From: a virus
Virus record (IMG/VR): IMGVR_UViG_3300022680_000058
Location: 64,001-128,000 of that record
Reading direction: 5' to 3' (one strand)
Length of the DNA: 64,000 bases
The position numbers and the translations under genes were made by a program. Of the stretch, positions 1-64,000 are shown piece after piece (the stretch's first letter is position 1; the number at the start of each line of letters is the position of its first letter). The notes beneath the pieces are model-generated. The model was not told the DNA's origin, ran no database searches, and saw nothing but the letters and a program-made list of their open reading frames with translations.

Positions 1-300
1 CTGTCCCTCAAAGAGTTCCACCATATCGTCTTTGAGCTGTGGCCAGAGGGACGCACCAGTCTCACCGAGGAAATATGGATCTGTCAGGAACTCTCTGATA
101 CTGACCGGAGCTACACGATACTCGATGTCGGCGATGGACCTGTAACCCTTCGTCTCGCCAACAGCCAGCTTGTTGTAGATTTCAAGGACAGCTTCTCGCT
201 CCTCTGGTGGGAGCCTTTCAATATCAGCAAGGAGGAGATCTTCCTCTTCTTCGTCAGTCCTGGTGGATCTGACCCTGCCATTCACATCAAGGATAGGCAC
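1..300 (-). CDS. terL: Terminase large subunit, N-terminal part (runs off the window edge)
   Basis: Hand translation from GTG at 300: MPILDVNGRV...YRVAPVSIREFLTDPYFLGETGASLWPQLKDDMVELF. The PVSIxEFxxDPYxLG...LWP stretch resembles the segment preceding Walker A in large-phage terminases; the ATPase motifs lie outside the window. Confidence 0.7.
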   Translation of the reverse strand, partial: MPILDVNGRVRSTRTDEEEEDLLLADIERLPPEEREAVLEIYNKLAVGETKGYRSIADIEYRVAPVSIREFLTDPYFLGETGASLWPQLKDDMVELFEGQ

Positions 301-305
301 AAGTG

Positions 306-1001
306 CTACTCGTCGCCCGCCGCCTTCTGTGGGGCTTCTAGCTCGGCTTTTTCAGCACGCCTCTTGATCCTCTCGACGATAGACACGACTCGTCGCCGAG
401 CGTCTGGCTTCTTCAAGACCTCAGCCGTCTTCTCACTGTACTCCCCGACGTCGATCTTACCTTCACCCTGGCCAGCTCCTCCGAGGGCCTTGATCGCCTC
501 TCGTTCCTCTTTGCCATGCATCTCGACAAGCCTCGCCGCAGAAAGGATATTCCTGTCCGTGATGTCAAACGGGACGCCGAGCTCATTCTCTTTCCCGATG
601 ATCAGGTCTATCCTGTCCCGTTGAGCAAGATAGAGGCACTCCAACTCAATCATACGGTCCATGGTTTTTCGCTGCTTCCCATAGACACTCTTAGCGATCG
701 TCCCTGGCCTTCGACCTTTCGACGGCACTATCGCCGCCAACCTGTCGTCGAGAATCACCTCGCCATTGACAGGCTCGACAACCTTCTTCCGCCTCTCGGT
801 TATCACCTTCGTGAGAGCTTCGACAGTCACATCAGTAAGGCACTCAAGGATGTCCTGGATGAACCTCGCCACGTCTCTGGACGAGACCCCCTCCTGGAGC
901 ATGTCATCGATATCTTCGATATTGCTGAGCTCTCCAAGCCTCATCGCTATCGAGACACGGTCTGATTTACTGAAGGTTGGCTTTTCCGTCTTTGTCGTCA
1001 T
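306..1001 (-). CDS. Putative terminase small subunit / helical DNA-binding protein
   Basis: Directly upstream of the TerL candidate; helical and charged with an N-terminal HTH-like stretch. Start placed at MTTKTEK because a promoter sits at 1015-1043. Confidence 0.4.
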   Translation of the reverse strand: MTTKTEKPTFSKSDRVSIAMRLGELSNIEDIDDMLQEGVSSRDVARFIQDILECLTDVTVEALTKVITERRKKVVEPVNGEVILDDRLAAIVPSKGRRPGTIAKSVYGKQRKTMDRMIELECLYLAQRDRIDLIIGKENELGVPFDITDRNILSAARLVEMHGKEEREAIKALGGAGQGEGKIDVGEYSEKTAEVLKKPDARRRVVSIVERIKRRAEKAELEAPQKAAGDE

Positions 1002-1014
1002 CGTTCCATTAGAC

Positions 1015-1043
1015 ATTATTGACAAAGCCGGACTGTACGTCAA
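1015..1043 (-). promoter_or_regulatory. Sigma70-like promoter
   Basis: TTGACG-N17-AATAAT on the minus strand. Confidence 0.55.
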
Positions 1044-1492
1044 GAAGAGTAGGCCTGCTCAATACCACCCACGTCTGATGGACATCATGGAGCTCTCCAC
1101 CACCGCATCAACCACATCATCAACGCCTTCTTCGTCAACGCCCCCTAGGTCATCAAAGATTCTTTGCTCAACGAGGTCTCTGACACAGGCGATCAAGTCG
1201 GCCTTGTGCTCAGGATACTTCGTGAGCCATTCGTCAAAAACTCTCACTCATCCCTGAACCGCCTCCTACTCAAATTCCTTGTACTCCTCCAAAAGAAGCT
1301 TGGCGTCCCTGTGACACCGGTTTCCGACCGACACCAAAATGTCGACCGAAAGAGCCACGTAATGGTCATCTGGCCCGGAAAATTTCACACCATTGACAGG
1401 GTCAACCCTAGTCTCGATCAGCTCAAGAGCTCTCTGTTCTGACTTGTCTCTGATTTTCAACAACAATTCAGCACGATCTTTGTCCGAAAGCA

Positions 1493-1993
1493 TCACTGAC
1501 CTCCCATCCTTCTGTTCCTCTTCGCAACAGCACACCGCTTCCTCAGCTTGCCGAGCTCTTCAAGCTCGATGTTCAAGGAGCGCAGCTTCCCCAGATACCT
1601 CGCCTCCTCCTGCTCCCTAAGAGCATCCACATTATCGAGCCGATGCTTGATGAGCTCCTCGGCATCAAACACGTCGAAAAATCTCCCCAAGAGAGACCTG
1701 AGGGTCTCTCCCTCGACATCATCTGACGAGAGTGGCCTGTGTCCACGGACCAAGATATCCCCGTTGGGAGAATCCAACCTGAACCTTGACAGGTCCACAA
1801 TCGGAACGAGAAACGTTTCACACCTCGGGTCCTCGATTCTGGCTGTCAGGAAATACCGGTCGCCGAGGTCTTTCCTGATCATCACGACTCGGCATTTGAA
1901 ATACTCCCGAGATATAATCTGATTGACCATCCAGCCGCTCCTCTCGACGACTTCCCTGATCTCTTTGTGGGTCATGCTCTTTCTTTTAGACAT
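1493..1993 (-). CDS. Hypothetical protein, paralog of 1995-2444
   Basis: MTHKEIREVVERSGW..KDLGDRYFLTARIED aligns with the neighbour's MTYEEIKKFVKEHGW..KDLGNRFRLEARVED. Confidence 0.7.
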   Translation of the reverse strand: MSKRKSMTHKEIREVVERSGWMVNQIISREYFKCRVVMIRKDLGDRYFLTARIEDPRCETFLVPIVDLSRFRLDSPNGDILVRGHRPLSSDDVEGETLRSLLGRFFDVFDAEELIKHRLDNVDALREQEEARYLGKLRSLNIELEELGKLRKRCAVAKRNRRMGGQ

Positions 1994-1994
1994 G

Positions 1995-2444
1995 TCAGCC
2001 CTCTTGCTCCCCCAGCTTGTTGAGGGCCTTGACCTCGGAATTGAGCTTCTGGATGGACTTGGCGTGCCGGTCTTCCTCTTCCAAGATCAGCTCGTCCACC
2101 TTCTTCTTCCCAATCTTGGCGAGCACAGAGACATCGAACTCACCGAAAAACATCTCCAACACGGGACGAAGGGGAACCCTCGCGATGTCGGCGTGAGTGA
2201 GAACCTTGTGATCCCACACCAAAAGATCACTGCCGGTGCTGTCTTCCCGCCGCCGCAACAGGTCCACTGTCGAGCCAACAGCATCCTTATATCGACCATC
2301 CTCAACCCTGGCCTCCAAACGGAACCTGTTGCCGAGGTCTTTGCTCATGTACACGACATCGATGATAGGGTTTCCATGCGAAACGACCTTTTCGAGTTCC
2401 CACCCATGCTCTTTGACGAACTTCTTGATCTCCTCGTATGTCAT
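1995..2444 (-). CDS. Hypothetical protein, paralog of 1493-1993
   Basis: Start at MTYEE with upstream GGAG; aligns with the neighbour. Confidence 0.7.
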   Translation of the reverse strand: MTYEEIKKFVKEHGWELEKVVSHGNPIIDVVYMSKDLGNRFRLEARVEDGRYKDAVGSTVDLLRRREDSTGSDLLVWDHKVLTHADIARVPLRPVLEMFFGEFDVSVLAKIGKKKVDELILEEEDRHAKSIQKLNSEVKALNKLGEQEG

Positions 2445-2686
2445 CCTGCTCTCCTTCTCCCGCGTGTCAGACTTCGTCCTCGTACAAGTCGAACACCATC
2501 TCTCTAGCTTCCATCTCTGAACGGTTGATACCGCCAGGGATCGGTGTTGTCTTGAGCTCCTGCAACTCCTCCACGGCTTCACGAGCGACAATGGCAGCTC
2601 GTACTGCACTACGACCCCACGCGATTGCCGCACCATACGCCGCCGCCCAGACCGCCTTCTCTTCTCGTGTCATGGTTTCCTTCTCC

Positions 2687-3943
2687 TCAATCCGCCGCCC
2701 GAAGTGGCTCACCCGCCGGACCACTGAAGTGCCTAGCGACCGCCTCAGTCTTCCGCCACACAGCCGAAGCCCTATGGGCATATTTCGACCAGTAGCAGTC
2801 GACTATCTGAACCGCCCAGTCGTTACGGGCGAGGCTATCGCCTTCGAGTTCTTCCCGTTCCGCCTAGAGCCACTCCCTCGCATGATTCGCTGCCCCACGG
2901 GGCACCGGAACACCAAACAACTCTGAAAGCTCCTTGATGAGATCTCTTCGCTTCGCAATAGGGAGCCACGAGTCGATTTCTTCGACCACATTGTCAGTGT
3001 AGTCCCCGACGCCATCCACACCCTCGCTCCATGCTGCCTCACAGGCTTCCTCAGCCACGTTATCGAACGTGATGACATATTCACGAGGGCCGTTCTTTCC
3101 ATTCCTGACAGCCGCCCCAGCGATGGCAACCGAGTCACAGAAAATCTGGGTATTGGGGCTCACCGACTCGATGGCGCGGAGTGTCAACGAGAACTTCGAC
3201 CCGCGACTCTTGGGACCAATACCAAGGAGGTGAACCCGAGCAGGCTTGACCTCGGCACAGAAGTCTCTGATGTCCTGAACGCTGGTAGCATCCTTCTGCA
3301 TTGGGAAGGCACAAACGAAGTCGTCAAACCCGAGGAATTCCACCGCATAGCAGTGGAACTCGACGAGCGGGATTTGACCCTTCTGGTGGGGAACAATGAT
3401 GTTTGCCCCGAACTCTCGACAGCGACGGACTCTCTCGGCGTAGGCTTCGAGCCTGTCTAAGGTCTCCCACTGGTGAGCAACCTTGTCCGGCGCAACGATG
3501 AAAAGCTGACCACCGAGCCGCTTTGCCAACCGCTCGTAAAGGTCGAGAATCTGGCGCCAGTCCTCATCGAAGATTGGAGCCACCGTGTAGGGACCGTTCT
3601 CGTCGAAGTCGACCTCCGAGTATGCCCCCGAGTCAACGAAGACCCGCCGACCAGTCCCAGCGAGCTCATAGAGCGCCTCTTCACAAGACCGAATGGCGCC
3701 CTCTTTCGTCGACAAGAGTTCACCAGCAGTGACGCCCACGTCGATCCCAGCCTGGTGGAATCCTCTGACGTCCCCGACTCGCGACGAACCCGAAGCGAAA
3801 TAGACGTAAGGGTTGGTGACTTCCAGTGGTATAAGCGCCATGTCCGACCTCGTTTCCTCGACCATATGCAATGTAGACATATGGTTTGCGTTTGTCAACT
3901 GGCCGAACAGAGAAAGTTGCTCTTTTCTTTTTGAGATCGTCAT
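2687..3943 (-). CDS. TGT/DpdA-like (tRNA-guanine transglycosylase fold) protein with an in-frame TAG at 2864-2866
   Basis: Motifs VFVDSGAYS, VAPD, VPHQ, VHLLG and CDS occur in TGT-family order; the frame stays open for 58 codons after the TAG, to TGA at 2687. Confidence 0.55.
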
Positions 3944-3952
3944 GGCTCCAAC

Positions 3953-3965
3953 CAAAGAAACTTTG
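3953..3965. promoter_or_regulatory. Palindrome family C (CAAAG-N3-CTTTG), copy 1
   Basis: ACCAAAGAAACTTTGGT immediately upstream of the RBS of the TGT-like gene. Confidence 0.6.
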
Positions 3966-4315
3966 GTAACTTTTTGCTTTTTTGAAACCAGAATGATTTC
4001 AATGTGTTATCAATTTGAAGTTTCAAGTCTCCCGCTTAAGGGATCTAGAAATTTCCGAGTGCTCTTCTTCGGTCGGTGCAGGGAGCTTGCTGATCGTTCG
4101 GTTGAGGAATGTGATGTCATCTTCGAGAGAGGCGATCTTGCGGTGGAGGGCTTCGAGCTCCTGGTGGAGTTCCGGCAACGTGAGCTGTCGGCGTCTCCAA
4201 TCCTTGATCAGCTCATCGAGGTCTTCGGGTATTCGGAACCTGATCGGGTCGCCCTTGGTCCGTTTCTCGAACTCCTCGACCCGATCAAGCCACATCTCTT
4301 TTCGGCGTGTTCCCA

Positions 4316-4783
4316 TCACCATTCATCGCCTTCGTCATCGCCCGGCTCAATGATGGCCGCATACTTGTTTGGCTTCTCGATTATCGAAGCTTCATCGACC
4401 ATGCTGCCAAACGAACGAATGATGACAGCCGAGACACTATCTCTGATCGTGCCGCCCAACACACTCTCAGAGCTCATGATGATACAGTTCCTCAACCAAG
4501 CATCGACAAGGGACTCGTCATTCCTGTTCCCAAGGAACCGCTCCAGGTAGAGGTGGACGATGTTATATCCCACCAGCTCGACGAACCTCTCCGTGAAGGT
4601 GCACTCGAAAAACTCCGTGGATGACCTACCATCGAGATCAAGCTCCAAAACACCCTTCTCGGCGAGGGCCTTCGCCACCCTCTTGTCTTCCGGGTGGAGC
4701 TCCACACTCGAACTGAAGTCCCCCTCAGAGTCACGGATCAGCTCACAGAGCATGTTGTGTTGTGCTTTCGTAAGGTTTATCAC
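4316..4783 (-). CDS. Hypothetical protein
   Basis: ORF with RBS in a tightly packed operon; possible wHTH at the N-terminus. Confidence 0.6.
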   Translation of the reverse strand: MINLTKAQHNMLCELIRDSEGDFSSSVELHPEDKRVAKALAEKGVLELDLDGRSSTEFFECTFTERFVELVGYNIVHLYLERFLGNRNDESLVDAWLRNCIIMSSESVLGGTIRDSVSAVIIRSFGSMVDEASIIEKPNKYAAIIEPGDDEGDEW

Positions 4784-4786
4784 AGC

Positions 4787-5164
4787 TCACCTCTCTCTCG
4801 ACGCCATGTCGTGTCCGAAGAAAATCGAATGGTTCACAAGAGCATTTGTGAAGTCAGAGAGCTTCAGCTTGCGCGCCATCCTTTTCTCGAAACATTTGGC
4901 GTGCAGGATCTCCTTCTTCCCAGCGAACTCATTCCACAGCTCATCGTTGACGTGGAAAAGCCAATCGATCACCTCCCCGCAGTCATCACACTCAGCCACG
5001 CCAGGGGCGTACTTGAACATGTTGCTCTCGTCCTCAGGCATGATCTCGAATCTGATGGAGAACTTCTCCACCCCAAGCTTGTGGGCGATGACCACCACGA
5101 AGAAGAGAAAGTCAACAATCTTCTGGTTCTTCGGTGTCCACCTGATCTGCTTTACGTACTTCAT
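4787..5164 (-). CDS. Hypothetical protein with CxxC...HxxC
   Basis: CDDCG...WLFHVNDELW...LHAKCFEKRMARKL, a small Zn-binding phage protein pattern. Confidence 0.6.
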   Translation of the reverse strand: MKYVKQIRWTPKNQKIVDFLFFVVVIAHKLGVEKFSIRFEIMPEDESNMFKYAPGVAECDDCGEVIDWLFHVNDELWNEFAGKKEILHAKCFEKRMARKLKLSDFTNALVNHSIFFGHDMASRER

Positions 5165-5225
5165 CCTGCTCCAACTCCTCGTTGAAGAACCTGTTCACGG
5201 CATCCATGAGCCCGATCAGGCATGC

Positions 5226-5981
5226 TCACACTTCAATCCCGGTGTAGTCATCCTGAGAGATGAACTGCTGCTCGATGGATGCTAGAACGCCGCCCACCGC
5301 ATCCCACACGACACCATGTGGAGCTCCATAGAGACCCCTGAACTCTCCATCCAAGGCGCCAGGACAGAGAGCCGCCTTGATGCGAGACTCACCAGCCGCT
5401 GCCACAAGCCGCTGCTGGTTCTGAGCGAGACCCCGAACACTCCAGGGCAGGACGTGATCGATCTCGCCGTCGAGAGCTCTCAAAAACTGGGGACTCTGGT
5501 AGGGCGTCATCGACACATGACCCTCGACGTCGAACCCAGCATCACACATGGTCCAGAAGGCATTGACGACCCACTCTCCCACGTCACCCGGAGACCCCGT
5601 ATAGCAGTGGATCGGGGCAATCAGATCGAACTCCACCTTGGGCATGGAGACTGACGCCGTCCCCACGACAGCACCGTTCTCTGTTGTGGGTCTATCGACC
5701 TGTGTCGTCCCGTGGAGGTGCCCCATGGCGAGCACAGTCCAGTTCCCCGTGTGTGTCGCAGAGATACAGGTGTGCCGCTCCCAGCACCCCGCCCGAGCCG
5801 CCTGTCGATACCCATTCTTGAGCTTCACCGAGATACCCTCGACGTTGATGTCCGCCTCCTTGCCGAGGATCGGCTTGCTCAGCAAAGCACAGCGAGGTTG
5901 CCAGTCATCTTCACCCTCGAAAAGCTGATTCCAGATGATCTCGTTGGCACTCTCTTCCGGAACTCGTTGCTGTCTCTCCAT
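5226..5981 (-). CDS. Hypothetical protein
   Basis: Long ORF; start at MERQQ with GAGGAG RBS. Confidence 0.6.
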   Translation of the reverse strand: MERQQRVPEESANEIIWNQLFEGEDDWQPRCALLSKPILGKEADINVEGISVKLKNGYRQAARAGCWERHTCISATHTGNWTVLAMGHLHGTTQVDRPTTENGAVVGTASVSMPKVEFDLIAPIHCYTGSPGDVGEWVVNAFWTMCDAGFDVEGHVSMTPYQSPQFLRALDGEIDHVLPWSVRGLAQNQQRLVAAAGESRIKAALCPGALDGEFRGLYGAPHGVVWDAVGGVLASIEQQFISQDDYTGIEV

Positions 5982-6193
5982 CTCCTCAACCCTCCTTCTC
6001 GCTCTCGTTGATATCGAATGACGTCTTGGCAAAGATTTCGTGGGCATCCGTGTCAGAGCAACCCCCCCAAGTAGCACCTAAAAACTCTTCGATAACATGT
6101 TTTGTGAGCAAACTGATGCTGTTGAGAACTCCACCCACAAGCATCTCCTTCGCCTTTATTCTCACACAGGATAAGTCTGTCAGTAATGAAAGT

Positions 6194-6216
6194 AAAGATC
6201 TCAAGTTGAGATCTTT
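6194..6216. promoter_or_regulatory. Palindrome family B (AAAGATCTCAA-G-TTGAGATCTTT), copy 1
   Basis: Perfect 11-bp inverted repeat; identical 23-mer at 39431-39453. Confidence 0.7.
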
Positions 6217-6231
6217 GATAGGTGGGAAAAG

Positions 6232-7935
6232 CTACTTGACAAGTCCGTGTTGCTTGAGGGCTCGGACGAACATGTTCCAGTCCTTCGTCCCGCCGATGGC
6301 ATCCATGATCTCAGCCTTGGTTGCCCCGGCTGCTGCCGCCGCGTCGGTCGCCTTCTTGATGGTCTTCAAGTCATCCTTGCTGACGTCGAGCTTCCAGATG
6401 ACATCGAGAGCTTTCTTGTAGCTCTTCTTGCCCTCGGTGAGCTCCTCACCGTAACTCTCATCGCTCTCGACCAAACCGGCCTTTTTGAGGGCTCGAACGA
6501 ACGTGTTCCAGTCCTTCGTCCCGCCGATGGCATCCATGATCTCAGCCTTGGTTGCACCAGCCGCTGCCGCTGCATCCGTAGCCTTCTTGATGGTCTTCAG
6601 ATCATCTTTGCCAACTTCGAGCTTCCAGATGACATCGAGAGCTTTCTTGTAGCTCTTCTTGCCCTCGGTGAGCTCCATGAGCGGGTCTCCCCCGGCTCGC
6701 TCCTCGTCTTCGTTCATCTTCTTGTGGTATTTCGAGGCGCGAGACATCGCCGAGCGATACTCTTTGGCGGTGAGCCCTGGGGCCTTCTCGACAGAGGGGG
6801 TCATCATCTTCCCCTCGTTGGTTCCGACGTGAACCGTCACACCGCGCCCGCCGACGTCGACCACATAGATATGATCCCGATATCGTCCAGTCTTCTGATC
6901 GGTCCGAACAAAGGTGACGCCCTTCCCCTTGGCCTCACCGAGCATATCCATCTCTCTGAAGATCTGAACCGTGGCATTCCACCTGTCAGCACCTCCGACA
7001 GCTCCGATGACGTCATCACGACTGTTACCAGCCCTGAGCGCCGCATCGATGGATTCCTTCAGCTCGCCGGGGTCGTTCCCCTGGAACATCGCCCTGTTGA
7101 CTCTCTCCAGTGTTGGATTCACGTTTCCCTCCTGAATGGCAGCCCTTCCAGCGCTCGTGATCTTCCACCTGTCGGCGCCTGGGGCGGTCCTCACGACGAG
7201 ACCGGCCTGCTCCATGACTGCCAGTTCTCGACGAACAACATTCTTGCTGACGCCAGAGCTTTCCGCAATGGACGTCGCCATCAAAGTTTCTTTGACACCC
7301 TTAGCGAACACCGACAAGATCGTGCCGATGTTTGTTGCCTCGGCTCCTCGCTCGTCCTGCTCGTGCATCCGAGGAGACGCCATGTCCGAGATGCTCTCAG
7401 CCTCCCGTTTGGCATCGAACATGAGATTCGCCATCTTGGCCAGGTAGCCCTTGTCTGGACCAGGAAGAGCATCACGAGACATTCTCTGGTAGTTGACTCC
7501 AGCAGAATTGAACCCGATGGCGATGGAAGCCATGAGCGAGGCGAACTCTTTTTGGTTCCTCGGCGCCACGACCCGAGGATGTGACGTGGCATCCATCGGG
7601 ACGTGTTTTTGCAGCATTTTCACGAGTTTTTGTGTTGGTCTCCTGACCATTGAGTCCGGAGAAGAGGCATTGAGAGCGACGGTGAGAGCATTGTAGACGT
7701 CAGCAAAGACCGACCTGGGCTCCGTTCCGGTAAAACTCCAGGACTCAGAAAGTTTATGTATGGGTGTTCTCTCATCGTTCTCTGCTGCATCCAGCCAGAA
7801 CGCGAGCGAGTTGAGTCTATCCTCCGGGGTAACTCCTTCGAGAGCGTACCTACCGTTGGCTTTACCCAGCTCCATCCTGAGCAGGTCTTCTATGATGGGG
7901 AACTCTTGTTCTTCTTGGTGTTGATGTTGTGCCAT
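6232..7935 (-). CDS. Modular protein (wHTH plus three helical repeat modules), putative capsid-internal polyprotein
   Basis: wHTH (IAESSGVSKNVVRRELAVMEQAGLV); modules bounded by L/I/M-x-E sites (IQE, LGE, LTE, LVE); start at MAQHQHQ. Confidence 0.6.
   Translation of the reverse strand: MAQHQHQEEQEFPIIEDLLRMELGKANGRYALEGVTPEDRLNSLAFWLDAAENDERTPIHKLSESWSFTGTEPRSVFADVYNALTVALNASSPDSMVRRPTQKLVKMLQKHVPMDATSHPRVVAPRNQKEFASLMASIAIGFNSAGVNYQRMSRDALPGPDKGYLAKMANLMFDAKREAESISDMASPRMHEQDERGAEATNIGTILSVFAKGVKETLMATSIAESSGVSKNVVRRELAVMEQAGLVVRTAPGADRWKITSAGRAAIQEGNVNPTLERVNRAMFQGNDPGELKESIDAALRAGNSRDDVIGAVGGADRWNATVQIFREMDMLGEAKGKGVTFVRTDQKTGRYRDHIYVVDVGGRGVTVHVGTNEGKMMTPSVEKAPGLTAKEYRSAMSRASKYHKKMNEDEERAGGDPLMELTEGKKSYKKALDVIWKLEVGKDDLKTIKKATDAAAAAGATKAEIMDAIGGTKDWNTFVRALKKAGLVESDESYGEELTEGKKSYKKALDVIWKLDVSKDDLKTIKKATDAAAAAGATKAEIMDAIGGTKDWNMFVRALKQHGLVK
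6240..6676. repeat. Tandem intragenic duplication with 231-bp (77-aa) period
   Basis: ELTEGKKSYKKALDVIWKL...GGTKDWNxFVRALK occurs twice with near-identical DNA. Confidence 0.95.
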
Positions 7936-8687
7936 TGGGTTGTATCCTTTTCGCCCCCGATTTTTGGTTACAGGGTGAAGCCGTAGGATACATTCTACAC
8001 TATGGGCACCAGAGTTGTTAACGCAGTCTGCTGTGTGTCGCCCCGAGGATTCTCCGGAAGTCGTCACCAATGGCTTGGAAGTCACACCTCAAAGCTTCTT
8101 TTGTGGTGGTCCCACACAGAGAGACACGACTTCGCCGCCGCCGCCGCCGCCTTTTTGGCGTGAACTCAAACCCCTGACAAAAAACACTCAGGAACCCTCT
8201 CCAGAAGGCTTTCATGGTCACTCCCAGTTCACGAGGTCTTCATCTTCGAGTTCGATAAGCATCCCGTGTCGTACAGGACATGGTGGGGCAGGTTTCACGC
8301 CCAGGATACAGTAGGGGTCCTCGCCCGTGTCCTCTTCCTCGTCACGAGGGGCACTACACCACCAGCCATCGTGCCAGAACGAGAACGGACAGCTCTCCGC
8401 ATCCTTGACCTTGATGTCTTTCTTCAGGTCTCCCATCACACCAAGCCTGTCTCACGTCGAGGCGATAGCTTCCAGCTTTGACGACGCGACGGATAGATCC
8501 GCCCGCATCTGTTGAGGAGAAATCGACCTGATTTCGCTCACAGAGAGTTGTGGTGGTATCCCATCCGGGAACTCGTCAGTCTCCAGCCCCTGGCTATTGA
8601 CTGTTCTCGGCCTCTTGAGCTCATCGATGAGCCGCTCCAGGATCTCGATAGTCTGCTCCATTTCTTCGATGGCGAGCTCCCTGCTGA

Positions 8688-9038
8688 TCAACATCCGTCG
8701 CCCCCTTCCTCTGGGATTGACCCCAGGTAGCTCATGGAGTAGTTGGCACCCTGCTTCACAACCCCGAATCGCCCGTTGACGCGCCCCTTTTTCAGAGTGG
8801 TCGCCTCGACCATCTTGAGGAACTCAGAGACCTTCATCGGGTATCTGCCACCACTGAGCTCATCCACCAAATAGACGGTTACTGCCGAGCGCCCCCGAGA
8901 AAATCCCTCTACTCTCACGTTGAGGTCGAAAGTCGAGTCCGCTGGCAACGTGTCATGAGGAACGTAAATCCCCTCTCCAGCGTACTCCATAACGGAGCCA
9001 TTTTTACGAACCGGAATCTTCCACGCCTTCTTTGGCAT
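8688..9038 (-). CDS. Hypothetical phage protein
   Basis: ATG abuts the upstream stop codon; beta-rich (RGRSAVTVYL...GVVKQGANYS). Confidence 0.65.
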   Translation of the reverse strand: MPKKAWKIPVRKNGSVMEYAGEGIYVPHDTLPADSTFDLNVRVEGFSRGRSAVTVYLVDELSGGRYPMKVSEFLKMVEATTLKKGRVNGRFGVVKQGANYSMSYLGSIPEEGGDGC

Positions 9039-11252
9039 CTACTCCTCCTTCGCAGCCAACTCGTCGATGAGCTCCTGTCCATACTCGATCTTGTCGGTCC
9101 TCTTGTCGATCGCCACAACACTCAGCCCTGTCAACCTCTCAAACTGGGCCAACCACTCACCGACCACCACCGACTTCATCCGGTCATGGAACGAACAGTA
9201 ATGGAGACAGATCAGACTCAGAGCATGCCCCTGACTGTGAGTCTCGCCGTCAAACTGAGCGAACTCCAAGGCCTCATCAACGGTCTTCGCCGAGTCCTTG
9301 TGAACCTGGAAGATATATCGACGCCAGTCCGCCTTTTCGGCCTTTTTCTTCTCGACCTCCTTCACAATGTCATCCGTGGGATCGGCACCGATCGTCTCCT
9401 CGTCATCAGGGTCAACCATCGCCTCTTCGAGGGGCTCCCCCTCTTTCAGCGGCTTGACCTTCGCAGGCTTCCCTGTCTTCAAGTGGCTCGTGTCACCCTT
9501 CCCTGGCTGGTCATCATCGTCCTTGTCATCCTTGGACGGCTTGGTGTCCCCAGCCCCATCCTTCTCGAAGGGCGGACCCTCGTTGTTGAACGCCTGATCC
9601 TTCTCCTTCTGCCGCTTCTCGCGAGCCTTCTTTGCCCTGGCTTCTTCGGCCTTTTTCTTGGCCACTCTGGCGGCGGTAGCGAGGTCTTGGGTGTTCATGT
9701 CCTTGGCAAGTTTGAACCACTTGTCCATGTTCCGCTTGTCGATCACCTCGACCAGCTCTTTGCTCTTGGTGTTGTACGAAATCACAGGACAGCAGAACCG
9801 TCCTGTCTCCGTTTCGAGGTGAACCAGAGGACCGTTGACATTAGCGAGCTCAATGGACCTCACAGGCACTGCGAAACCTTCTGAAATCACGGCGTAATGA
9901 TTGCTTGAGCGAATCATCTCTCGACCCCACGAGCCAAGAATCTCTTCCGCATCAAACTTACTGACGGTCACTATCCAAACGTCGTGATGAGGCTCATCTC
10001 TCTTTTGATGGTGGACACCGGCAAGCACCCCAAGACGAGTCAACAATGTCCGAATCTGGTACGCCAACCCTTGCGAGGTCGTGAGAACGATGTGTGTCCC
10101 CTTTTCAGACCTACTCCCGTCACCACCACAAAGACCACGAACAAAGGCCCTGACCTTTTCCTTGGGGAGACTATAGAACTCAGTCGGAATCCTCTTATGG
10201 TAAGCACCCTTGCCGAACCAATCATCAAACTGGACATCAACCCCATCGCCAGAAACCGTCACGCGGAAGCTCCCGGTGTGTTTTCCACCATTCTTCCTGA
10301 TCGAGTATTCATGGCCATGGAAAACGACCTCTGCCAACTCGGCAATGTGGTCCCTCTCCTCCTCAGCATCCTTTCCAAGACTGATCCTGAGCTGCCCACC
10401 ATAGGTGAACCCCTCTGTCACATACCAACCAGCAAACTCGAAGAACTCGTCATCCATACTCTCGAATTCACCAACGTCTGTTGGCTTCACAGCAGGGACC
10501 ACAAGCATGTCCCCCACGCACAGGTCCTCCGCGTTCACCCTCTCGATCTCATACTCAAAAGGCGCCTTATCCAAATGGGCTTCTCTCCTCTTCACCACCC
10601 CTTTTCTGATAACGTCAAATCCATGGCCTTCACTCGCCACCAAAGTCCCACACTTCACCACTTTGATTCTGTACCCCTCATCAAAGTTGAAGACCATGTT
10701 CTCGACGACCTTGGTCCAACCACCATTCTCGTCCATAATCACGTCACCAGGACCAACACTAAAGATCGGTTTCGATCCATTGATGGTCGTGATCGGGGTG
10801 TGCGGATCGAGGCACCAGCCGATTTCTTGAGCTCCCTGAAGGAGCTTCGGGTCTGCCCCCTGCTCAATACCGAACCACCACCAGACTCGCACAAGATACT
10901 TTGCCTTGCGGTAGTCGACCCCGAGAGCATCTTCCACATAGGTCTGGAACGAATCGTACTGTCCATCGAGATGTCGATAGAGGTTGTCCAGCTTCACCTC
11001 GTAAAGATGCCTCGCCAGCTCGAAGTAGGTCTCCTCGTACTGACGCATGAGATCAAGAATTCTCTCGTGAACTTTCATAGCTCTCGTCTGGTCAGACGAA
11101 AGCACCTCGGTTTTGAGAGCTCCCCCCTTGAGGGGTACCAGTGCCGAAGAATCGACGCTCGGGACATCGGGCTCATCCTTGGACTTCGAGCCCCTTTTCT
11201 TTGCCACTGGTGATCCGGTAGGTGGTGTTTGCCTCGCAGGTGTATCGGTCAT
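9039..11252 (-). CDS. Intein-containing putative DNA-binding protein (DUF3102-like N-terminus, acidic linker, possible RHH-like C-terminus)
   Basis: Extein pattern YFELARHLY..YDSFQTYVEDALG..RKAKYL..EIGW|TKSKEL is interrupted by a Hint plus LAGLIDADG block. Confidence 0.75.
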   Translation of the reverse strand: MTDTPARQTPPTGSPVAKKRGSKSKDEPDVPSVDSSALVPLKGGALKTEVLSSDQTRAMKVHERILDLMRQYEETYFELARHLYEVKLDNLYRHLDGQYDSFQTYVEDALGVDYRKAKYLVRVWWWFGIEQGADPKLLQGAQEIGWCLDPHTPITTINGSKPIFSVGPGDVIMDENGGWTKVVENMVFNFDEGYRIKVVKCGTLVASEGHGFDVIRKGVVKRREAHLDKAPFEYEIERVNAEDLCVGDMLVVPAVKPTDVGEFESMDDEFFEFAGWYVTEGFTYGGQLRISLGKDAEEERDHIAELAEVVFHGHEYSIRKNGGKHTGSFRVTVSGDGVDVQFDDWFGKGAYHKRIPTEFYSLPKEKVRAFVRGLCGGDGSRSEKGTHIVLTTSQGLAYQIRTLLTRLGVLAGVHHQKRDEPHHDVWIVTVSKFDAEEILGSWGREMIRSSNHYAVISEGFAVPVRSIELANVNGPLVHLETETGRFCCPVISYNTKSKELVEVIDKRNMDKWFKLAKDMNTQDLATAARVAKKKAEEARAKKAREKRQKEKDQAFNNEGPPFEKDGAGDTKPSKDDKDDDDQPGKGDTSHLKTGKPAKVKPLKEGEPLEEAMVDPDDEETIGADPTDDIVKEVEKKKAEKADWRRYIFQVHKDSAKTVDEALEFAQFDGETHSQGHALSLICLHYCSFHDRMKSVVVGEWLAQFERLTGLSVVAIDKRTDKIEYGQELIDELAAKEE
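9771..10814 (-). mobile_element. Intein with LAGLIDADG homing endonuclease (348 aa)
   Basis: Block A CLDPHTPITT, block B SEGH, LAGLIDADG motifs FAGWYVTEG and FVRGLCGGDGS, block F VHLET, C-terminal SYN followed by +1 Thr. Confidence 0.9.
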
Positions 11253-11908
11253 TTCTGAAACTCCTTCTCCTTCACGGCTTCAAAGTCCCACAGATACCTC
11301 GCCACGACATAAGCATCCGCCTCATGGTCGTTCTCCAAGTCGAGGCCTAACCCCTCGGTGAGAACCTTCATGATGTCTTCTTTCGCCGCGTGTCCATAGT
11401 CAAAAAAGTGCTTTCTTCCCGTCGAAGGCGGAACAGGTACCACCAGAATATTCCTGGCCAACCAGAGGTGGACCTTCACATTGCCGCCAATCTCCCCGAT
11501 CTGATGCGCCTGATTCGCCTTCTGATAGGCGTACCCTTCCAAGGCAACATGCCGGACCTTAAAGTCCTTGGCGAGCTTCACGACGTCATTGGTGAGGTTG
11601 ATCAACCTCTCGACCTTTTGTGCCTCGGAAATGGGCGGGTCGTTCTTCTTCTTCCTGGCGAGAACGTAGTCCAGAGAGAATGTCCTTAAGAGACTCCCGT
11701 ACTCACTGAGGATGACAATTCCCGTATGCTGGAGAGACAAGTCGATCCCCATAACTTTTCCAGGCGTCCTCAAGCCCTGCACACTCGCAAGGACCGAACG
11801 TGCCGCGACCGTCATCTGGGCAGGCTGGGATTTCGAGCTCTTCTTTCGGGGCTTGGAAGACTTCCCGGACATTCCGCACCTCTTCTTTCTGCTTTCTGAC
11901 CCGATCAC
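11249..11908 (-). CDS. ruvC: RuvC-like Holliday junction resolvase (true start probably further downstream)
   Basis: MGIDLSLQHTG, VALEGY and DHEADA catalytic motifs. Confidence 0.85.
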   Translation of the reverse strand: MIGSESRKKRCGMSGKSSKPRKKSSKSQPAQMTVAARSVLASVQGLRTPGKVMGIDLSLQHTGIVILSEYGSLLRTFSLDYVLARKKKNDPPISEAQKVERLINLTNDVVKLAKDFKVRHVALEGYAYQKANQAHQIGEIGGNVKVHLWLARNILVVPVPPSTGRKHFFDYGHAAKEDIMKVLTEGLGLDLENDHEADAYVVARYLWDFEAVKEKEFQK

Positions 11909-12653
11909 GATCGATCGTGAATGGATGCTCGATGATAGCCTTTTCGAGCTTCTTCTCCGTCAAGTCGACGTAGACGATCCTGGCTTTCTTCACGCCAGCC
12001 ATATCGCCGTACCAGGTCACCTGACTGACGTGGTCGTCATTCGGAGCATTCCGAATCCATCTCGCACTTCTGGTCGTCTTGATGTCCCAGATCTCCATGG
12101 TGTTTCCAGGGATGATGATCAAGCCATCAGTCAGCCCAGAGATTCTGAGGTCCAAGTTGTAAAGGAGCGGCTCTTCATAAATGAACCCACGGCGCCAGCT
12201 TGGAGTCATCCCGCAGAGCTCACACACGTCAGGCCTTACGATAGAAGATCTGACAGTGACCTTGTCCACAACGACCTCGCCGTGAGACGGAATCGGGACC
12301 TTGTCATCCTCATCAATCCCGTGGACGTGTCCGCACTCGGAGCACTTCCAGCCTCCGAGAATCCACTTCCCGTCGCCTCCCCACATGCTTTGGAGAAGAG
12401 TGTGGGCCGACGTTCCAGAGTCCATCGCCCACCGGCTATCCGGCATGAACTCATCGACGAGAGGAAGATCCATCTTCCACGCCATGGCATAGGCTCTCGG
12501 ACACATCTTCGACAGTTGGCTCGGAGAAAACCACATGTCCTGAGAAAGTCGCTTCTCTCTCCGTGTATAGAGCTGCTTCACGATGTACGGGGTCAAGAAG
12601 GCACCCTTCTCTCTGATACTCTTGACCTCCTTCAGAAGAGACCCGAGGGACAT
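11703..12653 (-). CDS. Solo Cas4-like PD-(D/E)XK exonuclease with a Zn-ribbon insertion
   Basis: SPSQL..CPR, G..H, ISGLTDG, WDIKT, QVTWY and C-terminal cysteines. Confidence 0.8.
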   Translation of the reverse strand: MSLGSLLKEVKSIREKGAFLTPYIVKQLYTRREKRLSQDMWFSPSQLSKMCPRAYAMAWKMDLPLVDEFMPDSRWAMDSGTSAHTLLQSMWGGDGKWILGGWKCSECGHVHGIDEDDKVPIPSHGEVVVDKVTVRSSIVRPDVCELCGMTPSWRRGFIYEEPLLYNLDLRISGLTDGLIIIPGNTMEIWDIKTTRSARWIRNAPNDDHVSQVTWYGDMAGVKKARIVYVDLTEKKLEKAIIEHPFTIDRDRVRKQKEEVRNVREVFQAPKEELEIPACPDDGRGTFGPCECAGLEDAWKSYGDRLVSPAYGNCHPQ

Positions 12654-13087
12654 CAGACAAGCCTCCTAATCGCATCAGAGATACTCACCTTGGCATCCTC
12701 GACCAATCCATCGATGAACTCATCAACAGCCTCCCTACCGTGATACGCCTTGAGGTCTTCCAGTGCCTCAATCGAGAAGTTCTGAACGATGGTCAGCACC
12801 CCAGTTCCGTTCTCATCGACAGAGAGTGTCGCTCCCTTGGGAACCTTCCCGAATTCATCCCCCGCCATCAACTCCAAAACGGAGACATCTCCTCCCGTCG
12901 CCTTGCTGAGCGCCACCGCTGTCCTGAACGACGACTTCTCACCGTTCGAGATCCGGTAAACGGTTCCCTGACTCACATCGGCGTCCCTGGAAAGCTTCCC
13001 GAGACTGACATTGGTCCTCTCAGACCACCTCTTCAATGGGTTATCACTCATCTGTCTTTTATAACCATTCAATTGCCACACATGCAA
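12653..13087 (-). CDS. Cro/XRE-type HTH regulator
   Basis: LGKLSRDADVSQGTVYRISNG...TAVALSKATGGDVSVLEL. Confidence 0.75.
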   Translation of the reverse strand: MHVWQLNGYKRQMSDNPLKRWSERTNVSLGKLSRDADVSQGTVYRISNGEKSSFRTAVALSKATGGDVSVLELMAGDEFGKVPKGATLSVDENGTGVLTIVQNFSIEALEDLKAYHGREAVDEFIDGLVEDAKVSISDAIRRLV

Positions 13088-13122
13088 CGTGAAATATTAC
13101 ATGTAGGCATATGTGCTGCAAA

Positions 13123-13140
13123 TGGGCAATTGATTGCCCA
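13123..13140. promoter_or_regulatory. Palindrome family A (TGGGCAATTGATTGCCCA), copy 1
   Basis: Intergenic; recurs at 23984, 46400 and 58455. Confidence 0.7.
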
Positions 13141-13142
13141 CT

Positions 13143-13673
13143 TCAGTTGTAGTGGACGAACAGAGAGACAACGTCTCCAGCCATGAGCGGCCCATCATCA
13201 CAACCAAGCCGAACCCTGTCAGTCTTGTCTCCCTTGAGCTCACAAGACATGAAAACGTCCCACGGACCGGAGTAGTTGAGAACAACCTCAACCCAGTCTG
13301 CCCGATGAGCAATCGTCAAAGCATACCGAATGATGCCATCCTTCTCCGGAACAACCATCACATCAGAAAACCAATCTGACGTGGTAGGGTTTTCCGACCT
13401 CCTACTGTCCAAAACCACAAATGGAAGCACCTTGATGTTCCATCCCTCTCTTTGATTCCAAATTGTGAAGAGCTTTTCGATAACACGCCTATCATCAGGT
13501 TTCGTGTATCCACGAGACCAACGAGAAACTGTTGCCAGGCTGACACAGAGTGCCTGAGCCAAAACCCTTTGAGAGACAACACCTCGGCGACCCTTCGAGC
13601 CAGTAATGCTTTTGACCATCTCACCGAGCCCCTCATTCTTCAGAATCATCATCTCCCCTCGGGTAGTCTTCAT
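13143..13673 (-). CDS. XRE-family HTH protein
   Basis: SQRVLAQALCVSLATVSRWSRGYTKP. Confidence 0.75.
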   Translation of the reverse strand: MKTTRGEMMILKNEGLGEMVKSITGSKGRRGVVSQRVLAQALCVSLATVSRWSRGYTKPDDRRVIEKLFTIWNQREGWNIKVLPFVVLDSRRSENPTTSDWFSDVMVVPEKDGIIRYALTIAHRADWVEVVLNYSGPWDVFMSCELKGDKTDRVRLGCDDGPLMAGDVVSLFVHYN

Positions 13674-14559
13674 CGTCCTGGTGCCCGAAAAACCTGTCGT
13701 AGACGCCCTGTATCCTGGCGATGTCTGTCAGGTGCAGCATATCCACACCATCCTCGATCTTGCCCTGGTGCCCGAGCGGGCCACCCTCAGCGACGACTCT
13801 CCCGAGCTCCACAATGAAATTGTCCGTTGGTCTGATCTCGGTACATGCCGGGTCAAGATTCTTGAGGCAGTATTCCAGCATGCTCCAGAGCACACGGCAC
13901 CGATCTAGACGTTCACTGGAACACTTCTTGTTCCAGTAGAACTCGGATTGCAGCGTTGTGGCATCGTCGAGTTCTGGCGAAAACACCTCACGAAGAGTAT
14001 CGATCTCTGCCTTCAGGGTATTCGCCATGTCCCAATCAGCATTCCCGTGCTCGACCCACATTCCCCACACAGCCGTGAAGAAACTCATCGTCTTCAACGG
14101 ATACGCCCCCATCAGATGAGCAGCCTCGTTACTGAAGTTCGGGTGAGCAATCATGAGCCCCATTCCGAACCCAGCCTCTGACATCAACATCACCCGAATG
14201 TGATAAGGGATGCTATCGAAGAGATATTTCACTACCTGATGGATAGCCTCTTCATCATGATATAGCGGCGAAAACACACGAAAGAAAACGACTTTCGCAT
14301 CGCTTACAGCATCTTCCGAGGGCTCCGGAATGTCCATCAACGATGCCGCCCACGCCTTCGACTCATCATACACACTCCCCTCTACCACCCTCTGTCTCTC
14401 CACCTTGGTGTCCATCAAACGACGACTGATATTCTCTCCAATTGTCTCAGCCTCCCTATCTGTGATGTCCCACTCCGAGAGTTCAGCCTTAATCAGACCC
14501 TTCATCTCCTGCTTCTCCATCTCTATCATCCTTTCTTGGCTGGGAGCATCCCGCGCCAT
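13633..14559 (-). CDS. Hypothetical protein
   Basis: Long ORF in operon. Confidence 0.6.
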   Translation of the reverse strand: MARDAPSQERMIEMEKQEMKGLIKAELSEWDITDREAETIGENISRRLMDTKVERQRVVEGSVYDESKAWAASLMDIPEPSEDAVSDAKVVFFRVFSPLYHDEEAIHQVVKYLFDSIPYHIRVMLMSEAGFGMGLMIAHPNFSNEAAHLMGAYPLKTMSFFTAVWGMWVEHGNADWDMANTLKAEIDTLREVFSPELDDATTLQSEFYWNKKCSSERLDRCRVLWSMLEYCLKNLDPACTEIRPTDNFIVELGRVVAEGGPLGHQGKIEDGVDMLHLTDIARIQGVYDRFFGHQDDEDYPRGDDDSEE

Positions 14560-15065
14560 CTGAGTTCATTTGCGAATTTCTTCGTGATCGCCGCCGCACT
14601 GTCATCATAAAGCCTTCTGTCTTGTGCGAGGCATGGTGGGACGAAGGCAGCATTCTGGGGCGGGAAGTGTGGAGAGATTCCTTCCTCAACTTTCCGACCC
14701 TTGGCCTCTTCACGTATCCCAACGGCGATCTTCTTCATCCTGGAAAACTCATCAACCAGAAGCCTTGTGTCAAAAACTCTGAATGCGAGCGCCTGGACGG
14801 CCTCTGTAGCCACGCCATTGTTATCGATGAGATCTTTACATGCCATATCGAGGAGCGTCTCAGAGAGCGGGTGAAGCGGCCTCTTGAACCCCTTTTCCTT
14901 CATGGTCTTCATCACCTTCAGGATGAGCTTGTCGACCTTCTCCCACGACTTGTCACGAGGAGAGTCACATGGCGGGATCGGCCTCATCTTCGAGACCTTC
15001 TCGACCAAACGCTCCAACATCGGCGTGAGCTTATCACCGATATCCGACATCAACTCTCCCGACAA
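14526..15065 (-). CDS. Hypothetical protein
   Basis: ORF in operon. Confidence 0.55.
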   Translation of the reverse strand: MSGELMSDIGDKLTPMLERLVEKVSKMRPIPPCDSPRDKSWEKVDKLILKVMKTMKEKGFKRPLHPLSETLLDMACKDLIDNNGVATEAVQALAFRVFDTRLLVDEFSRMKKIAVGIREEAKGRKVEEGISPHFPPQNAAFVPPCLAQDRRLYDDSAAAITKKFANELRWRGMLPAKKG

Positions 15066-15539
15066 TCATCAACGTGAAGCCCACCACAACAAAGGCATGG
15101 CTCCGCATGAGGCAACCCGTCCCACTCGAAAACAAGCTCGAATTTGTCCAATTCATCAAAATACGTCTGTGTCCCGTCTGAATTTCTTCTTCGGAGACGA
15201 ACAGTCGCGTTTCTAGGGATGATATCCGTCGGGTTCCCAGATCCAGACATTGCTTCAATTTCACCAGCCGCCTCTGACATAGAGAAAACCTCACACCGAC
15301 CGACCAGATTCTTTTTTCCCATCGTCAACTCTCCTACACGATCCCACGCTGTTGAAACTCTTCGAGAAGAGTCACATACCCAACATCATCAAACGGATCA
15401 TCAGGCCACCCCTGGGTTGGGTCTTCACCTCGACCTCGACACTCAGCACAGGCACCCCATTCCGGAATGTAGCCATAATAGATTCGGCACCCACACGACG
15501 GACACCATCGTCGATTTGGATGAACCTTTGGAGTCGACA

Positions 15540-16445
15540 TCAATCGAACTCCCCAATGTGATGGCCATGCTCAGAAAGCCAGTTCCGCTGTTCTGCTGTC
15601 AATGACCCCACCTTGGTCCAATCCGAACCCCACGCCGACGAACCAGGCTCTCCGTACACACGGACCCATCCGTTGACCTGTAAAGACTCCACAGTCGACT
15701 TCAGCACATACTGAGCGTAGGCATCGTGATCTTCCGAAGAACACCCGTAAAACGTCCCATCTGGAGAAACCCACCCAGCATCAGAATCCTCTTTGATGAG
15801 TTCTGTTCCGGACCAGTCTAGCTCGTCAAAGTCATGAGCACTCACTTCTTCCAACACTTTGATCCTGCTCTGAAGAAACTGATACCCACCATGGCGATTG
15901 ACGATCTTGTCCCCCTCTTTCCTCGCCCACCAAACAAACCCATACCTCTTGTCTTCGAGTTTCAGGAACGTTTCGATATGATTTCCGCCATAGTTCGATC
16001 GGATGCGGAATATCCTCTCGTTTTCCGGGCCAACCCACCCCAGCTCCTCCTGGACATCAAGATGTCTGTATTCGCGCCCGAGGTCACCTTCGATGTTCTT
16101 CTCGAACCCGACGTACAAACATTCTTTGGCCCCGAGTTCGAAAGCTCGACGAATGGTGTGCTCCACGAAGGTTCCGTGACACGGGCGAATGAAGATCGGG
16201 AGTTGTTGGCGCCCGAAACCCCACTCTGTGCAGTCCTTCATGATGACATGCTCGGTCTGAGGTCGAATATCGAGACTCGTGACAGCCCCATGAGGCATGC
16301 ACCGTTGGAGCTCGCCAGCACCAGCCCCACAGTCAACGATGAGCCGCCCCTTGGCAATGGTCGTCACCTTCCCCATGAAGCTCCGGTCAATCTCCATGAA
16401 GATCATCTGAGTCTTTCTCGGGTCATCATTCCCAACGATACGCAT
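15540..16445 (-). CDS. Protein with a SAM-methyltransferase-like N-terminal domain and an unknown C-terminal domain
   Basis: LIVDCGAGAG (motif I) and SLDI; C-terminal GWVSPDGTFY..H..GWVRV. Confidence 0.45.
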   Translation of the reverse strand: MRIVGNDDPRKTQMIFMEIDRSFMGKVTTIAKGRLIVDCGAGAGELQRCMPHGAVTSLDIRPQTEHVIMKDCTEWGFGRQQLPIFIRPCHGTFVEHTIRRAFELGAKECLYVGFEKNIEGDLGREYRHLDVQEELGWVGPENERIFRIRSNYGGNHIETFLKLEDKRYGFVWWARKEGDKIVNRHGGYQFLQSRIKVLEEVSAHDFDELDWSGTELIKEDSDAGWVSPDGTFYGCSSEDHDAYAQYVLKSTVESLQVNGWVRVYGEPGSSAWGSDWTKVGSLTAEQRNWLSEHGHHIGEFD

Positions 16446-17648
16446 GACTCACTCCTCCTCCAGTAGATAGATGAACGCGCCCCCTCTGATAACGCCCTCC
16501 CTTGCGTAGTCGTACTTGGCGCGAATCCTGGCGAGCTCCATCGAGATGTGAGCAACAGCAAGGTTGGTGTCTTCGGGCTCATGGTCGCAGATGGTGTGCG
16601 AATTCGCCCCATCGGGCTCATCTCCCTCACCACACCATCGCCATCGAACGTCGCCACTTCGCGCCTTACCATTGGCGTCAGTCATTTGACAGACCCCAAC
16701 CACCACACGCTCATAGACCCTGTCGATCTTACAGTCGTAATTGAAACGAGCCACCACGAAAACGGCCCTCTTGCTCCAGTCCTGGTGAACTCTCTCCACG
16801 CCCACGACGACAGCTTTCGGCCCGATAGCCTCATACTTCATGTTGATTCCGTTCATGACTCATCCCCATTCGGCTCCCACCGACATTCCAGGCCCGTCCC
16901 GATTTCCGAACAATCGGAGCAGTCATCATGACCGTTGTTTCCGTCGTCTTTCCGGCAGATATCGCAGCCATGATACCCCTCGATATCGCCACAGAAACAC
17001 TTCTTTGGAGCGCATGCCTTCGGGTCCATATAGGTCCCATCGACGACGTACCTCAGAGCCAGCAACTCAGACGCCTCAGAGATAACGTGAGCAGCATCCT
17101 GAACAGCAGAATGAGCGTGAGAGATGACCTCCTTGATATCCTCCTCTTCGTACAACTCCTTCACAGACTTCGCCTGGTCGAGCAGGCGTCTCGTTGACCT
17201 CTTCAACTCTGCCTTGATAACGTTCAATGCATCCAATTCTTTTGGCGTATCCATAGCTCACCTCACGCTGCCACAGCAGCTTGTTCCTGACTCAAGAGGT
17301 CTTCTTCAGCGTTGATGCACGACGCCCTTGACTCTGGGTCCAAATCGACGTTGGACCCGTCGTGCTTGAAGAGTTCCACAAGAGCAGCAGGCAAGCTGTA
17401 AGAGATCCTTGACTGCCAGATCCACTGATCGTTGTCATCGATCTCGACAGCGAGCCAACAAGGGCCATGGGGAAGCTTGACGAGGTATCCCACCTCTTCG
17501 AGGTAGCGATTCGTCTCGCCCGTTCTCGGGTCGTACTCGACCACTGGACGGGTGACACAGACATTACGTCCGCCCATCCAGAAGAACTGAAGAAAAGGGA
17601 AAATGGTGCGGATGACGTTGACGAAACTGGACATTGGTACCTCCACCT

Positions 17649-17676
17649 TTCACCAATCATCTTATGGCATGGTTTC
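17649..17676 (-). promoter_or_regulatory. Sigma70-like promoter, with a family C palindrome just upstream (17707-17719)
   Basis: TTGACA-N16-TAAGAT followed by a GGAGG RBS. Confidence 0.65.
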
Positions 17677-18842
17677 AGATTGTCAAGCGGTACGCTCAGA
17701 TTTCGTCAAAGTTTCTTTGGTGGGATCACAAACCCCTGCTCTCATCGCTGAGAAAGCCAGCCACTGCCTCATTGGCGACATTCTCAGCGTATGCGCTGAG
17801 CTGACTCTCTCTGTTGGTATTCATCTCCATAGACACAAGATATGACACCACACTGGCGGCTCTCCACCGTTTGTTCACCCCCTGAGAGATGGACACCTCA
17901 ATGTGGATGTCCTGGTCCGGCGAAAAGTTCACTGCTTTAGAGAGTGTTCTCCAACGCTCCCTCCACCGGTCAGCAAGCTTGTCCGCCTCGATGAGATTCC
18001 GCTGGAGGGTGTTGAGCTTGCTTCTCGCCTCACGAAGCTCTTCCAAGTACGCGACAGCTATCCACGCCCTATCAGCCTTTTCGGCACTCTCCTCGCTGGC
18101 GTGAGCGCCCCTTTCGGACGCCTTGGCCATCGACTTGAAATACTCAATCACCCCCATCAAGGTTCTCGGCGTCTTCTCCTCGATCATCTTCTTCTCCTGA
18201 CCACGGGGGCTCACCCCGCTTAATGAAATCCCACTCCTCATCCGTCGGATCTCGATACATCCCGATCGCCTCGATAGTGAACTCCTCACCGTCAACATCG
18301 AAGTATTCATTCTTGACAATGAGAAACTCACCTTCCCAGATCGAGACACCCACCGGACAATCAAAGTCCTGGTCAAGTCGAAGACCCTCAACAGTCGTTC
18401 CACGTCCGCATTGATGGATCTCGCGTGTGATGCTCTCGCCCCGATACCAGAGAACGATTCCGTCGAGCTCACCATTACCCATGGCGACCACCGCCACAGA
18501 ATCACCCTTCCTCGGGACATCAATCTTCTCGAAGAGTCGCCTCGCCATCAATCGCCTCGATCTTCCTCAAACATAGCTTGCAGATTGCTCCATCACGAGT
18601 TCTTACCATCGAGAGAAGAAATCCAGAGATCATCCTCTCCAATGGTCTCGAAACGATCACGCCTTCAGGAATCCTGGAATACTCAGCCGCCGCCTCAGGC
18701 ACCGTCACTCCACACAGTGTCGTATACCCTCCACAGTCGGACGGAGAGACAGTGTCTGCGCCCACAACACCATGAGCAGCAGACCACCCTCTCTTCGTCC
18801 TCCATGAAACGAAATCGTACCCCAGCTCCTCAGCAAACGAAG

Positions 18843-19577
18843 TCAATGAGTGACCATCTTGACGAGCTCATCATCTGACCACTCGGCGTCGAAATTCATG
18901 TCACAGAGCGCCTCGATGATGTCCTTGAGTCTCGTTTTCTTGTCGACCGGAATCTCGAAGACACGATTCCGATAACACATATCGACATCGCCGACCTTTT
19001 TCGTGCTGACCCACGCGTGAGGGCCAACATGAATATAGAGCTTGCCGTCGATGAGATCCGCACCACGATACCGAGTGTTGAACTCATCCACCCGCTTGTT
19101 GTGGCGCTCATTCATGGCTTTTTCTGCCCAGAGAAACATCTTCTTCTCCCACCCCTCGGCGAGCAGATGCTGAGGGACCCCGATCAAGACATCGAGCCAC
19201 GCGTTGGTGACCCTACACCTCCCCTGACCACCGATCTCTCTCACCATCCACGGGTCATCGCGGTCGTTCCCTGTTCCGCCATCGAATCGAGAGATCGACC
19301 ACCAATCATCGAAGAACATCCCGCCACCAAGCTTCACAACCGAACCAACAGGCGGAAGAACTTGGTCATCCCAGCAACCCCTGATCCTCAGCCACTGGGG
19401 AACGACCTTGAGATTTCTGGTTACACTCACATGCCGCGTCCCGAGGATGGTCTCCGCACTCGCGTATCTCAACTGCTCGTACTTGTACATATCGAGCCAG
19501 AGGATGATGTTCTGAAGGATCTGAGACCGCACAATGGCCAGCTTCAGGCGCCTTTCAGCACTGCCCTTTCGCGCCAT
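18843..19577 (-). CDS. Hypothetical protein
   Basis: Long ORF in operon. Confidence 0.6.
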   Translation of the reverse strand: MARKGSAERRLKLAIVRSQILQNIILWLDMYKYEQLRYASAETILGTRHVSVTRNLKVVPQWLRIRGCWDDQVLPPVGSVVKLGGGMFFDDWWSISRFDGGTGNDRDDPWMVREIGGQGRCRVTNAWLDVLIGVPQHLLAEGWEKKMFLWAEKAMNERHNKRVDEFNTRYRGADLIDGKLYIHVGPHAWVSTKKVGDVDMCYRNRVFEIPVDKKTRLKDIIEALCDMNFDAEWSDDELVKMVTH

Positions 19578-19840
19578 GACTCACGTCCTCTTCTCGGGTT
19601 CCTGTCTCGGCCTTGCCATGGCTTCGAGGAAGTCCATGAGCTGCCCACCCTTTCCCTCTTCCCGGAGCTTCAGCGCCTTGAGAGGGACCCAGTAGTCTTT
19701 CTTGCCCTTCTTCCCCCGACGACACCTGGCTTGGTCGTCCTTGATCTCATGAATGAAACCATAGACCTGATGCATGATGAGCTGTCGACCGCGACCCCCA
19801 CGATGAACCCATCCGACCTCATCACCGACTTTGAACTCAG

Positions 19841-20278
19841 TCATGACTCACCCATCGGGACCATCATGAAGAGATTGTGCGCCTCAGCCTCTAGAGCTAC
19901 CCACGCCTCCAGGTTGTTGTCACGGACAGCGCTGTACTTCTCGGGACACACACGCCCGAGCACCTTGCCCCACGGGACACTGGAGAGCTTCGACGGATCG
20001 TAGCTGAGCATCTCTTTGATGGCAGCCTCGGTGATCATGAATGCCCCATCGATCATCTGGCCCTGAAGTCTCCCACACTCGGAGAGCTCCACGACCTGTT
20101 TTCCGGTCATCCGAAGTCTTTTCGCCGCCTCCACCCAGTCATAGACTGTGGTCCAATCAGACGGCTCGAACTCGACGTCCACTCGTGTGACTCTCGTCAA
20201 CTCCTCAAAGAGAGATGTCTCTCTTCTAATGGCCGTCAGAAACTTCTCCCAATACTGATCCTCTGTCATCTCCATCAC
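19841..20278 (-). CDS. Excisionase-like HTH protein
   Basis: WVEAAKRLRMTGKQVVELSECGRLQG...FMITEAAI. Confidence 0.5.
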   Translation of the reverse strand: MMEMTEDQYWEKFLTAIRRETSLFEELTRVTRVDVEFEPSDWTTVYDWVEAAKRLRMTGKQVVELSECGRLQGQMIDGAFMITEAAIKEMLSYDPSKLSSVPWGKVLGRVCPEKYSAVRDNNLEAWVALEAEAHNLFMMVPMGES

Positions 20279-20606
20279 AGCTCACTCCTTCTCGTCGTCT
20301 CCAATTGGACGCCAGTTCGACATCCGAGGCCTGTTGCATGTTCGACAGTATCCGGAATAGCCCTGCTCGACCCGCTCACCCCGATCTGTCTTTATGGAAT
20401 TCCCACACTCGGAACACACCCCCTTCGGAACGATGATATCGGGCTCGATGCCAGCGAACTCGAAAAGCTTGTTGAGCTCCTCCGGGGACACCTGTGGAAG
20501 TCCCATCGAGACGAAATCCCATCTCCCATCGCCTCGATAGCATGGGTATCCATCCTGACTGTCCCAACGCATCCTCTTGAGGATCGTTCCGACGAGTTCT
20601 TTCGCC

Positions 20607-21083
20607 TCATCCGTTTTCATCGAAATCTTCCTCCTGCCCAAGCTCATAAAGCATCTGAACAAAAACCTTCCGAGGAACCGCGATCCAGTCCTGTTCAGCA
20701 GTCTCCACCGGGCGCCCGAGCTTTCGCCACATCTTCGAGGCTAAATCATCGAGCACACTCTTTCTGAATCTGATCGCAAGAAATGGATGCTTGACGAGAT
20801 CGGCAGCCTCACTCGTGATCTTGTTGAGCCACTCAGCTTTGATGCTGAGACTCTTCCCCTCAGTGGTCTTGCACTCGCCGTGGAACGAAAACGTAGCAGC
20901 ATCAACATTTGCCACATCTCCCTTGGCGTCGTATCGGCTCCCTGAACCCTTCTGTCGCCGACCACCCAGAGTCTTGGCTGTGGACTCCTCGTGGCGTCTG
21001 GGAGCCTCGTGGTTGGTCCTACGCCTATCAGCGTCGGGTCTCGTGAACCTCGACCCGATCGAAGGCCTCTTCTCGTCCCTCAC
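20607..21083 (-). CDS. Hjc-type PD-(D/E)XK Holliday junction resolvase / endonuclease
   Basis: HEESTAKTLGGRRQKGSG..KGDV..ECKTT..SI..EWLNKI. Confidence 0.75.
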   Translation of the reverse strand: MRDEKRPSIGSRFTRPDADRRRTNHEAPRRHEESTAKTLGGRRQKGSGSRYDAKGDVANVDAATFSFHGECKTTEGKSLSIKAEWLNKITSEAADLVKHPFLAIRFRKSVLDDLASKMWRKLGRPVETAEQDWIAVPRKVFVQMLYELGQEEDFDENG

Positions 21084-21481
21084 TAGATCCCACCCTTGAT
21101 GAGCTCGATCAGTGCCCCCATCTCTCTCTGCCTGTCGATGAGGTCTCCGACTCTTCTGTTGGCAACGATCAGAACCTCACGAAGCCTCAACACCTCATCC
21201 ATCAAGGCGTATTCGATCAACTCCTGGCTGTCGTATTCAACACCGAGGTAGTTTCCGATCTCCACAGCCCAAAACGGAGCTGTCCCATTGGGCCATGTTC
21301 CTTTTGCTCGCAGATGGATGACGTCGTTCACATCAATTGTGTGACGAAACTTCATCACGGGGTATCCTTTTCGATACAAGTCTCGAAGGATCTCTGTCCT
21401 GCTGGTTACCGTTTCAGTCATGATGTCATAATATAACCTGAATAGGCTCTGTCAATCAATCAACACACACTTTCGTCCAGG

Positions 21482-21814
21482 TTGTATAATCGAATCATGA
21501 GAGACGTCATAGAGAAGGCCGTCAGACTATTGAGGCAGGGTCACAACAGGGAGGCGCTCAGGGCTCTTGAGAGAGCTCTGGACATCACAGAGACGGCGAC
21601 ACCCATCCCAGCCCCCATCGAGAAGGCATGCCGCCCAAGTTTCTTTGTCGAGAAAGATGGGAATGGAGGACACCTGTGTATTGACGACACAGGATGGCAC
21701 ATCGAGCCGTCAGCGCTTAAGGGTCTTCCGAGCCCTCACGATGAACGGTTTGATGAACAGGTAAAGGAGGTTCTTGACCGAGGAATCGCTACCGGTCTCA
21801 TTCGCCGCCTCTAA
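21482..21814 (+). CDS. Hypothetical protein (isolated plus-strand gene)
   Basis: TATAAT just upstream of MRDVIEK; divergent from a TTGACA promoter. Confidence 0.5.
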   Translation: MYNRIMRDVIEKAVRLLRQGHNREALRALERALDITETATPIPAPIEKACRPSFFVEKDGNGGHLCIDDTGWHIEPSALKGLPSPHDERFDEQVKEVLDRGIATGLIRRL

Positions 21815-22262
21815 CCTCCAAAGACGAGCTCTCGTCAGTATCTCAAACGAAGAGACACTGAAAGCGACGAACAAGACAAAAGTAAAGCCCGCATTGACCC
21901 ACGATGGCTCGTACAACTGATTCTGAGGGACAAGCAAAAGTGCCTGCATACACACATTAAACGCAGCCAGAAACACAAGCACCTGTAGACCAATAAACTT
22001 CAGAAATAACCACCTCATGATTCGTCCTCCCCTCTATTGTTTTGGCGCCATTGACTGCATGTCTTCCAAAAAGGGAGTGGCTCCCACCCCGTCCCTCCGT
22101 AAACACAGTCAATGTACTCCCTGTATCGGCAAGTGAAACATGTCTCGTTTCGACGCCTCCGGACGATTGCTGTGATCACGACGTACAGTATTGCCGAAAT
22201 GGACACGATAATCACCGGAGCGAACATGCACCAGATCACAATGTCTTTCATCTCCATGGCCA

Positions 22263-23555
22263 TCACCTCGCTTGTGCGAGCTCCTTTAGAATAGCTGTTC
22301 TAACGAGTGGGGCCAGGTCAGGATCATTCGTCACAGCCATCTTGAGAGCTGCCTGACTTGCGAACCTCTCACCGGCGATCTCGTACTTCCCGCCGTCCTT
22401 CGGCTTCGCATCCTTGTGTTCTTTGACAAGATATTTCATCGCGTTTTTGAAGATGAAATCGTCCTCCATAACAGTACCGGCTGGAACGTTGTCCGTTGAT
22501 CTCATCGTTTGAGCGAATATCCCCTCAAACCCTCTTGTCGGGGCTGTCCTGTTTTTCGTGATCTTGAAATGGATCGTCTCCTTCACCGGGAAGATATTCT
22601 TCTCTTCCTTCGACCCATACGCCTCCGTGACAGCCTCGACCTTCGACGACAGGAATTTGACCTCTGCATGAATAGCAAAATCCTGCCCCTTCCCTCCAGG
22701 TTTCGTGCTCGGATCACCGAACATGACACCGATCTTCAATCTTGCTTGGTTCACCCAAATCATCGATGTCATGATGCCCTTATTCTTGTTCCGGGCACCC
22801 ATGGAGACCCATCCGCGAATCCCCTTGTTGACCAGTCTCGCCTGAAGACCTTGCTGCCACTTCTCGGCACCTTCTTCGATCTCTGTCCTTGGCGTGAAGT
22901 GAGCCAACGAATCCACGATGACGATGTCGAACATACCCGACTCCATGATGAGCTGGATGATGTCCGACGCCTCTTCACCGTTCTCTGGTCGAACATAATA
23001 GAGACGCCGATCATCAACACCAACTTCACCAGCCCAGACAGGATCATAGGCATCCTCAGGGTCGATCCACGCCGCAATGAACTCCTCGTATGAGTTTTCG
23101 TTGAGCTCATCTTTCCACTTCTCGACTCGTATTTTGTAGTCCTTGGCACTCTCCGAGAACTTCCCCTTGCTGTCCTTCTTTCGTTCCGGAAGAATGACAG
23201 GAAGAACGGTCTTCCCCTCTTTCACACAATCACAGAACGCCTCAGCATGCCACCTGGCGTCCGAATCTTCTTCGAGCTGCTCAGGTGTCGGAGGAATCAC
23301 CTCAAGGTTCTGTGCGGGTCTCAGGCACCTCCGACACAGGTTCTGATTCTTGGCAACGATTCGAGCCGCAGTCGTGGACTTACCGCCGGACTTTTCGCCC
23401 CACAGCATGATGTTCCGACCATGAGGGAACCCACCACCAAGGCCAGCATCCAGAACAATCGATCCTGTCGTGAGCCTCAGGTCTCGTGTTCTGTTCGTTC
23501 CAGCGTTGAAATTCTTTTTGATGAGCTTGCTTGCCCCGATAGCCCGATCACCCAT
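22263..23555 (-). CDS. recA: RecA/UvsX recombinase with a Cys-containing insertion
   Basis: TGSIVLDAGLGGGFP, Walker A GEKSGGKST, IDPE, IVIVDS, QARL, NQAR, FGDP..PGG. Confidence 0.92.
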   Translation of the reverse strand: MGDRAIGASKLIKKNFNAGTNRTRDLRLTTGSIVLDAGLGGGFPHGRNIMLWGEKSGGKSTTAARIVAKNQNLCRRCLRPAQNLEVIPPTPEQLEEDSDARWHAEAFCDCVKEGKTVLPVILPERKKDSKGKFSESAKDYKIRVEKWKDELNENSYEEFIAAWIDPEDAYDPVWAGEVGVDDRRLYYVRPENGEEASDIIQLIMESGMFDIVIVDSLAHFTPRTEIEEGAEKWQQGLQARLVNKGIRGWVSMGARNKNKGIMTSMIWVNQARLKIGVMFGDPSTKPGGKGQDFAIHAEVKFLSSKVEAVTEAYGSKEEKNIFPVKETIHFKITKNRTAPTRGFEGIFAQTMRSTDNVPAGTVMEDDFIFKNAMKYLVKEHKDAKPKDGGKYEIAGERFASQAALKMAVTNDPDLAPLVRTAILKELAQAR

Positions 23556-23619
23556 GAACGCACCTCACCTCTCTGGCATCGTCACAGATGCCCCTCAGTG
23601 ACATTGATTGACATCAAAA

Positions 23620-23988
23620 TCAGTAGCTGGGATCTTTCTTCTTGTTCGAGGCGTACTCTCGAACTCCAGCGACCTCGTCCTCGATGCGTTTCTCGACGAA
23701 ATTCGACGCCCAATCGTCAGCCGCTTCGACATCTTCTGGGTAACACGGGACCTCGATCGAAACATCGACACGAGCGCTCTCGTAGTCACCGATGTTCAGA
23801 GTCAGACCGTATCCACGCCTAACCCTGGCAACGGGACCATCGAACACAGCGACAGCAACAACCTCATCACTGTGGACTTCTCGGCCCGTCCCCTTTCTGT
23901 ACACGTACCTATTGTCGATTCGTGCTACCGTTGCTTCTTCGTGAGGTCCATTCTCCTTCGACATAATCTTCTCCTCCTGAACAGGCAA
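23620..23988 (-). CDS. Conserved phage hypothetical protein
   Basis: GLTLNIGDYESARVDV motif; likely start at MSKEN. Confidence 0.6.
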   Translation of the reverse strand: MPVQEEKIMSKENGPHEEATVARIDNRYVYRKGTGREVHSDEVVAVAVFDGPVARVRRGYGLTLNIGDYESARVDVSIEVPCYPEDVEAADDWASNFVEKRIEDEVAGVREYASNKKKDPSY

Positions 23989-24001
23989 TCAATTGCCCAC
24001 C

Positions 24002-24904
24002 TCATCCAGTTGAAAGAATCCCTTCATCAGGGAGTGGCTTGAATTCAGACCGTTCGAGAGCTTCTTCAATGTCACCCTCAAACCCAATGGGGACTCCGAG
24101 CTCTTTCCAGGACAACCTGATCGCCTCTTTCATCCCCTCATCGACAGGATAAAGGCGCCTCTTGTTACCCACAGCTCGCCTCACAGCCTCCATCATCTCA
24201 AACGTGTAGTACCGATACCTTCGAGTCCCCTGGACGTATGGCGTCCTTGGAATCAGTCCAGTCTGCTCCCACTGGTTCAGCGTCTGGATAGACCGATCAA
24301 CGATGAAAGAGAACGCTCCGATCGAAAACATCGCGACCTCGTTCCCATCCTTCAGCCTAAAGAATTTCGGCCTCTGGCTTCTCGGGACACGAACCATCGC
24401 GTTGGTAACATCCACGTTCACATCAGACACGCCGAGATTGTCCCAAGCATCCTTGATCTCTTTGATCATGGACTCGTCGACAGGGAACAACCTACGCTTG
24501 TCCCCGACGGCACGCTTGACGACCTCCATCATCTCACGAGTATAGAACCTGAACTTCCGCTCCCCATAGACGTATGGGGTATTCGGAATGATGCCGCTGG
24601 AGATCCAGTGATTCAACGTCTGGACAGATCGCCCCACGAACGCCGCGAAATCACCGATCGGATACAGAGTGACCTCTTCCCCATTGTCAAGAGTAAGAGT
24701 CCGGAGCTGCTGGTTCCTCGGGACACGAGCTGTTACGACATCCCGTTGCCTCTCCCGATAATTAGCAGATCTCCTCAAGACTTTGTCCCTGTACTCTGGA
24801 TCGTTGTCGTATCGCTCTTTTCGACGTTTCGCCACGTCACCCTTATTCTTTTCATACCAATTCTTGAAGTAGTCTCCAGGCATACCTCCTCCTAAACAAT
24901 ACAA
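24002..24904 (-). CDS. Tandem MerR-like wHTH protein
   Basis: Two ~85-aa repeats: RVPRxQ..IG.F...V.RS.QTLN.W...G.IP.TPY...R.YT.EMME. Confidence 0.75.
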   Translation of the reverse strand: MYCLGGGMPGDYFKNWYEKNKGDVAKRRKERYDNDPEYRDKVLRRSANYRERQRDVVTARVPRNQQLRTLTLDNGEEVTLYPIGDFAAFVGRSVQTLNHWISSGIIPNTPYVYGERKFRFYTREMMEVVKRAVGDKRRLFPVDESMIKEIKDAWDNLGVSDVNVDVTNAMVRVPRSQRPKFFRLKDGNEVAMFSIGAFSFIVDRSIQTLNQWEQTGLIPRTPYVQGTRRYRYYTFEMMEAVRRAVGNKRRLYPVDEGMKEAIRLSWKELGVPIGFEGDIEEALERSEFKPLPDEGILSTG

Positions 24905-25154
24905 ATATCAGACCATCACATGGGATTGTCAAGGGTTAGAGCGTTTTGGAGGCGATTCTATGCCCCCACGAGCGAACTCTTTTCCAGGGACGTATGAAAC
25001 ATCCCTTGGGCAATGCTTCTCAAACACAGTGAACATCTCATCAACCGCCTTAACAATCTCTCCAGTCGCCACCTCGCCAGCTCTAGCAACCTCTTCCATC
25101 CTCCTCGTCAGAACACGCCTGATGTCGAGCCTGAGAATCATATCCTCGTACTTG

Positions 25155-27038
25155 TTACCCTTTCGAGACCTTGAACTCATTGCTCCAATAGTACCTTTCT
25201 CGCCACGCCACTCTTCGAGAAGAGATCGGGACGCCAATGTCTACGATGTCAAAAATAATCGGGACACCCTTGCCCTTACACTTCCCAGCTTTCCATGGAC
25301 AATAGTGCTCACACTTCCCAGGGTCTTTTGGATCTGGCAAGCAATGGCGCCGACCTCTACCAACAGACTGTTCAACATCAGATGTCGGGGTGGCGAATCC
25401 AACCACATCGATCGGAGGGATATCGGTTCCCTCACTCACCATCTGGAATGACGCAAAAACAACCCTCGCCCGCTCTGCCTCATAAAGCTCCTCATCAGTA
25501 AGAGCTCGCTTCTTTTCCTCAGACTTCTGTTTGATCTTAAAGTACGACGCCAGCTTGTAGAGAGCATCGTTCGAGAGATCTTCAAGGATGATTCTCCTAA
25601 AACCATCCTCGCTGTGATTGAACTTGTCATTCTCGCACTCAAGAAACTTTTGCGGGAATCCCTCCAGGATCTCCGCTGGCAACGACACCTCATGGACCTT
25701 CTCTTTGGGGTGGTCACCCTCTTCATCAATCGGGAGATATCCGGCCTCATCCACAGCGAGACGATGATAGATAGACCCTGAATTCCCTTTCCGACGGCTC
25801 AAGCTCTTGTAGATAGCGTCAATGGCCATCTCCCTGCCGCCATCTTCCATAGGCCAATCACCCTTCCTGAGGCGTGCTGTCTTCACACCGGTAAACCACT
25901 CCCCCACATAGAATCCAGTCGTGATACCAGCCGATGACAAGTCCTTGTCATTCCTCACAGCCGCCATCAGGTCCGATTCCAGGCTCCTCAGGTGTTCGAG
26001 CCGCTCTGATAGAATCAAAATCTTCCGTCCAGATGATGCCTTCAGAGCCTTCTTCGTCTCCTCGATGATCTTCCAGTTCCGAGCCGTCAGCTTCGACAGC
26101 ATCGTGATCGACACAGCGTCATTCATGTCTCTCATGAGTGGTGGAGGCGCCGATACAGGCTTCGGAACCATGACCATCCGAATATACGGTTTCGGCATCT
26201 CTGTGAGCGCCTTGACAATGATCTTGCCAATATGCCACCAGAACACACGATCAGCTCCATCTTTCCGTCTCGGAGTCGCCGTCAACCCAAGACGAATCGC
26301 CGCCGCAAACATCTCTGGAGCCACAGACCACGATGGAGCACCCACGCGGTGACACTCATCTAGAACCAAAACTCCAGGTCTCTCATATAGCGCCCTCGGG
26401 TATCTGTTCCCATCTTCGAGAGCCAAGGACTCCACCATCGCGACAATAATGTCCTTGTCCTCGAAATCACACACCGGACCTCGAACCTGCCCGATCTTGG
26501 CGCCTGGGAAGAACTTCTTCGCCCGAGAAATCCACTGTTTGAAGAGGAGCTCTTTGTGGACCAAAATGATCGCTGGCATCGCCATTCTGTGTATGAACGC
26601 AAGGCCAGTCACAGTCTTTCCAAACCCAGTCCCAGCTTGGAAGATACCCCCAAGAGAAAGTCCCAAATCCCTGTTGGAGTGGCCCTCCAGGCTCATAATC
26701 GGGCTGTAGTGCTCGACGAGTTTGTCAACGATCTCCCCCTGCTCCTTGTATGGACCCTCGTGACGGATAGTTGATTCATACTCTCTCTTCTCACCAAACG
26801 TGAGGTCCCACTCGTACTCGTAGTCCCCTTTCGCCGTCTGGAACCAGAAATCTCTCGGAACTCCGAATTCTATCTCTGTCTCTGACCACGCCTTGATCGG
26901 GGTTGGCTTCACGTCGTCATCACCGAAATTCCCCATCTTCTTCGGGACAATGAGAAGCTTCTCACGAAGATGCTCGAAGACTCTCGGGTCCATCTCAGCC
27001 TTCGGAAGCCACACGAGCCCATCAACTCTGATCTTCAT
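25155..27038 (-). CDS. SF2 helicase (UvsW/XPB-like) with a ~130-aa insertion
   Basis: GTGFGKT, DECH, LTATP, EGTDIP and QSVGRGRR. Confidence 0.9.
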   Translation of the reverse strand: MKIRVDGLVWLPKAEMDPRVFEHLREKLLIVPKKMGNFGDDDVKPTPIKAWSETEIEFGVPRDFWFQTAKGDYEYEWDLTFGEKREYESTIRHEGPYKEQGEIVDKLVEHYSPIMSLEGHSNRDLGLSLGGIFQAGTGFGKTVTGLAFIHRMAMPAIILVHKELLFKQWISRAKKFFPGAKIGQVRGPVCDFEDKDIIVAMVESLALEDGNRYPRALYERPGVLVLDECHRVGAPSWSVAPEMFAAAIRLGLTATPRRKDGADRVFWWHIGKIIVKALTEMPKPYIRMVMVPKPVSAPPPLMRDMNDAVSITMLSKLTARNWKIIEETKKALKASSGRKILILSERLEHLRSLESDLMAAVRNDKDLSSAGITTGFYVGEWFTGVKTARLRKGDWPMEDGGREMAIDAIYKSLSRRKGNSGSIYHRLAVDEAGYLPIDEEGDHPKEKVHEVSLPAEILEGFPQKFLECENDKFNHSEDGFRRIILEDLSNDALYKLASYFKIKQKSEEKKRALTDEELYEAERARVVFASFQMVSEGTDIPPIDVVGFATPTSDVEQSVGRGRRHCLPDPKDPGKCEHYCPWKAGKCKGKGVPIIFDIVDIGVPISSRRVAWRERYYWSNEFKVSKG

Positions 27039-27763
27039 TCAGAACCCCACAACAAGTCAGTAGCTCCAAGGAAAGGCCCATACTTTCCACGCCCAATCAA
27101 TGATTTTGGCATGAGAGATATCGTTCCAACATTTGCATGTGCAACAGGAACAATAAATCGACCCTTTATCTTGTCATCTTCAACACACAATAGATCATAA
27201 AAGTCACAATCTTTCCCATACTTTATGCTTCCAAACTGATACCATCCAGTTTTGTTCAATATCGACGACTTCACATCAACTCTTTTCCCATTTACCAACA
27301 AATCAAACGGAGCCTTTGTTGACTGCTCTTCAACATTCATACCTAAAGCACGAAAAAATACAGATTCACTCCTCTCCCATTTCTGACCCCTGTGTGTCTC
27401 AGAGCCCTTCTGTCCAAGCGAAAGTCTCTTGGCCCAACACCGAAAACCACCTCTTTTCGAGATCACACACGCCAAATCATTTCTACCAGCATTTCGCAGC
27501 TCCCCTACGGAAGGCATTCTTCCGAACTCCTCACAAAAAGGTTGGAGTTCGGAAGTAATACGCTCCTCAGTCCATGGAGCACCGCCCCCCTTTGTCTCCA
27601 ACCCAAGTTTCTTTGCCCAAGCATAAAAACCTCCGGTATTCGACACAGCAAACCCAAGACCACTTAGCCCAGCAGCCTTTAGCTCGTCGTTTGACGGGAG
27701 CCTTCCATCAGACGAAAGTTTTAGAAGAGCGTCACCAATTGCTTCATCTGTCCATTTTTTCAT
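27035..27763 (-). mobile_element. Putative free-standing homing endonuclease (helical repeats plus PD-(D/E)XK domain)
   Basis: Two KWT.E..P...EL...G...L....GGF..WAK.L repeats, then PFDLLVNGKRVDVK; visibly more AT-rich than its flanks; sits between the SSB and helicase genes. Confidence 0.65.
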
Positions 27764-27808
27764 TCACCAAACGTACATGATGAAGCAATCAGTGTCCAAT
27801 AGAAATCT

Positions 27809-28621
27809 CTAATACGGAATGTCCTCATCGAGCGCATTGTCATCGGAGCTGTTGTCTTCCTGGCCAGAACCGCTCCCACCGCTCGAAGAGCTCGAAGGAC
27901 CACCGAGGAGAGTGAGGAGGTCCGCATTGCTTCGAGGCTTGATGATTTCCTCGAAGTTGTAGGGCTCGATCGGGTTGTACTTCAGGAATTTCTCCAGGGT
28001 CATGTGCTTCTTCTCGTCGTCGATCCGCTCGTTGACCCTCTTGATGTGATCCGGGAGTTGAGCCTTGACCCATGCGACCACGGCGTCTGGCTCGATGACC
28101 TCCACGACCGTGATGTCGTCACCCACACGCTCCGTCTGCTTCCCTGAGCGGTAGCAGTCGATGACGAGCCCGCGAAGGTGCCCATGCTGCTCCTTCAGTC
28201 TCTTGAGCTTCTTGAGGGTCCCCGGTCTGTCCTTCCCACCGAGTTTCGGCTCGAAGATCTTCCGACTGAAGCACCAGAGCCTGCCGTCCTTCCCCTCATT
28301 CGGCGTGAGCGTGATGATGGTGTGGAGCCCGACGAAATATGGCCGCTTGTCCGGGAATCTGTCACAGACGGCACACACGTTCTCCATGCGATTGTTCCGC
28401 TTGCACGGCTCGTAATTGTCCCACGAACCGTTGGCCTGGAACTTGTGCTCCCAGAACATCATAGGGTCGTCATCGAGAATGATGACACGCTCGGTCTGGT
28501 CGACGTTGACCCAGAACCTGGACGGCCCCTTTGAAGGGACATCATCGTAGGCGTGATCCGTCGCTTCGTACCCAGTTTTGAACCAGCTCACTGTCTTCAC
28601 CTCCGTACTCAATGAGTACAC
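27809..28621 (-). CDS. ssb: Phage single-stranded DNA-binding protein
   Basis: RFW..RVIILDD, C..CxxC Zn site, Ser/Gly linker and acidic tail DEDIPY; located in the replication cluster. Confidence 0.7.
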   Translation of the reverse strand: MYSLSTEVKTVSWFKTGYEATDHAYDDVPSKGPSRFWVNVDQTERVIILDDDPMMFWEHKFQANGSWDNYEPCKRNNRMENVCAVCDRFPDKRPYFVGLHTIITLTPNEGKDGRLWCFSRKIFEPKLGGKDRPGTLKKLKRLKEQHGHLRGLVIDCYRSGKQTERVGDDITVVEVIEPDAVVAWVKAQLPDHIKRVNERIDDEKKHMTLEKFLKYNPIEPYNFEEIIKPRSNADLLTLLGGPSSSSSGGSGSGQEDNSSDDNALDEDIPY

Positions 28622-28655
28622 TTTCCAGTGCTTTCTCGCACCCTGTTATCCGACA

Positions 28656-28683
28656 ATATTAACACATAGTAGGCAACTGTCAA
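28656..28683 (-). promoter_or_regulatory. Sigma70-like promoter for SSB
   Basis: TTGACA-N16-TAATAT; the TGA inside the -35 box is the primase stop codon. Confidence 0.6.
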
Positions 28684-29876
28684 GCTGCAACATCAAAAGG
28701 TGGCGGACCCAAGAGGTCCAACAAACCATCGGCCCCCATCCCCCCAGGATCTTTACCTTCTTTCGGTATCCTTGCCATCACTGGGATACGCCATGCGATC
28801 TTTGCCCTGATCTCCTCAGCCATCTTTCGACCAGCAGCATCACCATCCGGCACGACAAGTACCTTGTTGTAGTAAGCGATCAACTTCTCGATCTGGCTGT
28901 CACCAGGTGCGGACCCGAGCAGAGCAACCACAGGGCGATACCCGAACTGCCAAAGAATCAAAGCGTCCAGGTGTCCCTCTACGACATACACGAGAGAATC
29001 ACCATCCTGAACACGATTCTCCCCGAACAGGTGAAGGTTTCGCTTGAACCCGTCGTTGTGAAGATACTTTGGCGTTGACGGCTTCTTACAGCCCGCACAA
29101 CGCTCTTCATCACCGGTAGGCTCTCCACACCTGGAACACGCCAGCACGCCGTCAGGCTCCAGATGACGACACTCCACACACCGATTCTCTCTGGTTGTCT
29201 TGGATGACCCACACCACTGGCAGGCGTAGCGACGTCCAGACACCGCCACAAGGCGTCCAGAGCGGTCCCTCATCGGGATCAGAAGTCTCCTCATCCTTTT
29301 GTCGTGGCCGAGCTCCCACGCCTTGCACGTCTCGATTGTGAGCCCACGATCCAAAGCATACCTCGGGATGCTCCCAATAAATGGCTCATAGTGAGACCAT
29401 GGGATCGACAGGACTTCCTCGGCCTCCCGAATGGCTTCTTTATTGTGCCAGGCAATATCCTCGTCTGTCCCCCCCGCATCTTTGATCTGTCGCTCGATCT
29501 TCTTCTTCTCAATCTCTTCGTGGGTGATCTTCAGGACACGCTTTCTGGCCTGATGGATGGTCGCATCCACCCCTTTTGGAACCTGCTCAGACTCGCCATC
29601 GAGATACTCAATGAACGGAAACAGGTCCGCCCCTGTCTTCGACATGTAGAGGAGGACAAGGTCTCGAAGAGGGCCGCTCTCGTGACATGTCCGGCATGCA
29701 TAGATCGGGTCTCCGCTCCCCCCCTCAAGAATGACCATCGATGGTCGGCTGTCTCGACCCTTCGCATGTGTCCATTGAGCGAGAAGGCAGTTACACCTGA
29801 CCTTCATGTTATCCTTGGTCGACACCTCCCGAGCCCCAAGAGCTCGCACGATCGACTCCACCTTGTAGACATTCAT
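28680..29876 (-). CDS. DNA primase (Zn finger plus TOPRIM) with a multi-CxxC insertion
   Basis: C..H..D..PS..CxxC, IPMRD..GR, PKY, VVEGHLD, PDGDAAG, KDP; ATGA overlap fixes the start at 29876. Confidence 0.9.
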   Translation of the reverse strand: MNVYKVESIVRALGAREVSTKDNMKVRCNCLLAQWTHAKGRDSRPSMVILEGGSGDPIYACRTCHESGPLRDLVLLYMSKTGADLFPFIEYLDGESEQVPKGVDATIHQARKRVLKITHEEIEKKKIERQIKDAGGTDEDIAWHNKEAIREAEEVLSIPWSHYEPFIGSIPRYALDRGLTIETCKAWELGHDKRMRRLLIPMRDRSGRLVAVSGRRYACQWCGSSKTTRENRCVECRHLEPDGVLACSRCGEPTGDEERCAGCKKPSTPKYLHNDGFKRNLHLFGENRVQDGDSLVYVVEGHLDALILWQFGYRPVVALLGSAPGDSQIEKLIAYYNKVLVVPDGDAAGRKMAEEIRAKIAWRIPVMARIPKEGKDPGGMGADGLLDLLGPPPFDVAA

Positions 29877-30642
29877 TTCGATCGCCAGAAAGGATGAGGA
29901 CCCACAGTGTAATATGGATTGCTGAATTGACGATGTACCCTGTGTTCTTTTTCGAGCTGTCGAAGGGCCTTTTTGACAAAGTAAAGTGTTGGCCTCCCCC
30001 ATGTCTTCGGACGGCTCAGCCTCTCCACGATCATCTGTGGATAGTTGACCCCATGAGAGACGCTCTCGAACACTTCTTCCTTGAATGTCTTGAAAAGCTC
30101 TTCATCGCCGAGAGGGCTATCAGTCTTGAACCCCATCGAACAAACCTCCCTGCCTTGGCGCCGATTTGAGCTTCCGCCTGAGCTCAACGTTCTCTTTTTT
30201 GAGGCGCTTGATCTCGCAGTCCTTACAGAACCCCTTCGGACCAACGATATCTACCTCCCAAACGAGCGCCCCACAATCCTGGCAATTCCTGGTATCCATC
30301 AACAGAAGTACTGGCCAAGAGAGTTTTTGTGGTTCTCCACCCCCTGGATGATTTCCAGGAACTCTGCGCCGGTGAAGACCTCGCCGTACTCACTCTCGAT
30401 AATATTGACCCCAAAGAACGCCTCACAGAGCAACTCGACGTTCGACCGGTGGATTGCCCAAGCAAACATCTTCGAGCTTCTCAGACCAACATGACATTGA
30501 GGCGCATCATCATGCCTCATGGTCCGAACCGCTGGGCACCCATGTGACACCTCGACGAAAGCCTCTTCCCAGCTATCGACCGAAATGTTCGTTTTCTGGC
30601 AAATGTGACGAATGAGGTAGAAATTCTTGCTCATGGATGGAT

Positions 30643-30671
30643 AGTAATCATACGGTTACGCTCTGTCAACG
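30643..30671 (-). promoter_or_regulatory. Sigma70-like promoter
   Basis: TTGACA-N17-TACTAT. Confidence 0.6.
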
Positions 30672-30673
30672 AG

Positions 30674-31150
30674 CTATCCCGTCATCACCCCATCTGCCCT
30701 GAGCTGACTCTCCTCGACGTCCCACCACGGGGTAAAGTCTTCGAGGATCGCGTCGATCTGGTCCATAGAGAAGACACGGACATTCAATGGCTTGTGGTAT
30801 TCAGGGACCTTGAATCTGTGCTCATCGCCGAGCCTCGAACCAAGCCGCCTGTTGTACAGGACATCATCACCGAGTTTCACGGGAATTCGTGGGAAGTATC
30901 GACGCTTCTCTCCTTCCCTGACGAATGGCCGACCACCGCCGATGGCCACTACGCGACCATACCTACAATCATTCAGCCTGTAGCGACCGAACTGAGTGTC
31001 TTCTTTGGCGCCAACCATCATCTCATTCCCGAGGATGATTCCACCTTCTGTCCGGTCAGGCTGTCCATATTCGACCACATAGACGAACGCATTCATCGGT
31101 GTGATCGGAAATCCTTCAACCTTCTGACTCTCTATCAACTCTTCTCTCAC
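30674..31150 (-). CDS. groES: GroES-like co-chaperonin
   Basis: PMNAFVYV..TEGGIIL..GRVVAIGGG..VKLGDDVLY. Confidence 0.85.
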   Translation of the reverse strand: MREELIESQKVEGFPITPMNAFVYVVEYGQPDRTEGGIILGNEMMVGAKEDTQFGRYRLNDCRYGRVVAIGGGRPFVREGEKRRYFPRIPVKLGDDVLYNRRLGSRLGDEHRFKVPEYHKPLNVRVFSMDQIDAILEDFTPWWDVEESQLRADGVMTG

Positions 31151-31731
31151 TCTCCTTCTCCTTCCTCGAAAAGTGGAATCGTCTTTTTGTCATCTGTTCC
31201 ACGGGCATCATCGACAAGCTCTCGCCAATCGACATCAACCCCACACGCTCGACACTTCAAAACAGGAATGTGGTTATCTCCAGCCCCCATCTCTCCCCGG
31301 AACTTGTCGAGTTCATCCGCATGACCACACTCTCTGCACGTTATGGTCGTGACATATGTCCTGAGGAGAGCCCATGCCATCTCGCCGAGGTAGTCATCAA
31401 GGCCTCGGATCTTTCCTGCGAACACCCCAGCATCAGGGGATGGAACACGAGCCCCTGTAGGATGCTCTGCGTTTTGTCGCTGCACGAGCTCTTCGAGGTC
31501 CATGCTCACAGAAACATTCGGGATCTCGCCCGATAGATGGTCTATCAACTCATTACCATCCATACCTTCAGCAATTTCTTTGACAGCATCACGAGACGAC
31601 GCCATCACAGTCCAAGACACAGTGAACGTCCACTGAACCTCAAAAGACCTCTGTGGATCGACCTTTTCATCCCTCAGGAACTCGATCGCTTCCCTCTTGA
31701 ACCTCTTCCTATCCTCTTCCGAGACCGTCAT
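31147..31731 (-). CDS. Hypothetical protein with a C-terminal Zn ribbon
   Basis: CRECG...CRACG. Confidence 0.6.
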   Translation of the reverse strand: MTVSEEDRKRFKREAIEFLRDEKVDPQRSFEVQWTFTVSWTVMASSRDAVKEIAEGMDGNELIDHLSGEIPNVSVSMDLEELVQRQNAEHPTGARVPSPDAGVFAGKIRGLDDYLGEMAWALLRTYVTTITCRECGHADELDKFRGEMGAGDNHIPVLKCRACGVDVDWRELVDDARGTDDKKTIPLFEEGEGE

Positions 31732-31758
31732 CTCCCGTACCTCCTGTTGGCCCCTGAA

Positions 31759-32235
31759 TTACGCTGAAAGGTCCGCCCTGGCGTTCTCCGCATCCGCCAG
31801 AATATCAGCCTCCTCCTCCGTCAGCGCCTCCCTTGATGCTTCCCTGACCTCAGATCGAATCTCCCTCGCCTTATCAAAGATGTCTACATGGGTTTTCCCT
31901 TTGAACGGACCCTTGTATTTCATATCGAGAGACACCTTCAGAACAAACGTCGCGAACAAGCATATGATCTCATTGGCCACATACGAGACAACACTGATGA
32001 ACCCACCAAAAACGACAATCTCTCCAATAGTCCCTGAATGAAAGTACACCCAAATGGCTCCAACCCACACCCCAGTACACATCGAGCACGAGATGAGCTC
32101 ACCAAGCCACCTGAGCGGGTTGTACTTCTTCTCAAAAGACTTCAGAAACTTCCTGAGCCCATTAAAAATCTTTCCAGTCGAGACAACGATCGTCACGCCC
32201 ACAAGCCCAACAATCTCAAACGCTGAAATCTCCAT
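31759..32235 (-). CDS. DUF1360-like membrane protein
   Basis: Hydrophobic helices and IF..LR...LISCSMCTGVWVG. Confidence 0.65.
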   Translation of the reverse strand: MEISAFEIVGLVGVTIVVSTGKIFNGLRKFLKSFEKKYNPLRWLGELISCSMCTGVWVGAIWVYFHSGTIGEIVVFGGFISVVSYVANEIICLFATFVLKVSLDMKYKGPFKGKTHVDIFDKAREIRSEVREASREALTEEEADILADAENARADLSA

Positions 32236-32261
32236 TTTCTCCGTCTCCTAGTATGCTTCTA

Positions 32262-33590
32262 CTAAAAAATGACGTCATCGAAATTTTCGTCTGCGAACTC
32301 CGATGTCTCAACCTGTGTTCCAATCTCACTGAAATCCATCGTCTCCATATCCCACTTGACGACAATCGAACTGATCTGCGCCTGTCGACGGGCCTTCAAT
32401 GGCACATAAAGCATCTGCTTATCGAGCTTCATGTCCACATCCTGGAACATGGCGAATAGATTCTGAAAGTCCCAAAGCATGGTGTCTGACATCGCCAGAG
32501 CATTTTCGAGGCCACCTGTTCCGTGACCCTTCTTGATGGACTTTTTTGACCCCTTCTTGACATCGCCATCTCTGGAGAGCTGTGAGATAGCAACGAACGG
32601 GATATCACACCGCCGATTGAATCCTCTCATCCAGTCAATGGTGTCCAAGATTCGATCGTATCGACCACCCTTCGATCCGGGACCAGACTTCACACCACCG
32701 CTCGCCACCTTCAACATGTAAAGACTATCGATCCCAAGGATGTCGGGCTCGACCGCATCCACAGCCTCTTCGATGTAGCTCGGACTCAGACGTTCCTCAT
32801 CATCGAGAATGAAATAATTCTGAGCCGTCTCTCTAAGATTTGTTACCGTCTCGTAATACTTCGGCTCTACGAAGTTTCCGAGAGACGCCGAAACTACGTG
32901 CCCAAAATTCAGCCGACCCCTCATCGCGATCTGCCGCTCGGCGAGCTCCCCGCGAGTCATCTCTGGAGACACAACAAGGACCCGCTTTTTCTGCTCAAAG
33001 TAAGCATGATCCATGATATTGATAAGAGTGAACGTCTTACCAGTCGATGGCCGAGCAACAAATCCTGTGATTGTCTTCGGCCACATCCCCATGGTGACAT
33101 TCGTCATCGTCTCCCACGGGAACGCAATCCCTATTTCACCCCGCTTCGTCCGCTCGTACACATCGACAGCATCATCTACAGCTTCAGCAAGGGTGTGAAT
33201 CCTCACCCGTTTGATGCTCGACTTCTGAAGATGAGCAGCAAGCTTTGAGACCTCCTCTTCCGCCTCCTTCTGCTCACCCTTCTCCAGATGCTCTGAACTT
33301 TTGCTGAGCCCATACCTGAGCGCCCTGAACCTCGACCTCTCGAAGAGTTCATCGAGCACATACGTGATCGACACACCGTCTTCCACAGGTTCGAGTTTCT
33401 TCCCTGTCTTGTCCTGGATCACAGATGACGGAGGAACCGTCTCGTGTTCAGCAATGTGCTTTAAGATAAACCGGAAAGCAGCTTTCGACGGAGGAAGTAA
33501 GATATCATCACAGAGTCCTGCTTCCCGCGCCTTCACAAAGCTTTTGTCGTCCCTGGTAGCCAACCATAGGACAGCATTGTCCAAATCCAT
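32262..33590 (-). CDS. dnaB: DnaB-like replicative helicase
   Basis: ARPSTGKT, SPEM, GIDSLY, SQLSR and KARR. Confidence 0.88.
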   Translation of the reverse strand: MDLDNAVLWLATRDDKSFVKAREAGLCDDILLPPSKAAFRFILKHIAEHETVPPSSVIQDKTGKKLEPVEDGVSITYVLDELFERSRFRALRYGLSKSSEHLEKGEQKEAEEEVSKLAAHLQKSSIKRVRIHTLAEAVDDAVDVYERTKRGEIGIAFPWETMTNVTMGMWPKTITGFVARPSTGKTFTLINIMDHAYFEQKKRVLVVSPEMTRGELAERQIAMRGRLNFGHVVSASLGNFVEPKYYETVTNLRETAQNYFILDDEERLSPSYIEEAVDAVEPDILGIDSLYMLKVASGGVKSGPGSKGGRYDRILDTIDWMRGFNRRCDIPFVAISQLSRDGDVKKGSKKSIKKGHGTGGLENALAMSDTMLWDFQNLFAMFQDVDMKLDKQMLYVPLKARRQAQISSIVVKWDMETMDFSEIGTQVETSEFADENFDDVIF

Positions 33591-33634
33591 AGGACAACCT
33601 CTCAGCCTCGAATCGAGGCCAACCTACCTTGGTG

Positions 33635-34282
33635 TTATCCGACAGCCATTCGAGAAGCCATGGCTTCAGCGGCGCCATTCCTAAGGTTCTCTCCCACGAA
33701 CTTCAATGGGAGAAGTGTCTCCTTCATGACCTCCATCATCGATGGAATGTAGACACTCATCAGTGAAGCCGCACCCTTCTTCGACGACGAAAGTGGAAGA
33801 TTCGTCGTGATGATCGTCGTCCTCTTGGAAGCGGACCTCTCACGGATCAGATTCTCGAAGAGCCTCTCCGTGAACCCAGTCTCCCCAGGGTGCTCTTTCC
33901 CGAGGTCATCAAGGATCAGAACATCAACGGCTCGGGCTCTATCATCAATGCTCTGGTCCTCATCGAACATCGTTCTGTTGAGGACCGCTTGCCTGAGACT
34001 CTCAGCAGTGGTGAAGAACACAGACGCACCACGGCGCCGAGCTTCCATCCCGATCAGAGCAGCCACTGATGTCTTTCCAACACCATTGTTGCCCCAGAAC
34101 AGAAGCCCCTCTCCTCTATCGAGGTTGCCGTCGAGGTCCTTGAGGTATGCCGCGACATGATCCCTGATCCCTTCCGAGATCTGATCGAGACGAACATTCC
34201 AGAACCGTCGAGGGAGATTCATTCTTTCAACATGAGCCTGCGTGAGGCGCATCCTATGTCCGACGATTCTCATCACCATCAC
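33635..34282 (-). CDS. dnaC: DnaC/IstB-like helicase loader ATPase
   Basis: GNNGVGKT, LILDDLGKE and TIITTNL. Confidence 0.88.
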   Translation of the reverse strand: MMVMRIVGHRMRLTQAHVERMNLPRRFWNVRLDQISEGIRDHVAAYLKDLDGNLDRGEGLLFWGNNGVGKTSVAALIGMEARRRGASVFFTTAESLRQAVLNRTMFDEDQSIDDRARAVDVLILDDLGKEHPGETGFTERLFENLIRERSASKRTTIITTNLPLSSSKKGAASLMSVYIPSMMEVMKETLLPLKFVGENLRNGAAEAMASRMAVG

Positions 34283-34314
34283 CGTCCTATCCCTGAGAGC
34301 TCAGAACAGGTTCT

Positions 34315-34773
34315 TCACCCCCAACCGACCGTCGGCGCGTCCTGCGCCGCCTCGTCGTCGTATTCACCTCTCAGGACCCGCTCCCTCTTCGAGGTCGGAA
34401 TCCTCACCACACCGTCAATCTCAGCTTTCAGACGCTCTCGCAAGCTCCAGCACAGCTTCATCGGCGGGAGTTCATCTCGACGCTCCTGAGCAGATGTCCT
34501 GCGTTTCTTCCAGGTCTTGATAAAGTGCCTGACAATCTCTGCTGCCTCATCGAACCCTTCTTCTGACACAAGTTTCTTTGCCAGAGAATATTCAGCCCCT
34601 CCCCACCTTGGGGTGGTACCGAATTCAGCCTTCATTTCTGACGACCATTCCCTGAACAGTGCCCTCGCAGGATTCTCCCGCTGGAGCCGCTTTGATCTTA
34701 CTTCCCTGCTCGCCCTGTTTTTTGCCATCCTGGCTTCCAAGGCAGCCCTCATTCCTTGTGCTCGATCCGGCAT
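34315..34773 (-). CDS. Hypothetical protein, possible replication initiator partner
   Basis: Position upstream of the loader and helicase genes, with its own TTGACA-N16-TAATAT promoter. Confidence 0.45.
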   Translation of the reverse strand: MPDRAQGMRAALEARMAKNRASREVRSKRLQRENPARALFREWSSEMKAEFGTTPRWGGAEYSLAKKLVSEEGFDEAAEIVRHFIKTWKKRRTSAQERRDELPPMKLCWSLRERLKAEIDGVVRIPTSKRERVLRGEYDDEAAQDAPTVGWG

Positions 34774-35481
34774 TATCGATATATTAGCCCATCAGGACCG
34801 ATTGTCAATCAGTCCGGAGGCAATACCTCCTCAACATCGTTCGGTTCAACAGCCTCAAGCACTCCATGTCTACGAATCTCAATTCTGTAGTAGACAGAGA
34901 GCCAATTCTTTCCATACCTCGATTGAACATTGGGTCGAAATCTCATGGCCTGGAGTTCATCCATCGTTCTCAAAATGTCCTTCGCTCCTCTGACCGTGAT
35001 GACCTCATACACCTTCTTGTCGCTCCTCAGCCTTACCCTTTCTCCAATCCTTGGCCTCGGCCATTGGTTCATGATGTCGCTCACAGCATCCTCCGGATCA
35101 TGTTGCTCGTCATCACAACACCGAGCATGAACTTCTCAGCATCCTCTGGAGAAAGCCGCCTCAACTCATCCAGCCTCGGAGGTGGCCTCTTGACCTTCAG
35201 AGCTGTCTCCTGAGCTGCCATCCCAACCTCTGCGAGCTCAACCTTGTTGCCTTGGCCCCACACAGACTCGTTCGAGTACATGACACACCAAGCACACATA
35301 GGTCTCTTCTCAATGGTACCATCGTTTTCAACGTCAACAGACCACGAAGCAGATCGCCTCCCACAAACAACACACGCCTCTCGGTCCTTCAGGAGGCGAA
35401 CTTCTTCAGCCACGATCGTTATCAACCCATCCTCCTTCTTTTAAGCTATATACTAGATTTGAACTGTCAAAGGAGGTTTTT

Positions 35482-36303
35482 GTGGGAGTCATCGTAAACG
35501 GAGCAGATATCACAGTCCCTGGAGTGCCCAATATCCAGAACTACATCGAAGAACCAAAATTCGCCTTGAAAGCGAATGATGGTCGCCCCCGTCCCAACAC
35601 CTGGGTCCGAGGTATCGTCCTGCACACAACGAAAGGAATCCCTGGAGGACGGCAACGAATCCCTCAAAAAATCAAGTCCGGGTTCGGGCCAAACTATCGT
35701 CGCGATGAAAAAGTCGCCCAGATGTGGAGCATGGACGCGAGAAACGCTGGAGCCCACCTCGTGTGTGACAGCGACGGCTCCTGGGTCTGCACTGCTGACC
35801 TCCAGAATTTCGCCGCCTACCACGCCGGGAACGTCAACACCGTGACCGTCGGGATCGAGATCTATCAGGAGAGCGATGGAGGACTCTACGAATGCCAGCT
35901 CCTAGAAGTCGTCAAGATGATTGACTTCCTAACGCGCCTCTTCAGCATCCAACGACAAATCCACTGGCCGTACAATCGCCGAGCCATCAAACGAGGTCTC
36001 CGTCGAGGGCTCGACATGGTTGGTGTCTACGGGCATCGAGACTGTTCAAACAACAGGGGCCGTGGAGACCCAGGAGACGCCATCATGGAACGCTTGATCG
36101 AGGCTGGATACGAGAGCTTCAACTTCGACGAGGACGAGGACAAAAAAGCTTGGACAGAGAGACAAGAAAGCCTGAACCTTCTCACCGATGGTGTCCCTGG
36201 TCCGAAAACATCAAGGGCTCTGCTCGAAAACGGCTATCGTCACGGACTGTGGATTCCTCGTCCTGGTGACAGTGAGTCAATCATTCAAGAAATTCTCACC
36301 TGA
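35482..36303 (+). CDS. N-acetylmuramoyl-L-alanine amidase (Amidase_2 endolysin) with a short peptidoglycan-binding-like tail
   Basis: IVLHTT, AHL, AYHAG..N..GIEI, GHRD..DPG; DGVPGPKT. Confidence 0.88.
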   Translation: MGVIVNGADITVPGVPNIQNYIEEPKFALKANDGRPRPNTWVRGIVLHTTKGIPGGRQRIPQKIKSGFGPNYRRDEKVAQMWSMDARNAGAHLVCDSDGSWVCTADLQNFAAYHAGNVNTVTVGIEIYQESDGGLYECQLLEVVKMIDFLTRLFSIQRQIHWPYNRRAIKRGLRRGLDMVGVYGHRDCSNNRGRGDPGDAIMERLIEAGYESFNFDEDEDKKAWTERQESLNLLTDGVPGPKTSRALLENGYRHGLWIPRPGDSESIIQEILT

Positions 36304-37323
36304 TCACCCGCCATATCCCATCTGAACACAGATAGGATCAATGTCCCCCTCATCGCCACACCCCCTGGAACCTGGTCGACACCAAAAGGCATTCGCCGTC
36401 ACCTTCGACGCCTCCAACGATGGGTCTCTGATGAAACCACGAGCACACCCCCAGGCATCGTCACAAGCGCCCCTTGGAACCTCACAACGACCTCCCCAGG
36501 CAATGATTGGCGCCCCGGTAACCCTTTGCTTGTCTCTCCCGGTGACGAGCCCTGTAGCGAGCTCTACAGTCCTCTCGCAATGACGACGATGTCTGTCACT
36601 CCAAAGCTTCTCTGGACACCCTGGGGCTTCTCCAGAGCACACCCGTCTCACAGTCCTGGGGAATGCGTCCGGCATCTCACAACTCACATCCAACTGAGAA
36701 ATCCACCGCTGTCGATCATGTCGAGGGGCAGCAGCTCCAACAACAAACCTCGACGCCCGCCTCATCACAGAGATGATTGTTTCCCCATTGACATCACATT
36801 CAGTGATCAATGGAACAGCAGGTCTGTTACAACTCCTGTTCCTGATGTTGTTCAAGACTTGCCATATACCCCTGCAATCGGCCTCAGAACCCTCCTGCTC
36901 GCTCGTGCATATCCTGAGGAGCCCCACAATCGACGCGCCTGTGGACTCCTCTCTCGGGACATTCCACGTCTCAGCACGCCGAGCCGCCGGTGACTTCCAC
37001 TGCCATCGCCGAACGCTCCTACCTTGTTTTCTTGACTTGACCTTAGCCTTCTCGGGGAGCTTTATTGACTTGATGGCCTCTTCTCGTGCCCTTAGGCTTT
37101 CCTCGACGTCTACCCACCGTTGACGTTCCCTCTCATCAATCTCCTGCCATCTCCTTTCAACGTCCGAGGCGAGGTCATCAGTCTCCACGACTCCTTCAAT
37201 CTCATGATCTTGAGGATTTGAACAACCAAAGAACCAGAGAGCTCCAAGCACAGCGACTGAAAACCACGTCAAAAAACCTACGACAGAACAAAACCTTGGC
37301 GCGAACCCTTCACGAAAACTCAT
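36304..37323 (-). CDS. Membrane-anchored Cys-rich protein, possibly a SleB/Hydrolase_2-like cell-wall hydrolase
   Basis: N-terminal hydrophobic stretch ending FFGC; LLRICTSE...IWQVLNNIR resembles the SleB LARxIxAE...VxxNR motif. Confidence 0.4.
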   Translation of the reverse strand: MSFREGFAPRFCSVVGFLTWFSVAVLGALWFFGCSNPQDHEIEGVVETDDLASDVERRWQEIDERERQRWVDVEESLRAREEAIKSIKLPEKAKVKSRKQGRSVRRWQWKSPAARRAETWNVPREESTGASIVGLLRICTSEQEGSEADCRGIWQVLNNIRNRSCNRPAVPLITECDVNGETIISVMRRASRFVVGAAAPRHDRQRWISQLDVSCEMPDAFPRTVRRVCSGEAPGCPEKLWSDRHRRHCERTVELATGLVTGRDKQRVTGAPIIAWGGRCEVPRGACDDAWGCARGFIRDPSLEASKVTANAFWCRPGSRGCGDEGDIDPICVQMGYGG

Positions 37324-37679
37324 GAAGAACCTCCTGTTTTCTGCTTTATTGGATTCTTTTGGTTTGGTTTGCCTCGTGTGACATCGAGGCTGGACAGGCT
37401 ATCACATCACCAGTCTTTCGCAAATCCAGGCGGACACGTCCGTTCCTTTTTGGACTTGATCAAGAGCTTCGATGCTGCCTCACCATGTATCCTGTTTCTG
37501 ATCTTCAGATGACCACGTTTCTTCAGATACTTGTCACAGTTTTTGTGAACAGCCTTTTGAAAAGCATGCCATCCCATGCTCTTCCCTTCTCCATCCTCAT
37601 CTTCATCGTCATTCTTCAGGGGGTCAGGAGGATAAAGAACGTCAACATCAAAATGACCAGCCATAAGCCACCAACCTTT

Positions 37680-38390
37680 CTATCGTTCTGTGATCCCCCA
37701 CTCGACCACATCGACCACATCACCAGGCAACTGTTGGACCTGCCCGAAGCTTCTCGGGAGCTCGAACCCTTCAGCGAGCTTTTCCATTCCAGCTCGAATC
37801 AAAGTCGACGTCACGAACTCTTCGACCTGAGACTTCGCGGCAGAAACGACCCTTTCCGCCGACTCCTCGAACTGTTTGAGAATGAAAGGAGCGCTACTAC
37901 TGAACCATTTGAATAGCTCAGCAAATATCCACGAGATCCTCTCTCGGTCCTTTTTTGTGAGCGTTTTTTTGCTCAAAATCCTGTCGAGCTCTTCCTGACG
38001 ACCTTCGATTGAAGATGTAAGCTCCCAGACCTGGCTCCGAAACCGCTTCAAGACCTTCACCTGCTCCGACTCGTGGGTCTCGGGAACAGGCTCGATCTCA
38101 CCCTTCCCCGTGACGAACTTCAGTGTACACGGTATCCCATCACCATGGTTGAGCGTTGTAATGGCCTGGGCAAACTGGACCGGAGACATTTCAAGCTCGA
38201 TGAGCTCCTGATCCCGAAAAAACCGATCCCGAGAAAGTGAGTGCTGTCGGTATGCTGTCGAGACAACGATCTGGATCTTGTCCCTGTGATTGTCGAGGTG
38301 AGATCCAAAAAGGCGCCCTCCCCCCGTCATTCTACAGATCCGCAACATCCCAAAGCTCTCGTGTTCTTCCCGATCTACCTTCTCCTTCAT
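37680..38390 (-). CDS. Conserved phage hypothetical protein
   Basis: HESFG..LFGS..MSPVQFA..ITTLN.GDGIPCT. Confidence 0.6.
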   Translation of the reverse strand: MKEKVDREEHESFGMLRICRMTGGGRLFGSHLDNHRDKIQIVVSTAYRQHSLSRDRFFRDQELIELEMSPVQFAQAITTLNHGDGIPCTLKFVTGKGEIEPVPETHESEQVKVLKRFRSQVWELTSSIEGRQEELDRILSKKTLTKKDRERISWIFAELFKWFSSSAPFILKQFEESAERVVSAAKSQVEEFVTSTLIRAGMEKLAEGFELPRSFGQVQQLPGDVVDVVEWGITER

Positions 38391-38413
38391 GACAACCTTC
38401 TCCTTCTACTCCT

Positions 38414-38454
38414 AAAAAACGTAGCCCCTCCGGCTGGGGTGAACCGGAGGGGCT
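38414..38454 (-). terminator. Rho-independent terminator
   Basis: AGCCCCTCCGG-N10-CCGGAGGGGCT, then ACG and a T6 tract on the minus strand. Confidence 0.8.
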
Positions 38455-38595
38455 TTCCTGTAACAGGGGGGGGTACTGTCACCCGAACCGATGGCTCGGA
38501 AAGACTATTCAAAGCTTCCCCTTACGAACTCAGCGACTATTCATTCGCAGGTAAAAGATCGCGTCTTTGAACAGCCTTTCCAAACCACCCGTATA
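38414..38595 (-). ncRNA. Putative ~180-nt structured small RNA
   Basis: Own promoter and terminator; 25-bp stem with 5 G-U pairs on the minus strand; hairpin with a C-rich loop. Confidence 0.7.
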
Positions 38596-38600
38596 CACCT

Positions 38601-38629
38601 ATCATGGTGTCATGGTATCCGACTGTCAA
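38601..38629 (-). promoter_or_regulatory. Promoter of the small RNA
   Basis: TTGACA-N17-CATGAT; shares TTGACAGTCG..CATGATAGGTG with 49255-49283. Confidence 0.7.
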
Positions 38630-39840
38630 CTGTCTCCGTTGAATTTTTCAGTCTCAGACCCCCACACGGTCCATCCCTCACGATTCTCTCGACAGAACAT
38701 CTCCAGCTTCGATCCAGGACAAAGCTTCTCCACCAGCTCGTAGAACTCAATTGGCTTTCTCGAATGCTCTCTCACATCCCCCTTGAGTTCTGTCGTCTGA
38801 TTCGTCAGATTGACCACAGGGCGCCCCCTCACGGCGAGAATGCAATGCTCAGTTTTTCCACGAAGCCAGTCCCCTAATCCCATCTTGTTCTTCACCCACG
38901 TCAGGATCGTCTTCGGAGTAAACCCCCACGCATCGATCACATGATAGGCCTCATGCATGTGAGCATTCGTTGTCCACAACCACAGTATACAATCCTCATG
39001 TGCCACAGCGCCCACGTCGAGATCACAAATGTCCTTGATGGACATACACTTGTACTCCGTCGTCCCCCGGTGTGAGGCATCCTCATCACGCTTCTCATAG
39101 GTCCATGGTGGATCAGCAGAAATGACCCGAAACGGTCCGGTAGGCAGCGGCTGAGGCTCACTCTCGATGCTCTTGATCGCCTCACTCCTCTTCAGGTTCC
39201 GCTGAGCAAGTTTCAGGTTCGATGTGCCCTGCTTCTTGGCAAATTCGACCACCTCTCTCTGTCTCTTTGGTTCGAGCTTTGCCAACTCGTCGAGGTTGGA
39301 CCCTGTGTCGAACTCTGACCCTGTGAGCTCTTCGAGAATCTCACCAGAGACTTTCTCTCCTCTGGTGACATCCCTAGCCACTGTGGAGCGACCCTTCCCA
39401 GAACGCTTTGCGGTGTCCTCAGTGAAAGACAAAGATCTCAAGTTGAGATCTTTCTTGTCATCGCTTTCCGATGTCGAAGTCGCCTTCCCATGGCCTGTCT
39501 CTGGATGCTTCGCCAGATAGAGTGTCTTTCGTCTGGCAGTCAGCTTGGCTCTCTGCGCCGCCGTCAACTCAGCCCTCACGAGGTTCTCATCAATCTCGGC
39601 GAGCTCAGCTTCAATCTCGTCATATCTCTTGAAGTTCACCGGAATCTCATTCCTGCCGAGCTGTTTGAACGCCGCGAGCCTATGAGCTCCAGCAACGAGT
39701 CGCCTCTCAGGAGTAACGATGATCGGCTGGAGAAGACCAACCTCCTCAATACTCTCGACCAGATTTTGAACCTTCGCCGGTTCAACGAATCGACGCCCCG
39801 AAGGGACAATGACCTCATCCACTGCTACTGTACTCATCAA
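38626..39840 (-). CDS. ParB-N/HTH fused to an MT-A70 adenine methyltransferase
   Basis: SIEEVGLLQPI..AGAHRL..ENLVR; DPPW, LWLWTTN, TWVK..GLG.WLRGKTEH, HSRKP, LEMFCR. Confidence 0.9.
   Translation of the reverse strand: MMSTVAVDEVIVPSGRRFVEPAKVQNLVESIEEVGLLQPIIVTPERRLVAGAHRLAAFKQLGRNEIPVNFKRYDEIEAELAEIDENLVRAELTAAQRAKLTARRKTLYLAKHPETGHGKATSTSESDDKKDLNLRSLSFTEDTAKRSGKGRSTVARDVTRGEKVSGEILEELTGSEFDTGSNLDELAKLEPKRQREVVEFAKKQGTSNLKLAQRNLKRSEAIKSIESEPQPLPTGPFRVISADPPWTYEKRDEDASHRGTTEYKCMSIKDICDLDVGAVAHEDCILWLWTTNAHMHEAYHVIDAWGFTPKTILTWVKNKMGLGDWLRGKTEHCILAVRGRPVVNLTNQTTELKGDVREHSRKPIEFYELVEKLCPGSKLEMFCRENREGWTVWGSETEKFNGDS
39431..39453. promoter_or_regulatory. Palindrome family B, copy 2 (inside the ParB-MTase gene)
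   Basis: Identical to 6194-6216; encodes KDLNLRSL in the linker before the HTH. Confidence 0.7.
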
Positions 39841-40096
39841 ACGACCTCTACTACGCCTTCAATCCCTGGGAGCTGTAGTTGCCCTGGTAATGGGAGCACA
39901 CCCACACCAGTCTTCACAATCGCTCTCTCCAAGCGACACTTCTGTTGCGATGGACACGCCCTGACATGGGCTTCAAAGTTTCTTTGGGAAAGGTTGTGGT
40001 CAGCAAAAATCTCTCGACCACATATGAGGCACGACCGTGTTAGGCGCCCAAGCATTCTATGAATCTAGTATGACAATCTCACACTGTCAACCCGAG

Positions 40097-40540
40097 TCAC
40101 AATACAGCATCGAACCGCTTCTGTGCCGCCGGTCGGATGTCTTTCTTCGGCGTCGGCTTCCACCGCCCGAGGTCCATCTTGTTGACGCTCTTCTTGGCAG
40201 CCTTCTTCGCTCCCCTTCGACCGAGGACGACAGTCACCATGAGACCTTTGACGTTCCCATTCTTGAGCCAGTCCAACGGTCTGAAGTAGAGGATCTCATC
40301 AGAGAACTCCAAGGCATAGTACCAATCCTGGCCACTCCACGATGACAATGGTCCAGGCATCGACGATGAGCTTGCAGGCTTTGACTTCGACTTCTCCTTC
40401 TTGCCCATCACCTGGCCAGGAGACGGGACTGTATAGCCCCCGATCATCGCCTCAGCCATCGTCTCGGACTCACCATCCAAGAGATTCCCGATCCCCTCCA
40501 GCAACACGCCATTCACTGAACGAACATCCATCTCCATCAC
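40097..40540 (-). CDS. Leader-family protein (putative capsid-internal)
   Basis: MDVRSVNGVLLEGIGNLLDGESETMAE, then YTVPSPGQ. Confidence 0.6.
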   Translation of the reverse strand: MMEMDVRSVNGVLLEGIGNLLDGESETMAEAMIGGYTVPSPGQVMGKKEKSKSKPASSSSMPGPLSSWSGQDWYYALEFSDEILYFRPLDWLKNGNVKGLMVTVVLGRRGAKKAAKKSVNKMDLGRWKPTPKKDIRPAAQKRFDAVL

Positions 40541-40875
40541 CTCAAAATCTTTCCGAGCCGAACCCTACTCCTCGTAGCTCCCTCAATGTACCTAACCACA
40601 TCAGGGAGTGTGTCGAGGTGTCGGCTTCGACGCCCAGTCTTCACTTGCGTCGCGACCCAGAACCGCTTCGTGGCATTCGCCGTGTCGCCCTTCTTGAGCT
40701 CGACAAACCACCTGTTGTCGCTGTCCCTGTAGACAGCCCCTCCATTGTGCCGATGGAGAACAATCTCATCTGTCCTAATAGGCTCGACGTACAACTCCTG
40801 GAGCACCTCAAGATCACCACCTTGAAGGCCAACGATCGCCTCGCCGAGCACAAGATTCACAGCATTGATATCCAT
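40537..40875 (-). CDS. Leader-family protein
   Basis: MDINAVNLVLGEAIVGLQGGDLEVLQE. Confidence 0.6.
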   Translation of the reverse strand: MDINAVNLVLGEAIVGLQGGDLEVLQELYVEPIRTDEIVLHRHNGGAVYRDSDNRWFVELKKGDTANATKRFWVATQVKTGRRSRHLDTLPDVVRYIEGATRSRVRLGKILR

Positions 40876-40889
40876 CAAGCGCCTCTTTC

Positions 40890-41399
40890 TCAGAGCTGCT
40901 CAGCAAGGATGTGAAGCTGTGGGAGGTCACCATCTACACCAAGCGTTCCAGTGATCACCTGGAACTGGATCGATGTCACCTCGTTGAGGACCGTGTTCCT
41001 CCCGAAGGCCTTATAGGTCCCGCTCGACGACTCTCGATAGTAGAGGTTGATATCCGAATTCGCGATTGGAGTGTTTGAACCACCACCAACATGGCCAACG
41101 AGCGCCCCGATCTCCCCGAGGGTCCCATCGATCCGAACCGGGGTCGAGAAGTTGGCCATCTCCCACTGGATAGTCCCTGAGCTCCCACTGACGACCGTGA
41201 TCGAGTTGTTCGCCTCACTGACTGTCGCGTCAGTGGAGGACTCGACGTTTTCAGCCGTGAGGCTCACTCTTTCAAGCTTCGGAAGCGCCGAGATTCGAGT
41301 CTTCAGCGCAGACTTGAAAGTGGTATCGAGGTTCGAGTATGCATCGACAGCATCCGACAGGATCTGCTGAAACATTGAAAACGTCGTTTGGATTGCCAT
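40890..41399 (-). CDS. Hypothetical beta-rich protein, possibly structural
   Basis: Ser/Thr/Gly-rich beta-strand composition; start at MAIQTT. Confidence 0.5.
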   Translation of the reverse strand: MAIQTTFSMFQQILSDAVDAYSNLDTTFKSALKTRISALPKLERVSLTAENVESSTDATVSEANNSITVVSGSSGTIQWEMANFSTPVRIDGTLGEIGALVGHVGGGSNTPIANSDINLYYRESSSGTYKAFGRNTVLNEVTSIQFQVITGTLGVDGDLPQLHILAEQL

Positions 41400-41404
41400 G
41401 CTGA

Positions 41405-41863
41405 TCACCTTTCTATTGAGACAGGTCTCGTCTTGTCCGCCCCAGAAGGCATCGACGGCTTCTGCTCTGGTTTGAGTATAACACCTGTCTTGGCGCCAAA
41501 CTTTTTGTTCCACGCCGCGAGAGTCATCGCCCGCCTATACTCATCACCTGGAGCGCCCGTGATCCTCTTCGGTCCGTCTGACTTCACCCGCTTGAACTGT
41601 ACCGGGTAGACCGTCCCGAGCGCCACCTCAATGACCGTGTTCTCGTCTTTCAACGACTCAGCGGCGAGCTCTGTCATTGTGAAGATATCTCGATGGAGAG
41701 CATCCTGTCGCCAGTTCCGCTTTGCCGTCCCGTACCCAATGAGAACAGGCGCCTCTTCCATGCGGAAAATCCACACAGTGAGCTCAGACCCCTTACGCCA
41801 CCTCACAATGACCTCTCCAGGCGCCATCAAAGCTTCGGATAGCCTCTGAGACAAGGAGAGCAT
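41405..41863 (-). CDS. Hypothetical protein with a short LSxxLxEA leader
   Basis: MLSLSQRLSEAL. Confidence 0.55.
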   Translation of the reverse strand: MLSLSQRLSEALMAPGEVIVRWRKGSELTVWIFRMEEAPVLIGYGTAKRNWRQDALHRDIFTMTELAAESLKDENTVIEVALGTVYPVQFKRVKSDGPKRITGAPGDEYRRAMTLAAWNKKFGAKTGVILKPEQKPSMPSGADKTRPVSIER

Positions 41864-42889
41864 CTACGCCGCCAGGAGCCCTTTCAGGGACGCTCTGAGG
41901 GCTTCGAACATCTTGAGCTGTCGCTTGTCGACCTTCTTCTTTGGGACAGCGACACCCGCCGGAACATGTGGGAACTCTCCTCTCTGAAGATACTTTTCCA
42001 TCATGTCAATCCACATCGAGACAGGCCCGAACGCTGGCGACACATAGGCGTTGTACCTATTCATATCGAACTCTCTTCTGACGACAGCCAACAAATCCTG
42101 AAGATCATCACGATCATCACTCTGCATATCCGGCTTCATCACCCGAATGACTGTAGCAAGAGAAGGTTCGTAGTCCTTTCGCTGCAAGGGAGAGTAACTT
42201 CTGTCGCTCGACCCCTTCGCTTCACTCCAAAGCAGCCCCTTCAACAGGGCGATGAACGTGAAAACTCTGGCGTCTGGGATCTGAGGTCCGGTATTCGGTG
42301 ACTTCGGTGCTCTCGGAGGAGGACCAACGATCCGGTCATAGACCGTCGGAGCGCCGCTCTTTCGAGATGCTCTCTTTTTCGGCTCCTTTACCGTCGCCTT
42401 CTTCCCAGGACCGCCGCCCTTCTGCTTCGACACAGCCGCTCTAGCAGCATCGATGAGGTCTCGGATCTTTCTCGCCGCCAGGACATCACCAAACGTGATA
42501 TCCGTTCTCTGCCTTGCCTGATCAAGACGCTTCGCGTGAGCCCTTGCCACCTTGAGCCACTCTCTCAACCTGGAAAGGACTTCTTTCCTGTACTTCGGAA
42601 GCATCTGCTCAGTCTGCTTTGGAAGCTTCTGAAGGAGCTCCCTAACGACACTCGCCTCTGGGGTTCGATTCGGGTCGGTGAGCTTCCCATGACCAGCAAC
42701 AAGAGGCTCCAGAGCACTCTCGATGGGGTCCATGACCTCATCATCCGTCGCCCCGACAGCCATCCCATACTTCCGGTGCATTTGCATCGGAGAGAGAACT
42801 TTGAACCTCTCTGTCAGAGCTTCGATCTCCTCGATCTGAAAAGCCGCGATCGACTGTTCGAGAACCAAATTGACCATCCTGATGTCCAT
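41864..42889 (-). CDS. Leader-family protein
   Basis: MDIRMVNLVLEQSIAAFQIEEIEALTE, then FKVLSPMQMHRK. Confidence 0.65.
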   Translation of the reverse strand: MDIRMVNLVLEQSIAAFQIEEIEALTERFKVLSPMQMHRKYGMAVGATDDEVMDPIESALEPLVAGHGKLTDPNRTPEASVVRELLQKLPKQTEQMLPKYRKEVLSRLREWLKVARAHAKRLDQARQRTDITFGDVLAARKIRDLIDAARAAVSKQKGGGPGKKATVKEPKKRASRKSGAPTVYDRIVGPPPRAPKSPNTGPQIPDARVFTFIALLKGLLWSEAKGSSDRSYSPLQRKDYEPSLATVIRVMKPDMQSDDRDDLQDLLAVVRREFDMNRYNAYVSPAFGPVSMWIDMMEKYLQRGEFPHVPAGVAVPKKKVDKRQLKMFEALRASLKGLLAA

Positions 42890-42924
42890 CCTACACCTGC
42901 CCTCCGAAAACCAACGTACCACAA

Positions 42925-44877
42925 TCATCGATGGGCAGGACGCCCCACCGACATCTTCCCTGGGTCCCTGACAAATCCTGTGTCCCAATCTTGAGCCCCT
43001 GGATGGAGCGGAATCCCCTTCAATGAGTCACCATCATCAGACACCAATGACCCATCGAGTAGCTGTCTCGCCTTCCACATGGGAATGATCTTGATGGATT
43101 TCACAGAAATTTCTTTCTTATGCCACAAGACTTCTTCCGGATACGCCCTGTCTGGGAATTCACTCGTTGTGAACAAGACTGCCACGTCACGCTTCTTGGC
43201 CCTTCCCAGCGGAGAATTCTGAACCGAGGGAACATACACCCCTCCAACAGCTACGGCATAGACCGCTGGCGCCGCATATTCGGACTGCCAGACCTTCTTC
43301 TTGTCCACCATCCCGAGTGCACCCTTCGAGTCAGTGAAGTGGATATACTGAAGCTTCGACGCTCTCATACGACCAGTCTTCGCCTCTCGCTCCGAGAGCA
43401 ACGCTTCAACGAGCTGCGACGACAAGCCTGGTTTCTCTACACCTTCAAGCTTGATCGTCGGGAAAAGAAGCTTGAGCATCCCCTTGATTTCTGGAAGCAA
43501 CGTCCTCGGACCAAACCCCACAAGGTTACCCAAGACCTCACAGAACGCTTCCTCCTCATTTGTCGCTGCATACCCACTGATCGGAAGTGCTGCCACAGAG
43601 ATCCAAGGCGTACCACCGGCATTCAAATACTCTCGAATCGCCGTGATATTTCCCAGCTCATCAACACGCCTTGGATACCTGTAACGAAGTGTCCGAAGTC
43701 TAAGGTATGTGACAGGGTCCTCTTTTTCGAGCCGCTTCTCGAACTCTGAGTCTGTCTCGCCGATCTTCACTCTTCCAACGAGCTCTTTCAGATCGAGGTC
43801 AACCTTCTTTCTCAAGAACTCCCGCCACCTCATTTTCATCTTCTGAGAGAAAAATGTATTGTAGATGTGGTGTCCCATCTCATGGGCGAGATACTGAGCA
43901 GTCTGATCCGCGCTCTTATCCATCCCCCAAAAAGTCACAAGGACATGATCCCCCTCATACGTCGCTGCATAAAATCTTCCAGCCTCATCAGATGACGAAA
44001 AGTCCAACTTGAATGGGATTTTGTATCTCAAAAGCCACGGGAACACCCTTTGAGCTCTCTTTTTGTAAAGAGCAAGACCACGCTCGAACCTTCCCATAAG
44101 TTCCCTCTTGTGAGAGTCATTATGGTCATACCCAACGAGCTGCAACGAGAACCCGTCCTTACTGATATTCTGCGGCGCTTTCTCCTCAGGATGCTTGATC
44201 GGGAGCACCTCCCCACCGCCACCGTAGAGACTCGTGCTCTCAGTCCATTCAATAAACTCCTTCAGCCACTTCCATGCCGCCCGAGAACGCCTCTCAGCCT
44301 GTCCCTGCCACTTCTTCCTTCCCCTCTGGAAATCGTAATACTGCCCACTTTTTTCCGGCGTCACGCTTGTCCCACGGTACTTGTGCTGAGCCAGCTCCAA
44401 CCTTTCGAGTGGAAATGTGTTAAGTACGAAATTGAAATCCCACAGCGGCTTTTGGTCATCACGATAGTGACGCCCCCACAGCTCATTCGTTTTTCGCTTC
44501 CACACTTCAAGCCGAGCCTCGCTCCTCATCATCTGATCAATCATCGGCTTGATCTGTTTGATAATGCTGAGATAGTGATCCCTCCAACGATTCACCCCCT
44601 CGCTGACCTTCAAAGCGTCATCATAATTCTTGATGTTCCTGTAGCTCCTCATGATGGTGAGAAACTCTTTTCGGAGACGCTTGACCACGAACTCAGTCAA
44701 CCCTCCGCTATGACCAGCAACTTTTGACGCGAGCCCCGCTGGAGAAAGGACATGGTAAGTCTTCCCAGCATAACCAGTCAGTGCCGCCTCGATGAGCGAT
44801 TCGAGTTCACCATGCTGTAAAACATCTATGGCCTCAATGAGCTCAAAGTTTCTTTGCCTGAGTTCCTCGATAACCAT
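42925..44877 (-). CDS. Leader-family protein with a zincin metallopeptidase and a C-terminal ADP-ribosyltransferase-like domain
   Basis: HEMGH...SGYAATNEEEAFCE; C-terminal YIHFT..S..VY..EE. Confidence 0.65.
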   Translation of the reverse strand: MVIEELRQRNFELIEAIDVLQHGELESLIEAALTGYAGKTYHVLSPAGLASKVAGHSGGLTEFVVKRLRKEFLTIMRSYRNIKNYDDALKVSEGVNRWRDHYLSIIKQIKPMIDQMMRSEARLEVWKRKTNELWGRHYRDDQKPLWDFNFVLNTFPLERLELAQHKYRGTSVTPEKSGQYYDFQRGRKKWQGQAERRSRAAWKWLKEFIEWTESTSLYGGGGEVLPIKHPEEKAPQNISKDGFSLQLVGYDHNDSHKRELMGRFERGLALYKKRAQRVFPWLLRYKIPFKLDFSSSDEAGRFYAATYEGDHVLVTFWGMDKSADQTAQYLAHEMGHHIYNTFFSQKMKMRWREFLRKKVDLDLKELVGRVKIGETDSEFEKRLEKEDPVTYLRLRTLRYRYPRRVDELGNITAIREYLNAGGTPWISVAALPISGYAATNEEEAFCEVLGNLVGFGPRTLLPEIKGMLKLLFPTIKLEGVEKPGLSSQLVEALLSEREAKTGRMRASKLQYIHFTDSKGALGMVDKKKVWQSEYAAPAVYAVAVGGVYVPSVQNSPLGRAKKRDVAVLFTTSEFPDRAYPEEVLWHKKEISVKSIKIIPMWKARQLLDGSLVSDDGDSLKGIPLHPGAQDWDTGFVRDPGKMSVGRPAHR

Positions 44878-44878
44878 C

Positions 44879-46318
44879 CTACGCCTCCCTCAACGCACCA
44901 ATGAGCTGATCAGACAGCGACTCCAATCGCCGCTTCTTCCCCATAAACTGCTCGAACCGCTGCCTCTGCTCACGATTGAGCTTGATCCTACTGAACTGCT
45001 GCCCCACATACCCGCTAAAGAGCTCTGCGAACTCCTCTGCATCATCAGTTCCACCGTATTTCGACGGGAACTTCACCTTCCCAAACCACTCCTTGAATCG
45101 ACCACGATCATCATGGCTCATGAACTTGAACCAATACCTATGGCCCAATTCATGAATAATAATGTCGGCATCCGTATCATTGCTGTAGATGTCCACGCCA
45201 TCAAGAACACGAGAATACGCCGCTGCTGCCTTTATGGACGTTTTGAAAACAGCCTCATACGATCCAGGCGGAAGCTTGATGAAATCCCCATACCACAGAC
45301 GCGATAGACCTCGACGCCTCAAAAGCGCCTCAACCTTCCTGAGTTCAGAAACAAGCTTGTTCCTGTGTGTCGGTGACATCCCCTTGGTGCTTGCCAGGAA
45401 AGCACGATCGAATCTCTTCGCCTCACCACCAGAGACCCTCATCTGACTTGTCATCTTCTCTTTGCGAGGGTCCTGAGCAATATCCTTGAACACCAGGTTC
45501 ACACGACCAATATGGACAACATCCTCAACGGGGACGCCAGGGCGGGTCCCATGCTCTGATGGAGCATATCTCCCACCAGTATCACCCTTAGCTTTCACGA
45601 GCCTTGAAAGCGACCTCAGGAGCCGCCCAGAGATAGCCTTCGTAGCCTCCTCAACCCCTTCATCGGCCTTCGCAGGGATACTCCTCAACATCCTGGCATA
45701 TTCATCCACAGACCTGAACGTGTTGTAGAACACCGGCTCCCCAGAGAATGAAAACTGCCCCTCAGGATGAGACTCGTTCTTGTAGAACGTGATCGCCCCG
45801 ATCGCGTCCTTGATCGCCTCCTCAGCCTTCTCGATCTCCTCCACAGTCTTCTTCACTGGCCCAAACTTCTCTTTTCGGTCCTCGTCCGCTTCCTTCTCAA
45901 TTTTGACGAGCATGTCATGCATCTTTGGGTCTTCAGACTTCAGCTTTTTCTTGTAAGCTGGAGTCATCCCCGAGACCTTTCGGAAAGCCTCACGGCTCCA
46001 GAGACCCTTCGTCCAATACAGATCCGTCTTGAGCTGCTCGATGGCATTCTTGACCGAGGTCAGATACTCGATAGCATCGTCGGCAGCCTTGGCGTACTCA
46101 TCCCATGTCCCGACCTCCTTGACATCCTTTGGCGGTCTCCCTGGGTAATCCTTGACCTTGTCGGCGATACCCTTCCACCACTTCCGAATCCCAGAGATCC
46201 ACTCATCGTCAATCTCATGTCTCTTCCTTGGATTTACCCTGCGATGCATTTGTTGTGGGGTAGGGACCTTGTACGAGCCCGCCATCGCCGCTTCGAGCAA
46301 AACATCGGAAAGTCTCAT
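44879..46318 (-). CDS. Putative virion protein with a C-terminal zincin metallopeptidase
   Basis: MRLSDVLLEAA..YKVPTPQQMHRR; HELGH...SKYGGTDDAEEFAELF. Confidence 0.65.
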   Translation of the reverse strand: MRLSDVLLEAAMAGSYKVPTPQQMHRRVNPRKRHEIDDEWISGIRKWWKGIADKVKDYPGRPPKDVKEVGTWDEYAKAADDAIEYLTSVKNAIEQLKTDLYWTKGLWSREAFRKVSGMTPAYKKKLKSEDPKMHDMLVKIEKEADEDRKEKFGPVKKTVEEIEKAEEAIKDAIGAITFYKNESHPEGQFSFSGEPVFYNTFRSVDEYARMLRSIPAKADEGVEEATKAISGRLLRSLSRLVKAKGDTGGRYAPSEHGTRPGVPVEDVVHIGRVNLVFKDIAQDPRKEKMTSQMRVSGGEAKRFDRAFLASTKGMSPTHRNKLVSELRKVEALLRRRGLSRLWYGDFIKLPPGSYEAVFKTSIKAAAAYSRVLDGVDIYSNDTDADIIIHELGHRYWFKFMSHDDRGRFKEWFGKVKFPSKYGGTDDAEEFAELFSGYVGQQFSRIKLNREQRQRFEQFMGKKRRLESLSDQLIGALREA

Positions 46319-46423
46319 CGAGCACACCTCGCCCATCCTCCCGAGTATACACCGCCACTCGGATAGAGCCTATCCGTCTGATTTGATTGGGTCTCAGAAT
46401 GGGCAATTGATTGCCCACTCCAG

Positions 46424-46460
46424 AAAGAGAAAGGGCCACCATAGTCTCACCATGGCAGCC
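46424..46460 (-). terminator. Terminator after tmRNA
   Basis: GGCTGCCATGG-TGAGA-CTATGGTGGCC followed by CTTTCTCTTT. Confidence 0.65.
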
Positions 46461-46478
46461 CTAACGTATTGAAAACAT

Positions 46479-46844
46479 TGGAGGCGGTCAGAGTCGAACT
46501 GACGTCCACACCCCCTCTGCTCGTGAGCTCTACGTGCGTATCTCCTGATCAATCTCGGCGTCATCGAGTTCAGGAGCAAACTCTCTGAGCCAGTCGTGCG
46601 AGATGTCAGCCGCGCAGGTTACAGAATGAGTCACACACGAGACACTCACTCACTACGCGCCGCTAATGGCGCCCCTTGTTCCCATAGCAGCAGTCTGGGA
46701 GGGACGTGAGATTACGCCGCCAGGCTCATCTCAGGATAGCTGTCAGTGTTGGCAACTGGTTGTTCGTCCTGTTTGACGCACAAGGACGATCCTCGGCACG
46801 CTCACACAAACGTCATGGGATCTGTCGAAACCTTTTTCGCCCCC
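46479..46844 (-). ncRNA. ssrA: tmRNA, tag ANTDSYPEMSLAA* (46712-46753)
   Basis: 5' GGGGGCGAAAAAGGTTTCGAC; acceptor GGGGGCG/CGCCTCC-A with G3-U70; T-arm GTCAG-TTCGACT-CTGAC; tag ends LAA-stop; CCA not encoded. Confidence 0.95.
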
Positions 46845-46869
46845 TCAAGTCAAAGTGTCTTTGGTGAGC

Positions 46870-47718
46870 TCAGCCACCTTCTTCGATGTCCTCGATGATT
46901 CCGGCGAGACCCTTGATCGCCTTGGCCTCGGAATCTCCGATCGCCCAGAGCACACCCTTGATGAATCCGTCTCCGAGAACTTTCGCTGTCTTCGGGTTCT
47001 CGATGACCTTCCGGGCGAGTGACTTCTTCGGGGCGAGCACGACAGGACTCTCCGTCGTACCCTTCTGCCCCTTCGCATCTCGAACCGTCGTTTTCCCCGT
47101 CTCCAGCATATTCTCCAGAGCAGCCTTCTGCTCTTCCGGAGAGAGGTCGGCGAGTTCCACAGCCGCACTCATCGAGATCTTCCCAGCCTCGACAGCGTTT
47201 TTGACCTCGGGAATGCAGTCCAAAACCTTCAGCCAGTTGGCGATGGCCGTAGCAGAGACACCGAAGATGACGCCGACCTCGGCGTTGTTCTTCCCCCTCT
47301 GCTTATACCGCTCGGCCTTTTCCGCCTTGGCGATCGGGTCATCATCGACGCGGTGCTCGTTCTCACTCAGAAAGATCCCCATGATGTGCTCATCACTTCC
47401 ACGTTTGAGCATGGCAGGGACCTCGATGGGCTGCTCTCCCATCGACAAGAGCTTCTCATTCGCCTTTCTGGCTGCGACCACACGACGTCGACCGGCGACC
47501 ACGAGAGCCCTGTCCCCATCCTTCCGGATCGCGATGGGCTGGATGATACCGTTGACCATGATGTTCTTGACCATCTCCGGAGAAATCGGCTTCTTGAGCC
47601 GCTTCATGTCGTAGAGGTCATGCTCCGGACCATCGTCTGTATCGAGACCAATAATCACAAGGTCTTTTGGATCAAACGAGTACGCCGTCACCCGCTTCTC
47701 GAAGGCGTGCTTCCCCAT
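46870..47718 (-). CDS. ParB/Spo0J-family protein
   Basis: GIIQPI, VAGRRR (GxxRxxA), SENEHR and HTH; start at MGKHAF. Confidence 0.88.
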   Translation of the reverse strand: MGKHAFEKRVTAYSFDPKDLVIIGLDTDDGPEHDLYDMKRLKKPISPEMVKNIMVNGIIQPIAIRKDGDRALVVAGRRRVVAARKANEKLLSMGEQPIEVPAMLKRGSDEHIMGIFLSENEHRVDDDPIAKAEKAERYKQRGKNNAEVGVIFGVSATAIANWLKVLDCIPEVKNAVEAGKISMSAAVELADLSPEEQKAALENMLETGKTTVRDAKGQKGTTESPVVLAPKKSLARKVIENPKTAKVLGDGFIKGVLWAIGDSEAKAIKGLAGIIEDIEEGG

Positions 47719-47741
47719 ATCTCCATCTCCGTCTTTCTTGC

Positions 47742-47897
47742 TCACCCTGGAACTCCAATCAGAGCTGCGAGGAAACCAATGGTTCCTCCGATATACCAAG
47801 GGGCCATGATGACAGCGAGCAATATCGCACCAGCAACGATGTTCAACCCCTCGGCAATCATCCTGACCAGCGACTCAACCATCTTTGCCCACGTCAT
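47742..47897 (-). CDS. Small hydrophobic membrane protein (51 aa)
   Basis: Hand translation MTWAKMVESLVRMIAEGLNIVAGAILLAVIMAPWYIGGTIGFLAALIGVPG, with a GGAG RBS. Confidence 0.5.
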   Translation of the reverse strand: MTWAKMVESLVRMIAEGLNIVAGAILLAVIMAPWYIGGTIGFLAALIGVPG

Positions 47898-47929
47898 GGA
47901 CCATCTCCAGAATCAAATCAAGCACTGTG

Positions 47930-48060
47930 TCGCGATGACAAAGTGTACACCACACCGCCGGGTAAGGCGGCGACAGGCGGACAAACCTGCTCCTCTGGGG
48001 TTTCAATCCAGCGTGCGTTCTGGGGTGGCAGCCCCAATGTCCGATCACTTGTCATCACGA
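47930..48060 (-). ncRNA. Closed-stem multi-hairpin RNA (array element)
   Basis: Terminal stem TCGTGATGACAAGTG/CACTTTGTCATCGCGA (G-U pair on the minus strand) encloses four hairpins. Confidence 0.55.
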
Positions 48061-48092
48061 GCGCCCCTCTGCCAAGGGAACGACACACAATG

Positions 48093-48230
48093 CGGTAGGG
48101 TAGGCTGGACTCGAACCAGCTAGTGACACGGAGACACTCTTTTTTGAGTATCAGAATGGCGACGAAATCAAAACGACCCATTCCGACTAGCAACTTCCGT
48201 ATCGCCACGCTCCCTGTGAGCTCTCACCCC
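48093..48230 (-). ncRNA. tRNA-like RNA with an enlarged domain in place of the anticodon loop
   Basis: Imperfect acceptor GGGGTGA/CTACCCT-A-CCG, D-arm GCTC-ACAGG-GAGC, T-arm GCTGG-TTCGAGT-CCAGC; 138 nt. Confidence 0.7.
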
Positions 48231-48235
48231 AAAAA

Positions 48236-48377
48236 GGAAGTCTAGCCTTTCTCCTCAACTAAAAGCACAACACTTCAAAGTGCTATGAATCGCCTAATTA
48301 GGGCGGTCTAGTCTCGATCCTGGCACACGTAGTCCAAAAGTCCCTTGCAGCAACAGGGCGGTACTGGGCTGACTTCC
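48236..48377 (-). ncRNA. Closed-stem RNA bracketed by two tRNA-like elements
   Basis: GGAAGTCAGCC...GGCTAGACTTCC terminal stem with internal hairpins. Confidence 0.55.
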
Positions 48378-48530
48378 TGGTGACGATGGCTGGACTCGAA
48401 CCAGCGCCTCCCCTCGATACTTCCAGGGCTACCTTCCTCTACAAGGTTTCGGTCTCCTAATCCCTTGCAGGCGGGTCATCGCTCAATATGGAGGTACCAA
48501 TTCCACGAGCCCCGCTTAGTACACATCGTC
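48378..48530 (-). ncRNA. tRNA-like RNA with encoded CCA and an enlarged anticodon domain
   Basis: Perfect acceptor GACGATG/CATCGTC-A-CCA and T-arm GCTGG-TTCGAGT-CCAGC; 153 nt. Confidence 0.75.
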
Positions 48531-49065
48531 AATTCGCGCTTGCTTTTCTTGACAACCAATCCGGACAAGGCGAGATGCTGGGCTTCCAGCATCGAACCTC
48601 GAAAAATTGTCCCTGGCGATTCGCCAGACGCCAAGCGCCACCTCACTCTCAAGTCTGTCCGGCCAGATTCCTCCACCTGGCTCCAGTTTCAGTCCGCACA
48701 ATGCGGAAACCGTCGCACCATCGAGCTCAACCACCACCCGACAGCACAGACCTTTCTAGGCCCACTCCAACCAGGGCACCACACGCCCTCGGACAGCTTC
48801 AGTGGAAAGTCGAGGACCCGCCCCTCGATGAGACCTGACGCGCCCATTACAACGTCCGTCTCTTCCCAGCCGGGAGACAGAGACCAAAGAAAAGTCCCGA
48901 GGCCATGCCAGATGGTTTTTCTTTCATAACACCTGGGCGACCAGTCTCCCTTATCGAGTTCTTCCGCATTGATCGAGGGTGGTCGACTCAAACCTCACAC
49001 GGCGACTGCACCGTATGGGTGGCGCCCATGATTGACACGCCTCGCCTCCACGAATGCTTAGAACC

Positions 49066-49154
49066 CGGTGGGAAGCCGGGGAATCGAACCCCAAGGCCCA
49101 GTGAAAACGACGTGAAGCAACCCGTGTAAGCTTCTATCATTTATGCCGCTTCCC
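49066..49154 (-). ncRNA. tRNA-like RNA without a recognisable D or anticodon stem
   Basis: Perfect acceptor GGGAAGC/GCTTCCC-A-CCG and T-arm TGGGG-TTCGATT-CCCCG. Confidence 0.65.
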
Positions 49155-49254
49155 ATGGCGCGAACAAAACAAGAGTACATGGACTCTTTATCGGAACTCT
49201 GCCCTGACCGACATGAAAGGAGAGCATTCACTCTCATCTGTCCGCGTCCCACCT

Positions 49255-49283
49255 ATCATGATGCTGTGAACAGCGACTGTCAA
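49255..49283 (-). promoter_or_regulatory. Promoter of the ncRNA array
   Basis: TTGACA-N17-CATGAT; the -35 box overlaps the upstream stop codon. Confidence 0.7.
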
Positions 49284-50200
49284 GAATCTTTTTTCACCTC
49301 GCCAGTACTTTCTTCCTCGTATCTCTCCAAAGCCCTCTTCGCCTCACCTATGGCGAGCTCACAAGCATTCAATGGAACCAAAAGCTTCTTGACCGCTTGG
49401 CCCTCCACACTCTTGATCCACTCCCTGACCTGGTCGACAGTGACAGGCGCCTCCCCATGCCTGAGGATAGAACTCGCCTCAGCCCCCATGGAAACCCACT
49501 TACCCGAAGCCATGGCGAGGACTTCAAGAGGCTGTTCGAGTTCACGACGCCTCTTCTTGAGCACCTTCCTCTCATCCTCCATCCTCAAGCGAGCTCTCTC
49601 TAAATCCTGCCGCTCCCTCTTCACGAGCCTCTCGACCATCACGTCGATCTGTTCAGGCCGAAGCCAGAGACCCTCGAAGAAGTAGTGCCGATGCTTCACC
49701 TGATCCAACTGGACCGCCAGAGCTCGAATCGTAGAGAGTGCCAACTCCTCAGGGAGCGGCTCGATCTTGCGATGCTTCGCAACCTTCACCTCTCGAATCT
49801 TCGAGCCGTTCTTCGTCGCGACCATGAGCCCCCAACCCTCTGGGACCTCATCAGGCTTCACGAGCCCACTGGGAACCGCGAAGTAGCACTTGTGGAAGTT
49901 TTCCTCGACCCACTTCCGCTTGAGAGGGTTCTCCATCTCCTTCCGGAAGTCCGCCCGAGACCTTTTGACTTCGTAGGCAACCCGAGTAAACCCCTTGCTG
50001 GGCCAGCAGTTGAAAGCCGCGACATCGATCCGCCCTTCGCGACCGTCACCGTATCCCACCCCGGCACGAAGCTCTGTCACCACGACCCACTCTGTTCGGT
50101 TCGTGTGACGAGCCCTCAGGAGTTCCTCAATGTTGATTTGTGACTTCTCTCTCTTAGGCTCGAAACCGAACCTAGAAAGAACCTTTGGGGAGTCCACCAC
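49280..50200 (-). CDS. MmcB-like PD-(D/E)XK nuclease-fold protein with a coiled coil
   Basis: EL..RIDV..YEVKRSRADF..E..K..YFAVP..EVPEGWGL. Confidence 0.75.
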   Translation of the reverse strand: MVDSPKVLSRFGFEPKREKSQINIEELLRARHTNRTEWVVVTELRAGVGYGDGREGRIDVAAFNCWPSKGFTRVAYEVKRSRADFRKEMENPLKRKWVEENFHKCYFAVPSGLVKPDEVPEGWGLMVATKNGSKIREVKVAKHRKIEPLPEELALSTIRALAVQLDQVKHRHYFFEGLWLRPEQIDVMVERLVKRERQDLERARLRMEDERKVLKKRRRELEQPLEVLAMASGKWVSMGAEASSILRHGEAPVTVDQVREWIKSVEGQAVKKLLVPLNACELAIGEAKRALERYEEESTGEVKKDS

Positions 50201-50590
50201 TACTCCATGGAGGAGGATTCGGGCGGCTCTGGTTCATCACCACTGACGGCGCTCTTGATCTGCTCTTTGGTGTAAACGAGCGGCGCCTCCTTCTCGACTC
50301 GCCTGACGGTCATCCTGAGGAGCTTCATCCTGTCGCCGATTTCCTTGTCGAGGCTGGCCCTCTTCAACTCCAGCTCTTCGATCTCTTCAGCGAGCGCAGC
50401 CGACGAGGAAAACACCCCAGCGGACCACGCCGTCTCAGGCAAATCTGCGACCCATTCGATCTTCTCCACGAGCTCTTTTGCTGTGACCTTTTTCGGCATA
50501 CTGCTTCTCCTTTGGCTACTACTACAGCAGAGCCACACTATACCACAAAGATGCTCTGTGCCATAATATCGAAAAGGTTGGAGGCACAGG

Positions 50591-50908
50591 ATGGGAGCAG
50601 GAGCAGTGAGAAGCTTGAGAGTAGTCGAAGATCCCCACGAGGATTTGCAGGAACTCCTGGAGGCCATGGTCACCAGGCTCGTCGATAGACCTGATGACAT
50701 CGTCATCAAAACCATGAAAGCAGCGGACGGATCATCAATCACGTTCGAGGTATTCTGCGACGAAGACGACGTTGGCGCCGTTCTCGGGTCAAGGGGACGT
50801 CACGCCGAGGCGATGAGAACACTCCTCACCGCCGCCGCCGCAGCGATGAGGACACGCGTCTACGTCCAGTTCCTGTCGAGGGACCACGATGGCATGCCGC
50901 CCAGATAG
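50591..50908 (+). CDS. khpA: KhpA (YlqC/UPF0109) KH-domain RNA-binding protein
   Basis: LVDRPDDI..EDDVGAVLGSRGRHAEAMRTLL (GxxG loop). Confidence 0.85.
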   Translation: MGAGAVRSLRVVEDPHEDLQELLEAMVTRLVDRPDDIVIKTMKAADGSSITFEVFCDEDDVGAVLGSRGRHAEAMRTLLTAAAAAMRTRVYVQFLSRDHDGMPPR

Positions 50909-50987
50909 TTTCACACCGAACCCGGTATTCTCATTCGGATTCCCTGGTATCCTCGGGGTCCTTCCATCAACTCAGGAGGTAAAGGCT

Positions 50988-51629
50988 GTGTTCCCAGCAC
51001 TCAGCTCAACAGTCATACCCCACGCCCAGGAAATCAAATTCCGACGTGGCGACAGCTTCGACATCGATATCCAAATCCAGGATGACAGAGACCCTCCAAG
51101 CGAAGTCGACGCCTCGAACTCTGTCCTTCGGTTCGGCGCCAAACCAGGATATGGACAATACAACGTTTCCACCCCAAGCCTGGTCTATGGGAATGATGGG
51201 CTTCAAATCTACAAACGATCATACGATGAACTGGAAATCGAACAGGTAAACCCATCAAATGGTCAATTCAAGATTCACATCAAGAAGTCAGACACTGTAG
51301 AGCACCCTGCGATTCCAATGGTATGGGACCTTGAGCTCACGATACCAACTTCACAACTCTCTGCACCTGGAACAGTCATCGTACAAAACGGAGACCCGAT
51401 CATCCAAGGCATTGGAACCAACTTTGGTGACGATGGCCTCACCGCTGGCGACATCATTGTCATCGAAGGCAGAAGGATCATGATCGACACAGTTCACAGT
51501 GAAACGTCCATCGAGACAGACTTCACCGGATGGTCTGGAGGGACTGGCCTATCATACGAGCTCTATGTCAGCCAATCTCGTGTAATTGCCAGTGGTCATT
51601 GGACATGTCTCGCTGACGTCGTCATCTAG
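50988..51629 (+). CDS. Virion structural protein (BppU-like N-terminal domain)
   Basis: RRGDSFDI..D..FGAK..NGQFKI..WDLEL and a tail-type GTVIV..I.G.GTNF segment; AGGAGG RBS before GTG. Confidence 0.55.
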   Translation: MFPALSSTVIPHAQEIKFRRGDSFDIDIQIQDDRDPPSEVDASNSVLRFGAKPGYGQYNVSTPSLVYGNDGLQIYKRSYDELEIEQVNPSNGQFKIHIKKSDTVEHPAIPMVWDLELTIPTSQLSAPGTVIVQNGDPIIQGIGTNFGDDGLTAGDIIVIEGRRIMIDTVHSETSIETDFTGWSGGTGLSYELYVSQSRVIASGHWTCLADVVI

Positions 51630-52010
51630 CCCCTCCTTGACAACTCGTATTAGTATATACATACTCTCCACCAGTATGGCTATAAGAGTTCAAAAAGGCG
51701 TTGAGGTGCCCAAGCGGTGCCGTGGGTGCGGAAAACCAATCCAAGAGGACGACCGCCGCACCGTCAGAATAACAGTCGGGCAGCTCCACTCCCTCGAAAA
51801 GAAAAAAGAACGATTCGAGGAGGAGCCATCGGACATGTGGGGCTATATGCATGAAATCTGCTTCGGGCTCGCCATCCGCGACCCTGACGCCATTCGCAAA
51901 CAAGCGTCGAAATTCAAATCTGCCGACGCCACCGCATCCCCACTCGAATAGTCCTATCTCCACCCCACAACCCCTGGCTCTCTTTTTTACAAATTTCTAC
52001 GCCCTGATTA

Positions 52011-52038
52011 TTGACAAACTGAAATCAGGCTATAATAT
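52011..52038 (+). promoter_or_regulatory. Sigma70-like promoter with a conserved spacer
   Basis: TTGACAAACTGAAATCAGGCTATAATAT. Confidence 0.65.
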
Positions 52039-52352
52039 TAGTGGTGAAAGAGAGGAGTTCTCATGAAAGTTTTCGCCACCATCATCACCGGCACCACCTG
52101 GGCAATCTACAATCTCCACACCGGAGAACTCCTCGAAAAAAGCGGGGACCGCCGGAAAGAAGTCACTTACAAGGTCGACTTCGACTTCGATTGGCCATGG
52201 TCGGCTGATCGCAAGTACCAAGACTCGATCCACCAAGTCAGCAACGAAGAGCGGGCCAAGCGCTTTCAGGAGCGTTGGCCAAACGAATTCGAGGACCCGA
52301 ACGCCTACACCCCACCGGCTCCCTCGGCCCTCGGTTTCTAAAGGAGGACACC

Positions 52353-52895
52353 ATGGCCACTAACACCAGCAATGGAAGATTCGTCAACATCCCAGCAGAA
52401 GACATCAAACGGTGTCTCAACGACATCTGTGAAAAGGTCTCCGAAGCTGGCGGTGTGTGCTCCGAAGGCACCTCTGGGAAAGAGGTCACCTTCGACATTC
52501 AACCCCCCGGCGTGAAAACCTTCGTGAGAGTCTTCACCTCCCTCGGGAGAGGGAGCTCTTCAGTCCGTGGTTGCGGTGAGGACGCCGTGAGACTCATCGT
52601 CGGGTTCATGGGCAAGGACAGACGAGACAGAGACAGGTTCTTCACTGTCAGAAAAAAGACGGTCTACAGGACCGCCCCACAGAACGATGACGAATCAGTC
52701 CGCGTCGAAGCATTCCTCGAACGCTTCAAAGAGGCGATCAGGGGTGGGTACAAAATCGCCAAACTACACCCCCATTGTCCTGATTGCGGCGCCCCCATGG
52801 CGATCAGAGAAAACAGGGCAACGAAGCACGAATTCCTGGGCTGCTCTAAGTACCCACAATGCAAGAAAACCATCCCACTCCCCAAAGAGTCATGA
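52353..52895 (+). CDS. Protein with a C-terminal topoisomerase-type C4 Zn ribbon
   Basis: CPDCGAPMAIR...FLGCSKYPQC. Confidence 0.75.
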   Translation: MATNTSNGRFVNIPAEDIKRCLNDICEKVSEAGGVCSEGTSGKEVTFDIQPPGVKTFVRVFTSLGRGSSSVRGCGEDAVRLIVGFMGKDRRDRDRFFTVRKKTVYRTAPQNDDESVRVEAFLERFKEAIRGGYKIAKLHPHCPDCGAPMAIRENRATKHEFLGCSKYPQCKKTIPLPKES

Positions 52896-53341
52896 GCTAC
52901 TACGAACGCACAATCCGCGAAATCAATCGACGGCAATGGATCGACCTCGCTTTCGAACTCATCGAAGAGATGATGGACGAAGGCGAGGACCCTGATTGCA
53001 GGCTCCTGAAAGCCGCAGAGAACGTCCATGGATTCATGGAAGGTATGAAACCAGTCAAAGCTCTCAGAACCGCTGGGAAGCTCGCCCTGGACTATCAAGG
53101 ATGCCTCCCTCCATCAACAGACTGGCTCAGTTCAAAAGAAATGAGGGCACACTATAGACGTAATGACGCCGCCCAAGTCATCAGGTACGCTACAGCCAAG
53201 ATTCCGCCCTCGAAGAAACTTTTACAAAAAACTCTCCACTCCCGTTGACAAACGCAAACCAGTGCATATGATGTAAGTGAACTGGCAATGACATCCAGCG
53301 GTGATCCTCTCGGAATTCCGAGAGAAGAAAGGTTTTTTGAT

Positions 53342-55396
53342 ATGGCACTCGGAAAAGCAATCGCAACCATGGCGACCGCAGTCGCAATCTCCACCCAGGA
53401 CGCTGAAAAAAAGCTCCTCGGTGGCCTCAACCCCGAACAGAAAGAGATCGTTCTCCACGACAAAGGTCCGATCCTCGCCGCCGCCGTCGCTGGGTCGGGT
53501 AAGACCCACACCTTGGTCAACCGGGTCGGCTACCTCACCGCAGTCCGTGGCGTAAATCCTCGCCGCGTTCTCGCCGTCACCTTCTCGCGAAAGGGTGCCG
53601 AAGAAATGAACGAGCGGCTCGTCTCGCTCATCGGAGACACCGGAGCCAGAGTCGGCACCTTCCACTCCCTCGCTCTCCAGATTCTCCGAGAAGAAGGACG
53701 CATCAAAGACTGGACGATCGATGATCGGGATCGCTACCGCTACTGTGTCAAGGATGCTGTCAGTTGGCAGGGTATGAAGTGGACCAGAGCTGACCTCACA
53801 CTTCTTGTCCAATACATCTCGCTTTGCAAGTGCGCTCTCGCCCGTCCCATGACCGCCGAAGCCGAAGCTATCGCCCAAGATATCCGGGCGAAAAACCCGC
53901 GCCCCTCGACCGTCGTCGAAAAGATGATGGAAGCCTACGATCGAGCAGAAGAAGTCCGAAAAGAGCGTATGATTATCACCTTCGATGACATGCTCTTCGA
54001 CGCCTGTGAACTCCTCTCCAATGACGAAGGTCTCAGGGTCCGCTGGGCTTCAAAATGGGATTACGTCCTTCAGGATGAGGCCCAAGACCAAAACCTCGGG
54101 CAGCTCCTCCTTGGAGAGCTCCTCGCCAAGGACCATCGGAACTACATGCTCGTTGGCGACCCCGCACAGACCATCTACACTTGGCGCGGCGCCCGCCCGG
54201 AAAAACTCCTCGGGTTCGAGGAAAAGTGGGACGCAAAGAAGGTCATCATGTCGCGGAACTACCGCTGTGGCCAAGAAATCATCGGAGTCGCCAACAAGGT
54301 GCTCGAATCGATGGACCCAGCGACTCGCCTCGACACTCAAATGATTTGTGAACTCGGAACCACTGCTCAAGTCACCTGCCGACAGTTCGAGGATCTCGAC
54401 GAAGAGGCAGAAAGCATCGGTGTCCAGATCAAAGAGGCACTCGAATCCGGTGTGAAGGCCCGAGACATCGGAATCCTCTACCGGACCAACGCCCAGAGTC
54501 GAGGTCCAGAAGAGGCACTCATTGGTCTCGGAATCCCATACAGGATCATCGGCGGGGTGAACTTCTACGAGCGGAAAGAAGTCAAGGATCTCCTCGCATA
54601 CCTCAGGCTCGCCGAAGGCCGTGGGTCGCTTGACGACGTCGCCCGGTGCATCAATGCCCCGTTCCGCTACCTCGGGAAAGCCTTCGTCGGCAGGGTCCGA
54701 GAAGCCACCAAAAAGGCCCGCGTCGCCGCTCGCAAGAACAACGGGCGGATCAGCTACCCAGCACTCATCAAGAAAGTCGCCCAGCAAGAAGGAATCCAAG
54801 CCCGCCAGCGATACTCAGTCCAAGACTGGGCTGACATGATCGAACTCTGTCACTCGAAGATCCAGGCAGGAGAAAAGCCCGCCAGAATCCTCGAACAGAT
54901 CATCCTCGATACCCAATATATCGGCTGGCTCACCCGCGACCAAGGCGAGGAGAGCACGGAGAACTCGCGGGTCTCGAACGTCCGTGAGATGGTTCGAGCC
55001 GCCGAACGATTCCCGACAACCAAAGGACTCCTCGACTACATCGACAAGACTCTCAAGGCCAGCAAAGACCAAAAGAGCAAAAACAAGAACCCGAACAAAG
55101 TTACTTTGACGACGATCCACCGCTCGAAGGGTGGAGAGTTCCCCGTTGTGTTCTCCATCGGCGTCAACGAGGGGATTCTTCCCCACGCCCGAGCTGAGGA
55201 ACCCGAAGAAGAGCGACGCCTCTTCTATGTCGCCGTCACCAGGGCAATGAATGAGCTCCACATCTCCTGTGTGAGACAAGCTGCCATCGGTAACAGAGTC
55301 CTCGCTCTCTCCCCCTCACCATTCATCAAGGATGCCGGTCTCGTCATCGAGAGCGACCCCCAAGACATCGCCTTCGGTGACCCCAGAGACGTCTAG
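53342..55396 (+). CDS. uvrD: UvrD/PcrA SF1 helicase
   Basis: LNPEQ, AGSGKT, TFHS, DEAQD, VGDPAQ, NYR, TIHRSKGGEF and EERRLFYVAVTRA. Confidence 0.95.
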   Translation: MALGKAIATMATAVAISTQDAEKKLLGGLNPEQKEIVLHDKGPILAAAVAGSGKTHTLVNRVGYLTAVRGVNPRRVLAVTFSRKGAEEMNERLVSLIGDTGARVGTFHSLALQILREEGRIKDWTIDDRDRYRYCVKDAVSWQGMKWTRADLTLLVQYISLCKCALARPMTAEAEAIAQDIRAKNPRPSTVVEKMMEAYDRAEEVRKERMIITFDDMLFDACELLSNDEGLRVRWASKWDYVLQDEAQDQNLGQLLLGELLAKDHRNYMLVGDPAQTIYTWRGARPEKLLGFEEKWDAKKVIMSRNYRCGQEIIGVANKVLESMDPATRLDTQMICELGTTAQVTCRQFEDLDEEAESIGVQIKEALESGVKARDIGILYRTNAQSRGPEEALIGLGIPYRIIGGVNFYERKEVKDLLAYLRLAEGRGSLDDVARCINAPFRYLGKAFVGRVREATKKARVAARKNNGRISYPALIKKVAQQEGIQARQRYSVQDWADMIELCHSKIQAGEKPARILEQIILDTQYIGWLTRDQGEESTENSRVSNVREMVRAAERFPTTKGLLDYIDKTLKASKDQKSKNKNPNKVTLTTIHRSKGGEFPVVFSIGVNEGILPHARAEEPEEERRLFYVAVTRAMNELHISCVRQAAIGNRVLALSPSPFIKDAGLVIESDPQDIAFGDPRDV

Positions 55397-55507
55397 TCTG
55401 TGAGTCCGCCCCTCCCGGCGGTTGCGACATAGGGGGGGCGGGGAGCTCCGGTTCCTCGCCCCCAAACTTTCCCATGTGGTATGGTTGAAACAGAGAAGAG
55501 GGACACC

Positions 55508-56149
55508 ATGGATATCCAAGAAGTCAACGCAATCTTGAACCAGGCGATCGAAGGTCTTCAGTTCGCCGAGATCGAAGCCCTGGCAGAGTTCACCATTCCA
55601 TCGCCCGCAGAAATGCACAGACGCTCCGGAATGCCCCTTCCCAAGCCCGAGGTCCCGACACCGGCAGAGATGCACAAGCGCTCTGGAATGCCCCTCCCTG
55701 GCAGCGTCAGAGTGACCAAAGGGAGTCAGCATCCAAAGACAGCTTACCAGTCCGTAGCGTCATCCAAGAAAACGAAGCCGACCCACTTCTACAATCCACA
55801 AGGCAACCTCATGGACCCCGACAAGGGGAGTCGAGCCAACGTCAAGAAAGCTGAAGAGCTCGCCCAGGTCATCCAAGCCGCCACAGATGAGGTCTACAAA
55901 GATTTCGGCATCGAGGGATACTCTCGAAGCAAGAGCGGTGGACTCGTCACCGTGAATCCCAAGAAGAAGTTCATCGCAATCGATATCGGGAGCTCAGGAA
56001 AGCTCCTCGTTGGTCCGAACAACTTCGTATGGGGCATCAAGGGCTACGGAGTCCGCCACCCTCAGAAGTTCTATGGAACTGTCGACGAAATGATCCGGAA
56101 TGGATTCTCGATCACCATCGGCGGGACGCCCTACATCATCAAGGCCTAA
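55508..56149 (+). CDS. Leader-family protein (distant copy on the opposite strand)
   Basis: MDIQEVNAILNQAIEGLQFAEIEALAE, then two P(S/T)PAEMHxRSGMPLP repeats. Confidence 0.65.
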   Translation: MDIQEVNAILNQAIEGLQFAEIEALAEFTIPSPAEMHRRSGMPLPKPEVPTPAEMHKRSGMPLPGSVRVTKGSQHPKTAYQSVASSKKTKPTHFYNPQGNLMDPDKGSRANVKKAEELAQVIQAATDEVYKDFGIEGYSRSKSGGLVTVNPKKKFIAIDIGSSGKLLVGPNNFVWGIKGYGVRHPQKFYGTVDEMIRNGFSITIGGTPYIIKA

Positions 56150-56365
56150 ACAGGCTCATCACCACAATCACCACCGCCAGAACTACCGTCACCAAGAGCC
56201 GCCTCAGCATCTTCTTTCGCCACCGCCTCGCTGCCCTCTGCTCAGAAGTTCTTCGACGCCTGAGGCCCTTCCGACGCCTCACAAAGCTATTCATCCTGTA
56301 GCGCCTGTTGACCGAACCGGTCCGCCGCCGCTTTTTGTCCCGTGGTCTGATATTCCAATATCCCA

Positions 56366-56881
56366 TCAAAAAGGCCATGTAGTTGGATCGAAAAACTCGA
56401 CAGTGAGCTCAGCACTTCTGGCCCTTTTGATACAATCCCAAGTACCACCCTTCTCTACCTCATCCCAGACGGACAAAAGAACCCCTCCAGGGGTCTCCGA
56501 CGCCCAGTCAACCATGTCCTGGTTCCTCTGGGTCATGCACCACGGCCCAGGCCACGGAGCATCACAAGTATACCTCTCCTCCCGAGCATGAGACAAAAGA
56601 CGCCTGTGAAGGTCTCTGGACTCTGCTGGCCACCTCTTGTCCTGGTCATGACACGGAAGAAAAGCAATGAAGGGGACATGGTTGTGATAGCACCTCGCCG
56701 CGAAAAACTGATCCACGCCAAGCGCCATCCCGGTTCCAGCAATCAAGTCGCCCTGTTTCTGGTAGTGCTTCAGGCGCTCCTCCATCCAATCTCGAATCGC
56801 AATGTTCCGTTCGTCGTCCCAGTCATATCCTCCCGGTAACCGGGTCGGCCTGTGACCTGTCACAATGACTCTTAAATCCAT
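56366..56881 (-). CDS. SLOG/YspA-like (DUF1273) protein
   Basis: VTGHRP, GMALGVDQ, QRNQDMVD and GGTWDC. Confidence 0.85.
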   Translation of the reverse strand: MDLRVIVTGHRPTRLPGGYDWDDERNIAIRDWMEERLKHYQKQGDLIAGTGMALGVDQFFAARCYHNHVPFIAFLPCHDQDKRWPAESRDLHRRLLSHAREERYTCDAPWPGPWCMTQRNQDMVDWASETPGGVLLSVWDEVEKGGTWDCIKRARSAELTVEFFDPTTWPF

Positions 56882-57081
56882 GAAATCTATAGTAACCACA
56901 TAGCATCCACTTGCCATATGAAAAACCAATCCTATACTATTATTCAAATCTAGTGGTTCGAGGTATTGGCCCCCTGGCGCCATCCAGGCGGGCCATCTTT
57001 GTGAACAAAGTCTCTTTTACTCTTGACAGGCTATTGACAAACCTAAATCAGTCCACACCTTGCTTGTGGAGGTCAAGAGAT

Positions 57082-58410
57082 ATGAGAACTCTTCCGATCA
57101 TCATCGCCATGCTCGCCCTTCTGGCGGCATGTGACGCAGGCCCAGAACGAAGAACCGATGACACAGATCCACCATTGGATGGTGACGTCGAACAGCCAGA
57201 TGGAGACGCCGACGGTGACGCCGAACCAACCGACGGTGACGGAGATGTCGACGGTGACATCGACGGTGACAGTGACGTCGATGGAGATGTCGACGGTGAC
57301 GCCGATGGTGACACAGACGACTGCTCCGAAAGCATCGAACTCTGTGATGGCATCGACAACGACTGTGACGGACTCATCGACGAAGATGAAGCATCCGACG
57401 AATGCACTGCCGGAAACATGTGTATCGACGGAGCATGTGAAACCTCACAGATTACCCACATCACAACCGGCGGGTCACACAACTGCGCCCTGAGACACAA
57501 CGGCAGAATCGCTTGCTGGGGTGGTCCTGGTCGAGCTCTCGGGTATGGCTCCGAAGAACCATCAACACAACCGGTGACAGTCGCCGAGATTTCAAACGCT
57601 GTCGAAATCTCAGCCGGTGGAATCGACGGTGGCGGTCACTCCTGCGCCATCCTTGACACCGACGAAATCTGGTGCTGGGGTGACAACGACCAAGGCCAAC
57701 TCGGGACATCTTCGAGCTCCAGAACGAGCACGCCAACGCTCGCAACAAGGACCAGAGCAGAGAGCATCTCCTCGGGGTACAAGCACAACTGTGCAATCTC
57801 AGACGGAATCCCGCTCTGCTGGGGACAGGGATTCTCCATGAGCCCGATCCCGCTCCCGACGATCTATGCAATCAGCCTCGAATCGTTCGGAAGCCTGAGC
57901 TGTGTCAACCAAGGGTCGTCAGATACAGATTGCTTCGATGGCGTCGGGTCCCCAGATTACTCCTACGACATCACAGGTATCGACATCGCCGTCGGATCGA
58001 ACCACGTCTGTGTGGCCACAGGAGCCCCCTCTTACGGCGTCGAGTGTGCTGGTGACAACACCTATGGCCAGACTTCCACGGGTGGCTACAGCCTCCCCAG
58101 GGTCGCCGAGGTCACCGCTGGGGACAACCACTCATGTTTCCTCTCGACGAACGGGCACGTCTACTGCTGGGGAAGGAACCACAGAGGTCAGCTTGGGATC
58201 GGAAACACCACGGACACCTCTGTTCCAACCCAAGTCTATGTCGGGTTTGACCCGCTGTCAGGGGTCATTCAGATTGACGCTGGGAACAATCACACCTGCG
58301 CCCTGACGAACATGGGCGAGGTTCTGTGCTGGGGGGACAACAGCAACGGTCAGCTCGGAAACCTTCACTCTGGTGACTATGAGACCCTTCCGTCTCCCGT
58401 CGACCTCTAA
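57082..58410 (+). CDS. Lipoprotein with a DGD-rich linker, a MopE-like Cys/Asp motif and an RCC1/BLIP-II beta-propeller
   Basis: Lipobox LAAC; ELCDGIDNDCDGLIDE; repeated G..H.C....G...CWG.N..GQLG. Confidence 0.88.
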   Translation: MRTLPIIIAMLALLAACDAGPERRTDDTDPPLDGDVEQPDGDADGDAEPTDGDGDVDGDIDGDSDVDGDVDGDADGDTDDCSESIELCDGIDNDCDGLIDEDEASDECTAGNMCIDGACETSQITHITTGGSHNCALRHNGRIACWGGPGRALGYGSEEPSTQPVTVAEISNAVEISAGGIDGGGHSCAILDTDEIWCWGDNDQGQLGTSSSSRTSTPTLATRTRAESISSGYKHNCAISDGIPLCWGQGFSMSPIPLPTIYAISLESFGSLSCVNQGSSDTDCFDGVGSPDYSYDITGIDIAVGSNHVCVATGAPSYGVECAGDNTYGQTSTGGYSLPRVAEVTAGDNHSCFLSTNGHVYCWGRNHRGQLGIGNTTDTSVPTQVYVGFDPLSGVIQIDAGNNHTCALTNMGEVLCWGDNSNGQLGNLHSGDYETLPSPVDL

Positions 58411-58462
58411 CCCTGTCCAAAGTTTCTTTGGGGGACTCCCCATAATCAAGGCTGGTGGGCAA

Positions 58463-59035
58463 TCAATTGCCCGGTCTCTTCCTCTTCAGATGACGAGCTC
58501 TAGAGTTCCTGCTGTGCAAAGCGTCACGAACCACTTCGACATCAACAACTTCAGGCTCCCACACTTGACTCTCGACCTCGACCCTCACGATCAGAACAGG
58601 AATGAATCCGAAAACACTCGGCTCATGAACATGGAATTCCCCGTCTGTCCACCTGAGGTTGATCCCCTTTGCCTTGTTTTTCTCTCCATCGATCTTGTAT
58701 CCAACGAGTTTCACACTGACGACATCAATAGCCTTGTCGCCACACCCGCCATATTCCAGACCAAACATTGTCTCCCTTTCCAGCTTCGCATTTCCAACGA
58801 TGCTCTGGAAAAGGTCTTTCGCCTTTCTGATCAGGTCAAAATCATGGAATTCCCCACCTTCTCCGTCTCCGACTAGACGAACCTCAGAGACATCTTGTGG
58901 GTAGTCCGTCATCGCCACAAGTCCATGATCCAACTCGATCCTGTCGAAGTGGAACCCATTCTCACAGAGCCACGCTTCAACCTCCGGGATCGAGAACATC
59001 AAATCAATCGTCTGGCAGTTTTTCACCGCAAACAT
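58463..59035 (-). CDS. Hypothetical protein, paralog of 59087-59494
   Basis: DLMFSIPEVEAWLCENGFHFDRIEL aligns with DLEFSRDEIHSHLMECGIKFDEVEL. Confidence 0.6.
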   Translation of the reverse strand: MFAVKNCQTIDLMFSIPEVEAWLCENGFHFDRIELDHGLVAMTDYPQDVSEVRLVGDGEGGEFHDFDLIRKAKDLFQSIVGNAKLERETMFGLEYGGCGDKAIDVVSVKLVGYKIDGEKNKAKGINLRWTDGEFHVHEPSVFGFIPVLIVRVEVESQVWEPEVVDVEVVRDALHSRNSRARHLKRKRPGN

Positions 59036-59086
59036 ACTCCTGCTCCTTTCGCCCGAATCAAGGGCAACTACTCCTACTCAATCACG

Positions 59087-59494
59087 TCAACGGTCTAGGA
59101 CTGAGAATGCCTCTGGGGCTATACCGCCGAGCACTCCGAACTCGACCGAGACAAACACATCTGCTCGACCTTTTACACGACGAACGCCGACCACGGAAAA
59201 TGTATCACCGAATGAATCCCCTGGCTCACCTATCGACTCGAACTCACCAGGGTTTGACTTGATGACATCGGCGAAGAACATGGCGGCATCAATCCTCGTC
59301 TCAACAACGAACATCTCTGCAAGCCCATGGGCTTTCCGAAGAAGGAGGCCATCAATCGCGATATCCCAACCCTTCTCTGCCACAGGGTAGAGCTCCACTT
59401 CGTCAAATTTGATACCACACTCCATCAGATGAGAATGAATCTCGTCCCTGCTGAACTCCAAGTCCAGCCGTTTTCCAATGTTGCGAACATGCAT
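59087..59494 (-). CDS. Hypothetical protein, paralog of 58463-59035
   Basis: Aligns with the neighbour. Confidence 0.6.
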   Translation of the reverse strand: MHVRNIGKRLDLEFSRDEIHSHLMECGIKFDEVELYPVAEKGWDIAIDGLLLRKAHGLAEMFVVETRIDAAMFFADVIKSNPGEFESIGEPGDSFGDTFSVVGVRRVKGRADVFVSVEFGVLGGIAPEAFSVLDR

Positions 59495-59517
59495 TGATCA
59501 AACCCCTTCCCACCCCA

Positions 59518-60165
59518 TCAGTTCCGATACGGACTCGATGTCTCTGGAGGGGCGAACTCTTTTGGTTCCTCCCACCCAGCAACGTGATGACAATTCGGAC
59601 AGATGATGGCGCAATACGGCCTCGGTTTCCATAGATTCCACCATGGGCGCCTCACCCTCTGACTCATACCCCTAACGAGTGGCGTGTGTGGATCGCTGTC
59701 CTCACCTGGATGGAGTTCGAACCCACAAAATGGACACGTCCCGAACGGAAGCTCTTGGCCCCTCAAACGATCGCATTCATCAGGCATAGAAAATGGCGAT
59801 ACGAGCTCTATACTGGCCACATCGCCCCAGCCCGTTTGGACGGTGACAGGCCTTGTATGAGTCGCCTTTTTGAGTGTTTTGAGGAACGAGAGGATATTAG
59901 GGACACGACCAGTCCTCACAATACTGGACCTATCAAACAGCATCCCCTGTGGGTTCAGGTTCAGTTTGATCGAAACCTCTGGCGCCTTCTCTCTGAGCTC
60001 TATCAACCTGTTGTGATCTTGGATGCCTTTCACAACATGAGGGACCTCTCGGTCCATCCTCTCAATCATCTCGCTGATAACGCCTCTCGCCCTGAAAATC
60101 TCATCAGGAGACATCATCTTGTGGCTCATGATACCGCCACACACGAAATGGGGGTAAACGTCCAC
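59518..60165 (-). CDS. Hypothetical protein with a C-terminal Zn ribbon
   Basis: CPFCG...CPNCH. Confidence 0.6.
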   Translation of the reverse strand: MDVYPHFVCGGIMSHKMMSPDEIFRARGVISEMIERMDREVPHVVKGIQDHNRLIELREKAPEVSIKLNLNPQGMLFDRSSIVRTGRVPNILSFLKTLKKATHTRPVTVQTGWGDVASIELVSPFSMPDECDRLRGQELPFGTCPFCGFELHPGEDSDPHTPLVRGMSQRVRRPWWNLWKPRPYCAIICPNCHHVAGWEEPKEFAPPETSSPYRN

Positions 60166-60398
60166 ACAGCCACGGGTCCATCAGAACAGCCCATCCTTCC
60201 CATCATGGCAGAAATCACTAGGAACCTCCAACACTCTCATCGCTGAATGCTGTGTCCAATCCATCTGTCAATGTGGTCTGTAGACCGCACCACCGCATCG
60301 AATCACAATCCTTCCACAATGATAGTGCGTCTAAACTGCTCTGGAGGGTGCCAACCACATCGCCAAGATGGCGACGAAATAGGACAAGTCAATGCCGG

Positions 60399-61040
60399 TT
60401 ATGGAGAAAGGATTTCGATAGCCTTGTCGAGGTCTGCTCGGACCATGCCATTCTCCGTCACCGGCTGGACATGCCGACCCCTAATGACATTCAGACTCAC
60501 GCGGTCCGGAAGGACTCCTTCGCTTACACCGTATGGCCAAAGTTTCTTGTCATCGATGACCACGAAACCCTTGACCCACCGATTCCTGACCAGCCACCGA
60601 TGAATTTCAGAAATCCTCGGAAGCGTTGTGTGCTCTGTCGCCCCAATCACCCACCCCTCGAAACCCTTCTCTCGAAGAACGTTTTCCATGAACCTCGGAC
60701 GGCCGTTGAGACGCCACCTCGATATCATCACAAACCCGAGTGCCTCATCCATGTACACCTCCGCAACACGCCTTGCGAGCTCATTGAGGAGCTTCACAGG
60801 TTCTGGGTCGACATGTTCTGCCCACCACTCCGCAGAGCCGTAGTGAGCTGCCTCAAGCTCCTCCTGTGGGTCTCTGGCAAGAATCTCACCGTCTGGATAG
60901 AGCTCGTCAAAAAATGCCTTCGAGTTCAGCACCCCATCAACGTCCAGAAAACAGATGTAACGAACATGACGAAAGTCTCTTTGAGGGGAATCCTCCTGTA
61001 TGATGCAAGGAACCTGAGACGGCATGTCAACCACACCCAT
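60399..61040 (-). CDS. HAD-superfamily protein (Swiss-Army-knife RNA-repair type)
   Basis: FLDVDGVLN, ISRWR, R..EI..W and VIDD. Confidence 0.8.
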   Translation of the reverse strand: MGVVDMPSQVPCIIQEDSPQRDFRHVRYICFLDVDGVLNSKAFFDELYPDGEILARDPQEELEAAHYGSAEWWAEHVDPEPVKLLNELARRVAEVYMDEALGFVMISRWRLNGRPRFMENVLREKGFEGWVIGATEHTTLPRISEIHRWLVRNRWVKGFVVIDDKKLWPYGVSEGVLPDRVSLNVIRGRHVQPVTENGMVRADLDKAIEILSP

Positions 61041-61458
61041 TCATATCATCGGGGACAGAGACCCACACCGGAGAGACCGTCAAAAACTTGCAGGGAAGGT
61101 TCTCGAAGTTGATCTTCGACTCTGCGATCCACCCTCTAACGAACGTGTGCCCACTCCTGCACTGTTCCGGCTCTGGTGGATACTCCAGCACTTCGAGCCA
61201 ATCGAAGACCATCGAGATCAGAGTCTTCGTACTCGCCCTACACGGGAAAACTGTCAAACAGTCAGACTTCAATATCGAATCAGGATCGCCAGCATAGAAC
61301 CTGATCGAGTTCCCCCTTGTATCGACAGCCGTCGCACTGAACTCCCTAAGGTCAGACGGCCACCTATCTCCCCATGGCCTTCTCGATACGAGATCGACAA
61401 CCCGCTCGAAATCATGCTTCCCATGCGAGCGAACCTCCACATAACTTTCATCAATCAT
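61027..61458 (-). CDS. Hypothetical protein, paralog of 62763-63140
   Basis: FPC...WL...EYPP.P...GW...F.TVSP.W is shared by both. Confidence 0.65.
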   Translation of the reverse strand: MIDESYVEVRSHGKHDFERVVDLVSRRPWGDRWPSDLREFSATAVDTRGNSIRFYAGDPDSILKSDCLTVFPCRASTKTLISMVFDWLEVLEYPPEPEQCRSGHTFVRGWIAESKINFENLPCKFLTVSPVWVSVPDDMNGCG

Positions 61459-61510
61459 CTTTTGCTCCTTCTCCTTGTCAGCCGTGTTCTCGTCGCGTAT
61501 CGACCATCAC

Positions 61511-62581
61511 TCAATCAACATCTCTCTCATCAGGTGGAAACGCACCAGGAGGGTTCTGAGCTGCCAGAAACGCAAATTGAGACAGGTCTGGGTTATCCCC
61601 ATTGGTCTCCGAAATGTGAATCAAAGACCTCCTGAGGTGTTCAATTGTCTCCTTTTGCTCCTGAGGCACTCTGAACATACTCATACTCTCGGCATATTTG
61701 AGTGCGTCAGAGAGCTTTTTGTCCGCCATTTCGATCTGGTCAGGAACCACATGCCCATAGACCTCAGACTCCTCGTCGTTTCTAAGAGCAAGAATCGCCT
61801 GACGAATACTCCAAATCACACGATCGAAGACCAATTTCTCCCTCTCGATTCGGGACTCTTCCATCGCCTCAGAAAAGCTCTTACCACCAGGGACGTGGAT
61901 ACGCCCGTCATTGTCACACGTAGCCACGACAGGTATTGACGTCTTAGGGAAAGGTGCTCCAGAGACACCTGGAAGGGTGTCACCAGACGAAAGATGAATA
62001 TCCGATGACGACGTATTGGTGATTGTCAGACGAGGGTCTCTTATATCTCCCTTATCGACCCAGATGATACCATCCTCGGTGATCCTGCAAATGTTCTGTC
62101 CAAGCCACTGCCAAAGCTGCGGAATGTTCTCCACCATGGCTGTCGCCCACAAATGAACAGGACTCCTCTCGCCCTTTCTAGGACTCCCCACCACAACAGA
62201 AGGAACACCACGACCCAAGGCATAGGCCCAGTCAGCCGTAGCATCGACTCCACAAGGCAAGAACATGATCACGAGATCCGCCGTATCGAGGTGCCTCTTG
62301 TTCTCCTCGACGTCAGCTCTCCAATCCGGACGGTCCAGATACGTCCCATAGATGTGACGATCCGGATTGAACTCCTCTGGGAACTTTTCCGGTGCGAGCT
62401 CCGGAGCGGTCCGACAGCTCGGGTCCGTGAAGTCATAGGGCTCGAACCCATCCTCCCTCAACATCTCGGCGAGAGCTCGGACCTGCTCACGATTCTTCCA
62501 CGACGACGCGATATAGACCTCTGGCTTTCCGTTTTTCATCATAACCTCACACGTATCGCACTTTCGATACGTAGCCCTCAT
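61511..62581 (-). CDS. Nucleoside 2-deoxyribosyltransferase-like N-terminal domain with an unknown C-terminus
   Basis: VYIASSWKN, YDF and ADLVIMFLPCG...WAYALG. Confidence 0.65.
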   Translation of the reverse strand: MRATYRKCDTCEVMMKNGKPEVYIASSWKNREQVRALAEMLREDGFEPYDFTDPSCRTAPELAPEKFPEEFNPDRHIYGTYLDRPDWRADVEENKRHLDTADLVIMFLPCGVDATADWAYALGRGVPSVVVGSPRKGERSPVHLWATAMVENIPQLWQWLGQNICRITEDGIIWVDKGDIRDPRLTITNTSSSDIHLSSGDTLPGVSGAPFPKTSIPVVATCDNDGRIHVPGGKSFSEAMEESRIEREKLVFDRVIWSIRQAILALRNDEESEVYGHVVPDQIEMADKKLSDALKYAESMSMFRVPQEQKETIEHLRRSLIHISETNGDNPDLSQFAFLAAQNPPGAFPPDERDVD

Positions 62582-62762
62582 AGCCCTCGAATACGACGAA
62601 CCTGATATCCTCGCCGCCCTCGACCACGATCATGTCCCACATGTACGGGTGGTGACAGCTCGGGCACTCGCCCTCGTTACCACAAATCGGATTGGCCTCG
62701 GGCGGATCGAATTCATGCCCACACTTCGGGCACTCGGTTTCCTTAGAGCCCATAACAAGACC

Positions 62763-63140
62763 TCACTTGTGGTGCATCGCCCACTCAGGCGAAACCGTCA
62801 TGAATGCGGAACTCCAGCCGTCAGCCTCCTCAGCAATTAGATGCCACCCCTTGGTGCAATGGCCATCAATTCCCGGATCTGGTGGGTATTCCACCGAATC
62901 GAGCCATTCCACAATCACCGACACAAGAGCTTCACCCTTGATTTCACAAGGGAAGGGTGTGATATTCTTCTCTTTTGCTCTCGCCTCGTCATAGTGCCAA
63001 TAGAAGATGAGAAGCGGCTTCTTTTTTCCATCGATGAGTGTTGATTGAGCATACGCCACAGCACCTTTGTCAATAAGCTTCATCGCCATATAAAGGTGCT
63101 CACGTCCCCTTGAAACAATCTCCACCTTGAAGTTGTCCAT
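62763..63140 (-). CDS. Hypothetical protein, paralog of 61027-61458
   Basis: Aligns with 61027-61458. Confidence 0.65.
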   Translation of the reverse strand: MDNFKVEIVSRGREHLYMAMKLIDKGAVAYAQSTLIDGKKKPLLIFYWHYDEARAKEKNITPFPCEIKGEALVSVIVEWLDSVEYPPDPGIDGHCTKGWHLIAEEADGWSSAFMTVSPEWAMHHK

Positions 63141-63458
63141 CTACTTCTACTCCTTCGCTTTCTTCATACTCTCCATGACTTCCGCCCGAGGATCAGGATC
63201 GTCGCCTTTCGACATTCGGTCTGAAAGCATCCCTCGTGTGGACCAGTTACGACCACACCGGAAATCCACCTTCTTCACAACCTCGACGCTCCATTTGTGA
63301 GAGGTCATCATGGTCATGTCGAGGTTGACAATCCCACAGACCCTGATGATGTAGTTATCGAGAGAGAGTCTCCCATCGTCATACTCATGAGCAACATCTC
63401 TGATCTTGTCGAGCTCCTCACGAGTCACATATAGCTTTCTCGGGGACAAGAACATCGA

Positions 63459-63983
63459 CTACTCCTCCAACGGCTCGTCTCCATGTGATTGTTGAACGTC
63501 TCTGAGGTAGCAGATCGCAACGGACGTAATGGTCATCCCGCTTTCGATGACATTGACCTCGTCTTTGGACTCCGAAGGATTCCCATACGCCACACATGCC
63601 CCGGCAAGGGCGAGCTCCACAGACCGCGTCGGGCCGGAAGCACTCGCCAACAATCCATGGTATATCGGTGGGTTGAATAAAGCGTGAGGCATCGTCTCGA
63701 CAGTCACCCTCACGACACCATTATCGTCAATGTCGATCTCCTTGAGCTCTCCAATGACGTCACGAATCTTCGGATCGACCACACACTTGTAGACCGTCAC
63801 CGGAATGAACGAATTCCCCTTCGCTCGCTTGACCGCTTCTTCGAGAGCCCCCTTGGTGTAGACGACATTGTTGGTGTTCGGAACGCCAGCCTTATACAGA
63901 ATCCCCGAGACTGTGAATGTATCTTCGCCAGGCTTCTCTTCGTCCCGATTCCAGGTGACCTCTGCCACACGACTTGGCATCAA
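63459..63983 (-). CDS. Degenerate prohead-protease-like protein
   Basis: GILYKAGVPNTNNVVYTKGALEEAV resembles the T4 gp21 family N.NGRxY block; no ELxHP or SSRG catalytic motif seen. Confidence 0.45.
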   Translation of the reverse strand: MMPSRVAEVTWNRDEEKPGEDTFTVSGILYKAGVPNTNNVVYTKGALEEAVKRAKGNSFIPVTVYKCVVDPKIRDVIGELKEIDIDDNGVVRVTVETMPHALFNPPIYHGLLASASGPTRSVELALAGACVAYGNPSESKDEVNVIESGMTITSVAICYLRDVQQSHGDEPLEE

Positions 63984-64000
63984 TCGCTCTTGGACAGCGG

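Follow-up and report, generated by a model that had tools for sequence, protein, structure and literature searches.

In bacteriophage T4, the prohead protease gp21 cleaves after L/I-x-E, and a 10-residue capsid-targeting sequence (CTS) suffices for loading proteins into the head (PMC9026906). The internal proteins of T-even phages have only this CTS in common (PMC3012670), and a review of T4 names IPI, IPII, IPIII and Alt as tagged (PMC9026906). In the giant phages phiKZ, 201phi2-1 and SPN3US, as is proposed here, a gp21 homologue removes N-terminal propeptides from many head proteins by cleavage after Glu, and ejection carries the proteins into the host (PMC9026906, PMC5694885). Cleavage there follows S/A-x-E and no single conserved leader is found, whereas the proteins described here have L/M at P3 and the accompanying head genes are of the T4 gp23/gp20/gp21 type.

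The closest parallel is the T4 CTS system itself. The phage studied here also encodes a gp21-family protease and carries N-terminal tags on unrelated basic proteins, with L/I-x-E before a small residue. The ip and alt genes of T4 likewise lie outside the head module, and Alt is likewise a large enzyme cargo. The shorter of the two leaders matches the N-termini of ipII/ipIII and MKTYQEFIAE↓A (↓, cut; a proposed one wherever it marks a protein of the phage studied here) in length and layout, 10 residues being too few for a significant score. In contrast to T4, there is a second, highly conserved leader of 27 residues without a T4 counterpart, and about 16 genes per genome are tagged rather than the four named above. 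A conserved proline motif after the proposed cut site, leaders kept as internal junctions and predicted zincin cargo are further differences.

Part of the cargo also recalls the polyvalent proteins with zincin-like MPTase domains that are encoded by phages and conjugative elements (Iyer et al. 2017, PMC5512222), with which it shares an HExxH zincin core, structurally nearest to lethal-factor/M34 peptidases. Homologues occur in fusions with modules of ParB-like, topoisomerase-IB-type and other kinds, and delivery with the DNA is proposed in both cases. Unlike in polyvalent proteins, the modules here are mostly separate genes, each with a head-protease-type leader, and no Pfam MPTase or LPD model matched. 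Processing is more plausibly performed by the S77 prohead protease than by the zincin itself.

Two leaders in one T4-like phage genome

The 148-kb genome of this uncultured T4-like phage contains about 16 leader-bearing genes, seven of them in the window (the whole 64,000-nucleotide stretch that was analysed) and nine outside it, mostly within the head module. The long leader is acidic and spans 27 residues, MDIERVNxVLxKAIxGLQExEIEx(L/M)xE↓A. The short leader, MRLSxxLxE↓A, has 9-10 residues and the layout of the T4 CTS. All leader motifs described in the sequence-only reading were found where it had placed them, and the pattern is genuine and well beyond chance. When a leader HMM built from 7 strict matches was run over the genome's ORFs, as that reading had proposed, it recovered 6-7 further genes (E = 3e-12, 2e-11, 1.6e-5 for 42925, 5.8e-5 for 44879, 3.9e-4, 2.5e-3 and 0.16). 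Every match was N-terminal and on the coding strand; among the controls, reversed ORFs reached no better than E = 0.69 and five shuffles no better than 2.1. The pattern M-x-LS-x-x-L-x-E was observed at 5 true gene starts, compared with about 0.16 expected. The leader corresponds to no known domain: Pfam gave no matches on 107 leader proteins, and neither Pfam nor PHROGs matched any cargo gene.

The window genes, named by their lowest coordinate, are as follows.

40097-40531, minus strand: candidate cargo gene, 144 aa; long leader at 40451-40531, MAE27↓A, then GYTVPSP and a Lys/Ser-rich run
40537-40875, minus strand: candidate cargo gene, 112 aa; long leader at 40795-40875, LQE27↓L; no VPxP motif
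40890-41399, minus strand: 169-aa gene with an acidic pI of 4.5 and without a leader; enclosed by the cluster, outside the tagged set
41405-41863, minus strand: candidate cargo gene, 152 aa; short leader MLSLSQRLSE↓A at 41834-41863, a regex match at the true start
41864-42889, minus strand: candidate cargo gene, 341 aa; canonical long leader at 42809-42889, LTE27↓R, then FKVLSPMQMHRKYGM; basic body
42925-44877, minus strand: candidate cargo gene, 650 aa; diverged long leader at 44788-44877, LIE30↓A; YHVLSP motif after the leader; predicted zincin core at residues ~58-480, HEMGH at 43870-43884
43390-43425, within 42925: leader-derived internal junction LSSQLVEALLSE↓R
42928-43389, within 42925: C-terminal domain of ~150 aa, possibly an ADP-ribosyltransferase fold
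44879-46318, minus strand: candidate cargo gene, 479 aa; short leader MRLSDVLLE↓A at 46292-46318; SYKVPTP and a basic run after the leader; helical bundle at residues 32-248
45140-45154, within 44879: HELGH of a predicted zincin domain of M34/lethal-factor type (residues ~257-467)
44882-44917, within 44879: leader-like C-terminal tail LSDQLIGALREA
55508-56149, plus strand: candidate cargo gene, 213 aa; long leader at 55508-55588, LAE27↓F

The true starts lie at 40531, 40875, 41863, 42889, 44877 and 46318 on the minus strand and at 55508 on the plus strand, and all seven are preceded by a Shine-Dalgarno-like sequence. The Glu of (L/M)-x-E stands at residue 27, 30, 9 or 10, with M tolerated beside L. 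The tagged window genes show the charge pattern of the metagenomic family described below, an acidic leader before a basic remainder. Gene 55508, located downstream of a UvrD helicase gene, is the best HMM match (87 bits); it carries two tandem copies of (I/V)P(S/T)PAEMH(R/K)RSGMPLP at 55589-55699, on which a second, partial match falls. A weak AP2-like DNA-binding signal in 40537 (E 0.0035) is below the curated cut-off, and the atlas lookup with the 41864 body gave no usable lead. Within the cluster, 40890-41399 stands apart from the tagged genes in its acidity and lack of a leader, and its sole match is weak (Sputnik V18/19, E 0.013).

Prohead protease, head genes and genomic context

A candidate protease for L-x-E trimming is present. 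The prohead protease belongs to Peptidase_S77 (PF03420; 60.4 bits against a cut-off of 27; phrog_207, 9e-49), with 32% identity to T4 gp21 and conserved GELxHP and GVSSRGxGS catalytic blocks (His, Ser). The head is of T4 type, with a gp23 major capsid protein (MCP, 1e-60) and a gp20 portal (9e-57), the nearest cultured relative having at most 28% MCP identity. The Delta-domain boundary of the MCP reads L-x-E↓DTLS with a free x and is kept in 5 relatives; counting against the mechanism proposed below, this MCP does not conserve the cut site of T4 gp23 position for position. Also against it, no scaffold or core gene tracks the use of long or short leaders by its presence or absence, all relatives having the same gene set.

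The window cluster lies amid DNA-metabolism genes and is flanked by ParB-MT-A70, ParB, tmRNA, UvrD and YpsA genes. This setting counts against the proposed mechanism and might be expected if the leader were instead a regulatory, degradation or localisation signal of intracellular phage proteins. However, 6-8 tandem genes with the same leader directly adjoin the MCP gene on its downstream side, both here and in relatives, the CTS genes of T4 are themselves dispersed, and the zincin cargo resembles annotated minor capsid or polyvalent virion proteins. A tag unrelated to virions is thus very unlikely. The T4-type late promoter TATAAATA occurs nowhere in the genome, a further point against the mechanism, and scans of 39.8-47 kb for sigma-70 promoters and terminators performed no better than on shuffled sequence.

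The leader family in metagenomes

A search of 1.84 billion representatives places the long leader on 117 distinct metagenomic protein clusters, 117 of 120 profile matches starting at residue 1-6. Behind it stand at least 44 BLAST-unrelated body clusters; the number is a lower bound from single-linkage clustering, in which remnants of the motif or of basic segments have probably linked up one cluster of 40. The leader has a pI of 4.3 and the remainder a pI of 10.0, with 94% of remainders above 8.5. Two body relatives of 40097 (P0026 and P0039) carry the same leader. In a complete relative with 67% MCP identity (G001), a single weak long-leader gene is present, which makes the expansion of the long leader specific to a clade.

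The position logo (n=106) shows an invariant N7, L/M25 in 87/106, E27 in 85/106 and A28 in 51/106. An uncleaved docking helix, staying on the mature protein and engaging, for example, the portal, an inner structure or a host target, could account for the variable P1' residue (L, R or F in three of the genes here), which as such counts against cleavage, and for the single long helix that AlphaFold2 (AF2) predicts for the leader. We regard this explanation as quite unlikely given that E27 and L/M25 stay in register across about 80% of the 106 proteins, that the same L-x-E precedes bodies with quite different leaders and that the phage encodes a protease of the L/I-x-E-cutting family. The helical hydrophobic moment of the leader is not significant (p about 0.13), which counts against the targeting mechanism proposed below.

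The conserved N-terminal module had been described as ending at L-x-E. The L-x-E is present, but in most genes conservation continues after it as an aromatic-x-V-P-S/T-P motif and a basic run. With this motif on the far side of the proposed cut, addressing may depend on more than the leader, which might even play the lesser part. The acidic leader could be a removable masking or processing propeptide that keeps basic or enzymatic cargo inert and offers the protease something to grip, with the retained motif and basic run as the real capsid or DNA address. The opposite charges of leader and body suggest such masking; the motif follows the leader in 70/117 family members, sometimes in two copies, and is doubled in 55508, and in the 44879 family it is a clade-specific VPTP insert that homologues may have or lack. 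Yet the motif is absent from 47/117 members and from 40537, short-leader genes in L004/L006 mostly lack it, and the T4 10-residue propeptide targets alone (PMC9026906). Such a division of labour is, in our judgement, unlikely.

Exchange and fusion of leaders

The portability claimed for the tag is borne out in relatives, where orthologous bodies bear long, short or other leaders (alignments A5, A4 and A2) and where a leader survives as a linker after fusion. Two orthologues of 42925, P0110 and P0109, have an intermediate and a canonical leader, respectively. The motif that recurs at the 42925 domain boundary was confirmed, and in an alignment with stand-alone homologues it falls on their N-terminal leader (A8). 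It is the leader of a cargo gene, encoded separately in relatives, that was kept on fusion. In P0004 and P0005, homologues of 44879, the C-terminal tail runs on into further domains.

L044, a diverged relative (GC 44%, 45-57% identity), preserves the synteny of the distal cluster along with its leaders. The 41864 orthologue there (54% identity) has a leader, and that of 41405 (57% identity) keeps MLLSEQLRAALSE↓R; 40890-41399 has no orthologue in L044. This locus was found by metagenome scan only, and related-locus searches of IMG/VR with 42925, 44879 and P0002 gave no matches.

Plain paralogy, in which a single family with a slowly evolving N-terminus has diverged past recognition in its bodies, would fit the tandem arrangement of the genes and the distant relationship between the 42925 and 44879 bodies. 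It is highly improbable, as orthologous bodies at 38-67% identity (A5, A4 and A8) differ in leader type and bodies range from 42 to 650 aa and differ in fold, with no other related pair.

Proposed mechanism and implications

Taken together, the genes are likely to represent a variant of the T4 CTS/internal-protein system, with prohead targeting and L-x-E trimming of proteins that are co-injected with the DNA. The leader would dock cargo onto the scaffolding core of the prohead during head assembly, and the gp21-type serine protease would cut after (L/M)-x-E, at residue 27 of the long leader or 9-10 of the short one, and also at leader-derived junctions within fused proteins. Once mature, the basic proteins would remain with the DNA in the head and pass into the host together with it. 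The 40097-46318 cluster and 55508 would form a second, dispersed cargo set, including two zincin-type proteins, one with a possible ADP-ribosyltransferase-like fusion.

A bolder version of this reading is conceivable though doubtful. Two separately recognised channels would lead into one capsid, through an ancestral T4-like tag of 9-10 residues and a derived 27-residue tag that spread within a subclade, perhaps an extended short one. Along with the proline motif, these tags would govern how many copies of each cargo class are loaded, where they sit or in what order they are ejected, and an internal linker marking where to cut would permit free fusion and splitting, and thus plug-and-play delivery of zincin peptidases and perhaps an ADP-ribosyltransferase.

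If the main interpretation is correct, the principle of T4 capsid targeting reaches well beyond a handful of small internal proteins, to a broad and rapidly changing repertoire with about 16 genes per genome, at least 44 metagenomic body families and enzyme-like effectors of 480-650 residues whose genes lie far from those of the head. The leader would then be a sequence flag for injected effectors, candidates for anti-defence or host takeover, among the "hypothetical" genes of uncultured T4-like phages. The swaps between long and short leaders, and the leader kept as a linker, indicate that cargo evolves through module exchange. The T4 CTS already loads GFP, a nuclease and other proteins (PMC9026906, PMC3012670), so the suggested engineering use is not new in principle; as a packaging signal, the leader would supplement this tool, not replace it.

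A zincin pair and a possible ADP-ribosyltransferase domain

The bodies behind the leaders had been called unrelated. This stands for most window genes, no other pair being related by BLAST, but fails for 42925 and 44879, whose bodies have a zincin core in common (BLAST E 0.006; hhalign 94%, E 1e-7). In the AF2 model of 44879, residues 257-467 match the catalytic domain of lethal factor (Z 10.0, rmsd 4.0, 176 aa) and PPEP-2/3 (Z 8.7-9.1), with a Foldseek probability of 0.98 for the fold. For 42925, the AF2 model has a core pLDDT of 80-95 and a leader helix at residues 2-34; its BFVD matches are phage peptidase, M34 and minor capsid proteins (E 1e-6 to 4e-4; the peptidase and M34 ones 1e-6 to 2e-4), and its PDB Foldseek matches are weak, yet all gluzincins. 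Both families conserve HExxH together with a Glu ligand downstream: HELGH...E.F.E.F..Y is invariant in the 44879 family (A2) and AHExGH...Y..E.F.E in the 42925 family (A4). Neither protein has a Pfam or PHROG match at E<0.01, and PDB sequence searches with A2, A4 and A8 gave no matches. We therefore file the pair, on the basis of predicted structure, as fold-level relatives of zincins (gluzincins of the M34 or polyvalent-protein MPTase type) rather than members of a named family.

The C-terminal domain of 42925 has no Pfam or PDB sequence match, and the AF2 model left this region unresolved. Atlas comparison of residues ~500-616 with PF15633, PARP or DUF952 clusters gives TM values of 0.48-0.52, with feature scores of 0.86-0.88, below the 0.9 guide. 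The domain is possibly an ADP-ribosyltransferase fold, Tox-ART-HYD1-like. In A8, the candidates for the H-Y-E/D triad of that fold, His in YxHFTD, Tyr in AVYAVAVGG and Glu in PEEV, are invariant or nearly so.

Head genes of the phage

The window covers bases 64001-128000 of one 147,979-bp contig, plainly that of a tailed phage, and the predicted head genes are of T4 type:

gp23-family major capsid protein (MCP): PF07068, 1e-60
gp20 portal: 9e-57
Peptidase_S77/gp21 prohead protease, the first ~180 residues of a 546-residue protein: 60 bits against a cut-off of 27; phrog_207, 9e-49
window 1-300 (whole gene, genome 60995-64300): large terminase with an intein that holds a LAGLIDADG domain

In alignment, the protease shares 32% identity with T4 gp21 and keeps the GELxHP and GVSSRGxGS blocks, together with an N-terminal L-x-E-S. 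An L-x-E↓DTLS site (↓, predicted cut point), its middle residue free, is located at the Delta-domain boundary of the MCP in five relatives. No close cultured phage was found; the best MCP identity is 28%, with 32% to an uncultured huge phage.

Compared with the related loci L006 and L007, the head region (genome 55255-59128) encodes a protease and three putative core/scaffold proteins that are ~50% identical, against 76-79% for the MCP and adaptor, which means that the interior of the head is evolving much faster than its shell. Portal ORFs reach 1341-1448 aa in several relatives (L022, L013 and L016 listed), with portal similarity in separated pieces, which suggests inteins or other inserts. 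Outside the window, the terminal 99 bases at the two contig ends (positions 1-99 and 147881-147979) match each other perfectly as reverse complements; a repeat of this length is more suggestive of an assembler k-mer artefact than of a biological inverted terminal repeat.

Leader genes and leader architecture

Every motif that the sequence-only reading had reported was found in place. The window holds seven tagged genes, named by their lower coordinate, each with a Shine-Dalgarno (SD)-like sequence upstream of its true start:

40531, minus strand: start of 40097
40875, minus strand: start of 40537, with a weak AP2-like signal
41863, minus strand: start of 41405
42889, minus strand: start of 41864, whose body gave no usable lead on function in an atlas comparison
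44877, minus strand: start of 42925
46318, minus strand: start of 44879
55508, plus strand: start of 55508

Genome-wide, the strict pattern MD[IV]xx[VI]NxxL occurs in seven genes, and an HMM built from these recovered six or seven more, all matches being N-terminal (42925, E 1.6e-5; 44879, E 5.8e-5); the best control hits were E 0.69 on reversed ORFs and 2.1 on shuffled ORFs. The short form, M-x-LS-x-x-L-x-E, opens five true genes where about 0.16 are expected. The tagged genes of the phage total about 16, of which ten bear the long leader and five or six the short one; most of those outside the window stand in tandem between the capsid and tail genes.

A profile of 17 leaders, searched against 1.84 billion representative proteins, matched 120 clusters at E<=1e-3 and 54 at <=1e-10, the match beginning at residue 1-6 in 117 of the 120. 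The logo of 106 proteins describes a fixed 27-residue unit, M-D/N-I-E-R-V-N-x-V-L-x-K-A-I-x-G-L/F-Q-E-x-E-I-E-x-L/M-x-E, with N7 invariant, L/M25 in 87, E27 in 85 and Ala28 in 51. This acidic leader (median pI 4.3) precedes a basic remainder (median pI 10.0; >8.5 in 94% of the family), as in the window genes (pI 4.1 and 9.4-10.6).

The leader had been proposed to end in L-x-E. That motif is present, yet the conserved module, overlooked at first, reaches past it, since 70 of 117 proteins carry an aromatic-x-V-P-S/T-P motif behind the leader, in one or two copies, as well as a basic run. In gene 55508 the sequence (I/V)P(S/T)PAEMH(R/K)RSGMPLP occurs twice in tandem right after the leader (55589-55699), and an xVPxPxQMH+KxGMxLP block in this position is shared by 55508, the 41864 family and many metagenomic relatives. 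On a less likely reading, the leader would be a masking propeptide and the proline motif the true address.

Portability of the tag

The bodies behind the leaders had been described as unrelated. This applies to the window bodies generally, and leader removal leaves at least 44 BLAST-unrelated clusters among 105 bodies; the one related pair is 42925 and 44879, which have homologous cores (hhalign 94%, E 1e-7). Plain paralogy of the leader genes is an unlikely alternative, and the proposed portability is borne out by body families that carry different leader types across relatives. A head-module gene (genome 46113-46538) has a long leader here and a 9-10-residue short leader in the orthologues of four relatives (38-60% identity). 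The 42925 body follows a long leader in 42925 and the metagenomic homologues P0110 and P0109, a short leader plus motif in P0130, only M-x-LS-x-x-L-x-x-AL-T-E↓R in P0133-P0137, and ParB-like or topoisomerase-type domains in P0132 and P0140; L-x-E stands immediately ahead of it in nearly all instances. In the 44879 family every member begins M...L-L/I-E, with a VPTP block inserted only in this phage and P0002. Together, these three comparisons show that the tag has been swapped, and not passed down together with its gene. Its usage also varies: the closest relatives, L004/L006 (MCP 79%), use the short leader almost exclusively, whilst the long leader heads seven or eight genes in L007/L022 (MCP 77%) and a single gene in more distant relatives.

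The motif noted at the 42925 domain boundary is present and can be interpreted more closely. The C-terminal ~150 residues of 42925 occur in relatives as stand-alone proteins of 156-166 residues (64-67% identity) that open with a short leader, e.g. MRLSRQLDGALTE↓RSE. The internal GLSSQLVEALLSE↓REA aligns column for column with that leader; the junction is therefore a leader kept from a cargo gene that was fused behind the zincin gene, and so is likely an internal cutting site. P0150 is a fusion of the same kind. At its C-terminus, 44879 ends in this same leader-derived element (LSDQLIGALREA), which in P0004 and P0005 runs on into further domains.

Cargo identity and proposed mechanism

In the 44879 protein a helical bundle precedes a domain whose nearest structural matches are the lethal-factor catalytic domain (Z 10.0 over 176 residues) and the Pro-Pro endopeptidases (Z about 9); the signature HELGH...E.F.E.F is invariant. 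The 42925 core was modelled confidently (pLDDT 80-95); its hits among phage proteins (E 1e-6 to 4e-4) bear the annotations peptidase, M34 endopeptidase or minor capsid component, and PDB gluzincins match it weakly. The fused C-terminal domain of 42925 gives a sub-threshold ADP-ribosyltransferase lead. Both zincin cores fit the "MPTase" theme known from polyvalent proteins that are delivered with the virion (PMC5512222).

A shared, exchangeable tag and a matching protease are present in this phage. Judging from sequence and the T4 analogy, they probably constitute a T4-like system of prohead targeting, L-x-E trimming and ejection with the DNA. The leader would dock cargo onto the prohead core and the S77 protease would then cut after (L/M)-x-E, leaving basic products that would stay with the DNA and be ejected. 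A docking helix that is never cleaved is an unlikely alternative. The (L/M)-x-E specificity is supported by T4 biochemistry, the conserved protease and the MCP site. In T4, cleavage occurs at L/I-x-E and a 10-residue capsid-targeting sequence (CTS) suffices for loading (PMC9026906, PMC3012670); the ipII/ipIII N-termini in the T4 record have the layout of the short leader.

T-even phages establish the principle of diverse internal proteins with only a CTS in common (PMC3012670). New here are a second-generation leader of 27 residues, two leader types that coexist and interchange, the reuse of a leader as an internal linker, the repertoire size, and zincin-type cargo proteins of large size whose genes lie far from those of the head.

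Genomic context of the cargo cluster

A ParB-MT-A70 gene flanks the cluster on one side and ParB/tmRNA on the other; UvrD, YpsA and a Top1 zinc-ribbon protein are encoded nearby. These surroundings are not a morphogenesis region, and a less likely reading makes the leader a non-virion signal; T4 ipI, ipII and ipIII are just as dispersed. Pfam families matched none of 107 leader proteins. In L044, a diverged relative (GC 44%), ParB is followed by orthologues of 44879, 42925, 41864 and 41405 in the same order, with leaders retained and 45-57% identity. Orthologues of 40097, 40537 and 40890 are absent from L044, and these are therefore variable genes.

The cluster's only leaderless gene (40890-41399) encodes an acidic protein (pI 4.5) that resembles Sputnik minor capsid protein V18/19 only weakly and below threshold (E 0.013). 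A strong terminator-like hairpin (46432-46462, minus strand; 14-bp stem) just upstream of 44879 closes the non-coding stretch separating parB from the cluster. Further along, a YpsA/SLOG-family protein (56366-56983; 2e-08) adjoins a 499-aa protein (56911-58410) in which an apparent signal/anchor sequence precedes RCC1-like repeats and an Asp-rich DGDxD region. The gene following the cargo cluster in L044 (14474-14893) contains an ESHFSIHTWPE-like stretch, perhaps reminiscent of S-adenosylmethionine decarboxylase proenzymes.

What the first reader, a model, noticed from the sequence alone, without database searches (positions are those of the whole stretch)
47930..49283. Promoter-driven ncRNA array: anticodon-less tRNA mimics alternating with closed-stem RNAs
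Seen: the ~1.3 kb has no credible CDS and starts at a TTGACA-N17-CATGAT promoter on the minus strand. Elements in transcription order: a four-way-junction RNA (49249-49157), tRNA-like 1 (49154-49066), a long hairpin-rich block, a closed-stem RNA (48662-48561), tRNA-like 2 (48530-48378), a closed-stem RNA (48377-48236), tRNA-like 3 (48230-48093) and a closed-stem RNA (48060-47930). Packing is exact: the 48377 RNA begins on the base after the CCA of tRNA-like 2 and ends five Ts before tRNA-like 3. Established: RNase P and tRNA 3'-processing enzymes read the acceptor stem and T-arm, which are the parts kept here. Inference: the tRNA-like units act as processing punctuation that releases a set of unknown RNAs, and may also be functional mimics. 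tmRNA lies ~1.1 kb downstream and KhpA ~1.3 kb upstream, suggesting an RNA-based host-takeover or anti-defence locus.
Basis: partly seen in the sequence, partly recalled or inferred. Interest (0 to 1): 0.92.

Follow-up and report, generated by a model that had tools for sequence, protein, structure and literature searches.

The report
Anticodon-less tRNA-like array in phage
An uncultivated large phage with no ordinary tRNA genes carries a 1.35-kb non-coding insert, between a conserved promoter and its parB–tmRNA genes, that encodes three tRNA-shaped RNAs lacking an anticodon; they most likely mark cutting sites for host tRNA-processing enzymes, but there are no relatives or expression data to prove this.

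Summary
The core observation holds. Window 47898-49254 (minus strand) has no coding signal. It starts at a TTGACA-N17-CATGAT promoter. It contains three tRNA-derived units with an intact acceptor stem, a canonical T-arm, A73 and CC, but no anticodon arm. ARAGORN and Rfam call none of them.

Shuffled genomes give 0.15 such units per genome; this gap has three. All three have U at position -1.

Two details fail:
- The "four-way junction" folds as a long bulged hairpin.
- The closed stem at 48662-48561 is not supported once it is folded in context.

Unit 2, the 48377 RNA, unit 3 and the 48060 RNA are predicted with pair probabilities of 0.84-1.0.

New here:
- The promoter is conserved in five relatives (about 45% amino-acid identity), where parB follows within 62-163 nt. 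The array is therefore a lineage-specific insertion into the leader of a parB(-tmRNA) operon.
- No sequence homolog was found anywhere I searched.
- No expression data could be obtained.

The closest known things are T4 species 1 RNA (rnaC), plant mitochondrial t-elements, and the insert-bearing tRNA genes of large phages.

RNase P punctuation is plausible but not shown. The anti-defence or host-takeover reading has no support.

This scan has reported similar anticodon-less tRNA-like arrays in other phage genomes. None resembles this one in sequence.

The parts
49255..49283 (-). Sigma-70-type promoter, TTGACA (49283-49278) N17 CATGAT (49260-49255). The -35 overlaps the TGA stop codon of the upstream gene.
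   Evidence: The same arrangement is found in relatives L002, L006, L008, L010 and L168.
49157..49249 (-). 5'-terminal long bulged hairpin (93 nt), starting at the likely transcription start. It is not a four-way junction.
   Evidence: MFE -34.4 kcal/mol, z -2.9. Outer helix probability 1.0 in context.
49066..49154 (-). tRNA-like unit 1 (89 nt). Acceptor GGGAAGC/GCUUCCC, no D-arm, one long arm with an 11-nt loop, T-arm UGGGG-UUCGAUU-CCCCG, then A73 and CCG.
   Evidence: Acceptor probability is 1.0 if the transcription start is at or after 49249 and 0.07 if earlier. No single deletion gives an ARAGORN tRNA.
48663..49065 (-). About 400 nt of hairpin-rich non-coding block, unassigned.
   Evidence: No coding signal. 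No Rfam match at E up to 10 except noise.
48561..48662 (-). Proposed closed-stem RNA 1; not robust.
   Evidence: It folds closed in isolation, but its closing helix has probability 0.00 in transcript context.
48378..48530 (-). tRNA-like unit 2 (153 nt). Acceptor GACGAUG/CAUCGUC, three internal hairpins forming a five-way junction, T-arm GCUGG-UUCGAGU-CCAGC, then A73 and CCA.
   Evidence: Acceptor probability 1.0 and T-stem 0.84. Rfam tRNA partial hit of 19 bits. Deletion scan gives only mutually incompatible weak tRNA calls.
48236..48377 (-). Closed-stem spacer RNA 2 (142 nt), followed by UUUUU (48235-48231).
   Evidence: z -2.1. Closing helix probability 1.0 in context.
48093..48230 (-). tRNA-like unit 3 (138 nt). 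Acceptor of 6 pairs plus an A-C mismatch, D-arm GCUC-ACAGG-GAGC, an 11-bp arm ending in a three-way junction in place of the anticodon arm, a T-arm identical to unit 2 over 18 nt, then A73 and CCG.
   Evidence: Acceptor probability about 0.98 and T-stem 0.98. No single deletion gives an ARAGORN tRNA.
47930..48060 (-). Closed-stem spacer RNA 3 (131 nt, 15-bp closing helix). It could be the 5' stem of the orf51-parB mRNA after processing.
   Evidence: z -3.0. Inverted repeat I1. Closing helix probability about 1.0.
47742..47897 (-). 51-aa ORF with one hydrophobic helix. GGAG lies upstream, and its TGA stop overlaps a GTG start of parB. Absent in relatives.
   Evidence: No family hit.
46870..47799 (-). 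ParB-like gene (HTH_ParB, ParB_N).
46476..46844 (-). Phage tmRNA with tag ANTDSYPEMSLAA and G3-U70, starting 25 nt after the parB stop codon.
46432..46462 (-). Strong intrinsic terminator (14-bp stem plus a U-rich tail). It is the only strong terminator downstream of the promoter.

Best explanation
A lineage-specific 1.35-kb non-coding insertion sits in the leader of a conserved promoter -> parB-like -> tmRNA transcription unit of an uncultivated phage (record of about 148 kb).

It encodes three tRNA-derived RNAs of 89, 153 and 138 nt. Each keeps only the 'top half' of a tRNA: acceptor stem, T-arm, A73 and CC(A). The anticodon arm is replaced by other stable helices. Structured spacers lie between the units.

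Proposed mechanism, all of it inferred:
1. Host RNA polymerase makes one precursor, from about 49249 to the terminator at 46432.
2. Host RNase P cuts at the 5' end of each unit and of the tmRNA.
3. Host 3' nucleases and the CCA-adding enzyme finish the 3' ends.

This would release stable tRNA-like RNAs of the T4 species 1 RNA type. It would also release the spacers (5' hairpin, 48377 RNA, 48060 RNA) with defined ends, and detach the orf51-parB message with a protective 5' stem.

Shown: the sequence features, the lack of coding signal, the conserved promoter, and the status as an insertion. Not shown: transcription, cleavage, stability, or any action in trans.
For: - Non-coding: no frame scores as coding between 47900 and 49280, while the flanks do. 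No protein family hits.
- Units are real: three T-arm plus acceptor (at least 6 of 7 pairs) plus NCC elements, against 0.15 expected per shuffled genome, all within 1.1 kb on the strand of the flanking genes. In about 0.75 Mb of unselected phage loci only 2 such elements escape ARAGORN.
- Selection on the top half only: 36 top-half pairs carry 1 mismatch and the T-loops are consensus. The anticodon and D regions are unrecognisable and enlarged by 60-80 nt.
- RNase P features, read directly: 12-bp acceptor/T stack, consensus T-loop, A73-CC, and U at -1 in all three units. My estimate of the chance of three U at -1 is about 0.01.
- Modular folding survives in context: unit 2, the 48377 RNA, unit 3 and the 48060 RNA have pair probabilities of 0.84-1.0.
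- Promoter: 10 of 12 consensus positions, and conserved in position (-35 over the stop codon) in five relatives.
- Operon: the tmRNA, itself an RNase P substrate, starts 25 nt after parB, and the only strong terminator follows it.
- Precedents: T4 rnaC in the T4 tRNA cluster has the same build (139 nt, T-arm, weak acceptor closure, large insert) and its function is still unknown (PMC9697503). Plant mitochondrial t-elements direct RNase P/Z cuts (PMC1920247).
Against: - No homolog of the array was found in INPHARED, IMG/VR, JGI metagenomes or species-representative genomes, so there is no covariation evidence.
- No expression or end-mapping data.
- All eight syntenic loci of relatives seen, seven with DNA, lack the array, so it is dispensable for this phage lineage.
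- The region is only modestly more structured than the genome average.
- One proposed spacer RNA does not hold up in context.
- If punctuation were the only role, minihelices of about 35 nt would be enough. The large internal domains are left unexplained.
- The acceptor of unit 1 competes with a leader sequence if transcription starts before 49249.
Confidence: 0.55

Rival explanations
1. Trans-acting tRNA mimics. The units are the functional products. They would be stable RNAs that titrate or exploit host factors reading the tRNA top half: RNase P, the CCA-adding enzyme, T-loop modification enzymes, EF-Tu, tRNA-directed defence nucleases, or an aminoacyl-tRNA synthetase that ignores the anticodon. 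Processing would be only the means of making them. This is compatible with the best explanation and adds a function to it.
For: - The internal domains are large and stably folded rather than minimal.
- Units 2 and 3 share an identical 18-nt T-arm.
- An unrelated phage contig (L118) has an 85-nt anticodon-less element with an acceptor and T-arm identical to unit 1 and the same 54-nt inner length, yet an unrelated inner sequence. This hints at selection on top-half sequence.
- Unit 1's acceptor is the one used by class II tRNA-Tyr/Ser of large phages, and unit 2 keeps a class II-type D-loop motif. From established knowledge, the class II synthetases SerRS and LeuRS do not read the anticodon.
- A precedent exists for a top-half-only RNA acting in trans: the TLD-only tmRNA of phage DS6A, where a similar molecule inhibits tmRNA (PMC4131195).
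Against: - No G3-U70 in any unit, so alanine charging or SmpB-type mimicry is not indicated.
- No phage-encoded partner was found: no SmpB, CCA-adding enzyme, RtcB or Ro60.
- Identical acceptors may simply reflect descent from a common phage tRNA type.
- No conservation data.
Confidence: 0.2
2. Decaying tRNA cluster. The array is the wreck of a former phage tRNA gene array next to the tmRNA. It is transcribed or not, but has no function.
For: - The phage has no intact tRNA.
- Relatives lack the array.
- No homologs were found.
- Unit 3 has an A-C mismatch and two G-U pairs in its acceptor.
- Unit 2 contains scrambled tRNA-like pieces: a D-loop motif and an anticodon-arm-like hairpin, ACCUU-GUAGAGG-AAGGU.
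- Large phages do carry tRNA genes with inserted sequence (PMC6784885).
Against: - Neutral decay should hit acceptor and T-arms as hard as the D and anticodon arms. Here all three top halves are essentially intact while all three lower halves are gone.
- U at -1 and A73-CC are kept in all three units.
- The inserted parts fold better than shuffles (z -2.3 to -3.0).
- The array sits directly behind a conserved promoter.
Confidence: 0.17
3. Interrupted true tRNAs. The units are tRNA genes carrying insertions that are removed to give working decoders.
For: - Removing one segment from unit 2 gives ARAGORN-callable tRNAs. One example is a class II 'tRNA-Ser(AGA)' with a perfect 5-bp anticodon stem and a long variable arm.
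- Other large phages have arrays of tRNA genes with 32-57-nt inserts at the anticodon loop (Lak phages, PMC6784885).
Against: - ARAGORN's intron mode at default stringency calls nothing.
- No deletion rescues units 1 or 3.
- Unit 2 gives 407 solutions with four incompatible anticodons and poor D-arms.
- The inserts would lie outside the anticodon loop.
- They are far too short for group I introns, and no Rfam intron match was found.
Confidence: 0.04
4. A DNA-level element next to parB, such as a partition site, replication origin or packaging site, rather than RNA genes.
For: It lies directly upstream of a ParB-like gene, and the region holds inverted repeats.
Against: - No iterated repeats or repeated palindromes lie within it.
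- The genome's recurrent palindrome TGGGCAATYRATTGCCCA is absent from the array.
- The strand-specific tRNA features cannot be explained at the DNA level.
- Relatives with the same parB lack the region.
Confidence: 0.04

Closest known systems
Bacteriophage T4 species 1 RNA (rnaC) and species 2 RNA (rnaD), small stable RNAs in the T4 tRNA cluster
   Same: - Phage-encoded and co-located with other stable RNA genes.
- rnaC is 139 nt, with a canonical T-arm (CCGGG-UUCGAAU-CCCGG) close to its 3' end, a terminal acceptor-like closure and a large structured insert instead of an anticodon arm. Units 2 and 3 are 153 and 138 nt.
- Function still unknown (PMC9697503).
- Not in Rfam.
   Different: - No sequence similarity beyond the T-arm.
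- T4 has eight true tRNAs beside it, whereas this phage has none.
- Here there are three units alternating with 130-540-nt structured spacers.
- The acceptor stems here are far better (7/7, 7/7, 6/7) than in rnaC.
- Processing and stability are shown for T4 (from my own knowledge of the 1970s literature, not checked here) and untested here.
Plant mitochondrial t-elements (Hanic-Joyce 1990; Forner 2007, PMC1920247)
   Same: Non-canonical tRNA-like structures that keep the GGTTCRANYCC T-arm and an acceptor stem. They are embedded in longer transcripts and act as cis signals for RNase P and RNase Z, which define the ends of neighbouring RNAs. Some accumulate as stable RNAs with non-encoded C/CA tails.
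   Different: They are organellar rather than phage, and are usually of tRNA size. They are single elements next to mRNAs, not an array. Ends are mapped experimentally there and not here.
Insert-bearing tRNA genes of large phages ('enigmatic introns' of Lak megaphages, PMC6784885). Examples seen here: L161, L164, L165 and the 143-nt element of L163.
   Same: Large-phage genes with intact acceptor and T-arms and tens of extra bases in the lower half. L163's element shares unit 2's acceptor, its A73 and its size class, and ARAGORN does not call it even in intron mode.
   Different: Most of those keep a recognisable D-arm and anticodon stem, and are called as tRNAs once an intron is allowed. The three units here are not. 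Those sit inside ordinary tRNA arrays.
tmRNA tRNA-like domain and the TLD-only tmRNA of mycobacteriophage DS6A (PMC4131195)
   Same: An RNA with the top half of a tRNA only (acceptor plus T-arm, no anticodon arm), encoded by a phage. Here it also sits in the same operon as a full tmRNA.
   Different: No G3-U70 alanine identity pair, no tmRNA-type D-loop sequence, and no Rfam tmRNA score beyond the bare T-arm (13 bits against 47).
YrlA / bacterial Y RNAs (PMC4201824)
   Same: Non-coding RNAs with a tRNA-like module. Some are cut by RNase P and receive CCA, and they occur in some phages.
   Different: - No Ro60/TROVE gene in the record.
- The YrlA model scores 9.9 bits against 69.
- In YrlA the RNA ends leave through the Ro-binding stem, whereas here they leave through the acceptor stem.

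Membership tests
Canonical tRNA (Rfam RF00005) | 7-bp acceptor stem, a 5-bp T-stem with a T-loop of the UUCRANY type, and a discriminator followed by CCA | tested here: met
   All three units. Unit 3 has 6 of 7 acceptor pairs. Units 1 and 3 encode CC followed by G.
Canonical tRNA (Rfam RF00005) | Anticodon arm: a 5-bp stem with a 7-nt loop containing U33 and R37, at the canonical distance | tested here: not met
   - No unit has one in its MFE or centroid fold.
- ARAGORN default and intron modes find 0 genes.
- The deletion scan gives nothing for units 1 and 3 and incompatible weak calls for unit 2.
Canonical tRNA (Rfam RF00005) | Score at or above the Rfam gathering threshold (29 bits) | tested here: not met
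   The best hit is 19.0 bits, E 2.5, covering a sub-part of unit 2. Units 1 and 3 have no hit.
tmRNA, or TLD-only tmRNA | G3-U70 pair in the acceptor stem (alanine identity) | tested here: not met
   Position 3-70 is G-C, C-G and G-C in units 1, 2 and 3. The phage's own tmRNA does have G3-U70.
tmRNA, or TLD-only tmRNA | Match to the Rfam tmRNA models beyond the T-arm, with a tag reading frame and pseudoknots | tested here: not met
   Only a 15-nt T-arm match of 13.3 bits against 47. ARAGORN tmRNA mode gives calls only at relaxed thresholds, and they are inconsistent.
YrlA / Y RNA | Encoded next to a Ro60 (TROVE) gene | tested here: not met
   No TROVE match in the 148-kb record, which is estimated 77% complete.
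YrlA / Y RNA | Match to RF02553 at the gathering score (69 bits) | tested here: not met
   9.9 bits, T-arm only.
Phage tRNA-like stable RNA of the T4 species 1 (rnaC) type | Phage gene of about 140 nt with a canonical T-arm near the 3' end, closure by its 5' and 3' ends, a large structured insert, and a position in a stable-RNA gene cluster | tested here: met
   T4 rnaC was folded here. Units 2 and 3 have the same build and lie in one operon with the tmRNA.
Phage tRNA-like stable RNA of the T4 species 1 (rnaC) type | Sequence homology to rnaC | tested here: not met
   Only the T-arm aligns, so the resemblance is analogy of build, not shown descent.
Phage tRNA-like stable RNA of the T4 species 1 (rnaC) type | Accumulates as a discrete, stable, processed RNA during infection | not testable with these tools
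The host is unknown.
t-element-like processing signal | The GGTTCRANYCC motif within a non-canonical cloverleaf that has an acceptor stem | tested here: met
   GGTTCGATTCC and GGTTCGAGTCC (twice), with acceptor stems.
t-element-like processing signal | Element ends coincide with mapped ends of neighbouring transcripts | not testable with these tools
   No RNA data.
Intron-bearing phage tRNA (Lak-type) | Called as a tRNA once an insert in the anticodon loop is allowed | tested here: not met
   ARAGORN -i at default stringency finds 0 genes here. With the -i0,200 intron option it finds such genes in L161, L164 and L165.
Known large or structured ncRNA families (GOLLD, ROOL, OLE, RNase P RNA, 6S, skipping-rope and the rest of Rfam 15) | Covariance-model match | tested here: not met
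   Nothing at gathering scores. Only noise at E up to 10 over 46000-50500.

The most novel reading that the evidence does not exclude
The locus is a phage 'stable-RNA operon' that uses tRNA punctuation to make up to seven separate non-coding RNAs plus a tmRNA from one promoter.

On this reading the three class II-tRNA-derived, A73-bearing top-half RNAs are chargeable carriers or decoys that work without an anticodon. They would act on a host factor that reads only the acceptor/T-arm half of tRNA: a synthetase, EF-Tu, RNase P, the CCA-adding enzyme or a tRNA-directed defence system. The released spacers would be new functional RNAs.
Probability: 0.12. Interest if true: 0.8.

Novelty: new variant of a known kind. 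Interest (0 to 1): 0.52.

Why it matters
Phage genomes are annotated for tRNAs with tools that require an anticodon arm, so top-half-only tRNA-like genes go unseen. This locus is a clean case. The phage has no ordinary tRNA, yet it has three such genes and a tmRNA behind one conserved promoter.

Together with T4 species 1 RNA, whose function is still unknown after 50 years, it suggests a wider and neglected class of phage RNAs. Other evidence points the same way: the unannotated elements met here in other phage contigs (L118, L163, the L098 group), and similar arrays reported earlier in this scan.

If the units are cut by RNase P, this would be a natural bacterial-virus counterpart of mitochondrial tRNA punctuation and of engineered tRNA-guide RNA arrays. 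If they act in trans, they would be a new way for phages to touch the host translation or RNA-processing machinery.

Tried and rejected
Searches for homologs:
- BLASTN of the array against 50,697 phage records: no match. The tmRNA also gave no match.
- The search for related loci with both flanking proteins in IMG/VR: no close relatives. With an alignment, only distant ones at 35% identity or less.
- Exact-pattern scans for the 3' halves of units 2 and 3 in IMG/VR: nothing.
- Paired T-arm pattern in JGI metagenomes: two ordinary bacterial tRNA-Gln/Lys arrays and one permuted-tmRNA-like contig, none homologous.
- Unit 1's 3' half in 185,579 species genomes: one chance match inside a coding region. 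No bacterial tRNA with that exact 3' half was found as a donor.
- BLASTN and nhmmer of the array against 1.09 Mb of fetched loci: only T-arm/acceptor matches.
- Earlier scan notes: no look-alike stretch in other genomes.

Candidate partners and families:
- YrlA/Ro60, SmpB, CCA-adding enzyme and RtcB in the phage record: all absent.
- A CsrB-like sponge: the GGA motif is not enriched (26.5 per kb against 25.7 per kb).

tRNA detection:
- ARAGORN at relaxed thresholds gives mutually inconsistent junk models.
- Single-segment deletion scan: described under the rival explanations.

Other:
- MITE-like repeats: there are no repeated families, and the terminal inverted repeats all differ.
- The global MFE of the whole 1.36-kb RNA without a span limit merges domains and was not used as evidence.
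Full report
**Context.** The window is bases 64001-128000 of a 147,979-bp IMG/VR virus record with inverted terminal repeats, estimated 77% complete. Genes around the finding are phage-like: UvrD-type helicase, ParB-like proteins, a MT-A70 methylase and a phrog_5429 'DNA repair' protein. The whole record has one tmRNA (46476-46844, minus strand, tag ANTDSYPEMSLAA) and no tRNA by ARAGORN. Rfam at gathering scores finds only the tmRNA.

- A codon-usage log-odds trained on the phage's own long ORFs gives +0.3 to +0.5 bits per codon in the correct frame of both flanking genes. No frame scores above about 0.05 between 47900 and 49280 on either strand.
- Ten ORFs in the gap have no Pfam or PHROG match.
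- The minus strand carries three T-arms: UGGGG-UUCGAUU-CCCCG at 49093-49077, and GCUGG-UUCGAGU-CCAGC at 48405-48389 and again at 48120-48104.
- Each T-arm is followed directly by a 7-nt strand that pairs with a strand 54-118 nt upstream (7/7, 7/7 and 6/7 pairs). Then come A, then CC.
- A scan for this combination finds three in the real genome, all here. One hundred dinucleotide-type shuffles give a mean of 0.15 and a maximum of 2.
- In about 0.75 Mb of unselected phage loci only two such elements escape ARAGORN.
- ARAGORN (default and intron modes) and Rfam do not call the units. The best tRNA score is 19 bits for part of unit 2, against a threshold of 29.

**Which details fail.**
- The RNA at 49249-49157 folds as one long bulged hairpin, not a four-way junction.
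- I folded the whole transcript with a 220-nt span limit. The acceptor and T-stems of units 2 and 3, and the closing helices of the 48377 and 48060 RNAs, have probabilities of 0.84-1.0. The closing helix of the 48662-48561 RNA has probability 0.00.
- Unit 1's acceptor forms (p=1.0) only if transcription starts at or after 49249, which is what the -10 position predicts. Otherwise GGUGGGA in the leader competes with it.
- In arbitrary register, the region is only modestly more structured than the same strand of the rest of the genome (mean z -0.46, P=0.003).

**Are they hidden tRNAs?** I deleted every possible single segment from each unit and ran ARAGORN at default stringency.
- Units 1 and 3 never become callable.
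- Unit 2 gives 407 calls with four incompatible anticodons and poor D-arms.
- One of these, a class II 'tRNA-Ser(AGA)', has a perfect anticodon-like stem and a long variable arm. This shows that unit 2 descends from a class II tRNA, not that it decodes.
- Unit 3 keeps a typical D-stem (GCUC/GAGC) with a short loop. An 11-bp arm ending in a three-way junction stands in place of the anticodon arm.
- Unit 1 has no D-arm and one long arm with an 11-nt loop.

**Promoter and operon.** TTGACA-N17-CATGAT at 49283-49255 is a 10-of-12 match. It is one of about ten TTGACA-N15-19-NATNAT sites in the genome; my own estimate of the chance expectation is about 1.4.

Homologs of the upstream 306-aa protein (about 45% identity) led to syntenic loci. 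In L002, L006, L008, L010 and L168 the same arrangement recurs: the -35 TTGACA lies over the stop codon of that gene, and a -10 CATAGT or CATATT follows 17 nt later. So the promoter is real and ancestral.

In those relatives parB starts 62-163 nt after the upstream gene's stop codon. Here 1.35 kb plus a 51-aa ORF intervene. The array is therefore a lineage-specific insertion into the leader of the parB transcription unit.

Several relatives carry a tmRNA a few genes after parB, with tags ANLDNYPQERLAA and ANTDDYVVQAAA. In this phage the tmRNA starts 25 nt after parB, and the only strong terminator follows it at 46462-46432. I infer that the array, orf51, parB and the tmRNA form one transcript. 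Such a transcript must in any case be cut by RNase P to free the tmRNA.

**Mechanism.** RNase P and the tRNA 3'-end enzymes recognise the acceptor/T-stem stack, the T-loop and the RCCA end (established knowledge; reviewed in PMC4919913). These are exactly the parts kept here.

All three units have U at -1, read. From my own knowledge of the RNase P literature, this is the leader base bacterial RNase P prefers.

The most economical reading is a processed precursor. The units would be released as stable tRNA-like RNAs. The spacers would gain defined ends. The parB message would be freed, with the 48060 stem at its 5' end. This step is inferred; nothing here shows transcription or cleavage.

**Comparison with known things.**
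- T4 rnaC (species 1 RNA) lies beside T4's tRNAs. Folded here, it has a canonical T-arm 10 nt from its 3' end, a weak acceptor-like closure and a large insert, 139 nt in all.
- Rfam has no model for rnaC, so the Rfam negatives do not exclude this kind.
- The function of rnaC is still called unknown (PMC9697503).
- Only the T-arm aligns with the units here.
- Plant mitochondrial t-elements are the best-documented case of non-canonical tRNA-like signals that define RNA ends (PMC1920247).
- YrlA, tmRNA-TLD and intron-bearing tRNA memberships were tested and failed.

**Relatives by build, not by sequence.**
- A pattern for unit 1's acceptor around any T-stem found 63 IMG/VR contigs. Most carry class II tRNA-Tyr/Ser genes of large phages with acceptor GGGAAGY/GCUUCCC.
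- Three groups lack D and anticodon arms: unit 1, an 85-nt element in L118, and a 68-nt element in 21 near-identical contigs.
- The L118 element has an identical acceptor, an identical T-arm and the same 54-nt inner length as unit 1, but an unrelated inner sequence.
- A pattern for unit 2's acceptor found a 143-nt element in L163. It sits inside a normal tRNA array, and ARAGORN does not call it even with introns allowed. The same pattern found arrays of insert-bearing tRNA genes in L161, L164 and L165.
- Large phages thus show a range from interrupted tRNAs to anticodon-less tRNA-like RNAs. The units here sit at the far end of that range.
- Earlier reports of this scan describe similar arrays in other phages. 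None shares sequence with this one.

**What is missing.**
- No homolog of the array was found, so there is no covariation evidence.
- No read data could be obtained.
- No phage-encoded partner was found.
- The host is unknown.
- The 'anti-defence or host-takeover' reading rests on neighbours (KhpA, tmRNA) that are conserved in relatives without the array. It is unsupported.

**Verdict.** This is a genuine, unannotated set of three tRNA-derived, anticodon-less RNAs in a promoter-driven non-coding insert. It is best read as a processed stable-RNA leader of the parB-tmRNA operon (confidence 0.55). A trans-acting mimic role is possible on top of that. Inert tRNA wreckage is the main rival. It is a new variant of a known but poorly understood kind.

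Noticed in passing
window 38418-38629 (-): A twin of the array promoter (TTGACAGTCG ... CATGATAGGTG) drives a non-coding RNA of about 175 nt. The RNA is made of a 25-bp near-perfect hairpin plus a strong terminator. Its MFE is -85 kcal/mol with z -6.3, far more structured than anything in the array. An RBS and the ATG of the next gene follow. No Rfam family matches.
   Followed up: partly
window 46401; 8 more genome sites (7926, 29315, 40306, 63844, 77124, 87983, 122457, 131221): The palindrome TGGGCAAT(T/C)(G/A)ATTGCCCA occurs 9 times in the 148-kb genome, once just after the tmRNA terminator. It could be a phage terminator, an operator or a ParB site.
   Followed up: no
L094:916-1498 (+): A metagenome contig holds a 580-nt non-coding gap (z -5.4) with two T-arms identical to those of units 2 and 3. 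The acceptor 3' strand lies upstream of its 5' strand, which is a permuted layout. The second T-arm matches the two-piece beta_tmRNA model at positions 86-149 (E 1.3e-7). ARAGORN calls nothing.
   Followed up: partly
L118:5845-5929 (-); L098-L117 and L119, e.g. L099:9337-9404 (+): Unannotated anticodon-less tRNA-like elements in unrelated phage contigs share unit 1's acceptor and T-arm exactly. One is 85 nt, with the same 54-nt inner length. The other is 68 nt, occurs in 21 near-identical AT-rich contigs, and shows T-stem changes that restore pairing.
   Followed up: partly
L163 (229-kb phage contig); L161, L164, L165: L163 has a 143-nt ARAGORN-negative tRNA-like gene with unit 2's acceptor, between tRNA-Leu and tRNA-Ser in a normal tRNA array. 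L161, L164 and L165 have runs of adjacent tRNA genes that each carry a 32-57-nt insert at the anticodon loop.
   Followed up: partly
L168:6866-7405 (+): A syntenic relative has its own TTGACA promoter after parB, followed by about 500 nt of G-rich non-coding sequence. It has no tmRNA, tRNA or Rfam match and no similarity to the array. The parB neighbourhood seems to be a hotspot for variable non-coding cargo in this phage group.
   Followed up: partly
L002:9499-9849, L003:2631-2981, L008:10645-10995, L009:7913-8263: Relatives carry tmRNA genes near parB with different tags (ANLDNYPQERLAA, ANTDDYVVQAAA). In L002 and L003 the gene caller placed an 86-aa ORF over the tmRNA. In L002 a SpoU-type RNA methylase sits between parB and the tmRNA.
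   Followed up: no
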